Position numbers and translations under genes: made by a program. Under the pieces are notes generated by a model that was given only the letters and a program-made list of their open reading frames with translations, was not told the origin of the DNA and made no database searches. This document shows, one piece after another, positions 1-64,000 of a stretch of 64,000 nucleotides of DNA; within the stretch, counting starts at the first letter, position 1, and the number at the start of each line of letters is the position of its first letter. This DNA is from Candidatus Thorarchaeota archaeon (GTDB lineage: Archaea; Asgardarchaeota; Thorarchaeia; Thorarchaeales; Thorarchaeaceae): the NCBI GenBank assembly GCA_048882325.1, contig JBHLRS010000001.1:1-64000 (forward strand), given 5' to 3'.

Positions 1-14
1 CAATGTGCCTGAAT

Positions 15-1682
15 TTACTTGACTATCTCCATGCCGCACTTCTGGCAGTACTGAGCACCAGATTCAATCGCTGCCCCACATTTGGGACATTTTCCTGAGT
101 ATCTACTCCAATGAATCAGCAATCTCTCTATGTCATCACGTTGTACTAGTCTTCTGCGAAGAAGTTCTTCTAGACCTCCGACTAATAGTTGCTCAGCCTC
201 AGGAGCTAATAGCATGTTGCCTTTCAAACACACTCGATCAAAGGCACCCTTGAAAGATTGGTCATTCTTCAACCAATCGTCGACTAAGGTCTTTATTGCG
301 CTATCAAAGTCATTGCTCAAGGTTTTCTCTCGCCCCATGGGTAATAGGTTCCCATCAGGTAAGAAACAGGGCGTTAGGAGTTCGCGAGATTTATCGTCGT
401 AAGTTGCCACATACATGTGTATGTCGAGGAGTGTCAACGGCGCAAGGTCATTCACAGCACTATTGTCAAGTGTCCAGTTCATAAGACCAAGAAACTCCTG
501 CTGAACTGTCAACACTCTGTTCTCGATTAATTGTTCAGTTCTGCTTATTGCATGGTCGACTGTAGTCTTGAGATCATCAAGTTCTTTCACCTTGAGATCC
601 AATTCCCTTCGCGCTTCATCGATTCTTGTATTTCGTTCTTGAATCTCAGTATGCATCAAATTCTCTGCTTGTATTTTTTCAGATTCAAATGTTGATTGGG
701 CTTCTGCCACACGTTTCTCTAACTCCGCTTTCTTCATATCCATCATGTCTATGGGCTGCTGACTATTCGTCAGACTGCCTTTGAGTGAGCTAACAAGTCT
801 GTTGTAAATTGATATTGCTCCTTCAGTATCTGCTTCCTTCTGACCAATCTGAGCTCTTGCGTTTCTAATTTCACTGACAATATCTCCAAAGAATTGTTCC
901 AAGTCATTAATTGTTCTAGAGAAATCCGCAGTCATGGCCCGAAGGTTAATTTTGTGTTTCTCACGCAACTCGTAAATCTTGTCCTCTTTTTTCTTCGTGA
1001 GATTAGCAATCTCTTGCCTAGTTCTCTCCTCCATAGTCCTTACACGTTCATTTCCTCTCTCCTTTTCCAGATTTGTGAGGTTCTCGAGGATAGTGGTTTG
1101 AGCACCAAAATTCTCCCTGATTAAACTCTTGAGAGTTTCAGCTGATTCGATACGAAGCTTTGCTGACTCAGAAATACTTCTGAACTCTTCTGTTCTCTTA
1201 AGCGCAGCGGCAGAATCAGAAAGAATCTCAATCCTGTTTGGCTCAACACCAGGATCAGATACAAGAACATAATTCCCTATTGCTTTGACAAATGATGGCT
1301 CTGTTATATTGGCAATATCAGCAGTAAGACTCTCAACTCTCTCAATAAGTGGTTGTATCTTAGAAGCAACACTCGGGATATCTGTCGCTTGAGACAAATC
1401 CGTGCTAATTATTCTCTTAACCTCACCTGCAGCCTTCATATCTGTGAACTGGAACTCCTTTCGCAAACTGCTGGAGGCAGCTAGAACTATAGATTTCGTC
1501 GGTGAGGTTTGAACAATCCAGAATGGGAACGAAACTGCGCTCAAACTCACAATCCTGGTTTTATGCCCCTTCAGAGCCTCTGCTGTTGCCAGTGCTGAAG
1601 CAAGACATATTCCATCTGATTCAGGTACAATTCTTGTTCCTTCCTTCTTGAAGAGGAAATTTAGATGTAGATGCCTAACCAA
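15..1682 (-). CDS. Long coiled-coil protein with C-terminal zinc ribbon
   Basis: 555 aa; E/K/R-rich heptad region at about aa 160-400; C-terminal CPKCG...CQKCG; FPFWIV motif near N-terminus. Confidence 0.8.
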   Translation of the reverse strand: MVRHLHLNFLFKKEGTRIVPESDGICLASALATAEALKGHKTRIVSLSAVSFPFWIVQTSPTKSIVLAASSSLRKEFQFTDMKAAGEVKRIISTDLSQATDIPSVASKIQPLIERVESLTADIANITEPSFVKAIGNYVLVSDPGVEPNRIEILSDSAAALKRTEEFRSISESAKLRIESAETLKSLIRENFGAQTTILENLTNLEKERGNERVRTMEERTRQEIANLTKKKEDKIYELREKHKINLRAMTADFSRTINDLEQFFGDIVSEIRNARAQIGQKEADTEGAISIYNRLVSSLKGSLTNSQQPIDMMDMKKAELEKRVAEAQSTFESEKIQAENLMHTEIQERNTRIDEARRELDLKVKELDDLKTTVDHAISRTEQLIENRVLTVQQEFLGLMNWTLDNSAVNDLAPLTLLDIHMYVATYDDKSRELLTPCFLPDGNLLPMGREKTLSNDFDSAIKTLVDDWLKNDQSFKGAFDRVCLKGNMLLAPEAEQLLVGGLEELLRRRLVQRDDIERLLIHWSRYSGKCPKCGAAIESGAQYCQKCGMEIVK

Positions 1683-1750
1683 ACTAACACAACCTTTTGG
1701 ATTATCAGGAACTCATTAGTAATTATGCCTTTTTGGGAAGAATTACCTCG

Positions 1751-2161
1751 CTACATTTGAGCCAGAGTTTCAGCTTCATCGACAGACAATATTTCTTCTG
1801 TCAAGAGCTCTTTAAGAATTTCAAGATACTGATTGTTGAGTCTGAATCCATCTCCTTCGACAACTCGTACCGTAGCTCTATGATTCCATTCAGCATCCGG
1901 GTCATCCACTGAGTGCAGGGTAACTACGTAGTTCTCACCTGCTCTGGCCATCATCAATCTCACGTTGTCATATCTTAAGCCTTTCATTTCACTACCAATG
2001 GATCTTCTGGCATAGGACTGAATAGCAGACATGAAAGAACCGAACAGCTCCTGATTGAGTTTTATCTCGTCTAATCCAACAGAGGCTTGGCGAATGCCTG
2101 CTTCATCAAATACAATTATGCCCTTCAAAGTCTTGACAACCACTTGGTACTCTATACACAT
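1751..2161 (-). CDS. Longin/roadblock-like small domain protein
   Basis: GIIVFDEAGI...QELFGSFMSAIQSYA...MKGLRYDNVRLMM fits the longin beta-beta-alpha-beta pattern; alternative start GTG 2143. Confidence 0.65.
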   Translation of the reverse strand: MCIEYQVVVKTLKGIIVFDEAGIRQASVGLDEIKLNQELFGSFMSAIQSYARRSIGSEMKGLRYDNVRLMMARAGENYVVTLHSVDDPDAEWNHRATVRVVEGDGFRLNNQYLEILKELLTEEILSVDEAETLAQM

Positions 2162-2214
2162 GCTAATGAAGACCTGTATTATGGGTACCTAGTATAGACA
2201 ATGTAACTTCTTTG

Positions 2215-2604
2215 TTATTGTCCAAGAAGTTCTCCTACTTCTTTTGCATATTTCCTCATCTGAGTCACAGCAAGACCCATTGAGGTCAGGTCTTTGGCTG
2301 AACCCATGAGCAAGAACTCACCTGCATGAGAGAGGACGACGAAGCCATCCTTTCCACGAACAACGACCTCATAGAGATCACTCAGTTCAAGTTTGCTTGC
2401 AGCCATGTCTCCAGTCATCAATAGTGCAGCGCTGACAGCAGCCATGAGATCTGGGTCTGCTTCAGAGTCTTCCGTAGCAAAATAGGCGAGCTTCACTCCC
2501 TGCTTGCTCACAACAGCTATCGCATCAAGGTCAGCATAGTTGGTTAGACCCATCAATAGCTCAACAAGTTCCTTTTCCTTTGCAGGATCAAGATGAGATG
2601 ACAT
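2215..2604 (-). CDS. Roadblock/LC7 (MglB-like) domain protein
   Basis: AIAVVSKQG, LMAAVSAALLMTGDMAASKL, EVVVRGKDGFVVL, MGLAVTQMRKYAKEV. Confidence 0.9.
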   Translation of the reverse strand: MSSHLDPAKEKELVELLMGLTNYADLDAIAVVSKQGVKLAYFATEDSEADPDLMAAVSAALLMTGDMAASKLELSDLYEVVVRGKDGFVVLSHAGEFLLMGSAKDLTSMGLAVTQMRKYAKEVGELLGQ

Positions 2605-2633
2605 TTTGTATACCTCTTTTCACGCGATTGTAA

Positions 2634-3557
2634 TCATTTGGCAACTAGCTTCTTGCCCTTCGCCTTACCTTTACCCTTCTTCTGTGATTCAGCTTGTTCT
2701 TCCTCAAGTTCTGACCTGAAAAAGGTGATAAGATCGCCAAGACGTTCCTTCATCTCAGCTTTGATAGGGCTTAGTATTGCATCTGGAGTTCCCTTGAGTA
2801 GCTCGATTCCCAAGACTCTTCCATCCTTCACAATTACTCTTGGGATGAATCCTTCAGCCATAAACGTGCCTTCCGGAGGGTCCTTCACCTTCTCGAACTT
2901 TCGTTCGACTTTCTCCTGACCAAATACAGCTATCTTATGCTCTGCAACAGTGTAAAGTTCATTGTAGATGATCAACAACTCTCTCTGATATCCTTCTGGA
3001 GGATCAACATTTTCTAGTTCACTGATCATCGATTGGATTTCTCCTGCCATAGCAGAAGATGCAGCTGAAGTTGGTGGTTTCGGAGGCGGCCTAGCAGTGG
3101 TAGGTTTCGATGTTGCAGTAGGCGGTTTGGGCGGAGGTGTTGAAACCTTTGATTCTGTTTTTGGTTCGGTAGCTGGTGGTTTTGGTGGTGGTGCTGAAGT
3201 GGCAGGTTCATCATTAGCTTTTGCTTTGGGTGGAGATGGAGGCGGTGCTTTTTCACCGGGTTTCAAAACACGAGATGCGGCTGTGGTTCCATCTAAAGCG
3301 GTGAAGAAAGTTGGTGGTTCTTCTCCCTCGTCTAGTGGTCTTACCTTGAAATGAAAACCGTACTCTGTTCTTAGGTTGGTTGCAACCCTCGCGCCGATGA
3401 ACTTTCTTCTTATACCTGCTTGAGTTCCTTTCCAAAGATAGATGCTCTTTGTTTCATCATCGACGACACAAACCACTTTGGTAGATTCCAGATCATCCTT
3501 AGTTAATTCGACCTCATTGAGGGTTCCGTCTTCCAAGACCTCGTAGCCCACTACCAT
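2634..3557 (-). CDS. Gelsolin-domain protein (one gelsolin repeat, Pro-rich linker, C-terminal domain; 1DGelX-like)
   Basis: DDLESTKVVCVVDD...IYLWKG...A....KF.GA..A.....DEGEEPPTFF gelsolin signature; four PPP(K/S)PP repeats; Lys-rich tail. Confidence 0.85.
   Translation of the reverse strand: MVVGYEVLEDGTLNEVELTKDDLESTKVVCVVDDETKSIYLWKGTQAGIRRKFIGARVATNLRTEYGFHFKVRPLDEGEEPPTFFTALDGTTAASRVLKPGEKAPPPSPPKAKANDEPATSAPPPKPPATEPKTESKVSTPPPKPPTATSKPTTARPPPKPPTSAASSAMAGEIQSMISELENVDPPEGYQRELLIIYNELYTVAEHKIAVFGQEKVERKFEKVKDPPEGTFMAEGFIPRVIVKDGRVLGIELLKGTPDAILSPIKAEMKERLGDLITFFRSELEEEQAESQKKGKGKAKGKKLVAK
3070..3250 (-). repeat. Four Pro-rich PPP(K/S)PP peptide repeats inside the gelsolin gene
   Basis: APPPSPPK, APPPKPPA, TPPPKPPT, RPPPKPPT; coordinates approximate. 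Confidence 0.85.
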
Positions 3558-3737
3558 AATCAATCACTACGCTACTCGTTAAACATCTACGCTGGTCACC
3601 TGTGATAGCTAGCCAGCGTGGTTATTGCCTTTTTGTGCTATATGATTGTTATTGTGTTAGATATGGTGGCAGAATCATCGTCTTATCGTTGTGGAGAAGG
3701 CTTATGAGTTAGAAGCACCATCAAAATTCAGGCGTTC

Positions 3738-4862
3738 GTGATGGAAGAACCAGAGACATATGTCAGTCCCTATAAGCAGCTATTCGATGAGACGCAGGAT
3801 CTTAGCTTTGGAAAACTGCTTCTTGGACTTGTGATATCTACCCTCATTCTGCTTGGGTCAACTTGGGGGCTTCTCGCTCTACTGAATTCTGTAGGTATAT
3901 TCATTTTAGATCCTGCAAATTTCACTCGATATACGATTTACATGCTTGGTGCATCTGGAGGAACAATGGTTCTGGCAATCATTCTCTGCGGGATTCTGAT
4001 AAAGTGGCCCCGATCTGTGAGTCTTCCACTATTGATTCATAGAAGAGCGAAGCACCACGCTGGAGACTATTTCATGTCTCCAGACCCAGAGGATGAGAAT
4101 CTAAAGGACGCTTTTAGACGGTCTCTTTATGGTTCTGTTTTAATTGTTGGAATCGCATTAACAATCCTAGGATTCGAGTTAATAGCTGATGTAACTACCA
4201 TTGATGTGATCTATTTGGGCTCAATCCTGATGGCTGTTAGTATTATTATTCTTCCATTTACAGTCATGCTTCTCTACTTCGGTCCCTGGTTGATGAAAGA
4301 GGCTGGTCTGTTTCACCTCGATGCCAAGGATAGGTCTCTAAGCAATGTTGGAGACGATGTTGAAGATATACTCGAGTTCTTTGCAGGTGTTGACATCATT
4401 CTTGTCTGGATTGAGCTTACATTGAGTGTTGGTCTTGAAGCTGTCTGGGTTCCAATTTTCATTATTCTAGTCGCCCTAGGTCCTCTGTTTGCTATTATTC
4501 TCAATTTTACCATCATCTTTGTATTCGTCAAGAAAAGAGCAACCATTTCGATGATGCGTTACCTCTCGGAGAGATATGATGTTCCTGACATGAAAACCTC
4601 TCCTACTTACATTCGGAGTCAAGTCATGGCACTGGTTGAACGTGAGCTATTTATGACAGCTGCAGCCCCACCCATTGAATCTGTTACTACAGAGGATGTT
4701 GAGGAAGAACCTGTGGTAGATGAGCAGGTACAGCCACAATATGAACCAGACACTGAAGGAGATACAAAGGCAAAACGAAAACACGTTCCTCCACCGCCGG
4801 GAGGTCATATTCCACCAGCACCAAGTGATAAACCCGCATCACTGTCGGAGGATGATGATTGA
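3738..4862 (+). CDS. Multi-pass membrane protein with acidic and Pro-rich C-terminal tail
   Basis: About 6 hydrophobic segments; tail HVPPPPGGHIPPAPSDKP. Confidence 0.8.
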   Translation: MMEEPETYVSPYKQLFDETQDLSFGKLLLGLVISTLILLGSTWGLLALLNSVGIFILDPANFTRYTIYMLGASGGTMVLAIILCGILIKWPRSVSLPLLIHRRAKHHAGDYFMSPDPEDENLKDAFRRSLYGSVLIVGIALTILGFELIADVTTIDVIYLGSILMAVSIIILPFTVMLLYFGPWLMKEAGLFHLDAKDRSLSNVGDDVEDILEFFAGVDIILVWIELTLSVGLEAVWVPIFIILVALGPLFAIILNFTIIFVFVKKRATISMMRYLSERYDVPDMKTSPTYIRSQVMALVERELFMTAAAPPIESVTTEDVEEEPVVDEQVQPQYEPDTEGDTKAKRKHVPPPPGGHIPPAPSDKPASLSEDDD

Positions 4863-5903
4863 ATCCTCCTTGAAGGCAAATGATACTACATTCTCTCCAT
4901 TGGCCCTCAAGCGTCTTACTAGCTCTTCATCATACGTAAGAGCAATAATGGGAGTGCCATTGAAATCTAAAACAATCTTGAAGGATCCTACCTGAGGCGT
5001 AATCGCAGTAAGATTAGCTACTCCTCCTCCCTCAATTGAGGAATCGTAAATCAGCACATCCTCTGGCTTGACACCAAACGTAAGTTCAGTTCCCAGTTCC
5101 CCTGCAGTAGGAATGTCAAACTGATTATTGTTCACCATTACACTCACAGCATCTCTAGAAACCTTGACAATCTCACCTGTGAAGACATTTCCACTCCCGA
5201 GAAATCTAGCAACAAACTCGTTTGCTGGTGAATCATACAACTCCTCTGGTGTTCCGACCTGAACTATCAATCCATCATTGAGTATGGCTACTCTGTCAGA
5301 TATCGCAAATGCCTCATCTTGACTATGGGTAACATAGATAGTTGTGATTCCAAGTTTTCTTTGGATCCTGCGAATCTCTGTCTGGAGTCGCTCTCTAAGC
5401 TGAAGATCAAGTGCCGACAGTGGTTCATCGAGTAGGAGGAGTGATGGGTTCGTTGCAAGGGCACGGGCAAGAGCCACTCGTTGAGCCTCACCGCCACTGA
5501 CCTCTGATGTTTTCCTCAATAGAAGATTCCTGATATCTAAAAGATCCGCTAGTTCCTCTACTCGAGCAATTGTTTCCTCTCTTGTCCATCCTGCCATGTC
5601 TGGTCCAAATGAGATGTTCTCGAAGACGGTCATGTTTGGGAACAGTGCAACTGACTGAAAGACCATCCCAATATTTCGATTACGAGGTTCGACATTGACC
5701 ATGTCTTTCCCGTCGAATAGCAGACTTCCACCAACATCCTCAATGAATCCAGCCACCATACGAAGCGTAGTTGTCTTTCCAGACCCACTGGGACCCAGTA
5801 GAGTAAGAAACTCACCTTCATCAACCTTAAGATCGATGGGTCCTATTCTAGATCCATCGTCGAATTCTCGAATAAGTCCTCTCAGCTCGACCTTTACCAT
5901 CAT
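4839..5903 (-). CDS. thiQ: Thiamine ABC transporter ATP-binding subunit
   Basis: GPSGSGKT, VSGGEAQR, LLLDEP, TOBE-like C-terminus; operon with thiB and thiP. Confidence 0.85.
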   Translation of the reverse strand: MMVKVELRGLIREFDDGSRIGPIDLKVDEGEFLTLLGPSGSGKTTTLRMVAGFIEDVGGSLLFDGKDMVNVEPRNRNIGMVFQSVALFPNMTVFENISFGPDMAGWTREETIARVEELADLLDIRNLLLRKTSEVSGGEAQRVALARALATNPSLLLLDEPLSALDLQLRERLQTEIRRIQRKLGITTIYVTHSQDEAFAISDRVAILNDGLIVQVGTPEELYDSPANEFVARFLGSGNVFTGEIVKVSRDAVSVMVNNNQFDIPTAGELGTELTFGVKPEDVLIYDSSIEGGGVANLTAITPQVGSFKIVLDFNGTPIIALTYDEELVRRLRANGENVVSFAFKEDSIIILRQ

Positions 5904-7564
5904 AAAGCACCTCCAGTACTACCTTCAGAGATTCGTTCCATGATAAGAAATGCAAGCACACAGATGATTACGAGGATGAGCGCCGCTGCGCCTGCCTCAA
6001 CAAATGCTCTTACACCTAGATAGTTGTAGATTGCGACTGCCAACGTGTAATTTTGTGGTAACGCAATGAACAGAGTGGCTGACATCTCACCTATCGCCAT
6101 GGCAAATGCAAAAACTCCACCTACTATGATACCAGGAGCTAGCAATGGAATTTCAATGTAAAGAAGACGTTGAATTCGTGATGCACCCAAGGAATCTGCC
6201 TGGTCCAATAAAGCCATGTCAATCTTACTCATTGCTATCTCTATCGCCCTAGCACTAAATGGAAGTCCTATGATTGTCTGTGCCACAACTATGATAGGCC
6301 ATGGATTCGTTACGAGTCCAAGTGGGACGGCAATAACCAGAACTAGACCGTAAGCAACTGTGACTGATGATATTCCCAATGGCAGAAGAATCATAATAGA
6401 TGCAAGCGTAGGTATGGTCTTTGATCTTGACCTCATTGAAATTGCCAAAGGTATACCAAGGAGAACTGCAAACAAAGTCGCGAGACCTGCGTAGAATAGA
6501 GAATTGACCAGATACCAACTTCCATCCGTGAAGAGAGTGATGAAACCATCAAGAGTGTATCTCTGCAATGTGGGATCAAAGACTGATGCTCTGATGATTG
6601 TGGCAATAGGTCCTAAGACCAAGATTACAATCAAAATGAGATAACCTGCAATAAATCCCTTCTCGATGTGGCTGTAGCGATTGATTGTTGTCGTTTTGAT
6701 GGAGGCCGTTGGACCTGTTGAATCCTGATGTCTTCCCAATTGCACGTAGACGAAAGCCAGACTTAGTGTGACAATTATCTGGACTAGAGTAAGCGAACTG
6801 GCTTGCCCATAATCAAAGAATCTGAAAGCATTGTAGATCTGAGCTTCAATTGTGAGATAGACTCCCTGACCAAATGCCAAAACAATTGGGAATGACATGA
6901 AGCAAAACATGAATGTCAGTACTGCTGCGGCAAGTAAAGATGGCATGATATGAGGAAGTGTTATTCGACGAAGTCGTTGAAATGGGGACGCTCCAAGTAT
7001 TTCTGCACTCTCTTCTATCTCCGGATTTAGACGTTCAAGTGACGCTGATACTATTAGTAACACAAGGGGCACATTATAGAATGTATGGGCTAGGATTATA
7101 CCAGGAACGCCTCTCGCTAGATTGAACACTGATGCGCTTGAGCCTTGAATCCACATGAGGATGGAATCAATGAGTCCATATGATCCAAACATCTGAAGAA
7201 ATCCCACTACAACGACGATGGGTGGAAGCACAAAGGGAACAATCATCATTGCCTTGACTAGAGACTTTCCTCGAAATCGCAAACGGGCTATTAAGAAGGC
7301 CCCTGGCAACCCGATAACTACTGCTAGAATTGTACTCAGAATTGCTTGACTAAAGGTAAAGATGATTGTAAATTGAATTCTGGATAAACCAAGTACATCA
7401 ATGAATGAAGTTCCATCCATGAATCCTCGAACAGTGACTATGAAGACTGGGAAGAGAATGAAAACTGCGAGTATCAAAATTGGAAATGCTAGTGCTGCAT
7501 ATCTCGCAATTCCTTGTGCTCTCACTTTGGATTCCTCTTCTATGGTGTTCGAGTTGCATCCCAT
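5900..7564 (-). CDS. thiP: Thiamine ABC transporter permease (duplicated BPD_transp_1)
   Basis: Two EAA-type loops (EESAEILGAS, DQADSLGAS); about 12 TM. Confidence 0.85.
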   Translation of the reverse strand: MGCNSNTIEEESKVRAQGIARYAALAFPILILAVFILFPVFIVTVRGFMDGTSFIDVLGLSRIQFTIIFTFSQAILSTILAVVIGLPGAFLIARLRFRGKSLVKAMMIVPFVLPPIVVVVGFLQMFGSYGLIDSILMWIQGSSASVFNLARGVPGIILAHTFYNVPLVLLIVSASLERLNPEIEESAEILGASPFQRLRRITLPHIMPSLLAAAVLTFMFCFMSFPIVLAFGQGVYLTIEAQIYNAFRFFDYGQASSLTLVQIIVTLSLAFVYVQLGRHQDSTGPTASIKTTTINRYSHIEKGFIAGYLILIVILVLGPIATIIRASVFDPTLQRYTLDGFITLFTDGSWYLVNSLFYAGLATLFAVLLGIPLAISMRSRSKTIPTLASIMILLPLGISSVTVAYGLVLVIAVPLGLVTNPWPIIVVAQTIIGLPFSARAIEIAMSKIDMALLDQADSLGASRIQRLLYIEIPLLAPGIIVGGVFAFAMAIGEMSATLFIALPQNYTLAVAIYNYLGVRAFVEAGAAALILVIICVLAFLIMERISEGSTGGAL

Positions 7565-8673
7565 AGATTCAACCAGTTGTTGAGATTTGCTGCAATCTGA
7601 GTAGAATTCAGAAGATGATTGAGCACACTCACCTCATCAGGATGAATTGCGTATTGATACACACTTGGAAGTGTTAAGTCTGTCCTGACTGGAAACATCC
7701 ACTGATTCAGTGGTATCTCATTTTGGACTGTGGCATTAAGACAATAATCAATGAATGCTTTGCCTAATTCAGGATTAGGACCATTCTTGACTAGTCCGAC
7801 TCCCTCAACCTGCATCCATGCCCAATACTGAGCATTATAATAGAAGGGTGCTACAGCAGTATCTGGAGCTGTGCCCAGATAATTGGCTGAGTATGCGGGA
7901 TCAGTTCCATAGCTCACCAATAGATGCTTACTCGGGTCGCCTGACCAGACTGACCACGCCTCGGTCCATCCTTCCTGCACATCAATCTCACTGCTCACAG
8001 TGTCCCACCATGTGGTCCAGTCCTCTTCCAGTAGGTCTTCGTAAACTGCAATCTGCGAGAGTAGAAACGCAAGCCCTGGACTACTATAGTGTGGATTCTC
8101 TGTGACAAGTGCTGACGCTAGCCCTGGATCAGCTAGGTCTGCGAATGTTAGATTTTCCAGCTGTGGGTGTGTGGTTGTGTTAATAGTGTTCATCGAGTAG
8201 ATTAGAGTGACAAGTCCAAAATCGAATGGTGTGAGGTAGTGGTCTGGATCCAACAAGTTCACAAAGGTGTCATTGATGAGACTTAGACTTGGCGACACAT
8301 ATGGCTCTAACACATTTTTAGCTTCATCCTGAAGTATGAGAATATTGTCAATTCCAATAACCGCATCTGCTACTGGGTTTGCAGATTCGGATACCAGTTT
8401 GGATACGATGCCATTCGCATCTACCTCTAATAGGATAATTACTACATCGACCCCATATTCCTCTTCAAAAGGAGCAAAAGCTCGCTCCAATACAACTTCT
8501 GCGCCTTCATCTCCCCAGTCAAGAAATGAACTGTAGGTGTAGACGACAATCTGAGATTCCTGTCTTGGTTGCCACCAAGTCACTGCTGCATAAGTTGCTA
8601 TGATTAAGATGACTGCAATGGCAATTACAGCGATTATTTGCCTGGGGTCTTTTCTGACAGGATATTCGGTCAT
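7540..8673 (-). CDS. thiB: Thiamine ABC transporter substrate-binding protein
   Basis: VYTYSSF, SSPGLAFLL, VSYGTDPAY, QWMFP motifs of ThiB/TbpA; N-terminal anchor; start moved to MTEYP. Confidence 0.85.
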   Translation of the reverse strand: MTEYPVRKDPRQIIAVIAIAVILIIATYAAVTWWQPRQESQIVVYTYSSFLDWGDEGAEVVLERAFAPFEEEYGVDVVIILLEVDANGIVSKLVSESANPVADAVIGIDNILILQDEAKNVLEPYVSPSLSLINDTFVNLLDPDHYLTPFDFGLVTLIYSMNTINTTTHPQLENLTFADLADPGLASALVTENPHYSSPGLAFLLSQIAVYEDLLEEDWTTWWDTVSSEIDVQEGWTEAWSVWSGDPSKHLLVSYGTDPAYSANYLGTAPDTAVAPFYYNAQYWAWMQVEGVGLVKNGPNPELGKAFIDYCLNATVQNEIPLNQWMFPVRTDLTLPSVYQYAIHPDEVSVLNHLLNSTQIAANLNNWLNLWDATRTP

Positions 8674-8712
8674 AATCTTTTCTGGAGCCTCCAATGGAGT
8701 TGCATGCAAGCA

Positions 8713-8743
8713 TTCTTATAACGCTTCTTATAACAGTGTTATA
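8713..8743. promoter_or_regulatory. Putative ThiR operator TATAAC-N3-GTTATA with an adjacent repeated half-site
   Basis: Perfect palindrome 8729-8743; TTCTTATAAC direct repeat at 8713 and 8725; lies between divergent thiB and thiR. Confidence 0.75.
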
Positions 8744-8761
8744 GAATTAGGGGTGAATCGA

Positions 8762-9694
8762 GTGAGACCGCCTTGTGAAATTGTACAGAGGGACTTTCTG
8801 CGAGCTGTCAGAATATCCGTAGCGAGGGCTCTCAAGGATGAAGGATTCTCTCAGACAGAAATTGCCTCACAAATGGATTTGACACAGGCTGCTGTTAGTA
8901 AATACCTGAGTCAGCCGATGTCCAAGACAGAGCTGGGAGGAGAGATTGAACAGCTCTGTCAGAAGATAACTGATCTAATCAAGACTGGGGAATCATGTGC
9001 TGATCAGATGGTAAAAGAAATTTGCTCGACATGCATGCAGTCTAGAATGGCATCCACTCTTTGCAAGATGCATCAGGACAGGGTACCATCCCTTAAAGCT
9101 GTCAATTGCCAAATATGTTCTCAACTTATTGGAGGAAGAGATGATGTACTTGCAGAACGAGCCATTGTGATTGGGGACATGTCGGAAGCTTTGAAGCTAA
9201 TTGAACAATCTGAATCATTCGTGCAGATTGTTCCTCAAGTTCGAGCAAACTTTGTTGTCAGTAATGACCAAGCTGAAACTTTCCGAGATGTTGCAGGTGT
9301 ACCAGGACGAATCACCATTGTTGATGGTCGAGCTCGTGCTCTCATGAGTCCACAATTCGGAGCATCGCAACATACCGCTGAGCTACTCTTGTATGCAAAA
9401 CACATCTGGCCTCAGGTTAGAGCCTGTATATGTGTAAGCGGTCGTGAAGATGTTGTTAGAAAAGCAGCGAGATTCGGTTTCAAAATCCTATCTATGAAAA
9501 ATCCTGAAAGCTCAGCAGCCAAGATCATCGAATCTTTAGAATCAACGACGAAACTTCCTGGATCAAGATCATCCTTCCCTGCTATACATGTTCCAGGCGG
9601 ATATGGAGTTGAACCAATTCTTTATCTCTTTGGTCCTAGTTCTGTCGAATTGAGTATGCGAAGTTTAAGACTGAGTGACGCTGTAGGATCTTGA
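8762..9694 (+). CDS. thiR: ThiR thiamine-responsive regulator (HTH, Cys cluster, ThiN-like domain)
   Basis: RPPCE...SQTEIASQMDLTQAAVSKYL HTH; VPQVRANF, VAGVPGRI, FGASQHTA, GGYGVEP ThiN motifs; GGGGTGA RBS before GTG 8762. Confidence 0.8.
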   Translation: MRPPCEIVQRDFLRAVRISVARALKDEGFSQTEIASQMDLTQAAVSKYLSQPMSKTELGGEIEQLCQKITDLIKTGESCADQMVKEICSTCMQSRMASTLCKMHQDRVPSLKAVNCQICSQLIGGRDDVLAERAIVIGDMSEALKLIEQSESFVQIVPQVRANFVVSNDQAETFRDVAGVPGRITIVDGRARALMSPQFGASQHTAELLLYAKHIWPQVRACICVSGREDVVRKAARFGFKILSMKNPESSAAKIIESLESTTKLPGSRSSFPAIHVPGGYGVEPILYLFGPSSVELSMRSLRLSDAVGS

Positions 9695-9766
9695 GATTTT
9701 CTTGTCTTACATCAATTTATTTTGTCCATCGCAGACATGAGAATTGCTTCATGTTAGGGGCGTCTA

Positions 9767-10633
9767 GTGATGGTCACCATTCGAAAGGGTTTGATGAACG
9801 ATTGCACTGATTTACTCGAGGTCTACCAAGGAACACGATGGTTTTATCGTTCGAGAGAAGGTGGCTATACCACAGTCGAGCAAGTCAAGGATGAACATGG
9901 GGGGCCTGCGTTTGAACGTTGGGGTTGGCTTGTTGCTGAAGACAAGGGTAAAGTAATTGGCGAGATAGTCTTTAGAGCTGAGAAGAATCCAGTGTCCGGC
10001 AAGGTTGGTATAATTCGGAATCTCGATATTGATGTAAGAAACCAGAAAGCAGCAGTTGGTACGATGTTAACAAGGGCTGCAGAGGATGTAATGAGGTCAA
10101 AGAGAGTGGTTCGAGTTGTGGCTACCACTCCTCCAGCAGCCTACAACTACTGGATGAAGGTGAAATATTTCGCTCGGGGATCCATTATGAACATCAACAT
10201 TTCCCCAGCTAAAGTACCCAAGCTACGATCATCTAAGGTTAGAACACTTCTGTTGAAAGATGTGACAAAGCTCCCAACCTCCATGAAATTCTCTCACATT
10301 GCATATCCTGGTTCATTAGCTGAGTTAGCTGCAAGTATTATCGAGGGTGACATCAAGGGCAAATTGATGGAATACTACTCTGATTCAAGACTCATTGGGG
10401 TTGGTGCGGTAGCTCAAGTGGATTCCAAGACTGCAGATTTTGTCGCTGATGTGACAAAACGTGGTCTTGCTCTTGCTAATGTAATCATCAACAAAACTGC
10501 TGGTTATGCACTGAGGTGGAAGGTAAAGAAAGTACGGTCAACCATCCCAAAGGACCATCTTGGAACTTTCATGAGTTCCGCTAAATGGTCCTCTAAGTTG
10601 TCAACTGACATACCAGTGACAAGACTCCTATGA
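9767..10633 (+). CDS. GNAT family N-acetyltransferase
   Basis: WLVAEDKGKVIG, NQKAAVGTML (degenerate motif A); possible second GNAT-like domain. Confidence 0.7.
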   Translation: MMVTIRKGLMNDCTDLLEVYQGTRWFYRSREGGYTTVEQVKDEHGGPAFERWGWLVAEDKGKVIGEIVFRAEKNPVSGKVGIIRNLDIDVRNQKAAVGTMLTRAAEDVMRSKRVVRVVATTPPAAYNYWMKVKYFARGSIMNINISPAKVPKLRSSKVRTLLLKDVTKLPTSMKFSHIAYPGSLAELAASIIEGDIKGKLMEYYSDSRLIGVGAVAQVDSKTADFVADVTKRGLALANVIINKTAGYALRWKVKKVRSTIPKDHLGTFMSSAKWSSKLSTDIPVTRLL

Positions 10634-12805
10634 TCATTCTGATTCTTCACTCATCATTATAAATGGAAGCGCCCAATTTGCAAAGACAAGTGAACTACCT
10701 ATTGCCCAAATACTCGCAAGGTTAACATGCCAGGTGAGGAATGGTAGTGAGTTTATACCCAGTATCAGAAATGCAGCAATGACTACCCCCATGAACACAA
10801 CATCCAGGATAATCACTGGACGAAGTGGATGACCAGATCTCTTGCGATATAATGGGATTATCATAGCCAATCCAAAGAGCAGCAGGATACTTGCGATTTC
10901 TTCTATTCTGAAGGAGGCAAATCCGAATGCTCGCTCAATTTCGTAGGTTTCTCCCTCTGGTGTGAGCACAACAACTCGGACAGTATGTTGAGCTTTGCTA
11001 TAGTTTCCTACATTGATATAGAAGGTGAATGTATCCTCAGTCACATCAACTGTTGTGTTTTGGTACTCACCTACTAACACATCATCCACATAGACCGAGA
11101 TCTGTAAAGATGTCCAATCTGTTTCCACTCTGACAACAAATTTAGCACGCCCAATCACCACATCCGCAGTTGTAGCAAATCTCAGGGCTGGTGGTCCATA
11201 GTTGTTAATGACGAGTACCATCGTGTAGGAGTACTTGTGTCCATAATCGTCATACGCTTTGAATGTGACATTATGTTCTCCCTCTGTGAATAGAGACGTA
11301 TTGAACTGAACAATATTCAGTCCAGGTACCAGGGTTATGTTAATGGCATCTGTCACCAACGCATCATCCACGTAGAGCGTTAAAGTCACATTGTCATATG
11401 GTGTTTCAATTCTAACTGGAATATTTCCATCCCCCGAGATCTCATCATAGTTGGAAATCCCTGAAACAAAAAGCCTCACATGATCCAGAAATATCAATTC
11501 CACTTGAATCGTAGATGATTCTCCTTCTGCAGTGTAAACAATGATGCTGACGTTATGGTTTCCGTTCTCGTATCTACTGGAGTTCAAGGAGTAGTTACCA
11601 TCGCCCACAGGAATAAGTGTTGCATTCCATTCTGGAACAAGCATATCATCAACAGTCATGTTGAGGTAGACATCGCTGTATGTTGACGAGATGTTCAACC
11701 AGAGATCTGCGATACCACTTATAGTAGTGAGAGGTTCTGGTAGAAGTATTTCGACACTAGGAGCACCGTGGTTATTGACAAAAAATTCCACGAAATAGGT
11801 TCCTCTAGCATTCTCACCTGTCACATTGTATTCAAGGACAAATGTGAAGTTCAGAAGACCCTCATCAAGTCCAGTTGTGTTAATCTGTATTGTCTGTATA
11901 CGAATTCCAATTGAGGTTTTATTGAAGTCTGGATGAATCACTCCCTCAATATAGAGGGTTAGATTCAGTGGGTCATAATCAGATCCGATGAGTAAGGTCA
12001 TATTGAAAACATTCGCAACCTCTGAACCATATGCTGGTGACTGGTGATCAACTGTAATTGGTTGACCATCGTTGTCTATTAGATATTCTAAGTACAATTC
12101 TTGATAGAAACTTGTAGCAAGAACATCATACTCGAAGATGAAGGTGAAGTTGTTGTAACCTTCCCAGAGATTGCTTGTATCAATGAGTATACTGATGTCG
12201 TCCGAGGCAATCAGCAGAGGAGTATATGGTGCTTGTGCTACCCCATCCACTAGAACTGTCAAGTTGAGGTTCCCGTAGTCATGAGTAACATTAAGATCTA
12301 TGCTTGCCACACCACTCAAGGTACTACCATTCGTTGGTGTATATAGTGAAACTTCAAAATTGAACGCATTGTTATCAACGAAGTAGAGAAGATAGTAGGT
12401 TTCTTTCTCAGCAAAATACTCGAAGAAGAGTGTGAAGTTCAGCATTCCTTCAGGTTGAGACGTGGAATCCACGGAAATTGCCTGAGCTCCTGTTGTCAAG
12501 TTTGCATGGTCATATCCTGGATAGACTGTGCTTTCAATCAAGAGTGTTAAGTTAAGGCTACTGAAATCTGAAGTGATTACGATGTTGATGTCGAACGTTC
12601 CTGACACTGAGCTCCCATTTGCTGGACTTGTTAAGGCAATTGAAATGTTAGGAGAATCATATCCTGAAACTATTAGGGGTTCAGTTGTTGGTGTCAGGCT
12701 TGCATCGTTTATCAATGTAATATTTGATTGCATCTGAGTCTGAGCAGCTCCAACGAAGATCATTGTTACAATTAGGAGCGCAAACAGTCTACTCGTTGTT
12801 CTCAT
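10634..12805 (-). CDS. Cell-surface protein with about six Ig-like repeats and three C-terminal TM helices
   Basis: Signal peptide MRTTSRLFALLIV; repeats of about 97 aa (P.NG...SG...LNLT...D/NT....EG..NFT); many N-x-S/T sequons. Confidence 0.8.
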   Translation of the reverse strand: MRTTSRLFALLIVTMIFVGAAQTQMQSNITLINDASLTPTTEPLIVSGYDSPNISIALTSPANGSSVSGTFDINIVITSDFSSLNLTLLIESTVYPGYDHANLTTGAQAISVDSTSQPEGMLNFTLFFEYFAEKETYYLLYFVDNNAFNFEVSLYTPTNGSTLSGVASIDLNVTHDYGNLNLTVLVDGVAQAPYTPLLIASDDISILIDTSNLWEGYNNFTFIFEYDVLATSFYQELYLEYLIDNDGQPITVDHQSPAYGSEVANVFNMTLLIGSDYDPLNLTLYIEGVIHPDFNKTSIGIRIQTIQINTTGLDEGLLNFTFVLEYNVTGENARGTYFVEFFVNNHGAPSVEILLPEPLTTISGIADLWLNISSTYSDVYLNMTVDDMLVPEWNATLIPVGDGNYSLNSSRYENGNHNVSIIVYTAEGESSTIQVELIFLDHVRLFVSGISNYDEISGDGNIPVRIETPYDNVTLTLYVDDALVTDAINITLVPGLNIVQFNTSLFTEGEHNVTFKAYDDYGHKYSYTMVLVINNYGPPALRFATTADVVIGRAKFVVRVETDWTSLQISVYVDDVLVGEYQNTTVDVTEDTFTFYINVGNYSKAQHTVRVVVLTPEGETYEIERAFGFASFRIEEIASILLLFGLAMIIPLYRKRSGHPLRPVIILDVVFMGVVIAAFLILGINSLPFLTWHVNLASIWAIGSSLVFANWALPFIMMSEESE

Positions 12806-12907
12806 TATGTAGCCTTCCTGATACCCAGTAATCTGATTTCGGGCGGATAGGGCCCCGTGAAGTTGGTCTGCTTTTAAGGCTAGCGCCAGTAGCATGGATG
12901 TACTGCC

Positions 12908-13177
12908 TTAACCTAACTCCTCACTATTATCAGCTTGGGATTTGCGGAGCATAAATGTGAATCCCTTATTCATTAAGTATCCCCCGCCAAATCCAAAGAA
13001 AAACACACCAAGTATACCAATAGTAATCGCGTTGGCTTGAACATAGTAATTAGTCAAGAGTGGACTAATTCCTACGACAATAGCACAAGCAAATGCAATC
13101 AGTATCATCGCTACTCCCAATCCACATGTAGTTGATGCATTTTCACTATCAAGAAACGATAATCCTGTTTCAGACAA
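12908..13177 (-). CDS. Small two-TM membrane protein
   Basis: Two hydrophobic segments; GGTGGAG RBS upstream. Confidence 0.65.
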   Translation of the reverse strand: MSETGLSFLDSENASTTCGLGVAMILIAFACAIVVGISPLLTNYYVQANAITIGILGVFFFGFGGGYLMNKGFTFMLRKSQADNSEELG

Positions 13178-13310
13178 CAGACTCCACCATTGTGAGATTC
13201 AGAGAGGTGTCATATTAATTTGCTGAATGAATTTTTCAGACTTTCTCAGAACATGTAATCTTATTAATGCGAACTAGTAAAACGAGAAAGTAGTTTGGTG
13301 GTGTCACTCT

Positions 13311-15710
13311 TTGACCGTTGACGAGAGTAAAGATCCATTGATTAAGATTTGGTCGCCGTCTGAAAATCTGTCGCAGCGTGTGCAGAAACTTCGAGAACAA
13401 TTCTATTCTTTCAATGACCGCGAAGAAACCAATGAACCCTTTGCCTTTACAACTGGAACCGAATGGGATGAGGTCTATTCAGTTCATGATTGGGCGAATG
13501 AACCAGCAATCTATCCTTTCATGCCATCAATTGATCAGACTCTCAAGGCAATGGCTGTGAAAGTTGATCTTCCTGAAGGATTTTGGAAGAAAGGACTTCC
13601 ACTGAGGCGAGCAATCTTCTTTCATGAAGCGATGACCAAGTACATGCCAACAACTATTCTCGATGGCGAACTCATTGTAGGCTTTAACTTCAATACAGCG
13701 CTCTCAAAAGCCCTCAATAAATCTGAAACAAAGAAGCGGAACAAAGAGATGGACTCTTGGTTCAAAAAAGCTTCAAGACTTAATGAATATGGATTTGGCA
13801 CGGCATCAAGCGTTGGTGGTCATCTCATTCCAAACTATTCCAAGGTTATGAGAATCGGGATGAAAGGAATTGCAGAGGAGTATCAGACACTTCTGAATGG
13901 TGATATCACTCCAGAACATAGGGAGTTCATCGAATCACTGATTCTCAGTTGCGAGACGGCACGCGATGTTGGACTGCGTTACTCTAAGAAAGCTTACGAA
14001 CTTGCATCAGAGGAAAAGAATCCTAACCGGAGGCAAGAACTTCAGAAGATATCTGAAATACTAGAACGAGTGCCGTGGGAAGCACCATCAACATTCTGGG
14101 AGGCCTTACAGTCCTTCTGGATCGTTCACATGCTAATCATGGCTGCTGAATCCTATCCTGGTGCTGGACTCTCTCATGGTCGTTGGGATCAGTACATGTA
14201 TCCATTCTACAGGAAAGATATTGACGAAGGCAGATTGACACGTGAGGAAGCAAAGGAGCTTCTTCATTGTTATTGGATTAAGCACAATTACGTCTATGAC
14301 TATCAGGGTCGATTGGGAATCAATCAAGGCATCAACTCAAGTTTCGGACAACTCGTTACCCTGAGTGGTTGTGGTCCAAATGGAGAGGACCTGACGAATG
14401 ACCTCACTTGGCTCGCTCTTGAAGTCATTGAAGAGATGAATATGTTCGAACCAAAACCGAACATTCGTTTACACAAAAATACTCCTCAAGACTTCCTGCT
14501 CCGTGTGGCTGAGATTGTTTCCAGAGCACAGGGATCACCTTTCCTGATGAACTTTGACGAGCATAGTATTGATGGTCTTGTTTGGCAGGGAGTTCCTCGA
14601 GAGGATGCTTGGGACTATGGTATAGTTGGTTGTCTCGAGAACACCATGCAAGGAAACGACAGATCGGACACAGTCAATGTGAACATCAACCTCGCCAAAG
14701 CAGTAGAACTTGCATTGAATGATGGCAAAGACACTGCATCTGGAGAACAATTCGGACCAAAGACAGGCAATCCAACGTCATTCACGACATTCGAGCAGTT
14801 CATGGATGCCGTCAAGGCTCAACTGAAACACCACGTTGAGCTGATGGTGGAAGCTGGAAATCTGGCTGATACACTTCGGGCAAAATACCAACCTGTCCCC
14901 TACCTGAGTGCCTTAATGGATGACTGTGCCAAAAATGGGAAGGACGTTAATGAGGGTGGGACCACTTGGAACTTCAATACGCTTGAAGGTATGGGTATTG
15001 CCACACTTGCTGACTCGGTTGCTGCTGTAAAGAAATTGGTCTATGATGAGCAACGGATTACCATGGGAGAGCTATTAGCGGCACTCGCTGCTAACTACGA
15101 AGGTCACGAAGCAACCCGCCAGCTATTAAGAACTAAGGCACCGAAATTTGGTAATGATGACGACGCTGTTGATGAGATTGCTCGTGAGCTCTCTGTATAT
15201 TGGGCTGAGGAAACCTTCAAACACGTAAACCCATACACTGGAAGAAGATACCGAGCTGGATATCTTTCTTGGAATTATTATGTTCCTCTTGCACCACTAA
15301 CAGCAGCAACGCCTGACGGACGCCGTCGAGGAGAGTTCTTGTCTGGAGGAGTCGGAGCAGTTCAGGGCATGGACTCTACTGGTCCAACTGCATCTATTCG
15401 CTCAGTCGGAAAACTCAACCTACAGACTGTTCCAAATGGTGCCTCTCACACAATAACCATTAGTCCATCGATGGTCCAGACCCAAGAACACATAGAGAAA
15501 CTTGCAGCTTTGCTTCGTGCTTACAACGAAGTCGGTGGGACTGCTCTACAGATTAATGTCATTGATAGTGAGACCCTTCGTGATGCCCAGAGAAATCCAG
15601 ATGCGTATTCAAATCTCATGATTCGTGTGACCGGATACAATGCATTCTTTACGCAAGTAGGCAGAGAATTACAAGAAGAGATTATTCAACGAACGGAGCA
15701 TTCACTCTGA
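13311..15710 (+). CDS. Glycyl radical enzyme (PFL2/dehydratase-like), substrate unknown
   Basis: Cys loop GCLE (single Cys); Gly-radical motif RVTGY; GRWDQY, PKFGNDD, ATPDGR. Confidence 0.92.
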   Translation: MTVDESKDPLIKIWSPSENLSQRVQKLREQFYSFNDREETNEPFAFTTGTEWDEVYSVHDWANEPAIYPFMPSIDQTLKAMAVKVDLPEGFWKKGLPLRRAIFFHEAMTKYMPTTILDGELIVGFNFNTALSKALNKSETKKRNKEMDSWFKKASRLNEYGFGTASSVGGHLIPNYSKVMRIGMKGIAEEYQTLLNGDITPEHREFIESLILSCETARDVGLRYSKKAYELASEEKNPNRRQELQKISEILERVPWEAPSTFWEALQSFWIVHMLIMAAESYPGAGLSHGRWDQYMYPFYRKDIDEGRLTREEAKELLHCYWIKHNYVYDYQGRLGINQGINSSFGQLVTLSGCGPNGEDLTNDLTWLALEVIEEMNMFEPKPNIRLHKNTPQDFLLRVAEIVSRAQGSPFLMNFDEHSIDGLVWQGVPREDAWDYGIVGCLENTMQGNDRSDTVNVNINLAKAVELALNDGKDTASGEQFGPKTGNPTSFTTFEQFMDAVKAQLKHHVELMVEAGNLADTLRAKYQPVPYLSALMDDCAKNGKDVNEGGTTWNFNTLEGMGIATLADSVAAVKKLVYDEQRITMGELLAALAANYEGHEATRQLLRTKAPKFGNDDDAVDEIARELSVYWAEETFKHVNPYTGRRYRAGYLSWNYYVPLAPLTAATPDGRRRGEFLSGGVGAVQGMDSTGPTASIRSVGKLNLQTVPNGASHTITISPSMVQTQEHIEKLAALLRAYNEVGGTALQINVIDSETLRDAQRNPDAYSNLMIRVTGYNAFFTQVGRELQEEIIQRTEHSL

Positions 15711-16684
15711 TGACCACAACCGGAATCATCACTAATATTCAACGGTGTTCTACTGAGGATGGACCTGGTATACGTACGACTGTATTTCTGAAAGGCTGTC
15801 CGATGTCGTGTATTTGGTGTCACAACATCGAAACCATTGATCCCAAATCGACCCTTGTCTGGTATTCTGTGAAGTGTATTGGAGATCAGGGATGCGTTCG
15901 TTCGTGTCCTGAGGGAGCCCTGGAGATGACTCCCTCTGGTTTGCAAATTGATCGGGAGAAATGTTTGGTTTGCGGTGTTTGCGAGGATGCATGTCCGACG
16001 GGTGCTGTCAAAGTGATGGGAAAAGTTTGGTCTTCTGAAGACCTCGTGCAGGAGCTTATTCGAGATAAGGTGTTCTTCGAAACCTCCGACGGAGGTGTAA
16101 CGCTATCGGGTGGTGAAGCGACTTTCCAGAGTGAGTTTGCGATAGAAATTGCCAAGGGTTTGCAAGCGGAAGGAGTTCATGTTGCACTGGATACCTGTGG
16201 TTATTGCAGTGAAAAGGTGCTGAGCGACATACTTCCTCATGTTGACATGGTGCTTTATGATCTCAAGACGATGCACCCAAGCAAGCATGAGCAATACACT
16301 GGAGTTCCCTTGAAAACTGTTCTCAACAATGCTCTGGTCATAGCAAAGAGTAAGAAACCAGTTTGGATACGAACCCCTGTTATACCTGAGCATACTGATG
16401 ATGAAGAGAACATACGAAAAATCACTCAGTTCATTCTGGAAAATATGCCAACAGTAGAGAGATATGATCTACTCGCATTCAATAGGATGTGCATTGACAA
16501 GTATGCTCTATTTGATTTGGAATACCCTCTCAAAGACTACGATCTTGTTTCAGAAGAAAAGATGGAACGATTGGCGCAGGTTGCGCGAGAAGAGGGGTTC
16601 TCGAATGTTGTTTGGTCGGGAATGACCAAGAACTCAAAGAATAATAAAGTCGTGAAGAACCAGGAGGTCAAATCCTGTGGCTGA
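15710..16684 (+). CDS. Glycyl-radical activating enzyme (radical SAM with ferredoxin insert)
   Basis: DGPGIRTTVFLKGCPMSCIWCHN; CxxCxxCxxxCP insert; SGGE; TGATG coupling to the GRE gene. Confidence 0.93.
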   Translation: MTTTGIITNIQRCSTEDGPGIRTTVFLKGCPMSCIWCHNIETIDPKSTLVWYSVKCIGDQGCVRSCPEGALEMTPSGLQIDREKCLVCGVCEDACPTGAVKVMGKVWSSEDLVQELIRDKVFFETSDGGVTLSGGEATFQSEFAIEIAKGLQAEGVHVALDTCGYCSEKVLSDILPHVDMVLYDLKTMHPSKHEQYTGVPLKTVLNNALVIAKSKKPVWIRTPVIPEHTDDEENIRKITQFILENMPTVERYDLLAFNRMCIDKYALFDLEYPLKDYDLVSEEKMERLAQVAREEGFSNVVWSGMTKNSKNNKVVKNQEVKSCG

Positions 16685-17507
16685 ATTTCAAATATCGGAA
16701 GAACTAGTTGATGCAATGAGGGAGTTTCTGACTCCTAAGTTTATGGTGACCAAAAACTCTGATGATGAACCCAATGTAGTTCCAGTTATGTCATGGACAG
16801 TTTACGAAGGCAATACATTGGTCTATGGAGATTTCATGACTTACAAATCTAGGAAAAATGTGAACAACGGAAATAGACAGATGTCCATTGTCGTTTTCAC
16901 AACAGATCTTGATAGTTGGCTAATTAAGGCTGAGTTTGAATCATACCATCGCAATGATGAGGTCTATGAATTCATCGCTCAGACTCCACTTTTCCGTTAT
17001 AATCAATACACCAATGCGCGAGGTGCCGGTGTTGCATTTGCAAAATGGGCAAGTCCAAAGTATAGCATTTCGAAATTGGCAGTCCTTTCTTCATTCTTGA
17101 AAGCTAAGATGGCGGGACGCAATGTCCCCACTCAGGAAACAGAAGAGGGAAACATGCCACTCAACGTCTTGAAACGAATGTCGCAGATGGCTGCTGTAAA
17201 GATAATCGCCTATATAGATGAGGATGGTTATCCTGTTGGCTTTCCCGAGTTCGGAATCCTACCAGTGTCATCAAACAGACTTGTCATTAAAAGGGGGGAG
17301 GAAAGGCGACGTGGGTTTTCACTCAATGACGGTATGCGTGTAGCAATATCTCTTGTGACGCTTGAACCAGCAGCATTCCAACTCAAAGGCTACTTCAGAG
17401 AGATTGATGATTCCACAGGTTACATCGAGCTGGATCGGGTTTATACCTGCTCACTTCCTAGACCTGGTGTGAGAGTTGATAAACCAATGCTCACTCCCGA
17501 AGCGTAG
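16677..17507 (+). CDS. Tandem pyridoxamine-5'-phosphate-oxidase-like (split-barrel) protein
   Basis: Two repeats: KFMVTKNSDDEPNVVP...KSRKNV and KIIAYIDEDGYP...FQLKG; overlaps the activase stop. Confidence 0.65.
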   Translation: MAEFQISEELVDAMREFLTPKFMVTKNSDDEPNVVPVMSWTVYEGNTLVYGDFMTYKSRKNVNNGNRQMSIVVFTTDLDSWLIKAEFESYHRNDEVYEFIAQTPLFRYNQYTNARGAGVAFAKWASPKYSISKLAVLSSFLKAKMAGRNVPTQETEEGNMPLNVLKRMSQMAAVKIIAYIDEDGYPVGFPEFGILPVSSNRLVIKRGEERRRGFSLNDGMRVAISLVTLEPAAFQLKGYFREIDDSTGYIELDRVYTCSLPRPGVRVDKPMLTPEA

Positions 17508-17547
17508 AGCTTTTTCGTCACACCACAACCCTTTTTGTAACCCCTGA

Positions 17548-18108
17548 ATGTTTAACCGCTGGTGTAGAGCCTTGCAAGTGTGGGAGTACAAGGCAAAGGA
17601 TAGTCGAAAGATAGTAGTTCGGAAAGCTATTGTCAGCGACGCAAAGAATCTGCATAATGGTTTTAGAAATGTTGTTGAGGAGCATATGTGGCTTCCAACA
17701 TTTACACCTAATTCTCATGTATCAGACTGGATGAACTGGATTGAAAGATGTCAACATACGCGTGAAACTCTTATTGTTGCACATATCGATGGTGAGTACA
17801 CCGGTCATCTGTCCTTGCAACCCGAGGAATGGCATGCGTCTCAACATGTAGCCAAACTAGGGATAATCGTGATGAAGATCCATCGGAATAACGGCATTGG
17901 CAGATCTTTGATGCTTGCTGGGGAGGAGATTGCCCTCTCTAGGGGCTACACCAAGATTATTCTGAGCACATTCGCTGACAACAATGTTGCTAGAACTCTC
18001 TATGACTCGCTTGGATATCGAACCATTGGAATTCGCAAGAATCATTTCAACATGCCTAAGGGTTATATCGATGAAGTACTTATGGAGAAAGAGCTAATCG
18101 ATGAATAA
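17548..18108 (+). CDS. GNAT family N-acetyltransferase
   Basis: HRNNGIGRSLM, NNVARTLYDSLGY. Confidence 0.85.
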   Translation: MFNRWCRALQVWEYKAKDSRKIVVRKAIVSDAKNLHNGFRNVVEEHMWLPTFTPNSHVSDWMNWIERCQHTRETLIVAHIDGEYTGHLSLQPEEWHASQHVAKLGIIVMKIHRNNGIGRSLMLAGEEIALSRGYTKIILSTFADNNVARTLYDSLGYRTIGIRKNHFNMPKGYIDEVLMEKELIDE

Positions 18109-18123
18109 CCAAGGTGCTTTTCT

Positions 18124-18633
18124 ATGTGGAAGACTATAGTTGATCGCTTCAGTGAATCCCCTCAGCGTTTGAAGGTGGCTGAAGCGATTGTTAGACATGG
18201 CTTTCATATTGAAGGTCCTGGTATAATCAAATGCGGCGATATTCGTATTCCACTGAAATCACTAGGAACAGCGCTAGGAATAGATCGGAGAACTGTCCGT
18301 GCAACCACAGAGGACATCTGTGCTGATGATGAACTCTGTACATTCTTTTCGCTATTGAGACCTGCAGGTCCTTCCTTGGAAAAGGTTCGAAGTGTACTTG
18401 GCTATGGAGTTGTGACAATTTTTGTAGAGTCTCCTGACTCTCCCGGAATACTCTCAGAAGTCACATCGATGATTGCTGGTTATGGTATTCCTATTCGTCA
18501 GGTTTTGGCTGAGGATGTAGCGATATATCAGGAACCATGTTTGAAAGTTGTGACTGAGGAACCTCTCCCAGGAAGGGTCATCGAAACCCTTGCTGATATC
18601 AAAGGAGTTCGGAAAGTTATCATCGACAAATGA
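18124..18633 (+). CDS. ACT-domain regulator of amino acid metabolism (COG2150-like)
   Basis: N-terminal HTH (LGIDRRTV); ACT domain PGILSEV...IPIRQ. Confidence 0.8.
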   Translation: MWKTIVDRFSESPQRLKVAEAIVRHGFHIEGPGIIKCGDIRIPLKSLGTALGIDRRTVRATTEDICADDELCTFFSLLRPAGPSLEKVRSVLGYGVVTIFVESPDSPGILSEVTSMIAGYGIPIRQVLAEDVAIYQEPCLKVVTEEPLPGRVIETLADIKGVRKVIIDK

Positions 18634-18695
18634 CTTCATCCCAATTACGAAGCTTGAAAAGGAGTTGAACGTGGGAGCGATAGAGTGTATATCAA

Positions 18696-20003
18696 ATGGA
18701 TCCCGAAGCTGAAACTCTTCCAGTAGATGTGGATGAAGAAACCTTCGTTATTGATGATGGACCAATCGGGATGTATCAAGTCTGGATGTTGGCCATCTCA
18801 CTGAGTATTCTTCAGGTTGGCTTTGGTATCGTCACTCCTATCTTTCCATACTATATAGAGTCACTAGGAATGGCTGGTATTGAACTCGGAGTCCTAGCAG
18901 CCTCTTTCGCCATTGCACGTATCATTCTGGCAGGTCCAATGGGACGACTGTCAGATAGGGTAGGTAGAAAACCTGTTCTGATACTATCACTTTTTGGATT
19001 TGCCCTCTCAAACATTGTATACGCATTTGCGTACAATGTTATTGTCATGCTATCCGCCCGAGCTCTCGAAGGAGCAGTTTCTGCAGGTTTCTTCCCAGCA
19101 GCAAACGCCTTTGTGTCCGACGTGACAACACCAAAAAACCGGGGGACTGCTATGGGTTACTTAAGCATGGGAAACATGGTAGGGTTTATAGTTGGTCCCG
19201 CACTTGGTGGTTTTCTTGCTCAGTTTCTTGGATTCAGGATTCCTTTCCTCTTAGCGGCTGTAGCCACTCTAGTCACGATGGTTTTGGTTCATGTCTTGGT
19301 TGACGAACCTGTGAAGAAAACAATCAAAGAATCCATCCGAAAGGTCCCTCTACGAGAAATTCTAGCTCGTGCTCAAAGGTGTTATGGAATTCTTGGTATT
19401 GCGATGTTTGCAAATATGTTCGCAATGGGTATACTCGAGGTCGCATTCATGCTGGATGCAGTCATCAACCTTGGAATTGAACCGTATGAGATCGGGATGT
19501 TCTTTGGGGTTATTGGAATTACAATGATGATTGGTAATTTAGGCTTCGGAAAACTATCTGATATACGAGGTCGCAAGTGGTTGATTGTTATTGGTGCAAT
19601 GATTGGAGCTGTTTCACTTGTGATGTTCATTTTTGCTCGTAACCCCATTGATCTTCTAGCAGCAGGCATGGTTCTCTCGATTGGGATGTCGATGAGAGGT
19701 CCAGCAATACAGGCTTTGATTGCAGATGTTACAGATCCAAGCGCATATGGTGTGTTAATGGGTGCTTTTGGTGCTGTGAGCAACAGTGCATATGCAGTGA
19801 GTCCACTATTAGGAGGCCGAATCTTTGATGAAACCGGTTCTGCAGCCCTGAGCCTTCTCATAGCCAGTGGTGTCTCAGTAGCTGGTGGTGTTGCGGCAAT
19901 GTTCCTTCCTGGTGAAGCTGGTCAGGACACATGTGTGATGGATGCAGAACTAGCAGTTGATGGTATCGAACATGCCGATGATGATTCGTCACTTACTACG
20001 TGA
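18696..20003 (+). CDS. MFS transporter (TetA/DHA1-like)
   Basis: Motif A GRLSDRVGRK and GKLSDIRGRK; 12 TM. Confidence 0.9.
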   Translation: MDPEAETLPVDVDEETFVIDDGPIGMYQVWMLAISLSILQVGFGIVTPIFPYYIESLGMAGIELGVLAASFAIARIILAGPMGRLSDRVGRKPVLILSLFGFALSNIVYAFAYNVIVMLSARALEGAVSAGFFPAANAFVSDVTTPKNRGTAMGYLSMGNMVGFIVGPALGGFLAQFLGFRIPFLLAAVATLVTMVLVHVLVDEPVKKTIKESIRKVPLREILARAQRCYGILGIAMFANMFAMGILEVAFMLDAVINLGIEPYEIGMFFGVIGITMMIGNLGFGKLSDIRGRKWLIVIGAMIGAVSLVMFIFARNPIDLLAAGMVLSIGMSMRGPAIQALIADVTDPSAYGVLMGAFGAVSNSAYAVSPLLGGRIFDETGSAALSLLIASGVSVAGGVAAMFLPGEAGQDTCVMDAELAVDGIEHADDDSSLTT

Positions 20004-20835
20004 TGGTCGCTGATACATAGGCAACTACACTTGAGGTGTCCTTCGTAATATCTCCTGACGTTGTATATTTCAGAACCTCGAACTGAACCGCACCTCGTTC
20101 TTTTGCATACACCATGGCGGCTGCAATAGGTCCAGCTCCACAGATACTCACTCTGTGTCCCTGCACGAATGAATGGAAACCCTCTGGGTCTAGAAATTCA
20201 AGATACTCCAACGCTTGATTGTCTTTCTTTCTTGCGCTCTCAGCTGATTCAAAATGTGTGAAGTCCGAACTAGCGATGACAAGAATATCCATCTCATCCG
20301 CCAGTTTAGCTAGTGTCTTTCCGATTGACTCACATACTGCGTAGGACTGGTCCGACACACAGATTGGTACAAAGCTCACACCGAGTCCGAATGTATATTG
20401 AAGAAATGGCACCTGCACCTCAAGTGAGTGCTCATTGCTGTGTGCAATGCAGTCGTTTGTAGCAAACTCATCTTCTTCCACAATAGCAGCTCCAAGAACT
20501 CCATCGAATTGTGCAACTCCCAGTGGAGTCTGCCAATCGTCGTTGCAGACGGCAAGTCTTGCGCCAATTCCAGTATGATTTGGTCCAAGCATTACTATAT
20601 GATCTGGTATTCCATCTTCGAAAATCCTCAAGTATGTGTGAGCAGCAGGCATACCTGAATACATGTAGCCTGCGTGTGGGGCAATGACTGCCTTGAGCGA
20701 CCGGGTTGATCCAGGATCTCCCTCTGGAAGCCTACCTGGTCCCAAGGATCCTAAGAAGCAGTTCCTCAACCTATCCTGTAACAGGTCTTCTTTTCCTTCA
20801 TAAAAGCGTCCTGCGACTACCGGCATTCGAACCAT
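19996..20835 (-). CDS. MEMO1 family protein (AmmeMemoRadiSam protein B)
   Basis: VAGRFY, PHAGYMYSG, GPNHTG, EHSLEVQ, SSDFTH, CGAGP. Confidence 0.92.
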   Translation of the reverse strand: MVRMPVVAGRFYEGKEDLLQDRLRNCFLGSLGPGRLPEGDPGSTRSLKAVIAPHAGYMYSGMPAAHTYLRIFEDGIPDHIVMLGPNHTGIGARLAVCNDDWQTPLGVAQFDGVLGAAIVEEDEFATNDCIAHSNEHSLEVQVPFLQYTFGLGVSFVPICVSDQSYAVCESIGKTLAKLADEMDILVIASSDFTHFESAESARKKDNQALEYLEFLDPEGFHSFVQGHRVSICGAGPIAAAMVYAKERGAVQFEVLKYTTSGDITKDTSSVVAYVSATIT

Positions 20836-20918
20836 AGCAATCCCATAGAATTCATTGTAGCCCTGTGAGAAAAGCCTTTGGTCTCTCTGAATTGCTTGTC
20901 CAGAGAGACCTACAATGT

Positions 20919-22232
20919 CTACTCCTTGTCAAGAGCTTTGAGGAGATACCCGATAAGGTCCTCAGTCTTGACCTGTTCAGTTTCTTTTGTAGTCATATCC
21001 CGGACACTGACTTCTCCCTTAGCTATATCTCGTTCTCCAACAATGACTGTGAACTTGGCGTTCTTTAGATCTGCTTGTTGGAGAAGTTTCTTCAAGGATC
21101 TGTCCATGAGGTCAACCTCACATGAAACACCTGATTGAATCAGTTTTGTCTGAAATGATGTAGCAATTCTACGCATTGGACGTTTGATTGGAGCTATAAA
21201 GACATCAAGACGGTTTGTGAGCTCTACATCCACTCCTCTAGCAATAACAACCTCAATCAATCTGCCAATCCCAAGAGAGATACCTGTTGCCGGAGTTGAT
21301 TGACCTCCAAACTTCTCAATTAGATTGTCATAGCGACCTCCTCCTAGAACGGAACCAACCACAGGCTTTCCAAGATATCTTCCCTCAAAGACTGGACCTG
21401 TATAATAGTCCAATCCACGTGCAAGGGACATGTCGAACTCAACCTGTTTCGTGACTCCGCTGTCCTCGAAAATCTCAGCCATTAGAGAGAGTTCATCTAC
21501 GCCCTTGATACCAATCTCTGAACCTTCAAGGAGGTTTCTGAAATCTGATAGAGCTTCTAATCCATTACCCTTGAGTGTGATAGCGTCTATGAGAAAGTCA
21601 CTCTGTTTCTCTCCGATCCCTCGCTCTTCGAGTTCCTTTAGGACACCATCTCTACCAATCTTGTCTAGCTTGTCAATTGCTCTGAAACATTCAAACGCAA
21701 GGTCATCTGGAACCCCAGCTTTCTCAGTCAATCCACGAAGGACCTTTCGGTTGTTGACCCGAATTACATAATCGGACCCAAGAACCTGTTTCAGAAACTC
21801 CAGAGCAATGAGTACCACTTCAGCATCTGCAGCTGGACTTGATGTCCCGATGATATCCACGTCCGCCTGTTCAAACTCTCGATATCTTCCAGCTTGTGGT
21901 CTGTCGTACCTCCAGGCTTTTCCAAGAGCATATCGCTTGAATGGTTTTGGTAAGTGAGGGTTTGTAGCAACTATTCGCGCAAGTGGTACTGTGAGGTCAA
22001 ATCTTAGACCAACCTCTCTCTCACCTTTATCTTTGAACTTGAAAGCTTCATCCTCAACCTCTTCTCCACCCTTAGCCGATAGTGTTTCCCAAAGTTCCAT
22101 CACAGGTGAGTCTAGGGGTTCATAACCATACAGCTCGAAAATCGCAACAGCTGTTTTCATGAGATAATTCCTCACTTGCATCTCTGGACCCATGAGGTCT
22201 CTCATTCCCCTGACTGTTCTCATCTCACTCAT
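20919..22232 (-). CDS. hisS: Histidine--tRNA ligase
   Basis: LRFDLTVP, GRYREFEQ, LARGLDYYTG, GGGRYD; anticodon-binding domain. Confidence 0.97.
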   Translation of the reverse strand: MSEMRTVRGMRDLMGPEMQVRNYLMKTAVAIFELYGYEPLDSPVMELWETLSAKGGEEVEDEAFKFKDKGEREVGLRFDLTVPLARIVATNPHLPKPFKRYALGKAWRYDRPQAGRYREFEQADVDIIGTSSPAADAEVVLIALEFLKQVLGSDYVIRVNNRKVLRGLTEKAGVPDDLAFECFRAIDKLDKIGRDGVLKELEERGIGEKQSDFLIDAITLKGNGLEALSDFRNLLEGSEIGIKGVDELSLMAEIFEDSGVTKQVEFDMSLARGLDYYTGPVFEGRYLGKPVVGSVLGGGRYDNLIEKFGGQSTPATGISLGIGRLIEVVIARGVDVELTNRLDVFIAPIKRPMRRIATSFQTKLIQSGVSCEVDLMDRSLKKLLQQADLKNAKFTVIVGERDIAKGEVSVRDMTTKETEQVKTEDLIGYLLKALDKE

Positions 22233-22379
22233 TGAAATTCCTCCAGAAGTCGTATCGGTTACAGGATGAGATGTCGGCGGTTACACTAAAACTATTCGAA
22301 CGAATGAACAGATTCACCTACTATCATATCTGTCACCATCTGCGAATCCGCACTATTCCACTTTAAGTCTTGTGCTGAA

Positions 22380-23708
22380 TTATCCTAAAATACCGAGTGT
22401 TAACAATACAAGATAGACAATGAAGAATCCACCAATGAAAATCGAGTCTCGTGCAACTTTCTTTAGTAGTTTTGTTTCCCGATCCGCGATATAGACATAG
22501 AACATTTTATTCATGACTGACATGATAGTCGCTAGTAAGACACCATATACCGCCATTGATAGAGAGATATCTCCAACGAAGAACAATGATGCAGCACTTG
22601 CAACTACAGCACCCGCAGAGACAAAGCCTCCGATTACAGCCGCAACTATTAGACCGATATCACTGAAAGTCTCAGTAAGGAATAGCTGAACAAGATAGAC
22701 CACTGCGAAAATTGCTGCAAATCGTAGTGCTGCTCCGAACTCAAATGGTGAAACCAGCTTGGTGTCAAAATTTTGCTCGTTCGGACTATTCTCCGATTTT
22801 TCCTCGATGATTATTCGAATCAGTCCAAAGACTAGAATCGCTACGATTGGAATTAGATACATTGTCAAGAGGTTCAACGTGGTATCAAGAATAATTAGAA
22901 GGAATCCGTTTCTGACAACCATTGCGGCATTAGCAAAAACCACAGATATGGATATCTTGCTGGAGCCTTTGCGTTCGGAACTTACATAGAAATCTGTCAC
23001 ACTTGAAACTGCTGCTTCACTATTAGCGAGACCTCCAAAGAATCCAAAGAAGTAGACCCCCTTGTCTTTGTACTTCTTTACAAGAAGGTAATTTGCAAAA
23101 CTGATTGCGAGAAGAATCACCACAAGCAAGTATATTGTGAATGCAGGATACACAATCGAGCCTATCGTTACCGTCTGTGGCACCAATGGCCAAAGAAAGA
23201 GTATAATCACGCCCAGTTCCACAGCACTGATCATCTCGTCACGGGTCACGACTTCTACAGCATGCGCAAGTTCATCCTTAAACCAAAGAACTACGAAGAC
23301 ACCAAAAGAAACGGTCATTGCCAGCACGCCAAGTGGTCCTATCAAGGCACCTGGTTGATCTGGCGTATCCAATCCTACTAAGACTCCAAGTACAAACGAA
23401 ATCGCAAAGACCAATGGTGTCGTAAGTCCCTTACCCATTGTCCTGAAAAGCTTGTGATAGATTTGAGCAGTTACGAGGATACTAGAGATGATAATTGAAT
23501 AGATTAAGATCACTGGTTCATCAATATATTCTGAAGAGTATGCAGCTAGTGTTCCGAACAAGCTGTGTAACCCAAAGGATCTCACTCCCGCGGTACGCTC
23601 AGCCTCCATCTTCTTTTGCCGTTCTAGTCCAATCAGCGCACCTACCACAAATCCCAGTAGAATCTTTACGACAAGATCTGGATTCGGTAACAGGTGCTGC
23701 ATATTCAC
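22380..23708 (-). CDS. MgtC/SapB plus DUF4010 membrane protein
   Basis: GALIGLERQ, AGVRSF, GLTT, FFGGLANS; multi-TM. Confidence 0.85.
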   Translation of the reverse strand: MNMQHLLPNPDLVVKILLGFVVGALIGLERQKKMEAERTAGVRSFGLHSLFGTLAAYSSEYIDEPVILIYSIIISSILVTAQIYHKLFRTMGKGLTTPLVFAISFVLGVLVGLDTPDQPGALIGPLGVLAMTVSFGVFVVLWFKDELAHAVEVVTRDEMISAVELGVIILFLWPLVPQTVTIGSIVYPAFTIYLLVVILLAISFANYLLVKKYKDKGVYFFGFFGGLANSEAAVSSVTDFYVSSERKGSSKISISVVFANAAMVVRNGFLLIILDTTLNLLTMYLIPIVAILVFGLIRIIIEEKSENSPNEQNFDTKLVSPFEFGAALRFAAIFAVVYLVQLFLTETFSDIGLIVAAVIGGFVSAGAVVASAASLFFVGDISLSMAVYGVLLATIMSVMNKMFYVYIADRETKLLKKVARDSIFIGGFFIVYLVLLTLGILG

Positions 23709-23808
23709 TCACCACTCGGAATAAACGAAATGTATGCGTTGCTTTTAAGGCGTAGTATGATTGCACAACTCAGTATTCTCAGGAAAAAATGAGGTTTCGA
23801 GGTTGGAT

Positions 23809-24489
23809 TTAGTCCAACCTCGTACTCTGCAAGAGTGTCGACAGTGGGATGTCATAACTCTCGCCAGTCGGGAGAGTCCTTCGAACAGTCATAGGCAAGA
23901 CACCAGAACGAAGCTCAGCCTCAGCAAATCCAAAACGTCCTTTTGGCGCATTCTTCATGTCAATCAACACAGGTGCACCCATAGAAATCTGAAGGGCTCG
24001 AGCACCAATTATTCGAGCCTTCTCAAATTTCGTCAGCCATTTTGGACCAACGGGAATTCCCATTGCCTGTTTCTCCTGGTCATAACCAGTGACAAGTCTT
24101 GTACGTTCCTCAGCACGAGCTATGGCCTTTATTGGTTCAAGCGTATGTCTGTCAGGTTCGGGCTCTGGAGCTTTTTTCCTCTTGGACTTAGTCTTTCCAC
24201 TCAGGTCAATCTCTCCTGACTTGACCTTCTCTAGAAGATCTGCAGCCTCCGAAATAGTGGCTTCAGCCTTGGCAACACTCAACCCTGCAACTGCGGCAGC
24301 GAGTTCCTCCTTGTCTGCTTCCACTACTTTCTCGAGTGTATCGAAACCCGCGGCACCAAGTTTCTCTGCAGTCTTCGGACCTACTCCAGGAATATTGGTG
24401 AGAAGCGCTACAATCTGTTCGATGGTAGGCTCAGCTGATTCTTCAGCCTCAGTTTCTTCTGTTTCTTGTGGTTTAGAGCCTTCTGACAT
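23809..24489 (-). CDS. rpo6: RNA polymerase subunit Rpo6 (K) with N-terminal helix-hairpin-helix domain
   Basis: LTKFEKARIIGARALQISMGAP...LPMTVRR; N-terminal IPGVGPKTAEKL HhH. Confidence 0.92.
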   Translation of the reverse strand: MSEGSKPQETEETEAEESAEPTIEQIVALLTNIPGVGPKTAEKLGAAGFDTLEKVVEADKEELAAAVAGLSVAKAEATISEAADLLEKVKSGEIDLSGKTKSKRKKAPEPEPDRHTLEPIKAIARAEERTRLVTGYDQEKQAMGIPVGPKWLTKFEKARIIGARALQISMGAPVLIDMKNAPKGRFGFAEAELRSGVLPMTVRRTLPTGESYDIPLSTLLQSTRLD

Positions 24490-24525
24490 GAGCTACACCT
24501 GATTCTGTTCCACGTTTGACTCTTT

Positions 24526-26166
24526 CTATTCGTCGTCGCCGAAGTCTCCAGCTCCGCCAGGACCACCACCCATGTCAGGTGTACCTTTAGAACTGATGAC
24601 ATCATCGATCTTTAAGATCATCTGTGCAGCCTCAGCTGCTGACATAACAATCTGTCGATTAACGATAGCAGCTTCTACAATACGGGCTGCTTTCATGTCG
24701 TCTACCTTTCCCTTATCGATGTTGATACCATGATGAACTTTGCCCTCGGTGTGGGCTTTTCTGAGGTTTACAATGACATCAATGGGGTCAAGACCTGCAT
24801 TCTCAGCCAAGACATTTGGTAAGGACTCGATTGCATCAGCAAATGCATTCACTGCATACTGCTCACGTCCCTCGAGTGTTGCAGAATAGTCTCTGAGCTG
24901 CTTCGAGATCTCTGAAGCCAATGCACCTCCTCCATAGGTGACTGCTGGATGAATGACAACATCTCTCACAACGTAGAGTGCATCATTAAGTGCGCGGTCA
25001 ACCTCGTCCACAATATGGTCAGTCCCGCCTCTGACTAGCAGCGTGACAACTGTTGACTTGGGGGTGCCCTCGATGAAGAGCATCTTGTCATCTCCGACAT
25101 CTCTTTGCTCAACAAGCTTAGCTTTACCAAGATCATCAGCTGTCAGGTTCTGAATCTTGGAAACAATTGCTGCACCTGTTGTCTTGTGAACTCGTTCCAC
25201 ATCAGATTTCTTAATCCTTCTGACTGCGAGGATGCCCTCCTTAGCTAAGTAATGCTGAACAACATCATCAATGCCCTTCTGCGCAATCACAACATTAGCG
25301 CCAGCTTCAACGATCTTATCGACCATACTCTTCAACATTCGCTCCTCTTCGTCAAGGAAACTCTGCATAGAGGATGGATCTGTTATTGAGATTTTGGCAT
25401 CAAACTCGGTCTTAGTAACTTCAAGTGCAGACTCAAGCAGTGCGATTTTTGCACCATCTACCCTTTTGGGCATTCCAGCATGGACAATCTCCTTGTCCAG
25501 TACTAGACCCTTCACGAGTTCAGTACGGTCGACAGGCATTCCTTCCTGTTTCTGGCGAGGTATGTTATCGACATCTAGTTCCTCACCCTCCGGAACATCC
25601 TTAGCGATTGCGAGGACTCCTTCTACTACTATCTTTGCAAGATATTCTTTGTGAGTGGATACAAACTTGCTTGACATTGAGGTCTCGGCTACATCCATGA
25701 GGATCTTCTTGTAGTCCTTGTCTTCTGGGTCTACTTTTTCTGCTACCTCTTCAATGACCTCCAACGCTTTTTGAGTGGCCTTTCTGTAACCACTGATAAT
25801 TGTGGTCGGATGGATTTTCTGGTCGAGGAGAGTTTCAGCCTGCTTAAGCAGATCTCCAGTCAGAATTGCGGCCGTTGTTGTACCATCACCAACTTCTGCA
25901 TCCACAGTCTTTGAGACTTCAATCACCATTTTAGCTGCAGGATGAGCGACATCCATTTCTTTCAGAATGGTTGCTCCATCGTTGCTCACTGTAATATCGC
26001 CAAAGCTATCAACTAGCATTTTATCCATGCCTTTTGGTCCAAGGGCGGACTTTACAGCTTCAGCAATCACGATAGCGGCCATGATATTGTTTCGCTGTGC
26101 GTCACGGCCACGTGTTCTCTCGGTGTCTTCTCTAAGAACTATCACCGGTACCTGTTGACTCATCAA
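24526..26166 (-). CDS. ths: Thermosome subunit (group II chaperonin)
   Basis: [28 protein letters not shown]. Confidence 0.97.
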
Positions 26167-26195
26167 TTAGTTCCTCCTTTGTCTGGTCTGCCTAG

Positions 26196-26241
26196 CCAGT
26201 TGATAGAAAACTGACTGATTTTGACCAGTTCAAGAAAACTG
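26196..26241. promoter_or_regulatory. Two palindromic direct repeats CAGTT-N6/7-AACTG upstream of the thermosome gene
   Basis: CCAGTTGATAGAAAACTG (26196-26213) and CCAGTTCAAGAAAACTG (26225-26241); TATA-like TTTATAT on the minus strand at about 26267-26273. Confidence 0.5.
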
Positions 26242-26282
26242 TACATGCGCTTCGCAGAGGTTTTGATATAAAAACGTTAGCT

Positions 26283-27200
26283 TCAAGCTATGATTTTGGG
26301 CCGCCTCAGAACTACATTGTTTCCCCGTTTTGCACCAAGGGCTTGAGAGATGTGAGAGCACTTGGCTTTCGTCACGTAGTATGTTTCCACACCAGTGTTT
26401 CGTTGGATTTCTGGAACAGTCTCTATGTTTGCCTGTCCCTTCGAGATAACCATGTCACTCTCCTTCATTAATTGTAGAAACTCCTTACTGACATATTCTT
26501 TGGGAACGCCATGCGCCCAGGCACCACTGTTTGTTATAGTAGCTAGGTTTTCTATCTCAGTTCCACGCACATCATCCTCAGTGGCGTCATTGATTATTGC
26601 TTTTCCCTTCACAACAAAGGTCGTTTCCCACCCAAGTTCCTTCAGAAATCTCAAGAGAGGAATGTCAAGAATTACTTCTCCTGCATTATCACCCAGAAAG
26701 AGGAGTCTACCCCTCTTTGTGCTTAGAGATTTCCATAAATGCTCGGAGTCATCAGGTGCGAATCCCTCTCTGAGTACGGAATCAAAAACCTCCGCCAATG
26801 TGTCTAGATCTGGTTGGTGTTCTGCAGTGTTGTAGTCGATGACATTACCTGTAATGGACGCTGCAAGACATGCTTTGAGTCGTGAATATCCCTCTAATTC
26901 CATGACTTTCTTCTCAACCAAAGGCAATGCTCTGAGAGCGGATTCATTACTGAGTTTCTTGATTTTTGCATATGGATCCTCAACCCCTCCCATTTTATAC
27001 AAATCTTGATAGAGTCGTATTGACAAGAGAATTGGAGTTTGCTTTTCTCTATACCCCTCAGAGATTCGTTTGAACGCAAATGAGAATAGTTTGTTCTGCT
27101 TTTCCTCATCTTTCGTAAGAAGTGGAATCATAGTCTTCAGACTGTTGGCGATACAGGCTGAGCATTCTGGAATTAGTGGGACCTCAATACGGTCATTCAT
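26283..27200 (-). CDS. DUF89/ARMT1-like damage-control phosphatase
   Basis: ECSAC, DPYAKIK, GNVIDY, DNAGE, INDAT, KGQAN; start overlaps the upstream stop. Confidence 0.9.
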   Translation of the reverse strand: MNDRIEVPLIPECSACIANSLKTMIPLLTKDEEKQNKLFSFAFKRISEGYREKQTPILLSIRLYQDLYKMGGVEDPYAKIKKLSNESALRALPLVEKKVMELEGYSRLKACLAASITGNVIDYNTAEHQPDLDTLAEVFDSVLREGFAPDDSEHLWKSLSTKRGRLLFLGDNAGEVILDIPLLRFLKELGWETTFVVKGKAIINDATEDDVRGTEIENLATITNSGAWAHGVPKEYVSKEFLQLMKESDMVISKGQANIETVPEIQRNTGVETYYVTKAKCSHISQALGAKRGNNVVLRRPKIIA

Positions 27201-27699
27201 CAGTAGACTCAGCCTCAGGCGCATCGTCAATCCGCTTAATCATGAGGTATGCATCCTCACCATCGCGATAATATCCCCGCAAAACTCTACGAACTGAGTA
27301 TCCAAGTGTCTCGTAGACTGCTATAGCGTTTTCATTCGTTTTCCTGACCTCAAGAAAGAACTCTGTTGCTCCATAGTCCATCATGCCCTTCATTCCAGCT
27401 GTAATGAGGGCTGTGCCAACTCCTTTCTTCCTCATTGTGTGAAGAACTGCAACAGAAACAATGTGCCCCTTCTTTACGGGCATTCGGCCAAAGCCAGAGA
27501 TTCCCCTCTCGATTCGACACATGATGTATCCTATAATCTCTCCCTCATGCTCCGCCACGAAGAATGCTTTAGGTGCATGATAGTGGAGACCCATGAAAAA
27601 CTGATCCGGATAGTTCTCAGGCAAGCATTTCTGGTTGATGGACACGACATGCTTGATGTCATCCGGTTCAAATTCACGAAGTGTAAAGGAGTCATTCAT
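27193..27699 (-). CDS. ard1: N-terminal acetyltransferase (archaeal Ard1/RimI)
   Basis: LPENY, KGHIVSVAV, LEVRKTN, YYRDGEDA; start uncertain (could extend to 27744). Confidence 0.88.
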   Translation of the reverse strand: MNDSFTLREFEPDDIKHVVSINQKCLPENYPDQFFMGLHYHAPKAFFVAEHEGEIIGYIMCRIERGISGFGRMPVKKGHIVSVAVLHTMRKKGVGTALITAGMKGMMDYGATEFFLEVRKTNENAIAVYETLGYSVRRVLRGYYRDGEDAYLMIKRIDDAPEAESTDE

Positions 27700-27799
27700 G
27701 GTTGGAGAAATCATTTTCATACATCTTTTATCAATTATGCACACGCACTTCTTGTTACATTCTCAAAGCTTATCTTGCAGCTTCAACCAAAAAAGCGCT

Positions 27800-28369
27800 A
27801 TGTCCGTGATACTCTTGGGTGGTTCACCTGGAACCGGTAAAACAATGGTCGCAAAAATTCTGGGAAGCAAGCTTAGTGTAGAAGTGATTGCACTTGGGGA
27901 TTTAGCTGATGCATATGGCTGCATCTCTGCGGAAGACAAGGCTCGTCAGACAGGCATTATCAACGAAGACTGCCTTGTTGATGCTTTAGTAGAGTTGACT
28001 GAGGATCGGAGTAAGCGGATGGTCATTGAGGGGCATTACATTGATCTTGTTCCAAGCGCCTCAGTTCAATGGGTATTCATCCTTCGGACACACCCTGAGC
28101 ATCTGCAAACTAGGCTCTCAAAGAGAGATTATTCTGAGGAGAAAGTATCAGAGAATGTGGAAGCGGAAGTGATGGGTGTCTGTCAAATGGATGCACTTGA
28201 CGCGTTTGGAGAAACTCGAGTTTTTGAGATTGATACAACTGAAATGGGTGCACCAGAAGTTGCTTCGAAGATTGAAGCAATCATGAAGAACGGATCTTCG
28301 CCAATTCGAATTGATTGGATGTCTATGTTAGAAGAAGAAGGAAGACTGGATGAGTTTCTCAGAGACTAG
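27800..28369 (+). CDS. Adenylate kinase, AK6/Fap7 family
   Basis: GSPGTGKT, VIEGH, RLSKRDYSEEKVSENVEAE. Confidence 0.9.
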   Translation: MSVILLGGSPGTGKTMVAKILGSKLSVEVIALGDLADAYGCISAEDKARQTGIINEDCLVDALVELTEDRSKRMVIEGHYIDLVPSASVQWVFILRTHPEHLQTRLSKRDYSEEKVSENVEAEVMGVCQMDALDAFGETRVFEIDTTEMGAPEVASKIEAIMKNGSSPIRIDWMSMLEEEGRLDEFLRD

Positions 28370-29013
28370 TCTTCTTTCTCTTTAAGGGCAATTGCAAGAA
28401 GTGCCACTATTGCGGAGATAAACATAGAGAGCACAGTTGGTGTTGCATAGATCAATCCCTCCAAAGAACGATCTGCAGAAACTGCGAAGGTTATGAGAAA
28501 CAGTACCGTTCCTCCTGCCATTCCCATTAAGGCTGCAGGTATGAGTGCCAGCCATGTGTATCTTGGGTTTCGATATGCAAAGTAGCTCAGTAAAATCATG
28601 AAGATTCCAGCAATCACTGGGAACAAGTAGACAACACCCCAAGTTCTGGTAAATGCTTCAGGAAATGTGCTGAATCCAACCTCTGGAGGAACACCGGGTT
28701 CACGGTGCATGACTTCCAAAAACTCAGTAGAAATAGCCAAGAAACCACCAAGGACCAGTGAAGTTGCGGGCCACCGATAAGTGAGCATACCTAATTGACG
28801 TTTTCTTAGTTGCTTTCTAAGTTCCTGCGCTTTTCTTTGCCGCTCAGACTCTCGACTAATTTCAATTTCTCTTTCATTTTTGGTAAGACCGTCATCGATA
28901 TCGTCATCATCTGCTTCTTCATCAATGGCATCAACGAGGTCCTCAGCCATATCATCTGAATTCTGGTTGTCTTCGTCCATTCTTGTTCCTACTGCTTGCA
29001 TATCTTCACGCAT
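28366..29013 (-). CDS. Four-TM membrane protein with acidic and coiled N-terminus
   Basis: Asp-rich then basic N-terminus, followed by four hydrophobic helices. Confidence 0.7.
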   Translation of the reverse strand: MREDMQAVGTRMDEDNQNSDDMAEDLVDAIDEEADDDDIDDGLTKNEREIEISRESERQRKAQELRKQLRKRQLGMLTYRWPATSLVLGGFLAISTEFLEVMHREPGVPPEVGFSTFPEAFTRTWGVVYLFPVIAGIFMILLSYFAYRNPRYTWLALIPAALMGMAGGTVLFLITFAVSADRSLEGLIYATPTVLSMFISAIVALLAIALKEKED

Positions 29014-29020
29014 TTAAGTA

Positions 29021-30904
29021 TCAGTATATGCGAATCTTCCTTGATGCTGGATAGGTACTAAGACTCTCCAGTTCACGAACTAGATTGTGGGTCATTACAT
29101 TCTCAATACTCGACATGATGTCAGGTTCTTGGCATGTTGTAATCAAGTCCTGATGCTTACTACTAGCTCGTTGTTCGAGAGTATCATCACCAAAGTAGAG
29201 AGAATAAACGAGACCATCAGCAAGAGTTTCAAGACTTTGGACATGCTGTCGATCTGGGTGGTCCTCTTTACTTGAGTAGATCTGACTCAGCTTGAGGAAT
29301 AGTTTTCTGTAAACTTGAGGTCGCTTTGGAATTACAAGCGGGAGTTCCTCCATAATCCCTGTGTTTAGACAACAAGTAAGTTGGGAGTAGTTTGTAAGAT
29401 ACCGTATTGAAATATGACGAACAAGCTTTGAGTTCAGAATCAACCCTAGTACTGGTAGGTCTGCATTTTCATAGAGGGGTGTAATATTGACAATGCCCCC
29501 TCCATGTATCATTCCACTTGGTTTTATTATGCAGCGAGGAAACCTATAGTTCTTGGTAGCAACTAGCAGGTCATTCTCAAAGGAATGTCTCAGTGCAGCG
29601 TCTGTCTTGAACCAATCATCAGTATAGTACACATGTGATTCGTGTAAACCATATCGTTGAACACTTCTTCCACTGGTTATGTATGGAACGTTGAATCTAG
29701 GAGTTCGATTCTTTCTGACATGTCCTTTTGGAATGTCTCGCCCTCTCCCAGCGACAAGCATGTATCTCTTTCCTCTGTTGAGTATCTGGGTTAGGATGTG
29801 ATCATGGTAGATGGAGAAAACTTGACTCTCTCTCATTACACCAGCTGATACAACATTAGATTGTTCCATCCCCGGTCGTCTGGAATAGATCTCAATCTCA
29901 TAATCATGTGGACTTCTCAAGGTTTCACAGAATATGCTAACCATCTCAAGCGTGACATCATTGAATGGACTTCCTTCATCGACAACTTTCCTGAGTTTGG
30001 TGTGATTCATTAGAAAGTTCCGAGTTTTAGTAAATTGCTTGACACGTAGGAAGCTATTGGGTACAAGAAATCCAAGCTGTGCGTTTTTACTCATTAACGA
30101 AATTGCCCGAACAAGAAAGTGTGCTGCACTGTTCCATGTGCCCACTCTGCTACCGCCAACAGAAATCGGGTAGGTGGTCGATATGTGATGACGTTCAAGT
30201 TGACCCAGAATACTCCCGTATGGTGGATTCCCAAGAATGATATCAAATCCGGAGTTTGCACTTGTAAAGACCTGCGGAAACTCAAAATGCCAATGTATCG
30301 GATGGGAATCCTCAAAACGCTCTAGATACTTTTGCGGATTTCTTGAACTCATGGCTCTAGCAAGCTCATAATTAAGGTCATCACTAGATTCTAAATCCAG
30401 ATACTCATTGATGAAGCCAACTAGGCTGTTACCTGTCTTGAAATTTCGAAGCTTTGATGAAGGGAGATTACCCCACTTACTAATTTTCTCAATACAAGAT
30501 TCTATAGCTTGCCTAGCTAAATCAACACCAAAGAGGCTCTGCTTTGCAATCATTGTTTTTCGATCCTTTTCTGATAGGTCATCACTTAGTTCAAGACGTA
30601 CTCGTGAGAGTAATTCACCTGCTGAAACTAAGAAAACACCATCGCCAACTGCTGGATCGAGAACCGTGATATGACAGATCTCCTCTAGTAGTTCTCTTTT
30701 CTTGGGATTTTTCAGCCTCTGAAGAGTACTGATTTCACACACACGTTTTCCGATTTTTTCAGAAATCCAAGCAAAGATTGCATCATGTGCTATCATTTTT
30801 GCAAGAGGTTCTGGAGTGTAAAAGGTTCCAGTGCTCTTCTTGTGAAACCTAATGGACATAAGAGAGTCTTCGGTTTTGGTTTGATAACTGGAGTTGTTCC
30901 GCAT
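29021..30904 (-). CDS. N6-adenine DNA methyltransferase (gamma class, Eco57I/TaqI-like)
   Basis: GTFYTP, LDPAVGDGVF, FGVDL, GNSL, FDIILGNPPY; TaqI-C-like tail. Confidence 0.88.
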   Translation of the reverse strand: MRNNSSYQTKTEDSLMSIRFHKKSTGTFYTPEPLAKMIAHDAIFAWISEKIGKRVCEISTLQRLKNPKKRELLEEICHITVLDPAVGDGVFLVSAGELLSRVRLELSDDLSEKDRKTMIAKQSLFGVDLARQAIESCIEKISKWGNLPSSKLRNFKTGNSLVGFINEYLDLESSDDLNYELARAMSSRNPQKYLERFEDSHPIHWHFEFPQVFTSANSGFDIILGNPPYGSILGQLERHHISTTYPISVGGSRVGTWNSAAHFLVRAISLMSKNAQLGFLVPNSFLRVKQFTKTRNFLMNHTKLRKVVDEGSPFNDVTLEMVSIFCETLRSPHDYEIEIYSRRPGMEQSNVVSAGVMRESQVFSIYHDHILTQILNRGKRYMLVAGRGRDIPKGHVRKNRTPRFNVPYITSGRSVQRYGLHESHVYYTDDWFKTDAALRHSFENDLLVATKNYRFPRCIIKPSGMIHGGGIVNITPLYENADLPVLGLILNSKLVRHISIRYLTNYSQLTCCLNTGIMEELPLVIPKRPQVYRKLFLKLSQIYSSKEDHPDRQHVQSLETLADGLVYSLYFGDDTLEQRASSKHQDLITTCQEPDIMSSIENVMTHNLVRELESLSTYPASRKIRIY

Positions 30905-31024
30905 GCTGATACAGCTCTAGTGGATCTGGCTTTTGAGGCTGTTTCCTTCTCTAATTTGGTCCATATAATTAACTCGGAGTTTCGTTAGATTTACTAACAG
31001 TTGCCCTCAGGGCTAGATTTATTG

Positions 31025-32878
31025 ATGGGTCTCTCTCGACAACGAGTTATGAAACGACTGTTCATATTAGCTATGATACTATTTTCATTGACATGTACAC
31101 CTATTGCTAGCTCTAAGGCAGTCGTTTACGATCCCATTTTCCAAAGCGCTGAACCATCTATATCTAATCCGTTTAGGATATACGGCGAGAATGTGGCTGG
31201 TGAAGTTTATGGATATACATCACAGACATCCTACATGGATTTCATAGATACACTCACAGCCAATGGATCTCGTTACATAATGACCGCTGCTCGACTCATT
31301 GGAAATAATGGCGATGCTCGAGAGTGGATTATTGATCAGCTCACAACAATTTCTGATGGACGAATCGAAATTGAGCTTGTTGGGAATTATATGAATGTGA
31401 TTGGTCGACTTCCCGGTTATCTCCCCGGTAACCTTCCTGGTTTCGTCATCACTGCGAATTATGATAGTCCTGACGACTCGCCCGGTGCGAATGACAACGG
31501 ATCCGGGATGGGTGTCCTTCTCGAGCTCGCAAGGGTCATGTCCCAATATGAGTGGCCTCTTGACATCTACTTCTGCGCATTCAATGGTGCAAACTCCTTG
31601 AACCCTCTTTCAGGTAGTAGTGAAATTTCTCTTGTGGCTTTCAATGAGGGAATGGAGTGGTTAGCTCTTTACAATATTGATACTATTCTCTATCAGGATC
31701 GATACGCGGACCTGGACAAACGCATACATCTCGGATACGTGTCCTCCGCACCTTATCACACAGGTCAATACTGGGCTGACTTGGCAAAGATGGCTGGAAG
31801 TTTCTGGGGGTACAATATCATTGCTCCTACACCTCACGTTGCTATTCCCATCTGGGAATCCTCAGACCATTACCCATTCTACCAAAAGGGCTATGAGAAT
31901 GTCTTCTGTGCTTTTGAAACTGGATACATGTACGACGGTCTCTCAGGCACAAGTGCCGACACGATCGACCAACGTCGCTTCTCATTCTATCTAGGTCGTG
32001 AGATGACTGGTATACTTGCAGCCACCATGGCATTCACAATGAGTCGCGCCTATGGTGAAACAGTTCACCTATATCCTGATGGAATCCTCTCACCTGGCAA
32101 TACCAGGGTCTATCACATCGCGATGACAACATCTACGATAATGAACATCACAAGTCGTTGGTACGGAGGGGGCGTGGCATTTCGACTCTACCAGCCTAAT
32201 GACATCCTTCTGGACTCAGCAATATATCCCAGCGCCTCTCCTTGGGAACCTAGTCTTGCTCTATCCACCAGCATCACTAGTCCTGGTCTTTACCGCTTGG
32301 AAATTGACAATATGAATTCTGAATCAATCGGTTTCGAAGCAGAGATTGTCTATGAATCCGATATGGATAACAATGGTGTTTTAGACGATGAAGAGTACTG
32401 GCTTGATTCTTCACTTTTTGAGATTGACTCTGATTCGGATTCACTGAGTGATGCAATGGAGATTGTCTTGGGTACAGATAGTAACGAGATAGATTCAGAC
32501 TCTGATTCTATGCCAGATGGGTGGGAATACGATCAAGGTTTTGATCCGACTGACCCCTCTGATGCCGCTGATGACGAAGATCAGGATGGACTTAGTAATG
32601 CACAAGAATATAGTGGCGGTCTAAACCCTTTGTCAGCAGATTCTGATAATGACTCTCTACCGGATCTTTGGGAGCTAGAGAATGGGCTCGATCCTTTGGT
32701 TCCTGATGCTGAACTCGATCCTGATGGGGACGGTCGAACAAACCTCGAAGAGTATGAGGCTGGAACCAATCCGCAGTTGGTAGAGACCGAACCCCTCAAC
32801 CTCACATGGACTATAATTCCTTTTGGAGCGATAATCCTTGTTTGTATGGCAGTATGGGGTTATCGAAAGTATTCGTAA
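31025..32878 (+). CDS. Membrane-anchored M28 peptidase-like protein (probably inactive) with Ca-binding DxDxDG repeats
   Basis: Signal peptide; PGANDNGSG and SDHYPF present but ANYDS and GAN replace AHxDS and GEE; DSDSDS and DPDGDG repeats; C-terminal TM. Confidence 0.85.
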
Positions 32879-32976
32879 GTAATTTTGTGCTTTTGCACGC
32901 AGAAGTAAATCGTAAATATAGCACAGAGCGATTACTCACTAGGGCATCGCGACGATTCGCGAGGAGAGAGTTTCAT

Positions 32977-33669
32977 ATGCCAACATTATACTCGTTAACA
33001 TACGACCTTCTAGAGAATCAGGAGAAATACGGAGATTTCTTGAAGTCGATTAAGAACTTGGAAAAGAAAGTCAAAATGGCTGAACCTTACGTAGTACAAG
33101 CTGTTGAGCGGCTCCAAAAGTTTCTTTCGACTATAAAGGAAGCAAAGCAAGCACGGATTCAGCAGGAGCTTCAAAGTATTTTAGATGATGAGATGTTCAA
33201 AAGAGGTGCAAGTGTAATTGAATTCTCTAAAGGTGTTACTATCGGAAAGACGCTAAAGGTAGAAAATACGAAGCAATTAGCATTCTTCCAGAAAGAAAAA
33301 CAGACCTTGAGGACTCTAAAGAGATATACAATAGACTCAGTTAAGGAAATCCCTGTGCGAGATGGTCCTGATAAAAAGATATGTAGAATTATTGAAGCAA
33401 CAAGGAAGACCAAAGAGCGATTCACATTTTATGATTATCTTGACTCATCGACTTGGACAGAAGAGGTTGAACACCACAGAACATTGGACGATATCAATGA
33501 TCTCTTTCCTGTGAAGGGAATTTCAATCCTAGAGGGGAGAGTCATTTTAGGGAATAAGGATTATGCACTAGATATCACCGAGTCTGTACGACAAAAAGCA
33601 AAGGAATCATACAAGAAACTCCTGAAGGTCGAGGGCAAATTCATCGGAAAAAGGGGGAAAAGTGAATGA
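32977..33669 (+). CDS. Lys-rich hypothetical protein
   Basis: GAGGAG RBS; ATGA overlap with the next gene. Confidence 0.7.
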   Translation: MPTLYSLTYDLLENQEKYGDFLKSIKNLEKKVKMAEPYVVQAVERLQKFLSTIKEAKQARIQQELQSILDDEMFKRGASVIEFSKGVTIGKTLKVENTKQLAFFQKEKQTLRTLKRYTIDSVKEIPVRDGPDKKICRIIEATRKTKERFTFYDYLDSSTWTEEVEHHRTLDDINDLFPVKGISILEGRVILGNKDYALDITESVRQKAKESYKKLLKVEGKFIGKRGKSE

Positions 33670-34583
33670 GCGATGATATTACACCTGCTATCGATTCTCT
33701 CTTGGTTTTCATTCTCAAAGTCGGTGATGGCGACAGCATTATTGTGCAACTCCCTAACCCAGACACCAACGGTCACATGGTTATCGATTGTAAAAGGGCA
33801 AAAGACACTACGGATTGGTTACGTGCCATCAATGCAAGTAGACTCGCTTTAGTGGTCGCGACCCATCCGCATTATGATCACATTGCTGGCTTAGAAAGTG
33901 TCATTGGGATGTACTCTGGAAAGATAGACCAGTTTTGGGATAGTGGTTTCAGACACACCTCAGTGACTTGGGATAATCTGACAGAAGAGGTAAACAAGTC
34001 CCAGGCACTGTTTCTGCGACCTACATCTGGAATGTATATCACATTTGCTGACGTGAAAGTGACAGTTCTCGCTCCCTCAATATATCTACGGAACCGGTAT
34101 GACTCCTACGGAGTGAACATCAATAACGCATCAATCGTCTTGAAACTGGAATATGGCGGGAAATCAATCATCCTTGCTGGAGACGCACAATGGGATAGTT
34201 GGAGCAAGATGGTAGAGGAATTCCCACGCTATGAGAAGACAGAGAATCCTGACCAACATGTGCAGATTGACAAATCTCATAATCCGCTGAGATGTAATGT
34301 CCTGAAGGTTGCACATCATGGAAGCAAACACGGAACTGCGCTCGAACCACTCGAGGTCCTAAATCCCAAATATGCCATCATCACTCACGCTCAAAATAGC
34401 AGGTATGAATTCCCACATCATATTACCAGCATGACCTTAGAAGAGATTGATACTAGTGTGTTATCTACAGCAATTTGTGGTAATATCATGGTTGAGATTA
34501 CTAAAAGTGGTACATTGAATGTCTATGAAGATGTAAGTGTAAATCAACAGGATTCCAATAAGTTTCAAGGGCGAGTACGCTAG
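33666..34583 (+). CDS. ComEC/Rec2-like MBL-fold metallohydrolase (soluble)
   Basis: VGDGDS, THPHYDHIAG, NNASIV, GDA, KVAHHGS. Confidence 0.88.
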   Translation: MSDDITPAIDSLLVFILKVGDGDSIIVQLPNPDTNGHMVIDCKRAKDTTDWLRAINASRLALVVATHPHYDHIAGLESVIGMYSGKIDQFWDSGFRHTSVTWDNLTEEVNKSQALFLRPTSGMYITFADVKVTVLAPSIYLRNRYDSYGVNINNASIVLKLEYGGKSIILAGDAQWDSWSKMVEEFPRYEKTENPDQHVQIDKSHNPLRCNVLKVAHHGSKHGTALEPLEVLNPKYAIITHAQNSRYEFPHHITSMTLEEIDTSVLSTAICGNIMVEITKSGTLNVYEDVSVNQQDSNKFQGRVR

Positions 34584-35256
34584 GTTGGTATTTGCGAATG
34601 CTTCTTAGGGATGAGTCTGGGAGTTACCCATTGTTGTCTTCTTCGATTTACTACCTCGAAAGAATCTGTGAGTTCATTCAAGGTCATCGATGAAGAATGA
34701 TAACGGAAGTGTGGTTGGTTGCCTTTATGCTTTGATTGGTGGTTTGTTAAAAGGGTATCAATCTGGTGAGTCTTATCTATGCAATGATGATTATGAGCTT
34801 ATGTTCTCTATCACTTCGCATAAATCTAAGAAAGGTAGTCTCCGTACTGTGGTCGATAGAGTGGCAGGGACTAGTTCTTACTTGGTGTCACATTACACAG
34901 CTCCCCCCGTCCTGGTTCTACCACATACATTGCTCTGCTGAACCTTCGACCACACCTATTCTGCTGGAAAAGGAAGGCTGATAGAGCAGTTAGTAATCAG
35001 TGTCTATCTGTTCATTCACACAAACAGTAAATGCAAACTATGCAGCATAATCGACGTGTGTGTAGCTCTGATTGTCACAGGTAAGAAAGCGTGGTCTGCG
35101 AGGGGTTGCATACACACCTCTAACTACAGTTTCTCGGTCAGTCCATCAAGACAATATACTCACCGATTGCTTCCACAGCTGATCCTCTTCTGGACTACTC
35201 CCACGAAACTTGCGAGTCAATCAGTGGAACACTTGTTTCTTGAAAAAGAGAAATGT

Positions 35257-35277
35257 GTGGACGGCACAACCGTCCAC
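35257..35277 (-). terminator. Hairpin plus U-tract after the SPFH gene
   Basis: GTGGACGG/CCGTCCAC 8-bp stem, followed on the minus strand by TTTCTCTTTTT. Confidence 0.65.
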
Positions 35278-35288
35278 TTACAATTTGT

Positions 35289-36173
35289 CTATCCTACTTT
35301 TGAACCACAGTTGGGACAGAACTTTGCACCTTCCAGTGCAGTTCCACAATTAGCGCAGAACTTGGCACCAGCAGGGGTTCCAGCTGGGCCACCCTGACCC
35401 TGTCCACCTTGCATCATGCCTGCAGCGGCACCCATGAATCCCATACCAGCTCCAAAGCCAGCACCTGGACTTCTACCTAGTGATTCTGCAGAGTCTTTGA
35501 CTGTTTCAGCGCCCATGACTTGCTGTCCACTGACGCCACCTGTCTTCAGCCAGAATAATCTCTCTCTGTACTTCTCTGTGGTATCGATTCCTTCAAACTT
35601 CAGGTCCACTAGTTCTAGACCAATCCTCTCAAAGTTCATGCGAACCTTGGTCTTTACCTTGAGAGAGGTCTCATCTAGTTGTGTGAAGACTGCCTGTAGA
35701 TCATAATGAGCGAACTCGTCAATGATACGCTCGTTCATGAATGAGCGTAGGAAATCGTTTACCTTCTTGGTTGAGAAGGCATTTTGATTACTGACTACTT
35801 CATTAGTGAAGATCTTTGGCTCTTTAACTCTGAACCAGAAGTTTCCATGGAACATTAACGGGGCTAAGTCACTTGTCTGACCTCTTCCTCCGAACTTACC
35901 TTGAAACTGTGAGCGGGAGATGAAAATGCAAGTGGCTTCAAAGACATCGCCCTTGACCTTCTTCTGCAACCAACCCACGAGGCCAGGCATACTGCTCGTG
36001 GTCAACTTGTGACGGCCAGCAAGGAAAGTATCCAGAGCCTTACCATCCCTGTAGAAGATAGCGGCCTGGTTTTCCATAACAATTAGCTGTGATCCCCATC
36101 TAATCCTATTATCTGGATAACGCCAAACAATGTGATCCGGACTGGCGTTAGTCCACTCTATCGCGTCGGCCAT
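35289..36173 (-). CDS. SPFH/Band-7 domain protein (YdjI-like) with C-terminal zinc ribbon
   Basis: IVWRYP...GSQLIVMENQAAIFYRDGK; GAGFGAGMG; FCANCG..FCPNCG. Confidence 0.9.
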   Translation of the reverse strand: MADAIEWTNASPDHIVWRYPDNRIRWGSQLIVMENQAAIFYRDGKALDTFLAGRHKLTTSSMPGLVGWLQKKVKGDVFEATCIFISRSQFQGKFGGRGQTSDLAPLMFHGNFWFRVKEPKIFTNEVVSNQNAFSTKKVNDFLRSFMNERIIDEFAHYDLQAVFTQLDETSLKVKTKVRMNFERIGLELVDLKFEGIDTTEKYRERLFWLKTGGVSGQQVMGAETVKDSAESLGRSPGAGFGAGMGFMGAAAGMMQGGQGQGGPAGTPAGAKFCANCGTALEGAKFCPNCGSKVG

Positions 36174-36419
36174 GATTCATCGACTCGTAATGTTGTATCG
36201 AGTTCTGTTTTGGATAGAGTTCTCATATGTTTTAAACATTGACATGGTATGTTCCGTAAGCCAATTTCTGTTTTGCAAACTCATTCTCTGCCTGTACTAA
36301 CGAGGATATATTGTAACACGTCATAATGGTGAAACTGACAGGTGAAACAATAAAAAGGTCGTACTTTTGCTCCTAAGCGTTTAGTTATATGAGACCTGAT
36401 AAATTCCAATGTGTGAGTT

Positions 36420-36854
36420 TTGATGAATGAGGAATCGAGCAAAACCGTTAAACATAGATCTCGACCCTTCAATCCCCTTGCTACTTATGCGATTTACACT
36501 GGACTAGTACTAGTTGGTTACATCCTCTTCTGGCTTTTCCATTATCCTGCCTTGATTGCATTCACCATGTTCTTTGTCATCATTCTGATTAGAGACACAT
36601 TTCATGTAGTGAAAACATACGAACTTCCATTTGCTAGAAAGGCTGCAGTAATTAACCTCTGCTACTCACTCACCTTCTTTGTAGTTCTTGTGGTCAACGG
36701 TACGGCACTTAGTCAGGGACTACCTCCTCCCATTTGGCCGGAATTCACTGAACTTGCTTCTTGGTCGCCAATGTTCATTCTTGGTGGCGTTTTTGGAATG
36801 GCAAACATCAAGCGCATGTATGGACCAAGGAAGACTGGTTTTCAATATCCCTGA
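36420..36854 (+). CDS. Hypothetical membrane protein
   Basis: About four hydrophobic segments. Confidence 0.65.
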   Translation: MMNEESSKTVKHRSRPFNPLATYAIYTGLVLVGYILFWLFHYPALIAFTMFFVIILIRDTFHVVKTYELPFARKAAVINLCYSLTFFVVLVVNGTALSQGLPPPIWPEFTELASWSPMFILGGVFGMANIKRMYGPRKTGFQYP

Positions 36855-36856
36855 GG

Positions 36857-37612
36857 TCATAGCTCGAGAACCATCATATCCTCACCCATCACAACCTCTG
36901 CATTTGTCCGTCTACTAATTATATCTATGACCTTGTTCTTTTTTGCTACAACCTCTGGTGAAACATGAGTCATCACTAGTTTCGATGGGTCTGCTTCTTC
37001 AACGATATTTGCAAGCTCACTTGGGCTTGTGTGTACACCCTCTGGATGCGGTCCATCTAGCCAGTTGCACTCATGGACAAGCACATCCGTACCTTTTGCT
37101 AGGTCAATGACTTCCCTGCAAGGTGAAGTATCTGACGAGAATGTTAAACTCTTCCCATTATACTCAACCTTGAAAGCTCTAGTGTCATACTTGCTATGAA
37201 GCGTAGGTGAAGATACAATCGTGAGATTCCCAATAGGTATTACTTGATTTTCCTGAAGTGCAGTCGTTTCAATGCCAATTTTATCCCGGAGATATTTGAA
37301 AGCTATATCATTGACTCCCCTTGACCATTCCCTCACAGTGGGAGGTGCAAATAGCTTCAAGGTCTTGTCATAACCGGACAACCAAAGACTCTGATACAGG
37401 GGTAGGAAATCTGAGCAATGGTCAATGTGAAAGTGACTGATGAACACTGCATTCAACGTCTTGATATCAATCTCAAGCTGAGTAAGTCGATGGAGAACAC
37501 CTGATCCAATGTCAAGTAAAATACGATTGTTTCCGTCTTCGACCAGAATTCCGGACTGAACCCGATTAGGATCTGGAACAGATGTGCCAGTTCCCAATAA
37601 GACAACTCTCAT
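36857..37612 (-). CDS. MBL-fold hydrolase, RNase Z/BN-like
   Basis: LGTG, SHFHIDH, SDT, HEC, HTS, THV. Confidence 0.88.
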   Translation of the reverse strand: MRVVLLGTGTSVPDPNRVQSGILVEDGNNRILLDIGSGVLHRLTQLEIDIKTLNAVFISHFHIDHCSDFLPLYQSLWLSGYDKTLKLFAPPTVREWSRGVNDIAFKYLRDKIGIETTALQENQVIPIGNLTIVSSPTLHSKYDTRAFKVEYNGKSLTFSSDTSPCREVIDLAKGTDVLVHECNWLDGPHPEGVHTSPSELANIVEEADPSKLVMTHVSPEVVAKKNKVIDIISRRTNAEVVMGEDMMVLEL

Positions 37613-37670
37613 TGCAATCAGTCAAATCTGCTGCTCCCCTTGTATTCAGTCTTCCTTTCTAACACAGGTC

Positions 37671-38054
37671 CTAGAAATCGTAATGCGTGCTCTTTGGCTT
37701 GATTACATAGGTAAAAGCGTTGACCATCAACCTGAGGTCTCTGATTATCTTTCGGTGATCGATTTCAGGAGAACGAAGTCTTCGACTGATTTCTGGACAA
37801 GACACAGCGCGTGCTGTTCTGAGTAAGGGAAGACAATCAACTTGAATATCTCCATTCTCTACACCGTTCCAGATTTCCTCGAGAGCCTCGACGACATTTT
37901 CATGCTGTTTAATGAGAAGGTTCCTGTCGATTCTATTACCAGCATCTTCCATAACAAGCCCAGTCATGCTCTTGGCTTCTGTCACAAAACGAGAACTCAG
38001 ATTCTCACCTGATTTGGTTGACCGATGCAATTCTTCACTGAATCGGTGGTCCAC
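37671..38054 (-). CDS. Hypothetical protein
   Basis: ORF fills the gap and is co-oriented with neighbours; start uncertain. Confidence 0.5.
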   Translation of the reverse strand: MDHRFSEELHRSTKSGENLSSRFVTEAKSMTGLVMEDAGNRIDRNLLIKQHENVVEALEEIWNGVENGDIQVDCLPLLRTARAVSCPEISRRLRSPEIDHRKIIRDLRLMVNAFTYVIKPKSTHYDF

Positions 38055-38175
38055 TCCCGGTCACTAGAAAATAACACTGTAAAGCACTATATATTTCCCT
38101 CTTTTTCCAAGGTTGCAATATCAATAAGATAATCCGATAAATATCAGCAATTGTCAATCGGGACAAAGAAAAGGT

Positions 38176-38220
38176 GAGCCAGAGCAGATGAACTCGGACC
38201 ATTTCTCTCTACTCTGACTC
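38176..38220 (-). terminator. 13-bp hairpin plus U-tract after the VIT-vWA gene
   Basis: Minus-strand GAGUCAGAGUAGA/UCUGCUCUGGCUC pairs fully with two G-U, then ACCUUUUCUUUG. Confidence 0.7.
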
Positions 38221-38232
38221 GATGTGTGGGTT

Positions 38233-40164
38233 TTATCCCCTCCTATTTCGTGAGATAAGGAGAACAATTCCAACGAATAGTCCAACAAATCCAAATATAC
38301 CAACAGAGCCTACAAGGAGCGAATCAAATGCTGCTGGCGGAGCTGGATAAGTTGCAGGCAAGGTTGTTGGCTGCGTAGCAGTGGTGGTGCAGGTGTAAGT
38401 TGTAGCTGCATATGCTTCTTCAGTTGATGATGATTCATATGCTGTAAGCGCTATGGCTGTGTATCCACCAATTGCAATCCCGTATTGCATGCCAACACCA
38501 ACGATCATCTCCCTAAGAGTTTCGTTCTCTCCATAGAGCTGTACTTGTTTAAGTAAGAAGTTGATTCTTTGTTGAGCCCAGATGAGTTCCACATGTTCAA
38601 ACTCATCTGTCCCCTCTCCCACAGTGTCTGTGTATGTTTCAGTTCCTGTGACATAATCAATCGACGTTGTGACGGTCATTCCTTCATGATATCTTCCAGA
38701 TACTAGAATTTCTGTACCATTGAAGAAAGCTGTTTCGCCTAGGGACGATAGCGAGATGACCTCTATAGCTCCACTAAAGCCAATCTCATAGTTTTCAGCA
38801 ACTGGCGTTGAAAATGTTGCATAGAAATCAAGTAATTCCGTGCTTGCATCTTCATCAGGCTCAATGAAGACAAAGAACCCATCATTTTGCGCAGCGATAT
38901 TCGCCATTAGGTTCTCGTCAGCGTCTGACCCGAAAGCAACCGTAGCTATTGACACACCAAGAGTGTTTGCCTCATTGATAGCTTGCAGAATGCCATTTGA
39001 ATCTGTTATAGAACCTGCAGTTGGAAGTCCATCAGAGAGCATTAACATGGCTTTTGCATTTGCTCCGTCTGTGAAAGTTTCAAGCCCACGGATCGCTGCA
39101 CCATGGAAGTTAGTTGAACCTCCTGCATCGATCAAGTCTATCCAAGTTTGAGCAGCCTCAATGTTGGCTTCAGAGCCCGAATGAGGTTCATCCCACAGTG
39201 TAAGAATCTGGTTATCAAATGCAATAACACTGAAAATGTCTATTGAACGCAGTCCACCAATCATAGTTCTAAATGCGAGCTTTGCCTGCTGAATCTTTGT
39301 TCCGCTCATCGAGCCTGATCTATCTAACACGAAGACGAATTGTCTTGGCGCACTTTCTACATCCTCAACTATGCTAGGTGCGAGTAGATACACAAAGAAA
39401 TTGTCAGTGCCATTATTGTGCGTTAGGAGCTGAGCCCCTGCAGTCTGTCTATCTAGAGTGTATGTTACACGTATCAATTCCTCCAGTGTCAATGAATCCG
39501 TTTCATATTGCAGATGAATTCCATCTGTAATGTCAGTGACTTGCAGACTCGGGAGTCCGTGAACGGAATATCCCATGACTGGTTCGAAGTTTGATATTAC
39601 TCTGAGATCAAAAGCAAATCCAGTATTCTCAATGCCTGTTCGACCAACTGGAAGTGCCAGAGAATACAGTCCTGAATGTCGAGTCAGCAATCCTTCCACG
39701 AAGATTCTGAGGAGTGCTGTAGCACCAGCTTCGACATTCATTCTTAGGTTGTATCCATCATACAACCTTTGAACTAGAACTGCACTTTTTCCCGCCTCAA
39801 CGCTGTCATTATAGATTCTTACAGCCTCGACTTCGGGGTGTACTCGGCCCCAATACGTTTTGCCATTCAACTCGACAGATATGTTACTTAATCGAAGGCC
39901 TTCCTGAAGTCCAAGAAACCATTCGATCTCTGAAGCCAGAGATGCAGCTTGATTGTCGTAGAAAACACAGTAGCTAATGTTCACGAAATTATCCACAATG
40001 CTTCCTTGAATAGAAACCTCAAATGGTTCAAGCTTCTCATCAGCCAATATCACCTTCGACGGATTTGACTGTAATTCAAATATCACTTGGTTTTGGAGCA
40101 GTGATCCTCCTAGAAGTACTGCTATAATACCGACTAGTATTGCCACGCGATCTCGTTCAGTCAC
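38233..40164 (-). CDS. Membrane-anchored VIT plus vWA domain protein
   Basis: VIT-like N-terminus (A...Y...V..GKSA.L); MIDAS DRSGS, GGSTN, LSDG; Thr-rich linker and C-terminal TM; GGAGTGG RBS before GTG 40164. Confidence 0.85.
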   Translation of the reverse strand: MTERDRVAILVGIIAVLLGGSLLQNQVIFELQSNPSKVILADEKLEPFEVSIQGSIVDNFVNISYCVFYDNQAASLASEIEWFLGLQEGLRLSNISVELNGKTYWGRVHPEVEAVRIYNDSVEAGKSAVLVQRLYDGYNLRMNVEAGATALLRIFVEGLLTRHSGLYSLALPVGRTGIENTGFAFDLRVISNFEPVMGYSVHGLPSLQVTDITDGIHLQYETDSLTLEELIRVTYTLDRQTAGAQLLTHNNGTDNFFVYLLAPSIVEDVESAPRQFVFVLDRSGSMSGTKIQQAKLAFRTMIGGLRSIDIFSVIAFDNQILTLWDEPHSGSEANIEAAQTWIDLIDAGGSTNFHGAAIRGLETFTDGANAKAMLMLSDGLPTAGSITDSNGILQAINEANTLGVSIATVAFGSDADENLMANIAAQNDGFFVFIEPDEDASTELLDFYATFSTPVAENYEIGFSGAIEVISLSSLGETAFFNGTEILVSGRYHEGMTVTTSIDYVTGTETYTDTVGEGTDEFEHVELIWAQQRINFLLKQVQLYGENETLREMIVGVGMQYGIAIGGYTAIALTAYESSSTEEAYAATTYTCTTTATQPTTLPATYPAPPAAFDSLLVGSVGIFGFVGLFVGIVLLISRNRRG

Positions 40165-40482
40165 GCAATCCACTCCCATCAACGGTTGGGATAGCTTGCA
40201 TAAACCTCCGCCTGTGCTCCTCGATACACATGATGAATGATATTCATTCACTCAACTACCCGATATCAGAATGGTATGCTTTCATGAAACATAGGTCTAA
40301 TCATTGAACAAATCGTTCTACAAGTCGAACGGCGCCAAAAGCTCATGATTTAACGAGTAAAAAACCGAGTTTCGCGTTGAAAAGTCGGCATTTGTCGAAT
40401 TCTTTTTTTCAAAAACAACACCGATTTATACTACTTCGTGGCACTTTATGCTACTGCGTGAGCCTTCGGGCTAAGGAGTGAA

Positions 40483-41313
40483 ATGAGCTTGAGTGAACCG
40501 TATGATTTCAAGACTCTAATTCAATACCTAAGCGCTATAGCATTGGCAATATTCTTCTTGATGTACATGCCATGGACATATTTGTCTTCAGCTGTACTTG
40601 ACAATGCCGCACTGACTTGGGTATACTACTTTACTCTAGTAATCGGACTTCTGTTCCCGATGTACTATGCTATTGGAGAGGAGAACACTGCTTGGTTATG
40701 TTTGGGTCTATCCTTGATAATTAACGCTGTTATCTGGATGGCTTTACCGAGTGCAAATATAGTTGCAGCATTCCTTGTTTTATTAGCTGGTTTGCTGTTC
40801 TTCCTTGCACCTTTTCTGGAAAACAGAATGGGTAATTGGGACCTTATAAAGAACGTATTCCATTTCCTGAAAGGTCTGTTTCTGGTGCTCGCTGTGGCGA
40901 TACAGGCAGAGTTCCTGCTAGATGACATGATCGGCGATACTAGTGCTAATCATTTCATGCCTCAATTCATCTACATGGGTGGAGGTATCATGATTGCATT
41001 TGCCTTTGTCCTCATGTGCTATGGTCTCTTCAACATCCTCAAGATGTACACGGGCGACACTATTGGTGGATTCTTCGGGAGTCTGGCCAAGATATTCTAC
41101 ATGCTTATGGTCCTCGTGTTCCTACTAGGTATTCTCTTCAATGTGACCTACTACATTGGGGCAGGTTTGAACTGGACGCCGACGGGAACATCAGCGTCAA
41201 TTGCCTTCTTTGCGGGACTAAACACATTGGCAGACTCAAACCTGACAGCTATCCTGATGTTAATCCTGTTCATCTATGGTATGGGCAAGATTGCTAAGAA
41301 GTTCGAACAGTAG
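40483..41313 (+). CDS. Polytopic membrane protein of unknown function (about 8 TM)
   Basis: AGGAGTGA RBS; hydrophobic segments; followed by a terminator. Confidence 0.8.
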   Translation: MSLSEPYDFKTLIQYLSAIALAIFFLMYMPWTYLSSAVLDNAALTWVYYFTLVIGLLFPMYYAIGEENTAWLCLGLSLIINAVIWMALPSANIVAAFLVLLAGLLFFLAPFLENRMGNWDLIKNVFHFLKGLFLVLAVAIQAEFLLDDMIGDTSANHFMPQFIYMGGGIMIAFAFVLMCYGLFNILKMYTGDTIGGFFGSLAKIFYMLMVLVFLLGILFNVTYYIGAGLNWTPTGTSASIAFFAGLNTLADSNLTAILMLILFIYGMGKIAKKFEQ

Positions 41314-41324
41314 TTTTGGATTAT

Positions 41325-41365
41325 GGAAAAGGAGGTTCTCCTTCTTTTCCTTTCTCTTTCTTTTG
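41325..41365 (+). terminator. Hairpin plus pyrimidine tract
   Basis: GGAAAAGGAGG/CCTTCTTTTCC stem with one G-U, then TTTCTCTTTCTTTT. Confidence 0.6.
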
Positions 41366-41375
41366 ACTCTGCAAA

Positions 41376-42260
41376 TTAATATCTCTCAAAGAGTTTTTCG
41401 AGAATAACAGTCGTACAATTCGCCAACTCAACAAACTGTTCTGCATGCCATCTAGTGCCTTGATTATACCCCCAGTGGATAGGAATAGCATAGGCCAAAT
41501 CCGACGACTGTTTGATATCCTCAACTGCACTTGCCGCCTCATCTGGCTCCATCCAAGCATATCCACTCACTGGTAGCAAAGCAATGTCTGTAGAAACACT
41601 CGTCATCTCTGGTATTCGGTCGGTATCACCAGAATGATAGATCCGTGTACCGTTGAAATCAACAATGACTCCAATGTAATCATATTCTGGCGGATGAAAC
41701 AGGGTTGTTGTTCCTGGTCGATACTTGTCCACATTGTAGGAAGGAACGAATTCAAAGGAGACATCACTAAATGTTAGGTTGTCGCCTGGATAGACTGTAT
41801 AATCTGGATGGAGGAATCCAGCTGGTATCCGTGAGCTAATTGTGAGAGTATCGTCATCTGAGAGTGAATAGATGTCAGCAAGAGAGAAGTGTGGACTGTG
41901 ATCGTGTGTGATGACGATGTAGTCAGCTGTTTCCAAGACCGGATCGTCAATGTTGTCAATATTGTAAGGGTCAATGTATACAACTGTGTCATTGAATTTC
42001 AACTTGAACCCCCCGACAATGATCCACATGAGGTCTACTCCCTCAAACGTGAAGATGTCAGGATTAATTTCCACTTCAGGTTCCGTAGGTTGAGTCGTTG
42101 TACTGGTTGTAGATTCTGATGTAGATGTATTTGTCGAAAAGCCATCTGTTCCGGGAGCAGTGATAGACATCATACCAATGTAGACTCCAAAACCAACAAT
42201 AATCGAAACGATGACTAGTGCCAGTACTTTCGTTTTCTCAGGCATAACGGCAAACCTCAA
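41376..42260 (-). CDS. Membrane-anchored MBL-fold hydrolase (UlaG-like)
   Basis: YIDPY, THDHSPH, YHSGDT, IPIHWG; N-terminal TM and Thr linker. Confidence 0.85.
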   Translation of the reverse strand: MRFAVMPEKTKVLALVIVSIIVGFGVYIGMMSITAPGTDGFSTNTSTSESTTSTTTQPTEPEVEINPDIFTFEGVDLMWIIVGGFKLKFNDTVVYIDPYNIDNIDDPVLETADYIVITHDHSPHFSLADIYSLSDDDTLTISSRIPAGFLHPDYTVYPGDNLTFSDVSFEFVPSYNVDKYRPGTTTLFHPPEYDYIGVIVDFNGTRIYHSGDTDRIPEMTSVSTDIALLPVSGYAWMEPDEAASAVEDIKQSSDLAYAIPIHWGYNQGTRWHAEQFVELANCTTVILEKLFERY

Positions 42261-42543
42261 GATATGAAGTGAAAAATCGAAACTCTAGAACCATGAGAGT
42301 TACAATATCTATTAACCCACTTTCCTTGTACGCAAGCGGAGCGACAAATCGACTAGGCAGTACGTTGTTCTAGAGCTGTTCAGTATTACCCAGTCTTATA
42401 GCAACACTTTCTGTGACATGTGCAATGAATGGTGTGTAAGAATGAGACTGACAGGACATCGCGACGCCAAACTGAGCAACAGAGTGCACATTGAGGACGC
42501 CAAACCCTTTGTGTCTGTAACTGAAAGATTTCTCTCATCATCA

Positions 42544-42705
42544 ATGACTAGAATGATTAAGTGTCCACACTGTGGTACAGTCATAGACTTCGCTGAAAAG
42601 GTCAATTGGGAAGGTCCCGACACATTCACCTGCGAAAGTTGCAAACATCACTTGAGTATGCGCCTAATTGACAGGGCACTTCGTGATCTTGGAATCGACC
42701 CATAG
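42544..42705 (+). CDS. Small zinc-finger protein
   Basis: CPHCG...CESC; 53 aa from ATG 42544. Confidence 0.65.
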   Translation: MTRMIKCPHCGTVIDFAEKVNWEGPDTFTCESCKHHLSMRLIDRALRDLGIDP

Positions 42706-42738
42706 CCAAGTATTTAATCATAATCTTTTCTTTCGTCT

Positions 42739-43140
42739 GTGGCAAAAATGCAGAAGTCACTCTTTGATATCATCAGCGCATGGACACTATTTTTCAACCT
42801 CGATGAGATGGAAGACACACTAATTCAGGTTTCTACACAGTTTAATGATAAGAAAGTCAAATTCAAGCTTCTTGAGGATCTATCGGACTTGCATGAGTTG
42901 ATGTATGACCCTAATGAGTCAATGACAGATACACGCATGTCGATCCTGATTGATAGATTTATTTTTGAAAAGGAGAAACAAGATGTAGCACAATTTGTTA
43001 AAATTGAGAGTTCAGGACCGCCAGAATACAGATTGGAAGTTCTGAACATTGAGGAGACAATCGCCAAGTTTCCTGATTGGTTTGAACCTTTTGAGGGCAT
43101 GACATGGGATGATACAAGGTCGAGATTGCTTGACAAGTAG
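42739..43140 (+). CDS. Acidic hypothetical protein
   Basis: 133-aa ORF with protein-like composition. Confidence 0.65.
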   Translation: MAKMQKSLFDIISAWTLFFNLDEMEDTLIQVSTQFNDKKVKFKLLEDLSDLHELMYDPNESMTDTRMSILIDRFIFEKEKQDVAQFVKIESSGPPEYRLEVLNIEETIAKFPDWFEPFEGMTWDDTRSRLLDK

Positions 43141-43176
43141 CAGATTTATCTTACGTAATTGAGAACTTTTCTGATG

Positions 43177-43602
43177 TCATTGTTTCCTCATCCGTTCGAA
43201 TTCTGCAGCAATACTTCCAGCTCTTCCAAGTGATAGTATTGTTAGAAAAAACATCCATACTGGGAAGAGTACCCACCAAGTATCGGGTCCTGATATCATT
43301 GCCATCGGGATGAAAACAACAATCAGTATGATCGTTGTTGCAACAAAATATGGGAGTTGAGTGATAATACCTAGTCTTCTTGGATTATTGATACTATGCA
43401 TGTAGAATCGTTGCCATCTCTCCATCTGGTCTTCAGAGAGGTGTTTGATTTTTCTTCCTTGATACTCCTCGACTCCTTTCTTGATGCATTTTTTGAAATA
43501 CCATTTCAACACACGCTCCAAAATGATTCCACTGACAAAGAGGAGGATTGTGAACAGAAGGATAAAGAGAACTCCTATGTCTCCTGATATCGTAATTTGC
43601 AT
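43177..43602 (-). CDS. Three-TM hypothetical membrane protein
   Basis: GGAGGGG RBS; hydrophobic segments. Confidence 0.65.
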   Translation of the reverse strand: MQITISGDIGVLFILLFTILLFVSGIILERVLKWYFKKCIKKGVEEYQGRKIKHLSEDQMERWQRFYMHSINNPRRLGIITQLPYFVATTIILIVVFIPMAMISGPDTWWVLFPVWMFFLTILSLGRAGSIAAEFERMRKQ

Positions 43603-43632
43603 CTATTCCCCTCCCAAATGAAAAGAAGTAAA

Positions 43633-43656
43633 ATTCCGGAGCCAAAGCTCCGGAAT
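43633..43656 (-). terminator. 10-bp hairpin plus U-tract
   Basis: ATTCCGGAGC/GCTCCGGAAT, then TTTACTTCTTTT on the minus strand. Confidence 0.7.
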
Positions 43657-43667
43657 AGCTAAATAGA

Positions 43668-44228
43668 CTACTCTTGATAGCCCTTCATGTAGCCCTCGCG
43701 TTGATTCCATTTCTCCTCGAGGCGCTGCATGATAGTCCACATTTGATAGGTGTAATTCCAGGCTTCGTCAAACTTACCCTGATTCATGTCGTCTTGGAAC
43801 TCCTCCACGACATCATTGATTGCACCTATGTCATCGATGATGACTGCATCAAACTCGTACACTTGGTCGAGCTCTTTCTCGTTGATCTTCTCCTTTGAAC
43901 CCCAGGCAGCGTATCCATAGTCGGCGTATCTGATGGCTGATTCAATCTTGTCTGTCAACGCGAGCATTCTATCGAATGTTTCCCACGTCTTAGTGAGATT
44001 GTAATCCACTGCCATCATCTGCAGCTTCTCAAGGTCTTGCTTGACAAGTCGTAGCTGGTCAGCCATGAACTCACGAAGGACCTTGTCTGCTGCGCGGCGT
44101 TCTTCCTTCTCTTGATACCCGTGCCAGCCGGGGATGTAGTGAGTGATCTTACCGAAGAAGCCTCCCTTGATGTCCTTGGCAGCCTTCTTTCTGATTCTCT
44201 TGGCAATTGGGTCAGTTACTTTACCCAT
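43668..44228 (-). CDS. Conserved alpha-helical hypothetical protein (family recalled as an SPFH-gene neighbour)
   Basis: IPGWHGYQEKEERRAADKVLR...ADYGY motif; AGGAG RBS. Confidence 0.75.
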   Translation of the reverse strand: MGKVTDPIAKRIRKKAAKDIKGGFFGKITHYIPGWHGYQEKEERRAADKVLREFMADQLRLVKQDLEKLQMMAVDYNLTKTWETFDRMLALTDKIESAIRYADYGYAAWGSKEKINEKELDQVYEFDAVIIDDIGAINDVVEEFQDDMNQGKFDEAWNYTYQMWTIMQRLEEKWNQREGYMKGYQE

Positions 44229-44405
44229 GCTGATGATTCTCCTGAATGTTTACAACCCCCTAGGCATGACTAATGGGGTTGACCTGCTTGGGACTATACT
44301 TGAGTCCTTAAAAAACATGTCACAACATGTTTAGCCTTATTCTGATGCCCTCAGGAATCGCCGACAAGGCGTTCCTTAAATATGATTAATTGTTGGTCGA
44401 CAATC

Positions 44406-46388
44406 ATGACAGAGCAGGGTGTAATCCGCGATATAGACTGGAACGTTGAACCTGCAAAGATGAGGTCTATTGTGGATGAAGAAATTGAGAATGCAAAGAA
44501 GAAACTTGATGAAATTGCTGGGACGGTACATGACCAGGTGACTCTTCAGACGCTCAAGGATTTCGAGGAAGTATTGGGCTCTTTTGGTGAGAAAATTGGT
44601 CAGATATTCTTCATGAAGAACGTGTCTCCAGATAAGGATCAGCGTGATATGGCTGATGAGATAGAGAAGGATGCAAGGAAATTCCTCAACGAGATTTGGG
44701 GGAGAAAGGACATCTATGATGTGATTGTAAACCTCGAACCCAAGATGGATTCTCTGGATCCTGAAGAGAAGACTCTACTCGATTTGACACTGAAGGAGTT
44801 TCGACATAGAGGGGCTGCTCTAGATGATGAGAAGAGAAAGGAATTTCTCGAGATTGCCAATAATATTACTGTCCTTGAAACCGAATTTGCCAGAACATTA
44901 AATGAAATTACTACTACTGTTCCCTTCACGGAAGAGGAGCTTGAAGGTGTACCATCCCATGTCTATGAGAACTTGGAGAAAGATGGTAACAAGTTCTTGT
45001 GTTCTCTTGATTATCCCGTCTTCCTTCCTGTAAGAACATATGCGAAGAATCCTGAAACCAGAAAGACGATGCAGATAGCATTTTTGCAGCGTGGTGGAAA
45101 AGAGAACACCGAACGCCTTTCGGATGCTCTAGCCTTAAGGGAAAGACAAGCAAAGCTTCTTGGTTTCGCTAATTACGCAGAGTATGGAATCAGCAGGAAA
45201 ATGGCCAAGACTCCTAAGAGAGTCATTGATTTTATGGATGAGTTGAAGGATAAACTTACTCCACTCAGTGACAAGGAAACCCTTGTCCTTCGTGAGATGA
45301 AAGCAAAAGAACAAGGTATACCACTCGAAGAAACTAAGGTTGAGATTTGGGACTTGTTCTACTATCATGAGATGCTCATGAGAGACAAATACGCAGTCGA
45401 CCAGAATAAGGTGAAAGAATACTTTCCGATGGATCGTGTGATCAAAGGTGTTCTTGATGTCTACCAGGCTGTTCTCAATCTCGAGTTCAAAGAACCCGAC
45501 AAACCTAATGTGTGGCATGAAGATGTCATACAATACAAGGTGATTGACAAGACAAATGGCAAGACACTCGGAGTATTCTATTTGGACCTCTACCCACGAG
45601 ATGGAAAGTACAAACACTATGCTGTGTTTGATTTCATGGACCGTCGTGTCAAGAATGGGAAGGAACTACTTCCTATCTGTTCTATGGTGTCCAACTATGA
45701 AAAGCCAACTAAGGACAAACCTTCTCTTCTCAACCATTCAGAGGTCGAGACATTCTTCCACGAGTTTGGTCACCTTATGCATGTGATTAGCAATCAAGCG
45801 AGTTATGCACGGTTTGGATTGGATGGAGTATTGAAGGACTTTATTGAAACTCCATCGATGATGTTCCAGAATTGGGCTTGGAAGGACGAGGTTCTTTCAG
45901 GTCTATCTGGTTATTACAAGAACCCAGATGAGAAGCTACCCAAAGAGACCCTCAAGAGTCTCATTGATGCCAAACTACTCAATATCGGAACCCTGACACT
46001 CAGACAGGTTGCTTATTCATTGATCGACATGGTATACCACACTAAGGGAGCTGAGGATCCGAATGCAGTGTTTAGGAAACTCTTCACGGAGGTCACAAAA
46101 TACGACCTTCCTGAAAACACTCGTTTTGAGGCTGGATTCAGTCATCTCATGAGTCAGCTCTATGCTGCTGGATACTATAGTTACACATGGTCTCAGGTGT
46201 ATGCTGAAGATATCTTCACTAAGTTCGAAGAGAACGGTTACATGGATCCCGAAACTGGGACCGAGTACCGTCAGAAGATTCTGGCTCCTGGTGGAAGCCT
46301 AGACCCCGATGACATGGTTCATAGTTTCCTCGGGCGCGACATGAAGATTGATGCATTCATGAAGTCCCTTGGACTCGATGCCAAGTAA
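44406..46388 (+). CDS. M3A metallopeptidase, thimet oligopeptidase-like
   Basis: FYLDLYPRDGKY, FHEFGHLMH, DFIETPS, AGYYSY. Confidence 0.93.
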   Translation: MTEQGVIRDIDWNVEPAKMRSIVDEEIENAKKKLDEIAGTVHDQVTLQTLKDFEEVLGSFGEKIGQIFFMKNVSPDKDQRDMADEIEKDARKFLNEIWGRKDIYDVIVNLEPKMDSLDPEEKTLLDLTLKEFRHRGAALDDEKRKEFLEIANNITVLETEFARTLNEITTTVPFTEEELEGVPSHVYENLEKDGNKFLCSLDYPVFLPVRTYAKNPETRKTMQIAFLQRGGKENTERLSDALALRERQAKLLGFANYAEYGISRKMAKTPKRVIDFMDELKDKLTPLSDKETLVLREMKAKEQGIPLEETKVEIWDLFYYHEMLMRDKYAVDQNKVKEYFPMDRVIKGVLDVYQAVLNLEFKEPDKPNVWHEDVIQYKVIDKTNGKTLGVFYLDLYPRDGKYKHYAVFDFMDRRVKNGKELLPICSMVSNYEKPTKDKPSLLNHSEVETFFHEFGHLMHVISNQASYARFGLDGVLKDFIETPSMMFQNWAWKDEVLSGLSGYYKNPDEKLPKETLKSLIDAKLLNIGTLTLRQVAYSLIDMVYHTKGAEDPNAVFRKLFTEVTKYDLPENTRFEAGFSHLMSQLYAAGYYSYTWSQVYAEDIFTKFEENGYMDPETGTEYRQKILAPGGSLDPDDMVHSFLGRDMKIDAFMKSLGLDAK

Positions 46389-46401
46389 AAGAAAGAACAT
46401 C

Positions 46402-46424
46402 GTAGGGCAGTCAGTCTGCCCTAC
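46402..46424. terminator. Bidirectional hairpin terminator between convergent genes
   Basis: GTAGGGCAG/CTGCCCTAC with an A-tract before and a T-tract after. Confidence 0.7.
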
Positions 46425-46442
46425 TCATTTTTGTAATATTGG

Positions 46443-47642
46443 TTACCAGAGCTGATACTGTCTCTTAACAAATCCTTCCCAGACTCTCGGGAGTTTGGCA
46501 ATGACTTCCTCTGTTATTGACTCTGTGGAGGCCTTCACCTTCTCAATGTCACAGTCTCCATAGAGCTCGACATTGATTGCCAACGGCTCAGTAATGGGTG
46601 CACCAATCTGACTCACAAGATAGCAGTAGACCTGGGAAAGGTCTGGATGTTCCTTATAGACTCGTTCGGTGATTTCCCTTGCGGCTACATTGTAAGTTTT
46701 TCCTACGTGTGACACAGGGTTCTTTCCAGCAGCTGCTTCAAGAGTCATTGGTCTGTAAGGAGTAATCAGACCATTCGCTCGATTACCTCTACCAACTTGA
46801 CCATCATCGCCATGTTCAGCTGATGTGCCAGTTACTGTCAAGTAAAAGAGACCATCTTCGGGACTATCTGCAGTGTTAACACTAACCTCAGTTTCCATGT
46901 CCGTAATCTTGACAGCGAGGTCCTTCACAAGATCAGTGATTCCCTCCATGACATTGGCATACTCATCCTTGTCCTTTGTCTTACTGGAGATTATGGCTGC
47001 CGCAACCTGAACATGGATCTTGTCATCAATTCGAGTTCCCATGATTTTGATGTCTTCTCCAATCTGCGGCCACTGCTTCTTCACCTTCTCACTATTCAGT
47101 AGTTGTTCAGACTCGAGGGTGATTAACTCAGTAGGTGAGAGTGGTGCATAGCCAACACCGAAGCTTGTGTCATTGGCTCGTGGGATACCAGTTTCCAGAT
47201 CAAAGTTACCAACGAGATCCGTGCTTCCAGCTCGTATCTTGTAATCAATGATCACATCAGAGTTTACATCAAGATTCGGGAGGTCCTTACTCAGCCATTC
47301 TCTTGTGTGCTCAACCGCGAACTTGCCAACTGGAACTTGTCGTTCGTAGTCTTTGTCAACAACATCAACAGCTCGTCCACTCATCAAAATGTAAATTGGC
47401 TCAATTACATCACCGCCGCCAAACTTGGCGTTTGACTGTCCTCCGACCAACAGGACCTTGTCCACGTTGTGATGTTGAACCTGATCAAAAGTCTCCATGT
47501 AATATTCGCTAAGGCGAACCGATAATTCCTCTGCAGCTTTGTCGCAAAGGGTGTCGGGATGCCCCTTACCTTTCCTTTCAACAATCTCCACTGGGAGCTT
47601 GTCAACAGAAGGTCCAGCACCGGGCGTGACTTTCAAATTCAT
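46443..47642 (-). CDS. mat: S-adenosylmethionine synthetase, archaeal type
   Basis: EIVERKGKGHPD, HHNVDK, ANDTSFGVG, GEDIK, GKNPVSHVGK. Confidence 0.96.
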   Translation of the reverse strand: MNLKVTPGAGPSVDKLPVEIVERKGKGHPDTLCDKAAEELSVRLSEYYMETFDQVQHHNVDKVLLVGGQSNAKFGGGDVIEPIYILMSGRAVDVVDKDYERQVPVGKFAVEHTREWLSKDLPNLDVNSDVIIDYKIRAGSTDLVGNFDLETGIPRANDTSFGVGYAPLSPTELITLESEQLLNSEKVKKQWPQIGEDIKIMGTRIDDKIHVQVAAAIISSKTKDKDEYANVMEGITDLVKDLAVKITDMETEVSVNTADSPEDGLFYLTVTGTSAEHGDDGQVGRGNRANGLITPYRPMTLEAAAGKNPVSHVGKTYNVAAREITERVYKEHPDLSQVYCYLVSQIGAPITEPLAINVELYGDCDIEKVKASTESITEEVIAKLPRVWEGFVKRQYQLW

Positions 47643-47770
47643 TATAAATCAACTCATCTTTTTCACTCGGCGCAGTGGTGTTAATATAAAAGAATTGCGT
47701 TAAGTGACGAAAAAATACCGTAGGGTAATTAAAACTAAATATTCATATTACTTAGAGGAATATCCTGGGT

Positions 47771-48304
47771 GTGATTCTCACAGCAGATGACATCCAGAAA
47801 CTCAGACAAAGAAAGGGTCTGACTCAGTCAGAACTTGCTGCCAAGGTTGGTGTTTCACAATCATATATTGCGAGATTAGAACGTGGTTCGCTCGATCCCA
47901 AACTCTCTCTTGTCAAGAAAATAGTCGACATATTAACAATTGAATCTGGAAGAGTATGTTCTGAAATCATGACAACAGATCCAACCACAGTGGATGCTCG
48001 TGATGTGGTTTCTACTGCTGTTTCCCTGATGCAGGAACACAATTATTCTCAGCTACCTGTTATGCGTGGTACACAAATCGTTGGAATCATCACGGAATGG
48101 GACATCATACAAAACCTGCAACATAATCTTCATGAGATTTCAGTGCAGGCTATTATGAGTCCCAGTAGTGTACTAATGGTTGACGGGAATAAATCCATCG
48201 ACGTCATCATACCTCTTTTCGAGAACTACCAAGCGGTACTTGTCCAGAACCAAGGGCGTATCCAAGGCATCATTACAAGGTCAGACCTGCTTAGACTTAT
48301 CTGA
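47771..48304 (+). CDS. XRE-HTH plus CBS-pair transcriptional regulator (COG3620-like)
   Basis: GLTQSELAAKVGVSQSYIARLE; YSQLPV; GIITRSDLL. Confidence 0.9.
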   Translation: MILTADDIQKLRQRKGLTQSELAAKVGVSQSYIARLERGSLDPKLSLVKKIVDILTIESGRVCSEIMTTDPTTVDARDVVSTAVSLMQEHNYSQLPVMRGTQIVGIITEWDIIQNLQHNLHEISVQAIMSPSSVLMVDGNKSIDVIIPLFENYQAVLVQNQGRIQGIITRSDLLRLI

Positions 48305-48308
48305 AAAT

Positions 48309-49307
48309 ATGCACAGGAAAAATCGGTGGTTTGAGGTGAGCAGTCGACGAATGGCTCGCATATGGCCATATACAAGGTTTACAGTATATCAACGCGAGTT
48401 GAGGAAAGCTGCCGCAAGATGGTTTTCCAAGAAAGGCTATGTAACTGATACGAAGATGCGCTATTGTCTGAAATCTAGAAATGATTGGTCATTGAATATA
48501 ATCTGTAAAGACGTAGCAGAGTATATCCAGAGGGAAAATGAACAGAGTATGGGTGAGAAGTTTTTCCCTCTTCACAAGTATCTCCATCACGGACTTAGTA
48601 GTCAAGCTTTGATATTCAACCTTGTTGGACCTCTCATTGTGAGAAAGGATTTAGAACCTCTTCGAATAGCAATTGAGAGGGCAGGCATTGACTGGCCTGA
48701 AGGGGAGATTACCACAGAGTTTGAGTATGATAATAAGACCATCTTCAATGAAGATTCTGGACAACCCACATCAATGGACCTCGTAATTTCGGGCGAGAAC
48801 GGAAGAATCTTTGTCGAGTCAAAATTCACAGAACAGGAATTTGGTGATTGTTCTGTCTTTACTGGGGGTGATTGTGATGGCAGAAATCCCCTAGTTTATG
48901 GACTTGACACTTGCTATCTCCACCACATCGGAAGGAAATATTGGGTCCTGATGAGTGAGTTTGGCTTCGGAGATTCTGGAATCGCTTCTGGTTTCATCTG
49001 TCCGTTCACAAACTACTATCAATTCTTCAGAGAGGTTTTATTCTCATTGAAAGAAGAGGGTTGCTTCCTTCTTCTCTATGATGAGAGAAGCCCTGTGTTT
49101 GTCAAGACCTCTAAGAATGGTATTGAATCTGGTCTGTGGCCATTTCTTTTGGAATCTGTTCTTAGTCAACATAAAAGGAAAATCGGACGGGTGACTATTC
49201 AACAGGTAGTCCAAGCAATCTCTGAATCTGGACGGCATAGCGATTGGTTGGGTGAGTTCAAGCAGAAGTATGGCATCGATACTCACATTCAGACCAAGTT
49301 GAAATGA
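48309..49307 (+). CDS. PD-(D/E)XK putative restriction-type endonuclease (PGN_0703-like)
   Basis: SSQALIFN, FEY, TSMDL...VESKFTE, Cys cluster, YYQ; start could be 48351. Confidence 0.7.
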   Translation: MHRKNRWFEVSSRRMARIWPYTRFTVYQRELRKAAARWFSKKGYVTDTKMRYCLKSRNDWSLNIICKDVAEYIQRENEQSMGEKFFPLHKYLHHGLSSQALIFNLVGPLIVRKDLEPLRIAIERAGIDWPEGEITTEFEYDNKTIFNEDSGQPTSMDLVISGENGRIFVESKFTEQEFGDCSVFTGGDCDGRNPLVYGLDTCYLHHIGRKYWVLMSEFGFGDSGIASGFICPFTNYYQFFREVLFSLKEEGCFLLLYDERSPVFVKTSKNGIESGLWPFLLESVLSQHKRKIGRVTIQQVVQAISESGRHSDWLGEFKQKYGIDTHIQTKLK

Positions 49308-49383
49308 CAATCTCATTTGAAGCTCAAAGGTTTATTTACCTGTGATACACTCGAACTACCGTCGTGTGGAGATCGCGCTGACC

Positions 49384-51822
49384 ATGAAGAATCTTGATCC
49401 TTCTCTAGCCCGAGTCATTCGTGCACTTGGTATTTCTCATCTTAATGAGGTTCAGCAGACTGCATCAAATGGTGGTCTCTTTTCAACTCAAGATGACTTT
49501 GCTTTAGTTTCACAATCTCGAACTGGAAAGAGCTTTGTTGGTGTCTTACTAGTTGCAAATGAATTGTTCAAATTGAAATCCGATGACGGGCTTGCAATCA
49601 TTATAGCCCCATTTCATGCTTCAGCTCGTGAAACCGCCACACTTGTTTCACAGATTTTTGGCTGGTTCTTGAGGCCTTTAGTCCTTGTCGGTGAGGTTCA
49701 GCAGACTGAGATTGCATTAAGACTCTCTAAGGGTATGGCACCGAACGTGATTATTGCTACACCCGATGCACTTCGAGATCTAATTCGAGGTAATACTACT
49801 CGTGAGTGGCTCCTTTCCAGAAATGTGGCTGTTACTGTGTTCGATGATGTGCATTCAATTCTGCACGACCCATCCAGAGGAAGCATGTTGATTGAACTCA
49901 GTGATTTCTTCAAGGAGAAATGTTCTCAATCCCCACGGCGACTGTTTCTGTCAGCAGAATTCGATAACCCGGAACGCTTGAAGCAGCTCTTTGATGTTCG
50001 TATTATCAAAGACAAGAACAAGTATGTATCTCCCACATTTGACCTTGTGAAGTACTCAGCCCCTAAGGACAAGAAGAAGCAACTTGTTCAACTTATTGAG
50101 AATCTTGCGGAAGAAGGAAAGAGAACTCTCGTTTACATGAAACCCATTGGTACAATCACCAAATTCCTTGATGAGCATGGTTCCAGTATCGCGGAATTGG
50201 CATCCTACGACATAGACCCACTAGTCAGATCACGTCTTGAGAAAATCGCGTGTGTCCTTGACGAACTGGAATACGAGTATGATCATCTGGTTACACATGG
50301 TATTGGTTGCTATCACGGACTGATGCAAGAAGAGCACCGCTGGTTCATTGAGTGGGCATTTAGGCGAAAACATCTTCGCTTCCTCTTTGGTACTGAAGCA
50401 CTTGCATATGGTGTGAACACTCCAGTTTCACATGTGGTTATGGAGTCCCCTGGAATCGATGAGATTTTCAGACAGTCTATGATGGCACGCGCCATTCGTA
50501 TGCGACGGGGTAAGGGTCATGCAGGAAGATGTACAGTCTATGCCAAAAGTATCAAAGATGTAGGTTCTCTCCAAAGAGTCTATGAGAATCCTAACCTCCC
50601 TGTACGGTTCATCACTAACCATAACATCTCAAATCTTCTTCTAGGTCTGATTGGTCTAGATCTCTTGAACAATGAAACTCAGCGAACTGAACTTTCTGAA
50701 AGACTAGAACTTCTCTTCAAGAAAGGATCAACTGGAAGAGTCCTGAATGAACTTGTGAGAGCTAAACCACCTCTTGTAGAAAAAGTCGAAGACACCAAAC
50801 TCAGGTTGACTCCACTGGGCGCACTAGCATTCGAGTCGGTCCTATCAGGAGAACAGGTAGAAAGAGTAGTTGAAGGACTGCAGCTATTATCCACAACCAG
50901 CACTCTTCCTACAATCTATGATCTCCTTCTAATCTTGAATCATGCTAGTATCCTTGAAAGTGAGTCAGCGAAATCCAAGAAGGAAATTGATGAAGATCAC
51001 AAGAAGTATCTCAAGAAGTCCGTAGACTCTGTACTTCTCAACAGCATTCTTGATACCAAGTTGGAACCTCAATGGCAGAAATCAGTAGAATTCTCAACTC
51101 TGTTGCTGAATGCGATAAGCAACACGTCAGAATTTGAACCATCAACTAGAAAGAGTGTCGATCGACTTGTTGCTGAAATCAGACTCTTCTCAATGAATCT
51201 TGTTTCTTTCCTGTCAGGGTTACAGCGAATTGATGAATTTGTTCAAGATGAATCGAAACTCAGGACTATCACAACACTTCTAGACCTATTGAACAATGAA
51301 TCATTCATTGATCTTCTATTTGGACCAGAATCAGAATCTGCAAGCTTGAGGTTTCGTGATTTGTCTTTTGTCGACTTTGGGGATATCGAGAGAACAATTG
51401 ATTTCACATTGACCTCCGACCTTACATCAGCTGAGAAGATTCAGCTACTCGAACTATTGGATACTGTTGAATCGACTACCTCTGCTTTTATTGATCTCCT
51501 TGAGAGGTCTCAAGATGATGAAGATGCTCGGGCTGCATTGGAAACTGTTCTCGAATTTAGTAAAGAGGGTATAATGGGTAAGAACTTGATTCGAGCACTC
51601 GAGGAAGAGGGATTGGTCGAACGTGGACAGTTGGACCAGCTGATGCATAGTTTCTCAACTCGAGTTGACAATTTACAGAAGAGGACTGATGCCCCTGCGA
51701 AAGCTGCCAAAGTCATGATTGCCCTGTTCTCGGGGGATGTAGTCGGTCTTGCCACTAGTGGATATAATGCTCTTCGCATGATTCTAGGTCGACGAAAAGT
51801 TGACACACGTGGAATGTCTTAG
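49384..51822 (+). CDS. Degenerate Ski2/Hel308-like SF2 helicase with long helical C-terminus
   Basis: LNEVQ, SRTGKS, ATPD, FDDVH, LSAE, EALAYGVNTP, SMMARAIR; winged-helix-like LTPLG. Confidence 0.8.
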   Translation: MKNLDPSLARVIRALGISHLNEVQQTASNGGLFSTQDDFALVSQSRTGKSFVGVLLVANELFKLKSDDGLAIIIAPFHASARETATLVSQIFGWFLRPLVLVGEVQQTEIALRLSKGMAPNVIIATPDALRDLIRGNTTREWLLSRNVAVTVFDDVHSILHDPSRGSMLIELSDFFKEKCSQSPRRLFLSAEFDNPERLKQLFDVRIIKDKNKYVSPTFDLVKYSAPKDKKKQLVQLIENLAEEGKRTLVYMKPIGTITKFLDEHGSSIAELASYDIDPLVRSRLEKIACVLDELEYEYDHLVTHGIGCYHGLMQEEHRWFIEWAFRRKHLRFLFGTEALAYGVNTPVSHVVMESPGIDEIFRQSMMARAIRMRRGKGHAGRCTVYAKSIKDVGSLQRVYENPNLPVRFITNHNISNLLLGLIGLDLLNNETQRTELSERLELLFKKGSTGRVLNELVRAKPPLVEKVEDTKLRLTPLGALAFESVLSGEQVERVVEGLQLLSTTSTLPTIYDLLLILNHASILESESAKSKKEIDEDHKKYLKKSVDSVLLNSILDTKLEPQWQKSVEFSTLLLNAISNTSEFEPSTRKSVDRLVAEIRLFSMNLVSFLSGLQRIDEFVQDESKLRTITTLLDLLNNESFIDLLFGPESESASLRFRDLSFVDFGDIERTIDFTLTSDLTSAEKIQLLELLDTVESTTSAFIDLLERSQDDEDARAALETVLEFSKEGIMGKNLIRALEEEGLVERGQLDQLMHSFSTRVDNLQKRTDAPAKAAKVMIALFSGDVVGLATSGYNALRMILGRRKVDTRGMS

Positions 51823-51908
51823 TGAATGTTCCATATCGTACATTCCTACAAATTGTGCCCCCGCAGAATGTCTTATATGGCGAAAAAAGTAGGAACATTC
51901 GGAATAAC

Positions 51909-52565
51909 ATGGCATATTACCTAGATACACTTGACGACCTTCGTGAGGGCCTCGACACATTTGTCGAGAAGTGGGCAAACATACAAAGGAAGTCTGTGAA
52001 AGCCATCCAAGCAGTTACAAATACCATTATGCAGATTGAGCATTTGGACGGACCAGTAGGTAAACTTGAGAGTTTTCAAAATATCCGTGAGAATGCAAAG
52101 GGAATTCTCCTTGTCACCCTCTATGATAAATTAGTACCAGCATTGGAAACCTCCATCCGAGAGTTCACCAAACTCATGCATATGTTCGAGAATCTTCGTC
52201 ATACATCTTCGAAGATTCAAACATTGACCGAGACCATGCGTGGAAACCTTGAAGACTCCCCTGAGCTCGATGATCTTGTGGGATTCCTTGACTTGATCAT
52301 GATTAGTGTACGAGAAGTTCTGAATATGTATGAGTCTGAGTTTCTCGTGAAGCTCACAATCTTCCGAGACTTTGAGGAAGGCGCAATAGAGATTGGTGTT
52401 GTCAGCAATTATCTTACCATTTGGGGCATTGAACCCAACATCGAGGTCAACGCACGTGACAAGCTTCTCAAAGATCTAGATGAGCATGTTGAGCTGCTGA
52501 GAGATGTGTTTGCTGGTAAGACAGGTATTAGGATACCTGACCAGTACAAGAGAATACAACTCTAA
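51909..52565 (+). CDS. CINP/C1orf109-like helical protein (candidate eukaryotic signature protein)
   Basis: KW-x15-N; TK....FE.L..T...I..L; MY..E.L.K.T...YL..W...P.IE, matching human CINP as recalled from memory. Confidence 0.7.
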   Translation: MAYYLDTLDDLREGLDTFVEKWANIQRKSVKAIQAVTNTIMQIEHLDGPVGKLESFQNIRENAKGILLVTLYDKLVPALETSIREFTKLMHMFENLRHTSSKIQTLTETMRGNLEDSPELDDLVGFLDLIMISVREVLNMYESEFLVKLTIFRDFEEGAIEIGVVSNYLTIWGIEPNIEVNARDKLLKDLDEHVELLRDVFAGKTGIRIPDQYKRIQL

Positions 52566-52576
52566 TTCTCCACATC

Positions 52577-55438
52577 TCAAGAAGATCTTCTTGAAGCAAT
52601 TGCTTTTCTTATCTCCTCTATGATTAGGACCACAAATCCAAGAAGAACGATCTCTAGCCACTCAAGAATTCCAAGAGGTACCAACCTGAATATTTCCGTC
52701 ATGAAGGGGATAAGAAATAGAATTCCTACTAGAAATATATCAATGACATAGACTCCGAAGATGAATCTATTTCTGAATATTCCCATCTCACGAATTGACT
52801 TAGTCTGAGATCTGCAATTCTGCACACTAAACCACTGAACTATAATCAGAGTGACGAACATCATTGTTCTCAACTTGTTCTGAGCTAAGAGTAGGTCTGT
52901 TTCATTCTGTGCATTTGCGATAAATCCAAGGTTTTGGTAATATACAACCAATACGATTGCAGCCATGACAATTCCATAGAATATGGCTCTGCCAAGGCTC
53001 TGACGTGAGAGAACACGATCTTTCAGGGATCCTGGACTTTGATCTAAGAGACCCTTCTCCTTAGGCTCAAGAGATAACGCGATGTCTAACATACCATCCG
53101 TAACAAGATTGACCCATAAGATTTGAAGTGGCAGAAGAAGTACCAAATTGTTTCCAGTGAATAGAAGAAGAATTGACAATATTAGAAAACTTTCAGCAAG
53201 ATTAGTAGCAGTTAGAAAGAGCACAACCCGCTTAAGAGAACTCAGGATATTCCGTCCCTCTTCTATTCCATCAACTACAGTTTCGAACCTCTCATCTTGA
53301 AGGACAATATCTGCTGCTTCTTTGGAGATGTCTGTCCCAGTAATTCCCATAGCTATGCCTACATTCGCCTGACGAAGTGCAGGACTATCATTAACACCAT
53401 CCCCAGTCATACTCACAACCTTGCCCGTTTCCTGAAGCGCTTTTACAACTCTTAGCTTGTGAAACGGATTTGTCCGAGCCAACACGGTCGCACCTTTTTC
53501 CAGAGTGTTTTTGAGTTCTTCATCATCCATAGTATCAATATCATCGCCCTTGATTGCGATATCACCCCGTTCTTCATCAAACACTCCCACTTCTCGACCT
53601 ATGGCTTGTGCAGTAAATTCGTTGTCACCAGTAATCATAATGACATTTATACCCGCTCTGTTACTCTTTTTGATATAATCAGATACTCCTTCTCTGGGTG
53701 GATCATTTATTCCACATAATCCTACAAACTCCATACCTACAAGGTCTTCGTCTGAAATCAGCGTATGATTCTTAGGAACGTACTTGATTGCACAAGCTAG
53801 CACGCGAAGACCTTGAGATGCAAATTCACTCACTACTTCTTCTGTACCTGACGCAGTTGTAAGGAATGACTCAATTCTCTCAGGTGCCCCCTTTACAATC
53901 AATAAGTTCGACTCATGAGCATCCAGTTTCGGACCAGGTAGGTGTAAGGTTGCCATGTATTTTCTATCACTAGAAAAAGGAATCTCAGCAACTCTAGGCC
54001 ATGCCTCATCAAGAACATACTTGTGAAGTCCTACTTTTTCCAGACTGACAAGCAATGCTGCTTCAGTTGGTGAACCCCTAATTTGCCACTCACTTGCATC
54101 TCCTGTGCATTTTCTTATTGAGTCATCTTCATCCAAGCAAAGCGAATATAGTTCTGAGTCATTACAGAGTGCAAAATATGCCAGTAGTTTTTCAAGGTCC
54201 GGAAATTCATTCAATCTATCGCCAAGAATAGGTTCCTTTGAATCAGGATGTAACTCCAGATCTACCTCCTCATGGAGTTGCGTAGATCGGAGACAACCAG
54301 TTGGTCCGCATCCTTCGATGAATACACCTCCAACCCTGGGATTGAACCCCGACCCACTGACTTCAAAATAATTATTAGGAGTGAATAGTCTACGGACCAT
54401 CATCTGGTTTCTTGTCAACGTGCCTGTTTTATCAGAACAGATTACATTGATCAACCCAAGAGTTTCAACAACCCCTAGATTTCTAATAATGACCTTCTTT
54501 CTAGATAGTCTATAGACTCCAACAGAGAGTACGATTGTTATAACAGCGATGAGTCCCTCTGGAATAGCTGATACCAACGCAGATAGCGCAAAGAGAATGA
54601 ATTCACTGAGTCCGACCTGACTTGGGATATCTCGATAGAACCCAAGTAGCAATGTTGTTACAAGGAACACTCCAGCGAGAGCAATGAAGAAGATGCTCAA
54701 TCTTTCTAGTCGAATCATAACAGTTGTTTTCTCTTTCTTTATACTTTGAAGCTCCTTGTTAATTTCTCCAAGAACCGTATCATCCCCGGTATTCTCAACT
54801 AATACTCTTGCTTTGCCCTCTGTTACATAGGAGCCAGCAAATACTTGGTTCGTCTTTTCATAATAATGGGGATTTTGAATAAGACAGACAACATCTTTCC
54901 TTATTGGAACACTTTCTCCTGTGAGCAAGCTCTCATCCACATGAAGATTACTTTCAAAAATGATTCTTCCGTCAGCTGGTACTTTGTCACCAGTCCGAAG
55001 GAGAAGTAAATCCCCTGGTACAATCTCTAAAGATCTAATCTCGAGTTCAGTGCCATTTCTGACCACGACTGACTTCTCTTCTATAAGTCGCTTGACAGAT
55101 TCAATTGTCCTCTCTGCTCTCCATTCCTGAACGAATCCAATTATTGAATTGATCAAAAGGATGACTGCAATAACTATTGTATCTTCAGCATGGCCACCAA
55201 TGTATGATATAGCAGCAGCAAGGAGCAAGACATAGACTAGAGGTGATTTGAACTGCCGAAAGAACATGATTAGAGGACTGTCTCCCTTTCCCAAGGTAAG
55301 AGTGTTTTCACCAAACTCAGCGCTCTTCTGGATCACTTCATCATCAGTGAGTCCCTCTGGATTTGCTCCAAGACTTAGTAGACACTCTTTGTAATCTACA
55401 TACTCATCTGATGTTTCAGTCCTCTCGCTAGTCATCAT
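52577..55438 (-). CDS. P-type (P2A) cation-transporting ATPase, probably Ca2+
   Basis: TGES, PEGL, DKTGTLT, KGAPE, GDGVND, TNLAE, NLVTD. Confidence 0.93.
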   Translation of the reverse strand: MMTSERTETSDEYVDYKECLLSLGANPEGLTDDEVIQKSAEFGENTLTLGKGDSPLIMFFRQFKSPLVYVLLLAAAISYIGGHAEDTIVIAVILLINSIIGFVQEWRAERTIESVKRLIEEKSVVVRNGTELEIRSLEIVPGDLLLLRTGDKVPADGRIIFESNLHVDESLLTGESVPIRKDVVCLIQNPHYYEKTNQVFAGSYVTEGKARVLVENTGDDTVLGEINKELQSIKKEKTTVMIRLERLSIFFIALAGVFLVTTLLLGFYRDIPSQVGLSEFILFALSALVSAIPEGLIAVITIVLSVGVYRLSRKKVIIRNLGVVETLGLINVICSDKTGTLTRNQMMVRRLFTPNNYFEVSGSGFNPRVGGVFIEGCGPTGCLRSTQLHEEVDLELHPDSKEPILGDRLNEFPDLEKLLAYFALCNDSELYSLCLDEDDSIRKCTGDASEWQIRGSPTEAALLVSLEKVGLHKYVLDEAWPRVAEIPFSSDRKYMATLHLPGPKLDAHESNLLIVKGAPERIESFLTTASGTEEVVSEFASQGLRVLACAIKYVPKNHTLISDEDLVGMEFVGLCGINDPPREGVSDYIKKSNRAGINVIMITGDNEFTAQAIGREVGVFDEERGDIAIKGDDIDTMDDEELKNTLEKGATVLARTNPFHKLRVVKALQETGKVVSMTGDGVNDSPALRQANVGIAMGITGTDISKEAADIVLQDERFETVVDGIEEGRNILSSLKRVVLFLTATNLAESFLILSILLLFTGNNLVLLLPLQILWVNLVTDGMLDIALSLEPKEKGLLDQSPGSLKDRVLSRQSLGRAIFYGIVMAAIVLVVYYQNLGFIANAQNETDLLLAQNKLRTMMFVTLIIVQWFSVQNCRSQTKSIREMGIFRNRFIFGVYVIDIFLVGILFLIPFMTEIFRLVPLGILEWLEIVLLGFVVLIIEEIRKAIASRRSS

Positions 55439-55503
55439 CCCACTCTCTCAATCTTGGCTGGGTTGAATTCCATGCGGAATTTAAAACACGCGATTCATCC
55501 CTT

Positions 55504-57231
55504 TCATTGAGTATCGCTATCAGGTGACATGTCCTGCTCTTGCATTCTCATTCTGTTAATGACCTCTTCAATCTCTGCTTCAAGCTCACTTTTTAGATCT
55601 TGATAGATTCCTTCTGAGATCTTGCCGGATTCAAATTCCTTCTCATAGAACTCGAGTTTCTTTCTATAGATTTCTTCACGGAAGCCAAGCTCTTGTATTC
55701 TTGCCCTTCTCTCCGACACAACCCTTCTCAATTCATCTTCAAGAGTGAAGATCTCTTCCTCTAACTCAGATTTGAGTCTTGTATACATGGCTGAATCTAC
55801 TTTCCCTTCCGTATATCTATCAACAAGAAGAAGTAATGCCTGCCGGGTGGCATCTCGATGTACAGTGATTTCCGTTGCTCGATCCTGCTTTTCAATGAGC
55901 CCTAAGAAATTCGCAAAATAAGATGTTGTTAAACCTTGTACAATTAAGCTTACAAACAGTACAATGAAAACAATGGCATATATTGTCGGTACAACTGGTT
56001 TAATGGAATCAAGAAATACTGAATCTGTCGAAACGTGTACGATGAAAGTAACAGCAATTGCAGCAAGAGCTGCACTAGCTACACCCTTGACTCCCGCCCA
56101 ACTAAGGAAGATACGCTCCTTATATCCCATTGCTCTGTCTCTAGCAGTAACCAGAAACACAGAGATTGGTCTTGCAACAAGAATGACTAACACTGCGGTT
56201 AATAGACCGATTCCAAGAATTCCAGGATTGGCAAATAAGAATGCGATTGTTTCAGTTTCAGCGTCACCTGCAATGAGGGGGACACTCAATGTGTAACCCA
56301 AAAGAATGAAGACAACGATTTCAAAAAAGAATGAAACGTTCTTCATGACACCTCTCATCGACCGTTGGGGTAGTGGTTCGAGACCAATCATTTTTGAATT
56401 TGCCAAGAAGATTCCAGCGAAAACAGCAGCTAGTGCGCCTGGATGGATATAGAAGATGACAAAAAGTTCTCCAAAGCCATAGGCAAGAAACGGAGCGGTG
56501 GCTGTCAGAATTGTGACATTGGTATCGTCTCCAGCTCGAGGTATCAACCATCCAATTATGAGCGCTACAATATATCCAAGAAACACACCAAGACCCATGC
56601 TTGCAAGAAATTCTGCAAAGATGATTCCATAATTTATACTACCAACGATGCCTGCTAGTGAGGCTACCACTATTGGTTCAAAAACAAGGATTACAAGAAT
56701 CACTGAAGTAGCATCGTTGAAAACTGCTTCTCCCTCTAGTATTGAAAATAGTTTGCGTTTGACTCTTACTCCTCCCGTTTCTAATACAGAGAACAAGGCT
56801 GCTGGATCCGTGGGAGCAAGGATAGCTCCAATCAGAAATGCTGCAATCCCAACAGGCACTCCGAGAGCTGCTGTTGAGGTTTGTATTGCGAAACCCCCAA
56901 TTACTGCTGTGGCAAACACCCCTACTGTCGCCAACAACATTACATTCTCAATAGACAATCTGAGCTCTCTGAGATTCAAAGTGAGACCCGCATAGAATAG
57001 GACTGCTGCCAGTGTCAGTTGAGCAATGAAGTCAAATCCTGCGATCTGAACCAGCGACTCTCCCGGATTAAAGATAATTAGGATACGACCCATTACTAGA
57101 CCGGTGAGTACAAGTGGGATTGGGTGGGGAACTCTATACCTCTCAGCAATCTTCGCTATTGCCACACCAAGGATTAGTATAATAGCTATCAGAACAAGAA
57201 TTGATGTTGATAGTTCCTCTCCCTGCATCAA
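55504..57231 (-). CDS. Na+(K+)/H+ antiporter, CPA1/NhaP type, with coiled-coil tail
   Basis: APTDPAA, EGEAVFNDA, ARP, WAGVKG. Confidence 0.9.
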   Translation of the reverse strand: MMQGEELSTSILVLIAIILILGVAIAKIAERYRVPHPIPLVLTGLVMGRILIIFNPGESLVQIAGFDFIAQLTLAAVLFYAGLTLNLRELRLSIENVMLLATVGVFATAVIGGFAIQTSTAALGVPVGIAAFLIGAILAPTDPAALFSVLETGGVRVKRKLFSILEGEAVFNDATSVILVILVFEPIVVASLAGIVGSINYGIIFAEFLASMGLGVFLGYIVALIIGWLIPRAGDDTNVTILTATAPFLAYGFGELFVIFYIHPGALAAVFAGIFLANSKMIGLEPLPQRSMRGVMKNVSFFFEIVVFILLGYTLSVPLIAGDAETETIAFLFANPGILGIGLLTAVLVILVARPISVFLVTARDRAMGYKERIFLSWAGVKGVASAALAAIAVTFIVHVSTDSVFLDSIKPVVPTIYAIVFIVLFVSLIVQGLTTSYFANFLGLIEKQDRATEITVHRDATRQALLLLVDRYTEGKVDSAMYTRLKSELEEEIFTLEDELRRVVSERRARIQELGFREEIYRKKLEFYEKEFESGKISEGIYQDLKSELEAEIEEVINRMRMQEQDMSPDSDTQ

Positions 57232-57237
57232 AGAAGA

Positions 57238-57864
57238 TCAAATCTCCGCCACAATCTCCGCACATTCTTTTGCATAATCTGATACATGTTCTAATTCACC
57301 CACAATCTTTCGCAGAATGTAACTCGCGAAGTCGCAATCTCTTCCACCAGAAGCAATTGATATCTGACGACAGATGACAATGTTATCCTCGTCAATCTCC
57401 CTTTCAAGTCTAATTAGAAGTTCAAGTGAGTGGTCTGCTTCTTCTAGATTATCCGCCCTCTGTTCTACCATTCTCTTCAGGGTAGCCATCATCTCATTCA
57501 CTTTCTTTGAGATTGTAGACATGGAATCCATGAATATATCATTGAAGACCTCATCCTGCAAGATATCAATAAGAACGAGAACCCTGAGGAAAGTGTGTTG
57601 GATGTTTAGCATGTAAGAGATAATTGACTGAGCCAAGATTCCCAGTTCATCGTGAGGAAGTCTTTTTGAAAATGCATACTTGTCAATCAAGCCACGGACG
57701 AACTTGAAAGCTTCTTTTCGTTTGTTCATCCACTCCTCCTCCGCAAGCTCCTCACATTTCAGACACAGTCTTTTGTGAATATACTCGCTGAGTTTCTCCT
57801 GAACTTCAAGTATGCTTCTGATGTTCTCCATGATGGTGCTTCTATCCAGTGGTTCCGCGGCCAT
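57238..57864 (-). CDS. PhoU/DUF47-like helical bundle protein
   Basis: LEREIDE...ELEHVSDYAKECAE PhoU-like motif. Confidence 0.6.
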   Translation of the reverse strand: MAAEPLDRSTIMENIRSILEVQEKLSEYIHKRLCLKCEELAEEEWMNKRKEAFKFVRGLIDKYAFSKRLPHDELGILAQSIISYMLNIQHTFLRVLVLIDILQDEVFNDIFMDSMSTISKKVNEMMATLKRMVEQRADNLEEADHSLELLIRLEREIDEDNIVICRQISIASGGRDCDFASYILRKIVGELEHVSDYAKECAEIVAEI

Positions 57865-57867
57865 CTT

Positions 57868-58119
57868 TCAATCCTCCTCTGGTTCTCTTCTTCTCCATGC
57901 TAAAGCAAAGTCTACATGGATGAAGTGACGGCGAATCGTGACCTCGATACCAGTTTCGATAGGTTCACCAAGAGGAACCTCGATTACTCCCTCTCTCAAC
58001 GTTGGCATGGGAAGCTCAAGTTGATCTCCAGCTCGAATTTGTTCAGCAACTTCGACAAGAAGATCCGCTAGACTACTAAGCGTTTTCTCCTCCTCGAATT
58101 CATACTCTTCAATACGCAT
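57868..58119 (-). CDS. Amphi-Trp domain protein
   Basis: Amphipathic LADLLVEVAEQIRAG followed by beta strands ending in FALAW. Confidence 0.7.
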   Translation of the reverse strand: MRIEEYEFEEEKTLSSLADLLVEVAEQIRAGDQLELPMPTLREGVIEVPLGEPIETGIEVTIRRHFIHVDFALAWRRREPEED

Positions 58120-58276
58120 CTTGCATTCTCCTTTGATATGCAGTGCAATTACTCGCGAAATTGTGTATCAGGCCTTTTTAGAGTAGCTCTTTAGCTAAAA
58201 ATCCTAATTTCAACCACCATCCTTAATTGGAAATCCAGAATCTCTTGCTTTGGAAATCTCAAAGGAAGTACATCCA

Positions 58277-59434
58277 ATGGGTGAAGACAAGGAAGACTTC
58301 GTGGTAACTCCCTGGGAAGTGAGTGGAATCATGGACCAGTCGGTCTATGATCGTCTCATTGAGAAATTCGGAACCGAACGAATCACGCAGAAACTTCGAG
58401 AAAGAATCTACAAGATCACAAAGGAGAAGCATGTTCTCCTAGAGCGTGAACTCTTCTTCTCACATAGGGATCTCGATTGGATCCTCGATGAATATGAAAA
58501 AGGCAATAAATTCGTTCTATACACTGGCCGTGGACCTAGCGGCATTACTCATATCGGCCATCTGGTTCCTTGGCAATTCACCAAATGGATGCAAGACAAG
58601 TTCGACACTCCTCTCTACTTTCAAATGACTAACGATGAGAAATACTTCTTCGAACCTCATCTCAGCCTAGAGGATGTTAGGAAGTACACCTATGATAACA
58701 CTCTAGACCTACTTGCTCTTGGGTTTGAGCCAGAGAACACCTACATCATTCAAGACATAGAGCATATAGACCTCCTTTATGAGATTGCAGTTGAGGTCGC
58801 CAGAAAGGTGACCTTCTCTACAGTGAAGGCTGTGTTTGGTTTCGACAACAGCACAAACATCGGTTCAACTTGGCATCCTGCTATTCAGGCAGCTCCAGCT
58901 TTCATTCATTCATGGATCTATGGAAAGAAGACTCCCTGCATCATTCCGTCTGCAATTGATCAGGATCCTTTCTGGCGTATAACTCGTGATGTCGCAGAAC
59001 GTCTTGGATACCACAAACCCGCTGCCATCCAGTGCTCCTTTGTACCGGGACTGAAAGAGGGTGGAAAAATGTCATCGTCTGATCCGATGTCAGCTGTCTT
59101 CACAACTGACACGCCGAAGCAGGCAAAGAAGAAAGTGATGGCTGCTTTTACTGGTGGTCGGACCACTGTTGAAGAGCAACGAGAACTCGGTGCCAATCCC
59201 GATATCTGCAGTGTCTTCAAGTACTACACATTCATCTTCATGCCTGATGACAATGACCTAGCAGACATTGAGAAGAAGTGTCGTGGTGGAGAGATACTCT
59301 GTGGTGAGTGCAAGCAGATACTTGCTCCTATGATGATGGAGTTTCTTGAGAAGCATCAAGCAGCACGGGAAGAAGTGAAGGACAGGGTTGATGAATTCTC
59401 TGCCGCTCGACTGCGTGATGAACTTCGGAAGTAG
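58277..59434 (+). CDS. trpS: Tryptophan--tRNA ligase
   Basis: VTPWEV, YTGRGPS..HIGH, AIDQDPF, KMSSS. Confidence 0.97.
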   Translation: MGEDKEDFVVTPWEVSGIMDQSVYDRLIEKFGTERITQKLRERIYKITKEKHVLLERELFFSHRDLDWILDEYEKGNKFVLYTGRGPSGITHIGHLVPWQFTKWMQDKFDTPLYFQMTNDEKYFFEPHLSLEDVRKYTYDNTLDLLALGFEPENTYIIQDIEHIDLLYEIAVEVARKVTFSTVKAVFGFDNSTNIGSTWHPAIQAAPAFIHSWIYGKKTPCIIPSAIDQDPFWRITRDVAERLGYHKPAAIQCSFVPGLKEGGKMSSSDPMSAVFTTDTPKQAKKKVMAAFTGGRTTVEEQRELGANPDICSVFKYYTFIFMPDDNDLADIEKKCRGGEILCGECKQILAPMMMEFLEKHQAAREEVKDRVDEFSAARLRDELRK

Positions 59435-59490
59435 GATGGTTCGAAAACCCGAATATTTATGTCATAGTATGCTTCTCTTTTTTTGGAGAG

Positions 59491-60183
59491 GTGGTTGTTA
59501 TGGCATTAGAATCAATTCCAACTCCTATTGATACCAGCCCAAGTCAACTTGATAGAAGAACTCACCAGGTGTTGATAGCATTAGGTGTCTTCGGCATCCT
59601 AAGTACAATGGTTATGTACGCTGTACAAACAGGTGTATATCTAGAATATCTACGACTCATGAATATTGATCCATTCAACTATGAAGCTTATATATATCTC
59701 ATAGACATTCTTCAGCTCGTTGGTGATCTCTATATCATTCCGGCCATGATGATAGCACTAGGTTTCTATGCGGTCATTGTTTCGTCTGGAGGAAGGTTCA
59801 GTTTGATATTCGTTTTCATCTTTCTTTTTCCATATACGTACAACCTCTATGAGGAGCTAGGATCTTTGTTTGAATACGAGTTTCTACTTTCACTTGATAC
59901 AGCAATTGCGATATCTATAGCTTTCATTTTGGGTATGATTCTATTGACTACGAGATATCAGATTAAGAAGAGATTACTTCTATACTTCGCAATCATAATG
60001 ATGCTGGCGAATCCTATTGTTGTCATTGTGCACTACTTCCTTGTGTGGGTAAACATCAGTAGTCTGATACTTGGAACACAATACTTTCTGATCACCCTGC
60101 CGGTTACGATAGTCTACTACCTGCGATTGGTGACTATAATGGTGTTATTCTCCGTTGAATTCAAAAGAGACAATGTGATTTAA
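59491..60183 (+). CDS. Hypothetical polytopic membrane protein
   Basis: About six hydrophobic segments. Confidence 0.7.
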   Translation: MVVMALESIPTPIDTSPSQLDRRTHQVLIALGVFGILSTMVMYAVQTGVYLEYLRLMNIDPFNYEAYIYLIDILQLVGDLYIIPAMMIALGFYAVIVSSGGRFSLIFVFIFLFPYTYNLYEELGSLFEYEFLLSLDTAIAISIAFILGMILLTTRYQIKKRLLLYFAIIMMLANPIVVIVHYFLVWVNISSLILGTQYFLITLPVTIVYYLRLVTIMVLFSVEFKRDNVI

Positions 60184-60327
60184 ACAAGATTGAGCTGGTA
60201 GGTCCTGAACTTAGGTGGGACCTACTCGCCTTGTGTTCTCTATTAGCAATAATTGGCTGTTTAGCCATGTGACGAACTCTTAAATGCCTACAACACGAAT
60301 GGCCTTCAGATACAGACTCCGGAGAGT

Positions 60328-61380
60328 TTGATAATGGGTTCAGAAGCAGAAGCAGCGGACATGTTCAAGTGTCCAGTCTGCAATGGCAATGTAAAGACCG
60401 GACCCGACGACGTTGTTATTTCATGTACCTATTGTGGCAGTACAAGCACAATTGATGGCAAAGCTATTGGAGACCATCTTATGGAAACCGCTGTCGACTC
60501 AGATGAGCGACAGCAAGGTTTCCAGTCATTCCTTGACAAGAATAAGGGAATGAACAAATCCCTAGTTCGGAATGCAAAAGTGGTTGAAAATCGATTGATC
60601 TATGTACCTGTGTGGACTGCGAAGGTAAAAGCAGATTCCTACTACAAAGGTTACAGAACTGTCCAAGTTCCGGTTCAAAAGACTCGGACCGTTAGAGATA
60701 GTGAAGGACACACACGAACTGAAACATATACTGACTACGAAACAGGTTATGAACCAGTTCAGGATGAAATCCACTCTGACACAGATGAGCGATTATTAGC
60801 CAGAAAAGGCGCTCGCTTCTATGGTCTCGAGGAGTATCTAGACAAAATAAACCTGGCAAAGACAATCCCATATGACTTTGAGAAGATCAAGGATTTGGAA
60901 CCAGATATGCTCAATGCTGAGATTGGTCAAGAAGAATATGAGAAAACTGTCCATGGTCGTGTGGCTGACAGACACCGCTCGCAAGCTGCGAGTGGACTGA
61001 CAGAGTTGTTTGATTGCAGGACTACTACCAACGTACGAGGAACTACATACCTTCAGGCACCATTCTCACTGATACGATACAAGTTCGAGGGTGACCTCTA
61101 TAAGGCTGCGATTGACGGTAACACGGGCAATGTGGTTCTTGGCGAAATTCCAATCACACGTGGTCAACGTATCATGTGGACTCTAATGGGTCTTATTGGA
61201 ATAATCGTGTCAGGAGTTGGTGGCGAGTTCTTCATGGGCGCAGGGATGGGAATCAATTCGGTCCCAGAGGGTGACACAATGCAAATTGTCCTTGGGCTTG
61301 CAGCAATAATCATTGGAATCATAATGACCTTTGCAGGGTTCAGGGTGCTGATTATGACTCAGCGCACCAAGAAGGGGTGA
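60328..61380 (+). CDS. YdjG-like zinc-ribbon membrane protein
   Basis: CPVC..CTYC; YVPVW; Y.F....YKAAIDGNTG.V.GEIP; two C-terminal TM. Confidence 0.75.
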   Translation: MIMGSEAEAADMFKCPVCNGNVKTGPDDVVISCTYCGSTSTIDGKAIGDHLMETAVDSDERQQGFQSFLDKNKGMNKSLVRNAKVVENRLIYVPVWTAKVKADSYYKGYRTVQVPVQKTRTVRDSEGHTRTETYTDYETGYEPVQDEIHSDTDERLLARKGARFYGLEEYLDKINLAKTIPYDFEKIKDLEPDMLNAEIGQEEYEKTVHGRVADRHRSQAASGLTELFDCRTTTNVRGTTYLQAPFSLIRYKFEGDLYKAAIDGNTGNVVLGEIPITRGQRIMWTLMGLIGIIVSGVGGEFFMGAGMGINSVPEGDTMQIVLGLAAIIIGIIMTFAGFRVLIMTQRTKKG

Positions 61381-62369
61381 TTGAAATGGCAAGATGTGCG
61401 TTTTGTGATGCAGATTTTCAAACTGGTCCTGGCGATGTCCTGTTAGTCTGTCCTTACTGTGGTACTGCACAGACTACTGATGGTGTAAAGTTTCAGGATC
61501 ATTACATGATTCGTGTTCATTTCGATCAGCATGAGGCACAGACAACACTGCTTGATTGGATAGCAAAGCAACTTGGTGTACCTGAAGACCTCAATGTAGG
61601 TGCAAAGTTTGTCAAGTACCAACAGGTCTGGTATCCATTCTGGATTAGCAGAGTTGATGCCCACACAGAGTACCGAGGAATGGGTCGCGACGCCAATTTC
61701 TATGATGAATGGCCTCAGAGGAGAGGTGCATACAAGCGTATTGATTTCTTCTGGAAGCCTGAATCAGGTGCTTTCACTCGAAGACATGAGATCAATATTG
61801 CAGGTGTAAAAAACATCGACCCAGATGTTCGCAGTCATCCGATACCGACTCGTGCCAAGGAATACTTCAGTCATGCACATGCTGAGGAGTTCGATGGTCA
61901 AGTCCTACACAGTAATATGACTGAAGACCAAGCCAAGAAAATGGCTCATCAGATTGCTCACGACAGACAGACAAACCTTGTGTTGCAAGAAGTGAGTAAG
62001 ATTGAGTCCAGAGATGACAAGATTGATGTCGGCGAAACATTTCTGATTCATGTCCCTGTTTGGGAGCTTGAATACAGATATGGCAATAAGAAATACAAGG
62101 CATCGGTTTCAGCTCCAACCGGTTATGTGATTGAGAGTGAGTATCCTCGCTCTATGTCTTTCAGAGCCGGAGGTATTGGAGTCGGTCTGATCATGCTCCT
62201 CCTCGGAGCAGGTCTAATCATGCTTGCGACGGGTATCCTTGCTGACCTACTTGGTATAGGTCCAATGCTTCAGGGTGGGGGCCTATTCTCGGGTGGTCTT
62301 TTAGCCATCATTGGTCTAGTTTTAATGTATAAAGGCGCTTCTAGCAAAGAAGCAAAAGAGCGAGTGTAG
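61377..62369 (+). CDS. YdjG-like zinc-ribbon membrane protein (paralog)
   Basis: CAFC..CPYC; WYPFW; HVPVWELEYRYGNKKY; two C-terminal TM; GTGA overlap with the previous gene. Confidence 0.75.
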   Translation: MIEMARCAFCDADFQTGPGDVLLVCPYCGTAQTTDGVKFQDHYMIRVHFDQHEAQTTLLDWIAKQLGVPEDLNVGAKFVKYQQVWYPFWISRVDAHTEYRGMGRDANFYDEWPQRRGAYKRIDFFWKPESGAFTRRHEINIAGVKNIDPDVRSHPIPTRAKEYFSHAHAEEFDGQVLHSNMTEDQAKKMAHQIAHDRQTNLVLQEVSKIESRDDKIDVGETFLIHVPVWELEYRYGNKKYKASVSAPTGYVIESEYPRSMSFRAGGIGVGLIMLLLGAGLIMLATGILADLLGIGPMLQGGGLFSGGLLAIIGLVLMYKGASSKEAKERV

Positions 62370-62397
62370 GTCATCCTACACCCTTTTCCTTTTTTTT
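62364..62397 (+). terminator. Hairpin overlapping the stop codon, plus U-tract
   Basis: GTGTAGG/CCTACAC, then CCTTTTCCTTTTTTTT. Confidence 0.6.
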
Positions 62398-63551
62398 CAA
62401 TCTAGTAAAGTTGAGCTTGTAACAGTCTTGAATACACCACCGAACTCGTCGAGAAGTGATTCCTCCTTTGTCCAGACACTGATGTCTGGGGAGAGAAGAG
62501 AGTCTAGTACTGTAATCGCATTTTCTTTTGTATCAAGGATTACTTGGTCTGACACGAACGCGGAATTAACTCCAGCTCGAACTAGCCATGGTCCAATTAC
62601 AATATTGCTATTGTTTCTAGCATAATGGAAAACTGTTACATGAGCCGCCTCTTTCTGTCCAACAAGGTTTCTATATGCTGAAAATCGTGCATGGTCTGCA
62701 AAGACAGAGGTCCTTGAGTCGATAGTGACGTTCTTAATCCCCTCTAGGCTCACATCTCTGGCAAATCCCTGTTGGGTTCTTTCAATTCTGAAATAATCAA
62801 CCTTAGGTCTACCAGGTTGAATGAAGATTGTGAAATTTTCACCATGAATCTCAGACCTTCCAATTCGGTATGAAAATGCAACAGGTTTGTCTGCGAGCTC
62901 GATCAAACAACGACTGATGTAGGCATCAATCACAGCTTTGTATGATCCTCGAGTTGGAACGAATCTTCTACTATCCAGTCGACCAAGGAGCCCGACTGAC
63001 ATCAGTCGTGCAACTTGATCCAGAGAATAATCATACTCCAAAAGCTTCCATGCCGCCTCTGAAGCTGGGATGTCTAGCTCCGTAATTCTCTTTGCTACTC
63101 TACTAATCTCAGGTTCAGAAACAATTTCAATGGAACTGATATCTACCTGAGAACTTGCTGGGAGCTGACCTCCCAGAGCGTAGAGTCCCCGTGGGGGAAG
63201 GTTGGCAATCTCGAATTCAAGAGCGACTGGACTGACTGACAGGGCTATGGTCTGCAGTGCCTCTACGAAACTTGATGGCTCCATAGATCGAGCATCAATA
63301 GGAACTGTGAATCGATACAACCTTCGTCGCATGGACAAGATAGCTTCTTTGTCCAAGCCCATCCATGACGCTGGGTGATCGAAGATAGAGAGATACTCTG
63401 AAGGTTCCTTCGAGGCCAATACCCCTGCCATCACGACTGGGTATTTCGCAGCCTCAATAGTAATGCCGGGTGGACTGAACGCTGTTACGTGGCGACGTGA
63501 CTCAACTTGTCTTAGCTGCATTTGAGTCGTTTGAGCATGATCGAGTGCCAT
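62397..63551 (-). CDS. Divergent Nre-family DNA repair protein
   Basis: SPPG...YP.V..G, DHPASW....IL..R, SVGLLG...RRFVPTR. Confidence 0.7.
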   Translation of the reverse strand: MALDHAQTTQMQLRQVESRRHVTAFSPPGITIEAAKYPVVMAGVLASKEPSEYLSIFDHPASWMGLDKEAILSMRRRLYRFTVPIDARSMEPSSFVEALQTIALSVSPVALEFEIANLPPRGLYALGGQLPASSQVDISSIEIVSEPEISRVAKRITELDIPASEAAWKLLEYDYSLDQVARLMSVGLLGRLDSRRFVPTRGSYKAVIDAYISRCLIELADKPVAFSYRIGRSEIHGENFTIFIQPGRPKVDYFRIERTQQGFARDVSLEGIKNVTIDSRTSVFADHARFSAYRNLVGQKEAAHVTVFHYARNNSNIVIGPWLVRAGVNSAFVSDQVILDTKENAITVLDSLLSPDISVWTKEESLLDEFGGVFKTVTSSTLLD

Positions 63552-63731
63552 TGCCTTCCCCTTTCTTATGTAGACCCATATATTCATTCAATGAGTTTGC
63601 TAAGCCAATTCTGCACTATATTGGTTCTATAGAAAGGATAAGACACGTCGTGAGAGAGATGACCGAAAGTATCTCTCACGAAAGACATATAGTTTCTATA
63701 TGCGTGGCGACGCTCAAGCATGGTTTGAGAG

Positions 63732-64000
63732 ATGATCGCGCCTTCTGAGAGTACTGAAACTGATTCGACTGATTTTGATGAGAAAGTTGGTTTTGGGTAT
63801 TTCCTCAAATGGAAGCAAAGGAATCGATGGAACATCCATCTTTTCATTGCAGCTTTGATAGCGACGGGTTTCAGCTGCATTCATTATCTCTTAACCATGT
63901 TATCATATACTCATCCCGGCTTTGCTTTGGATGACTCATGGATTCACTTGCAATATGCACGTACAATATACGAAGGAACACCTTGGGAATACTCACCAGG
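63732..64000 (+). CDS. GT-C-type membrane glycosyltransferase, partial (runs off the window; absent from the ORF track)
   Basis: Hand translation MIAPSES...LFIAALIATG...FALDDSWIHLQYARTIYEGTPWEYSPG shows a TM followed by the DDxxIHxxYAR motif. Confidence 0.7.
   Translation, partial: MIAPSESTETDSTDFDEKVGFGYFLKWKQRNRWNIHLFIAALIATGFSCIHYLLTMLSYTHPGFALDDSWIHLQYARTIYEGTPWEYSP

Follow-up and report, generated by a model that had tools for sequence, protein, structure and literature searches.

A GelX-type gelsolin gene and a roadblock gene form a conserved pair in Asgard archaea, within a probably composite four-gene run of a Thorarchaeota genome

A gene for a GelX-type gelsolin and a gene for a stand-alone roadblock protein form a conserved, co-oriented pair across deep Asgard lineages, with flanking genes that change from family to family. 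In the 64,000-nucleotide stretch of Thorarchaeota DNA analysed here (the window), the pair is followed by a gene for a predicted longin-fold protein and a gene for a zinc-ribbon protein. This four-gene run is probably a composite whose genes joined at different times: the GelX–roadblock core would be old and work together, and genes 3 and 4 would be later additions. GelX is among the few Asgard actin regulators and co-purifies with Lokiactin, and a roadblock protein kept beside it over deep Asgard lineages is a specific candidate regulatory partner.

Results

Organization of the locus

The window begins at a contig end, and the assembly has nothing to the left of position 1. Positions 15–3563 hold four minus-strand ORFs, all in the same direction. 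The features are as follows.

2634..3563, minus strand: gene 1, GelX/1DGelX-type gelsolin by architecture (307 residues from ATG at 3557; 309 residues from an upstream TTG at 3563)
3291..3557, minus strand: gelsolin-homology domain of gene 1, residues 3–91 (match to ProGel, PDB 7c2f; pLDDT 85–97)
3066..3290, minus strand: Pro-rich linker of gene 1, residues 92–166, predicted disordered (pLDDT 50–64)
2673..3065, minus strand: domain X of gene 1, residues 167–297, predicted helix, five-stranded sheet and long C-terminal helix (AF2 pLDDT ~90)
2637..2672, minus strand: polybasic C-terminal tail of gene 1, KKGKGKAKGKKLVAK (from sequence)
2215..2604, minus strand: gene 2, Roadblock/LC7 protein, conserved GelX partner gene (129 residues)
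1751..2161, minus strand: gene 3, predicted stand-alone longin-fold protein (136 residues; probably 130 residues from GTG at 2143)
15..1682, minus strand: gene 4, N-terminal domain, long helical middle, C-terminal domain and zinc ribbon (555 residues)
24..92, minus strand: zinc ribbon of gene 4, CxxC...CxxC, residues 531–553 (PF13240, Zn_Ribbon_1, 30.6 bits against a cut-off of 25)
3738..4862, plus strand: multi-pass membrane protein with a Pro-rich acidic tail, divergent from GelX; context, not a module member

The spacers are 29 bp between genes 1 and 2, 53 or 71 bp between genes 2 and 3, and 68 bp between genes 3 and 4, and the ORF listing thus agrees with the original prediction of four co-oriented genes separated by 29–68 bp. 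The second spacer measures 53 bp with the gene 3 start at 2161 and 71 bp with the GTG at 2143, which is the start used in public assemblies (130 residues). A GAGGT motif lies 9 bp ahead of the ATG of gene 2, inside the 29-bp spacer. Profile, PDB and model matches also bear out the domains first assigned to the run (gelsolin, roadblock, longin and zinc ribbon). The membrane protein encoded at 3738..4862 has no match in family searches. In Thor genera g1, g2, g6, g11 and g12 an orthologue is likewise transcribed away from GelX; this is not so in genera g9, g10 and g13.

Gene 1 has the architecture of a GelX gelsolin

In the product of gene 1, a Pro-rich linker, predicted to be disordered, joins the gelsolin domain to a folded α/β domain (domain X), and the protein ends in a polybasic tail. 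The Pfam Gelsolin model does not match gene 1 in a profile search. The gelsolin domain matches ProGel (PDB 7c2f) with an E value of 2.4e-13 in phmmer, and its AF2 model superimposes on the ProGel structure with a Z score of 16.8 and an rmsd of 1.1 Å over 88 aligned residues at 35% identity (VIA), equal to the figure published for 1DGelX (PMC7444086). The linker is Pro-rich in all families compared, with variable sequence and length. A comparable Lys-rich tail is found in Thor and some other families, and not in family f22.

All 41 proteins compared, from 16 families, share a conserved domain X, and P189, G191, R194, E195, G215, P230, G232, F234, P241, R242, G248, E254, L256 and K257 are near-invariant in these 41 sequences. 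It has no sequence match in Pfam or PDB. Its confident α/β prediction by AF2 differs from the coiled coil in the published I-TASSER model of 1DGelX (PMC7444086) and from the description 'disordered' in a recent preprint (bioRxiv 10.1101/2025.11.30.690169). An Atlas structure search returns weak leads with TM scores of 0.42–0.56, to Asgard proteins and bacterial sensor domains; the searches against solved structures used the full-length GelX model and their match lists were filled by gelsolin, so they say little on domain X. The idea of a hidden roadblock or longin domain is rejected, with hhalign probabilities of 0.5% and 0.1%.

The predicted layout of one gelsolin domain, a linker and a conserved domain X matches the GelX/1DGelX subfamily, and we assign gene 1 to this type by architecture rather than by direct alignment to the Thor 1DGelX KXH72031.1. 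Both 1DGelX and B35_GelX of L. ossiferum share the single gelsolin-homology domain, the long linker and the C-terminal domain X. Like 1DGelX, gene 1 is of Thorarchaeota origin and has relatives across Asgard archaea: more than 120 Thorarchaeota clusters are 69–100% identical, and full-length relatives are present in many Asgard families. Within the subfamily, Ca-independent activity on actin is known for Thor 1DGelX only: in vitro, it binds rabbit actin with a Kd of 7.7 µM, and nucleates and severs it in a Ca-independent manner (Akil et al. 2020, PMC7444086). B35_GelX (GNAMCCOK_00673) is enriched in a Lokiactin Co-IP with a log2FC of 2.28 (bioRxiv 10.1101/2025.11.30.690169; PMC13716822). The actin cytoskeleton lets Asgard archaea crawl and change shape (PMC13716822).

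A roadblock gene is kept beside GelX across deep Asgard lineages

Gene 2 matches Robl_LC7 (PF03259) with 40.3 bits against a cut-off of 23 (E 2.7e-10). Like the solved Asgard roadblocks (7f8m of Thor SMTZ1-45; 7yh1, 9jue and 9jq8 of MK-D1; PMC10933270), it is a stand-alone Roadblock/LC7 protein in the range of ~120–130 residues. It is ~30% similar to the PDB chains 7f8m and 9jue, with E values of ~1e-8, and these proteins are therefore paralogues, not orthologues.

The synteny sample comprises 40 loci from 16 Asgard families, chosen from the best full-length GelX matches and not at random, with genes called by a simple ORF script. In 22 of the 40 loci and 6 of the 16 families, the gene immediately after GelX is a roadblock orthologue, stand-alone and in the same direction. 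This holds for all eight sampled Thor genera and for families f2, f6, f22, f28 and f29. The spacer is 160–230 bp in f22 and −3 to +82 bp in the other lineages; in several families it measures 3–30 bp or the genes overlap. Four more loci, from two further families, have a 284–309-residue protein with an N-terminal roadblock domain at most 1 kb from GelX. In the remaining 14 loci (8 families) GelX has no roadblock neighbour, which shows the adjacency to be dispensable. In genomes with a split pair, a single clearly best roadblock orthologue is encoded elsewhere (in G308, for example, 162 versus 100 bits).

GelX and the roadblock protein are each near-universal in Asgard archaea, and their co-occurrence therefore tells little. 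Genome G000 has only 12 Robl_LC7 matches in 3.6 Mb, so that a chance neighbourhood is unlikely.

The pair could instead be an unbroken ancestral gene order, with GelX acting alone on actin and the roadblock protein serving a GTPase elsewhere. In accordance with such neutral synteny, recombinant 1DGelX is fully active on actin without a partner (PMC7444086), and the pair is split in 8 of the 16 sampled families, neither gene being lost. In addition, the metabolic gene Nnr is a conserved upstream neighbour of GelX in many non-Thor families, so some of the conserved gene order may simply be inherited and carry no functional link. However, the adjacency survives very deep splits, across which GelX proteins are only 28–39% identical, while the flanks have changed; the short or overlapping spacers are typical of co-translated operon partners; and the partner is one specific orthologue group among ~12 roadblock paralogues per genome. 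We regard neutral synteny as unlikely.

In the composite reading that we favour, the old core would be a two-gene unit of a GelX-type gelsolin (1DGelX architecture) and a dedicated roadblock protein, which are most likely co-transcribed and act together. The roadblock protein, presumably a dimer by analogy with other roadblocks, would serve GelX as a subunit that regulates or localises it, probably through contacts with domain X or the tail. A complex prediction with two roadblock chains and domain X scores 0.00 against a mark of 0.32, which gives no answer, neither for nor against. Fused GelX–roadblock proteins are not found among longer proteins, which is a weak test. The originally proposed connection of an actin regulator with a roadblock protein thus stands at the level of gene order, with adjacency in 6 of 16 families.

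We found no published description of a GelX–roadblock pair. The available text of the GelX work compared (PMC7444086; bioRxiv 10.1101/2025.11.30.690169; PMC13716822) does not mention a roadblock neighbour, and no gelsolin link of roadblock proteins is described in PMC10933270. In the MglA/MglB polarity switch and in Ragulator–Rag, two of the closest known systems, roadblock proteins serve as a GAP or a platform for small GTPases. Gene 2 shares with these systems the roadblock fold and the idea of a roadblock dimer that regulates or positions a partner, but it is not accompanied by a GTPase gene, and its conserved partner gene encodes an actin regulator. In MK-D1, the genes for GTPases and those for roadblock or longin proteins are generally in separate operons (Tran et al. 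2024, PMC10933270).

Gene 3 is predicted to have a longin-type fold

The AF2 model of gene 3 (pLDDT 67.7, moderate) has a ββ-α-βββ-αα topology, without an N-terminal helix and with two C-terminal helices. Its best matches are ζ-COP and AP σ in Foldseek (E 1.6e-5, TM 0.50), and synbindin and AP-3 σ in VIA (Z 9.3). The topology and the best structural matches are those of eukaryotic longins (ζ-COP, AP σ, synbindin/TRAPPC4 and the VAMP7 longin), but the likeness is at the fold level only, with TM ~0.5, Z ~9 and 5–14% identity, and roadblock proteins score within 1 Z unit of the longin matches for this model (pLDDT 68). The longin matches cover residues 11–136, and the roadblock matches end at about residue 105. 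At the sequence level, the only profile match is Robl_LC7 with an E value of 0.029, the hhalign probability against the roadblock partner family is 51%, and a distant 430-residue relative matches Fuz_longin_1 with an E value of 1.1e-4, under the cut-off. On the basis of the model, gene 3 is predicted to have a longin-type fold.

Genes 3 and 4 join the pair separately

Gene 3 comes after the pair in the window's genus only, where at least 22 of 27 genomes have it in this place. Outside this genus, only paralogues of gene 3 are found, 35–47% identical and at other loci.

Gene 4 belongs to an uncharacterised archaeal family of helical proteins. Its middle part is helical, the PF13240 match spans residues 531–552 and both CxxC pairs are present; the zinc ribbon and unspecific helical matches are all that searches of Pfam, NCBIfam and PDB return. 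The family is present in 70 of 85 Thor genomes and lies next to the pair in only about six. Gene 4 directly follows gene 3 in G000, G343, G354, G356, G360 and G361. In G338, G347, G357 and G359 genes 3 and 4 are separated by a gene for a CitMHS transporter or for a histidine kinase, and in G346 by four genes, of which three are on the opposite strand. The gene 4 orthologue is 17.8 kb off in G362, on other contigs in some genomes and elsewhere in the genome in genus g12; one g12 orthologue, 70% identical, lies 490 kb from the pair.

The synteny check across relatives, which the original prediction named as a test, thus holds for genes 1 and 2 and fails for genes 3 and 4. The four-gene order occurs in only about six species of one genus, and it is not found in six other Thor genera or in any other sampled Asgard family. 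In those six genera an aminotransferase gene directly follows the roadblock gene; the enzyme is orthologous and 69–76% identical to the one encoded beyond gene 4 in the near-identical assembly L001.

It was initially proposed that the whole run is one module, in which the roadblock and longin proteins relay small-GTPase signals to gelsolin and the 555-residue coiled-coil protein is the scaffold. The shared direction and short spacers, the identical order in about six species and the GTPase-linked paralogues of the longin gene would fit this proposal. The intervening genes in sister species, the distant copies of gene 4, the six Thor genera without genes 3 and 4 at the locus, and the lack of a conserved GTPase at the locus speak against it, making it improbable. 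In addition, the widespread copy of the gene 4 family sits among nucleotide-metabolism genes. Such an unstable neighbour argues against a dedicated scaffold role for gene 4.

Gene 4 orthologues of genus g12 are 67–73% identical to gene 4, compared with 44–52% for some genomes of the window's own genus, which suggests transfer or hidden paralogy. This pattern, together with the foreign genes inserted between genes 3 and 4, would also fit a mobile two-gene cassette that landed by chance beside the pair. We give this almost no credence: gene 3 lies behind the pair in essentially the whole genus and gene 4 in a subset only, and the two families are unlinked at all other loci checked. The distribution suggests that genes 3 and 4 arrived in two separate events.

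In the composite reading, gene 4 is a paralogue, newly come to the locus, of a gene widespread in archaea, and probably a neighbour and not a fixed component. When one genome shows 'eukaryotic signature' genes in a tight, co-oriented run, the arrangement can be a recent accident, and this appears to hold for half of the proposed four-gene module.

The GTPase link is indirect

Of 14 gene 3 paralogues checked, 13 are located in operons with a Ras-like GTPase. These operons encode a Ras-like GTPase, a ~90-residue protein, a longin-like protein and a ~465-residue protein, the last without a Pfam match. They may correspond to the operon that Liu et al. describe in Asgard archaea (bioRxiv 10.1101/2020.10.19.343400), with genes for a Rab-like GTPase, a LAMTOR1-like member of the roadblock superfamily and a DENN-domain protein. 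Gene 3 itself is outside that context, without a GTPase neighbour, and its clade is split from the GTPase-operon paralogues with a support of 99/98. The window's genus would thus have gained a stand-alone longin-fold gene behind the pair, from a Thor family with members in Ras-like GTPase operons, and this gain marks where GTPase input might enter. More speculatively, gene 3 could supply such input in trans.

We find it rather improbable that GelX and the roadblock protein form a complex and that the severing protein is switched or positioned there by the roadblock dimer, in response to a small GTPase encoded elsewhere, with a longin protein taken from a GTPase operon supplying this input in the window's genus. 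If true, GTPase control of actin remodelling would have a prokaryotic forerunner in such a complex.

As originally stated, the window has no GTPase: no Ras-family gene is found in it, and the closest lies on contig C1 at 95.9 kb; the genome as a whole encodes 34 Ras-family proteins. The small GTPase expected as a conserved neighbour does not emerge, and the GTPase link survives only indirectly, through the operons of the gene 3 paralogues. The gene beyond gene 4 in L001 is the aminotransferase, not a GTPase, neither G000 nor L001 has a Ras-family gene at the locus, and the same holds for 36 of the 40 sampled loci. In families f28 and f29 only, a Ras–peptidase M20 fusion is encoded two genes upstream of the pair.

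Architecture of the GelX–roadblock pair

Four co-oriented genes lie at the contig end of a 3.6 Mb assembly of Thorarchaeota type.

3563/3557..2634, minus strand: gene 1, gelsolin, ORF of 309/307 aa
2604..2215, minus strand: gene 2, roadblock, ORF of 129 aa
2161..1751, minus strand: gene 3, longin-type, 136 aa (public assemblies start at GTG 2143, giving 130 aa)
1682..15, minus strand: gene 4, zinc ribbon, ORF of 555 aa

The intergenic gaps are, from gene 1 to gene 4, 29, 53 (or 71), and 68 bp, and GAGGT is positioned directly ahead of the gene 2 ATG, inside the 29-bp gap. ORFs and spacing are as originally noted.

Residues 3–90 of gene 1 match the Thorarchaeota ProGel chain (PDB 7c2f; E 2.4e-13), and the AF2 model, built from 41 homologues (pLDDT 79.8), superimposes on that chain with Z 16.8, an rmsd of 1.1 Å, and 35% identity. 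Residues 95–166 are Pro-rich and modelled with low confidence, and are therefore probably disordered. Residues 167–297 constitute domain X (pLDDT about 90), in which five antiparallel strands stand between a first helix and a second, long one; a Lys-rich tail follows at the C-terminus. This layout, one gelsolin domain plus domain X, is that of Thor 1DGelX, which binds actin with a Kd of 7.7 μM and carries out Ca-free nucleation and severing of filaments (Akil et al., PMC7444086). The GelX counterpart of L. ossiferum, B35_GelX, is enriched in Lokiactin co-immunoprecipitation (bioRxiv 10.1101/2025.11.30.690169; PMC13716822).

Sixteen Asgard families share a strongly conserved domain X, which has no match among Pfam and PDB sequences. 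Profile comparison (hhalign) with roadblock and longin domains rules out that it is a cryptic form of either. Our AF2 model of domain X is alpha/beta, whereas the published I-TASSER model is a coiled coil.

Gene 2 encodes a Roadblock/LC7 protein (40.3 bits, cut-off 23); the gelsolin and roadblock assignments both hold. The Asgard roadblock proteins with solved structures are paralogues of gene 2 and not its orthologues. The whole genome has only 12 Robl_LC7 matches.

Divergent from GelX, a multi-pass membrane protein (3738–4862, plus strand) ends in an acidic tail with PPPPGG...PP; its orthologue keeps this position in Thor genera g1 (that of the window), g2, g6, g11, and g12, but not in g9, g10, and g13. 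An ABC transporter operon (4839–8709, minus strand; SBP_bac_6 binding protein, 554-aa permease, and ATPase) adjoins a ThiN-domain gene, as seen in the near-identical assembly L001. This operon probably serves thiamine-related uptake and has nothing to do with the gene run.

Conservation of the pair across Asgard archaea

We searched 400 Asgard genomes for full-length relatives of GelX and retrieved 40 loci, from 16 families, in which ORFs were called with a simple in-house script and then searched with profiles of the four proteins. These 40 loci were picked from the best GelX matches and not at random; in 22 of them, the gene directly after GelX is a stand-alone, co-oriented roadblock orthologue. 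The adjacency is present in all eight Thor genera sampled and in families f2, f6, f22, f28, and f29, with gaps of −3 to +82 bp (160–230 bp in f22). In four further loci (f18 and f19), a protein of 284–309 aa whose N-terminal part is a roadblock domain is encoded less than 1 kb from GelX.

L024:6541-7395, L033:6144-7067, L034:6136-7038, L042:9515-10444: f18/f19 proteins with N-terminal roadblock domain

The remaining C-terminal part of these proteins is about 200 aa; their distance from GelX is 0.6–0.9 kb, and one of them is encoded on the opposite strand. The other 14 loci, from eight families, have no roadblock gene at GelX, and five of these genomes carry one clearly best roadblock orthologue elsewhere. 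The flanks of the pair differ by family (Nnr, thermosome, CDC48, and others).

Judged by gene order, this synteny looks like that of a functionally coupled two-gene unit. Gene order inherited without coupling could also account for the adjacency. We lean towards coupling, in which GelX and roadblock would be co-transcribed and act together, with a roadblock dimer as adaptor or regulator of GelX. Both GelX and the roadblock proteins of Asgard archaea have been published, but none of the papers searched connects the two. The conserved pair, rather than the four-gene run, is the part of interest.

The bifunctional NAD(P)H-hydrate repair enzyme Nnr (YjeF_N plus Carb_kinase) recurs co-oriented and directly upstream of GelX in several non-Thor families (L028, L029, L024, L042, and others), by Pfam match in L029 and by N-terminal similarity in the rest. 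In f14 (L026:6544-7866, L027, and L043), the place of roadblock after GelX is taken by a 440-aa protein that carries four or five zinc ribbons.

A possible GTPase connection

As originally noted, the window contains no Ras-family gene; the nearest on the contig is at 95.9 kb and adjoins a gene 3 paralogue. Among the families sampled, only f28 and f29 have a GTPase near GelX, two genes upstream with Nnr between.

L017:4455-6293, L022:4649-6334, also L037 and L044: Ras-type ORFs of 561–612 aa

The L017 ORF is a fusion of a Ras-family GTPase domain, at the N-terminus, with peptidase M20; in L022, the Ras domain alone is detected. In MK-D1, roadblock and longin genes are seldom in operons with GTPases (Tran et al., PMC10933270). 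That a GTPase acts on GelX–roadblock in trans seems improbable.

Gene 3 has no significant match to sequence families. The best structural matches of its AF2 model (pLDDT 67.7; bb-a-bbb-aa) are longin proteins: zeta-COP and AP sigma (E 1.6e-5, TM 0.50), together with synbindin and AP-3 sigma (Z 9.3). Roadblock proteins are less than 1 Z unit behind but cover less of the model. On these grounds we place it, at moderate model confidence, in the roadblock/longin superfamily and class it as longin-type, in agreement with the original fold assignment.

Of 14 gene 3 paralogue loci checked, 13 place the longin-like gene in a conserved operon, of which each genome has two or three paralogous versions.

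Contig C1, about 93.1–96.6 kb (L093), outside the window: GTPase–longin operon
Contig C12 of the same genome, about 6.0–8.7 kb (L094): GTPase–longin operon
L086-L097, L102, L103: GTPase–longin operon, Thor loci

It encodes a Ras-like GTPase (about 185 aa), an about 90-aa protein with weak zinc-ribbon-like matches, the longin-like protein (about 145 aa), and an about 465-aa protein without Pfam match, and may be the Rab-like/LAMTOR1-like/DENN operon of Liu et al. 2020 (bioRxiv 10.1101/2020.10.19.343400). Gene 3 therefore plausibly derives from a GTPase-associated family, without a GTPase at this locus. In an unrooted maximum-likelihood tree, where metagenomic rows are labelled GelX-linked by orthology only, the gene 3 clade and four stand-alone relatives separate from the operon-linked paralogues (support 99/98).

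L065:57-1349 (G392) and matches of about 430–443 aa in many Thor genomes have an N-terminal longin-like domain (Fuz_longin_1 E 1e-4, below cut-off), then TrmB-type winged-helix domains, and may be transcription regulators that carry a fused longin-fold sensor.

Genes 3 and 4 behind the pair

Six other Thor genera have an aminotransferase immediately behind the roadblock gene, with a 590-aa gene after it. L001 extends past the contig end, and there the orthologues of both (69–76% and 45–49% identical, respectively) follow gene 4. Of the 27 genomes of the window's genus, at least 22 have a gene 3 orthologue (54–88% identical) behind the pair; none was found in that position outside the genus. 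From these comparisons, genes 3 and 4 joined the pair late. The proposed four-gene module is, on the same comparisons, a lineage-specific composite; only its GelX–roadblock part is conserved. The longin protein might modulate GelX–roadblock in its one genus, a less secure proposal than the coupling itself.

At its C-terminus gene 4 carries a zinc ribbon; its long helical middle part matches generic helical proteins only. Its family (some 30–40 clusters at 50% identity, about 530–590 aa) has members in Thor-, Hel-, and Ranarchaeia, and proteins that resemble it at the structure level occur in Bathyarchaeota and Thermoproteota. Of 85 Thor genomes, 70 carry the family, in two paralogue groups. 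G000 (the window's genome), G343, G354, G356, G360, and G361 are the only genomes in which gene 4 comes immediately after gene 3. Between the two genes lies a CitMHS transporter in G338 and G347, a histidine kinase in G357 and G359, and four genes, three on the opposite strand, in G346; in G362 gene 4 is 17.8 kb away. Because its position relative to the pair varies even among sister genomes, the proposed scaffold role is not supported.

In g12 (G366-G381), orthologues 67–73% identical are located away from the pair, whereas copies in some genomes of the window's own genus (G340, G352, and G362) are only 44–52% identical, which suggests either inter-genus transfer or paralogy that was not recognised. 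The widespread gene 4 paralogue neighbours a dCTP deaminase, a purine/uridine phosphorylase-family gene, and a phosphoribosyltransferase-family gene with a PRPP-synthase-like match at its N-terminus.

Follow-up and report, generated by a model that had tools for sequence, protein, structure and literature searches.

In the stretch of Thorarchaeota DNA considered here (64,000 nt, hereafter the window), a gene for a protein resembling human CINP is found immediately downstream of genes for a nuclease and an unusual helicase. The question raised by this locus is whether the three genes act together or whether the CINP-like gene (CINPL) serves a purpose of its own beside neighbors that it does not require. 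CINP and C1orf109 cap an essential AAA+ machine of eukaryotes that matures 60S ribosomal subunits and turns over replisome proteins; in humans this machine is the 55LCC complex, in plants the OPENER complex. A homolog of CINP in Asgard archaea dates part of a 55LCC-type machine to before the eukaryotes, and both this point and the Asgard homology itself are already published: CINP homologs are reported from five major clades of Asgard archaea and from no other prokaryote (Koestlbacher et al., Nat Microbiol 2026, PMC12962969; bioRxiv 10.1101/2024.07.03.601958). The suspicion voiced in a preliminary description of this DNA, that Asgard CINP-like proteins might already appear in a structure-based survey, has proved right. 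What is added here is modest, namely the synteny of the gene in Thorarchaeota, its promoter motifs, the repeated loss of the neighboring helicase, and the membership of that helicase in a Ski2-like subfamily with fixed non-canonical motifs.

The CINP-like Gene and Its Neighborhood

CINPL extends on the + strand from an ATG at position 51909 to a stop codon at 52565, which is the open reading frame that had been described previously, and its translation gives a protein of 218 aa that is modeled as a five-helix bundle. Upstream, the HTH(XRE)-CBS regulator gene (47771–48304, + strand), which has matches to both HTH and CBS domains, is a conserved neighbor, and divergent from it is an archaeal S-adenosylmethionine (SAM) synthetase gene (46443–47642, − strand; Pfam PF01941, E 8e-152) that is syntenic in all family loci inspected. 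Downstream and convergent with CINPL are a P-type cation ATPase gene recognized by Pfam (52577–55438, − strand), which is located at the same place in some relatives and is absent in others, and a Na/H exchanger gene. The region from 47771 to 52565 is covered nearly whole by each of five sequencing runs, which belong to two studies, and since one of these may be the source of this DNA and the reads agree, the arrangement is therefore unlikely to be an assembly artefact.

Comparison of 43 loci from species genomes, together with several metagenomic contigs, revealed a backbone common to the window's family, in the order M3 peptidase, SAM synthetase, HTH-CBS, CINPL, P-type ATPase (where present), Na/H exchanger, PhoU-like protein, orf83, and orf394. 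The core of this arrangement, SAM synthetase/HTH-CBS/CINPL, is kept across the family and in an order-level relative (G311). The genes adjoining CINPL in other Asgard clades are unrelated to these and include TrmB and MetRS in one case, PolB and a ribosomal-protein operon in another, and others besides.

Close homologs of the protein are labelled Thorarchaeota, and within this group CINPL sequences share 63–95% identity, with a mean column identity of 76% in their alignment. The gene was detected in 79 of 85 species genomes of the window's family, and a single copy is found in the window's own genome. Across the Asgard archaea it is present in 128 of 400 species genomes, nearly always as one match each; these belong to the window's family and to seven further groups at the family level (about eight in total), in each of which the majority of genomes carry the gene, and none of the 135 genomes of the largest Asgard group, nor any of the 31 of another, was found to carry it. 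When 1.84 billion representative proteins were searched with a CINPL profile, 28 matches were obtained, and all of those bearing a name are from Asgard archaea. A search for longer, fused forms found none, which constitutes weak evidence. A second gene of the C1orf109 type was detected neither in the window's genome nor, as a rule, in other Asgard genomes, and the single copy fits a state predating the duplication that gave rise to CINP and C1orf109, as the preliminary description had proposed in casting the protein as a pre-duplication ancestor. The protein is closer to CINP than to C1orf109 despite this fit. Near-universal, single-copy, and strongly conserved in the family, CINPL is most likely a housekeeping gene with a separate promoter and a stable neighborhood in Thorarchaeota.

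The separate promoter is suggested by a BRE/TATA-like element at 51853–51880 (+ strand; TTGTGCCCCCGCAGAATGTCTTATATGG), in which TTATATGG is positioned about 33 nt before the ATG. A core of this putative promoter, CCCnnCAGAATnnnTTATAwr, occurs ∼35 nt 5′ of the CINPL start in all genera of the family, whether or not a helicase gene precedes it. The helicase gene has a TTTATT(T/A) box of its own (TTTATTTA), ∼53 nt 5′ of its ATG at 49384 and downstream of the nuclease gene. Since each gene possesses its own TATA-like box, the helicase and CINPL genes look like separate transcription units, judging from these motifs, with predicted promoters at about 51873 and 49331, and CINPL would constitute an independent one. 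Between the helicase stop codon and the CINPL promoter element is an imperfect palindrome, AATGTTC-N6-GTACATT (51825–51844, + strand), which has no second match in the window, is conserved in the close relatives G364, G360, G361, and G338, and could represent an operator or a terminator. A scan for sigma-70 promoters and terminators, which is inapplicable to archaea, gave counts at chance level.

A Ski2-like Helicase with Fixed Non-canonical Motifs

The gene immediately upstream of CINPL (49384–51822, + strand) encodes an SF2 helicase of the Hel308/Brr2 type, 812 aa in length from the ATG at 49384 (the frame is open from 49342), with Pfam matches to DEAD and Helicase_C. A profile of the helicase searched against the PDB returned ASCC3 (E 4e-19), Slh1 (7e-17), Brr2 (1e-11), and Hel308 (5e-11). 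Its AF2 model (pLDDT 79), in which a RecA1-RecA2-WH-ratchet cassette was found, aligns over 700–840 columns to Hel308, Hjm, Brr2, and PolQ-helicase with E-values of about 1e-21. The degenerate motifs pointed out in the preliminary description are present, DDVH replacing DExH, SAE replacing SAT, and QSMMARAIR replacing QMxGRAGR, and the gene does end 86 bp upstream of CINPL. In all 11 orthologs motif II reads DD[VTA]H, motif III SA[EVQ], and motif VI QSMMARA[VI]R, and the canonical DExH and SAT were encountered in none of them.

The label 'pseudo-helicase' that had been attached to the protein is nevertheless unproven. The Walker A sequence GK[ST] with its lysine, the first aspartate of Walker B, motif V, and both arginines of motif VI are invariant among the orthologs, and the label is premature because ATP hydrolysis is not a property that can be read from sequence. 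About 150 columns are invariant among orthologs sharing 46–60% identity, and the helicase is clearly under purifying selection. From about residue 430 onward, relatives are found only in Thorarchaeota (32 clusters among 5.8 billion proteins), and conservation is high in the C-terminal ∼85 residues, where the model is of low confidence. [quoted passage not shown]

The helicase gene is found in 11 of the 86 genomes of the window's family, distributed over four genera, and is missing from the other 75. It was detected in none of the remaining 314 Asgard genomes (11 of 400 in total), which include every other CINPL-bearing clade. In each of the 11 genomes it lies on the same strand, between the HTH-CBS gene and CINPL, and two metagenomic loci, one of them carrying the most divergent helicase found, retain the same order, such that the helicase is directly upstream of, and co-oriented with, CINPL at 13 of 14 inspected loci. 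The exception is a contig from a MAG labelled Odinarchaeota, where the helicase adjoins Ada/MGMT and TnpB genes and there is no CINPL gene beside it. Identity to the window's copy is 60% within the same genus and then falls to 54%, about 50%, and 47%, an order that parallels that of the flanking genes.

Presence of the helicase, when placed on a tree of the flanking genes, requires at least five changes, and branches with good support make at least three of these unavoidable. The relatives nearest to the window lack the helicase and have kept the CINPL promoter element. In one of these helicase-less loci (G364), ∼70 nt of the helicase 3′ end survive in the spacer between the HTH-CBS gene and CINPL, indicating that the gene was deleted there and not that it was inserted elsewhere. 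Among 15 helicase-less spacers examined for remnants this was the only case, none being detected in those of G354 (825 bp) and G320 (604 bp), nor in the 911-bp spacer of G349, which contains fragments of the HTH-CBS gene.

The alternative that survives best is one in which the helicase and CINPL form a module that is optional in Thorarchaeota: a weakened motor of the Hel308/ASCC3 kind would spot stalled replication forks or ribosomes and hand substrates to an unfoldase composed of CINPL and a Cdc48-type ATPase. The helicase is directly upstream and co-oriented in 11 species genomes and at two of three metagenomic loci, even where the genes downstream differ, and it is under purifying selection. 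Its conserved C-terminal ∼85 residues are modeled at low confidence, as interaction tails often are, its best sequence matches, ASCC3 and Slh1, act at stalled forks and ribosomes, and the ATPase of 55LCC is stimulated by fork DNA (PMC11055677). The whole block from the M3 peptidase gene to orf394 is syntenic, however, and a fixed position of the helicase is expected from vertical descent alone. CINPL, moreover, stays in place across the family where the helicase is lacking, in the window's nearest relatives together with its promoter element, and the other CINPL-bearing Asgard clades manage without this helicase. The two genes carry separate TATA-like boxes, and on one contig the helicase is found away from any CINPL gene. 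Such a module is considered unlikely, and the chance of a functional link of any kind between the two genes is put at much the same low level or slightly below it. Less probable again is the specific proposal that the helicase, with its fixed DDxH and SAx motifs and conserved disordered tail, serves as an optional substrate-recognition arm of an archaeal CINPL/Cdc48 unfoldase; if true, the connection of 55LCC with stalled replication forks or ribosomes would have had a precursor among prokaryotes.

The genomic pattern suggests instead that the helicase is a lineage-restricted, fast-evolving accessory gene that has descended vertically in this place and been deleted repeatedly, and a partnership with CINPL is not supported. 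The synteny of the two genes, which the preliminary description had put forward as a check across Asgard genomes, holds at 13 of the 14 loci, but it is limited to a minority of the family and is seen in none of the other clades in which CINPL resides. The 'candidate undescribed system' of helicase, nuclease, and CINPL is likewise not borne out, the helicase being dispensed with in most of the family and the nuclease being found at this locus in a single genome.

The Nuclease Gene

The nuclease, a PD-(D/E)XK enzyme of the REase-ARP family (PF22558, E 3.6e-48), is encoded at 48309–49307 on the + strand, with an uncertain start (the frame is open from a TTG at 48180). The preliminary description had mentioned a possible nuclease as a component of the system; the gene is indeed present, but its family is represented in only four of the 400 genomes of Asgard archaea, and the window's genome alone has a member at this locus. 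Its relatives are mostly bacterial, with some from phage. The other Asgard copies (in G349, G322, and G023) are located on short contigs, where they have no recurrent partner and no helicase beside them, and a search of the literature under the names REase-ARP and PF22558 found nothing. The nuclease gene is a recent and private insertion of a bacterial- or phage-type gene between the HTH-CBS stop codon and the helicase promoter element.

A second alternative takes the nuclease and the helicase to be a defense pair resembling Hachiman that lies beside CINPL by chance. In the window the two genes lie side by side on the same strand, the helicase core matches HamB models (E 1e-11) and PDC-M23B (E 2e-13), the bacterial and phage relatives of the nuclease and its sporadic occurrence are typical of defense genes, and the helicase is itself fast-evolving and patchy in distribution. 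The HamB matches cover only the generic SF2 core, however, and are weaker than those to ASCC3 and Slh1. The nuclease has no PADLOC match and belongs to PF22558, which we take to be distinct from the DUF1837 family of HamA. It accompanies the helicase in just one of 11 genomes, its other copies are on short contigs without an adjoining helicase, and a TATA-like box belonging to the helicase is retained between the two genes. A Hachiman-like pair is thus very improbable, more so than a module of helicase and CINPL.

Homology to CINP and C1orf109

The relationship of CINPL to CINP, by comparison, has become firmer with every broadening of the search. A single CINPL sequence compared with the PDB by phmmer retrieves CINP as its best match at E 0.013, and a profile of 27 Thorarchaeota sequences does so at E 2.7e-4. 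When the profile was built from 22 sequences that represent several clades of Asgard archaea (A6), with the possibly eukaryotic sequence P0148 left out, the match to CINP reached E 7.2e-10, with profile positions 5–184 aligned to positions 4–180 of the 196-residue chain, and no other family was matched at E 0.01 or better. Inclusion of P0148 (profile A2) gives E 1.6e-13 for CINP and 1.2e-3 for the solved chain of C1orf109/AIRIM. The support for the CINP match grows as the profile is broadened. The claim that CINPL is a CINP homolog is upheld by the near full-length match of the Asgard-only profile, and CINP is the best match by fold as well.

The AF2 model of CINPL (pLDDT 84) is all-helical, with five long helices and a short one. 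The best Foldseek match is CINP chain 8cih_A (E 2.6e-3, probability 1.0), the top seven PDB matches are chains of CINP or C1orf109, as had been expected of such a comparison, and the four best structural matches are CINP chains by both Foldseek and VIA-align. In VIA-align the four CINP entries score Z 15.3–14.6 vs. 13.2 for the best unrelated designed bundle, and 8cih_A aligns over 183 of 188 residues with an rmsd of 4.0 at Z 15.3. This margin is modest (about 2 Z), and helical bundles score high easily, so that it is chiefly the profile and the shared motifs that argue for homology. With regard to the latter, W22, M140-x-E142, and W172-xx-E175-P176 of CINPL are aligned to the same residues of human CINP, and the six residues named in these motifs show little or no variation among Asgard clades. 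The four blocks quoted in the preliminary description, KWANIQRKSVKAIQAVTN (residues 21–38), LETSIREFTKLMHMFENLRHTSSKIQTL (79–106), MYESEFLVKLTI (140–151), and NYLTIWGIEPNIE (167–179), are all found in the protein, and when it is aligned by HMMER with solved chains of human CINP, the human strings with which the blocks had been compared, LQATLDGLTKIQVKMEKLSSTTKGICEL, MYRKELLLKRTV, SYLSMWLHQPYVE, and KWETLNDAGFTTANNIAN, stand opposite them.

That the resemblance is convergent, a generic helical bundle combined with chance similarity of sequence, is scarcely credible and is already refuted by the profile search: the single-sequence E-values (0.013 for CINP and 5e-4 for Pfam) are weak, identity to human CINP is only 16–19%, and unrelated designed bundles attain Z 13, but the Asgard-only profile retrieves CINP and nothing else below E 0.01, collinearly over 180 of 196 residues, the common motifs occupy the same helices in both proteins, and eukaryotic CINP branches with Hodarchaeales sequences in an independent published phylogeny (PMC12962969). 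CINPL is a true homolog of CINP and, more distantly, of C1orf109/AIRIM.

The C1orf109 relationship had also been put forward previously, and it stands as a distant one, apparent from Pfam and Foldseek, in which C1orf109 is a weaker second match than CINP. The best Pfam match of CINPL is PF15011 (CA109-like) at E 5e-4, limited to residues 19–120 and below the gathering threshold of the family (20.3 vs. 27 bits), and 21 of 23 Asgard relatives match the same family with a best E of 1.6e-14. C1orf109 chains occupy Foldseek ranks 7, 11, and 15, and with the Asgard-only profile no C1orf109 chain was matched at E 0.01 or better.

Proposed Role of CINPL

In human 55LCC, which consists of SPATA5, SPATA5L1, C1orf109, and CINP, C1orf109 and CINP pair as T-shaped heterodimers that dock on the N-domains of SPATA5 and SPATA5L1, two of them forming the wall of a funnel over the pore (PMC12019325, PMC11055677); the corresponding proteins of plants are OPNR and OAP1 (PMC12332008). 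The window's genome contains two genes for Cdc48/VAT-type ATPases with CDC48_N domains. They encode proteins of 742 aa (L050, 831–3056, − strand) and 728 aa (L051, 450–2633, + strand). By homology, CINPL would most likely bind a double-ring AAA+ unfoldase of the Cdc48/AFG2 type at its N-terminal domains and form a lid or substrate funnel over the pore. Given the manner of docking in the eukaryotic complex and the two candidate ATPases, about even odds are given to a docking of CINPL, as lid or adaptor, to the N-domains of one or the other. As the sole paralog it may act as a homo-oligomer, which is only a guess since human CINP and C1orf109 are each monomeric alone and need each other (PMC11055677).

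The explanation that joins these observations, to which a probability of roughly 0.6 is assigned, is that CINPL is a housekeeping lid or adaptor for the N-domains of a Cdc48/AFG2-type ATPase, expressed from its own promoter, and that the helicase and nuclease genes are neighbors that it does not require. The substrate of such an archaeal unfoldase may differ from that of the eukaryotic machine. The substrate of 55LCC in eukaryotes is a placeholder protein of the Rlp24 type, and we know of no placeholder of this type in archaea.

Comparison with Known Systems

CINPL belongs to the same family as the Asgard proteins already published, which are likewise helical, measure ∼200–240 aa, are confined to some clades of the Asgard archaea, and resemble CINP along the full length in both structure and profile, and the count obtained here (128 of 400 genomes in about eight family-level groups) fits the 'five major clades' of that report. 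There is no essential difference between the two; genomic context, partner, and function are absent from the accessible part of that account (PMC12962969).

Human CINP, the 55LCC subunit seen in PDB entries 8CIH, 9GWJ, 8RHN, and 9LGO, matches CINPL in length and topology as a five-helix bundle (Z 15, with 150–188 residues aligned) and shares with it the conserved tryptophan of helix 1 and the MYxxE and WxxxPYxE motifs. CINPL differs in carrying a further helix and tail, both conserved, at its C-terminus (residues 180–214) and in having no C1orf109-type paralog beside it in the genome. C1orf109/AIRIM and plant OPNR are alike to it in that PF15011 is its top Pfam family and C1orf109 chains are among its best Foldseek matches, whereas CINPL falls under the Pfam threshold of that family and is nearer to CINP.

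The helicase resembles Hel308/Hjm, Brr2, ASCC3, Slh1, and PolQ-helicase in its RecA1-RecA2-winged helix-ratchet architecture and its HxxxDxxRG motif context, which is typical of these enzymes. It is not among the helicases named for the three archaeal Ski2-like groups in the accessible part of a published classification (PMC10946056). From Ski2-like SF2 helicases it is distinguished by DD[VTA]H instead of DExH, SA[EVQ] instead of SAT, and QSMMARA[VI]R, all of which are fixed in the subfamily, and by a unique C-terminal region of ∼150 residues found in Thorarchaeota only.

Genes flanking the helicase and the CINP-like gene

A gene for an HTH(XRE)-CBS regulator divergently adjoins that of an archaeal SAM synthetase (window:46443-48304), and the pair is found family-wide as well as in an order-level relative (loci L001, L004-L023, L036 and L040-L043). 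CBS domains bind adenosyl ligands, and the HTH(XRE)-CBS protein may therefore sense SAM and control expression of the adjoining synthetase gene accordingly. Genes for the REase-ARP nuclease (PF22558; window copy 48309-49307) are scarce among Asgard genomes, although one genome of the same genus, G349, carries three copies on short contigs (C56, C159 and C133). This rarity, together with the three G349 copies and relatives that are for the most part bacterial or phage, hints that the gene is mobile or of a defence type.

The P-type cation ATPase gene that follows the CINP-like gene (window:52577-55438) is present in some relatives, absent from others and located on the opposite strand in locus L057, which makes this the second site of variation in the region. 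Between the helicase stop codon and the CINP-like promoter lies an imperfect palindrome, AATGTTC-N6-GTACATT (window:51825-51844), which is kept in the nearest relatives, even where the helicase has been lost. It could represent the remnant of a terminator or else an operator, in which case the HTH-CBS protein may be what binds it.

Partial, interrupted and possibly eukaryotic CINP matches

Genome G361 carries, besides its intact CINP-like gene, a second and incomplete copy of the 3′ end some 850 bp further downstream (L022:8965-9147), which covers residues 157-217 at 84% identity. Two genomes of the family-level Asgard group f30 (G308:C5:51113-51820 and G309:C27:24882-25592) each have one in-frame stop within the CINP-like match, a TAG codon in one case and a TAA codon in the other. 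The gene could be broken, the alignment could have spanned an insert, or there could be another cause. A further CINP-family match, P0148/P0164, is encoded on an ENA metagenome contig of 401 kb; it possesses a low-complexity N-terminal extension rich in Ser, Pro and Lys and a WLHQPY motif resembling human CINP. This protein may come from a eukaryote in a metagenome, and for this reason it was excluded from the Asgard-only profile.

Helicase copies and settings elsewhere

In genome G326, the full-length helicase gene is immediately preceded, at the usual HTH-CBS place, by two helicase fragments (L010:2038-2452) that correspond to residues 680-741 and 752-821. They look like the product of a rearrangement or of a tandem duplication of part of the gene. 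Of the helicase orthologues identified, only the one on contig L058 is not accompanied by a CINP-like gene. Genes for an Ada-like protein and an O6-methylguanine methyltransferase precede it by ∼1.9 kb, and an IS605-type TnpB gene is nearby; the stretches of note are L058:1966-3088 and 11076-12458. Human ASCC3 works in alkylation repair, and this setting could be coincidence or a hint.
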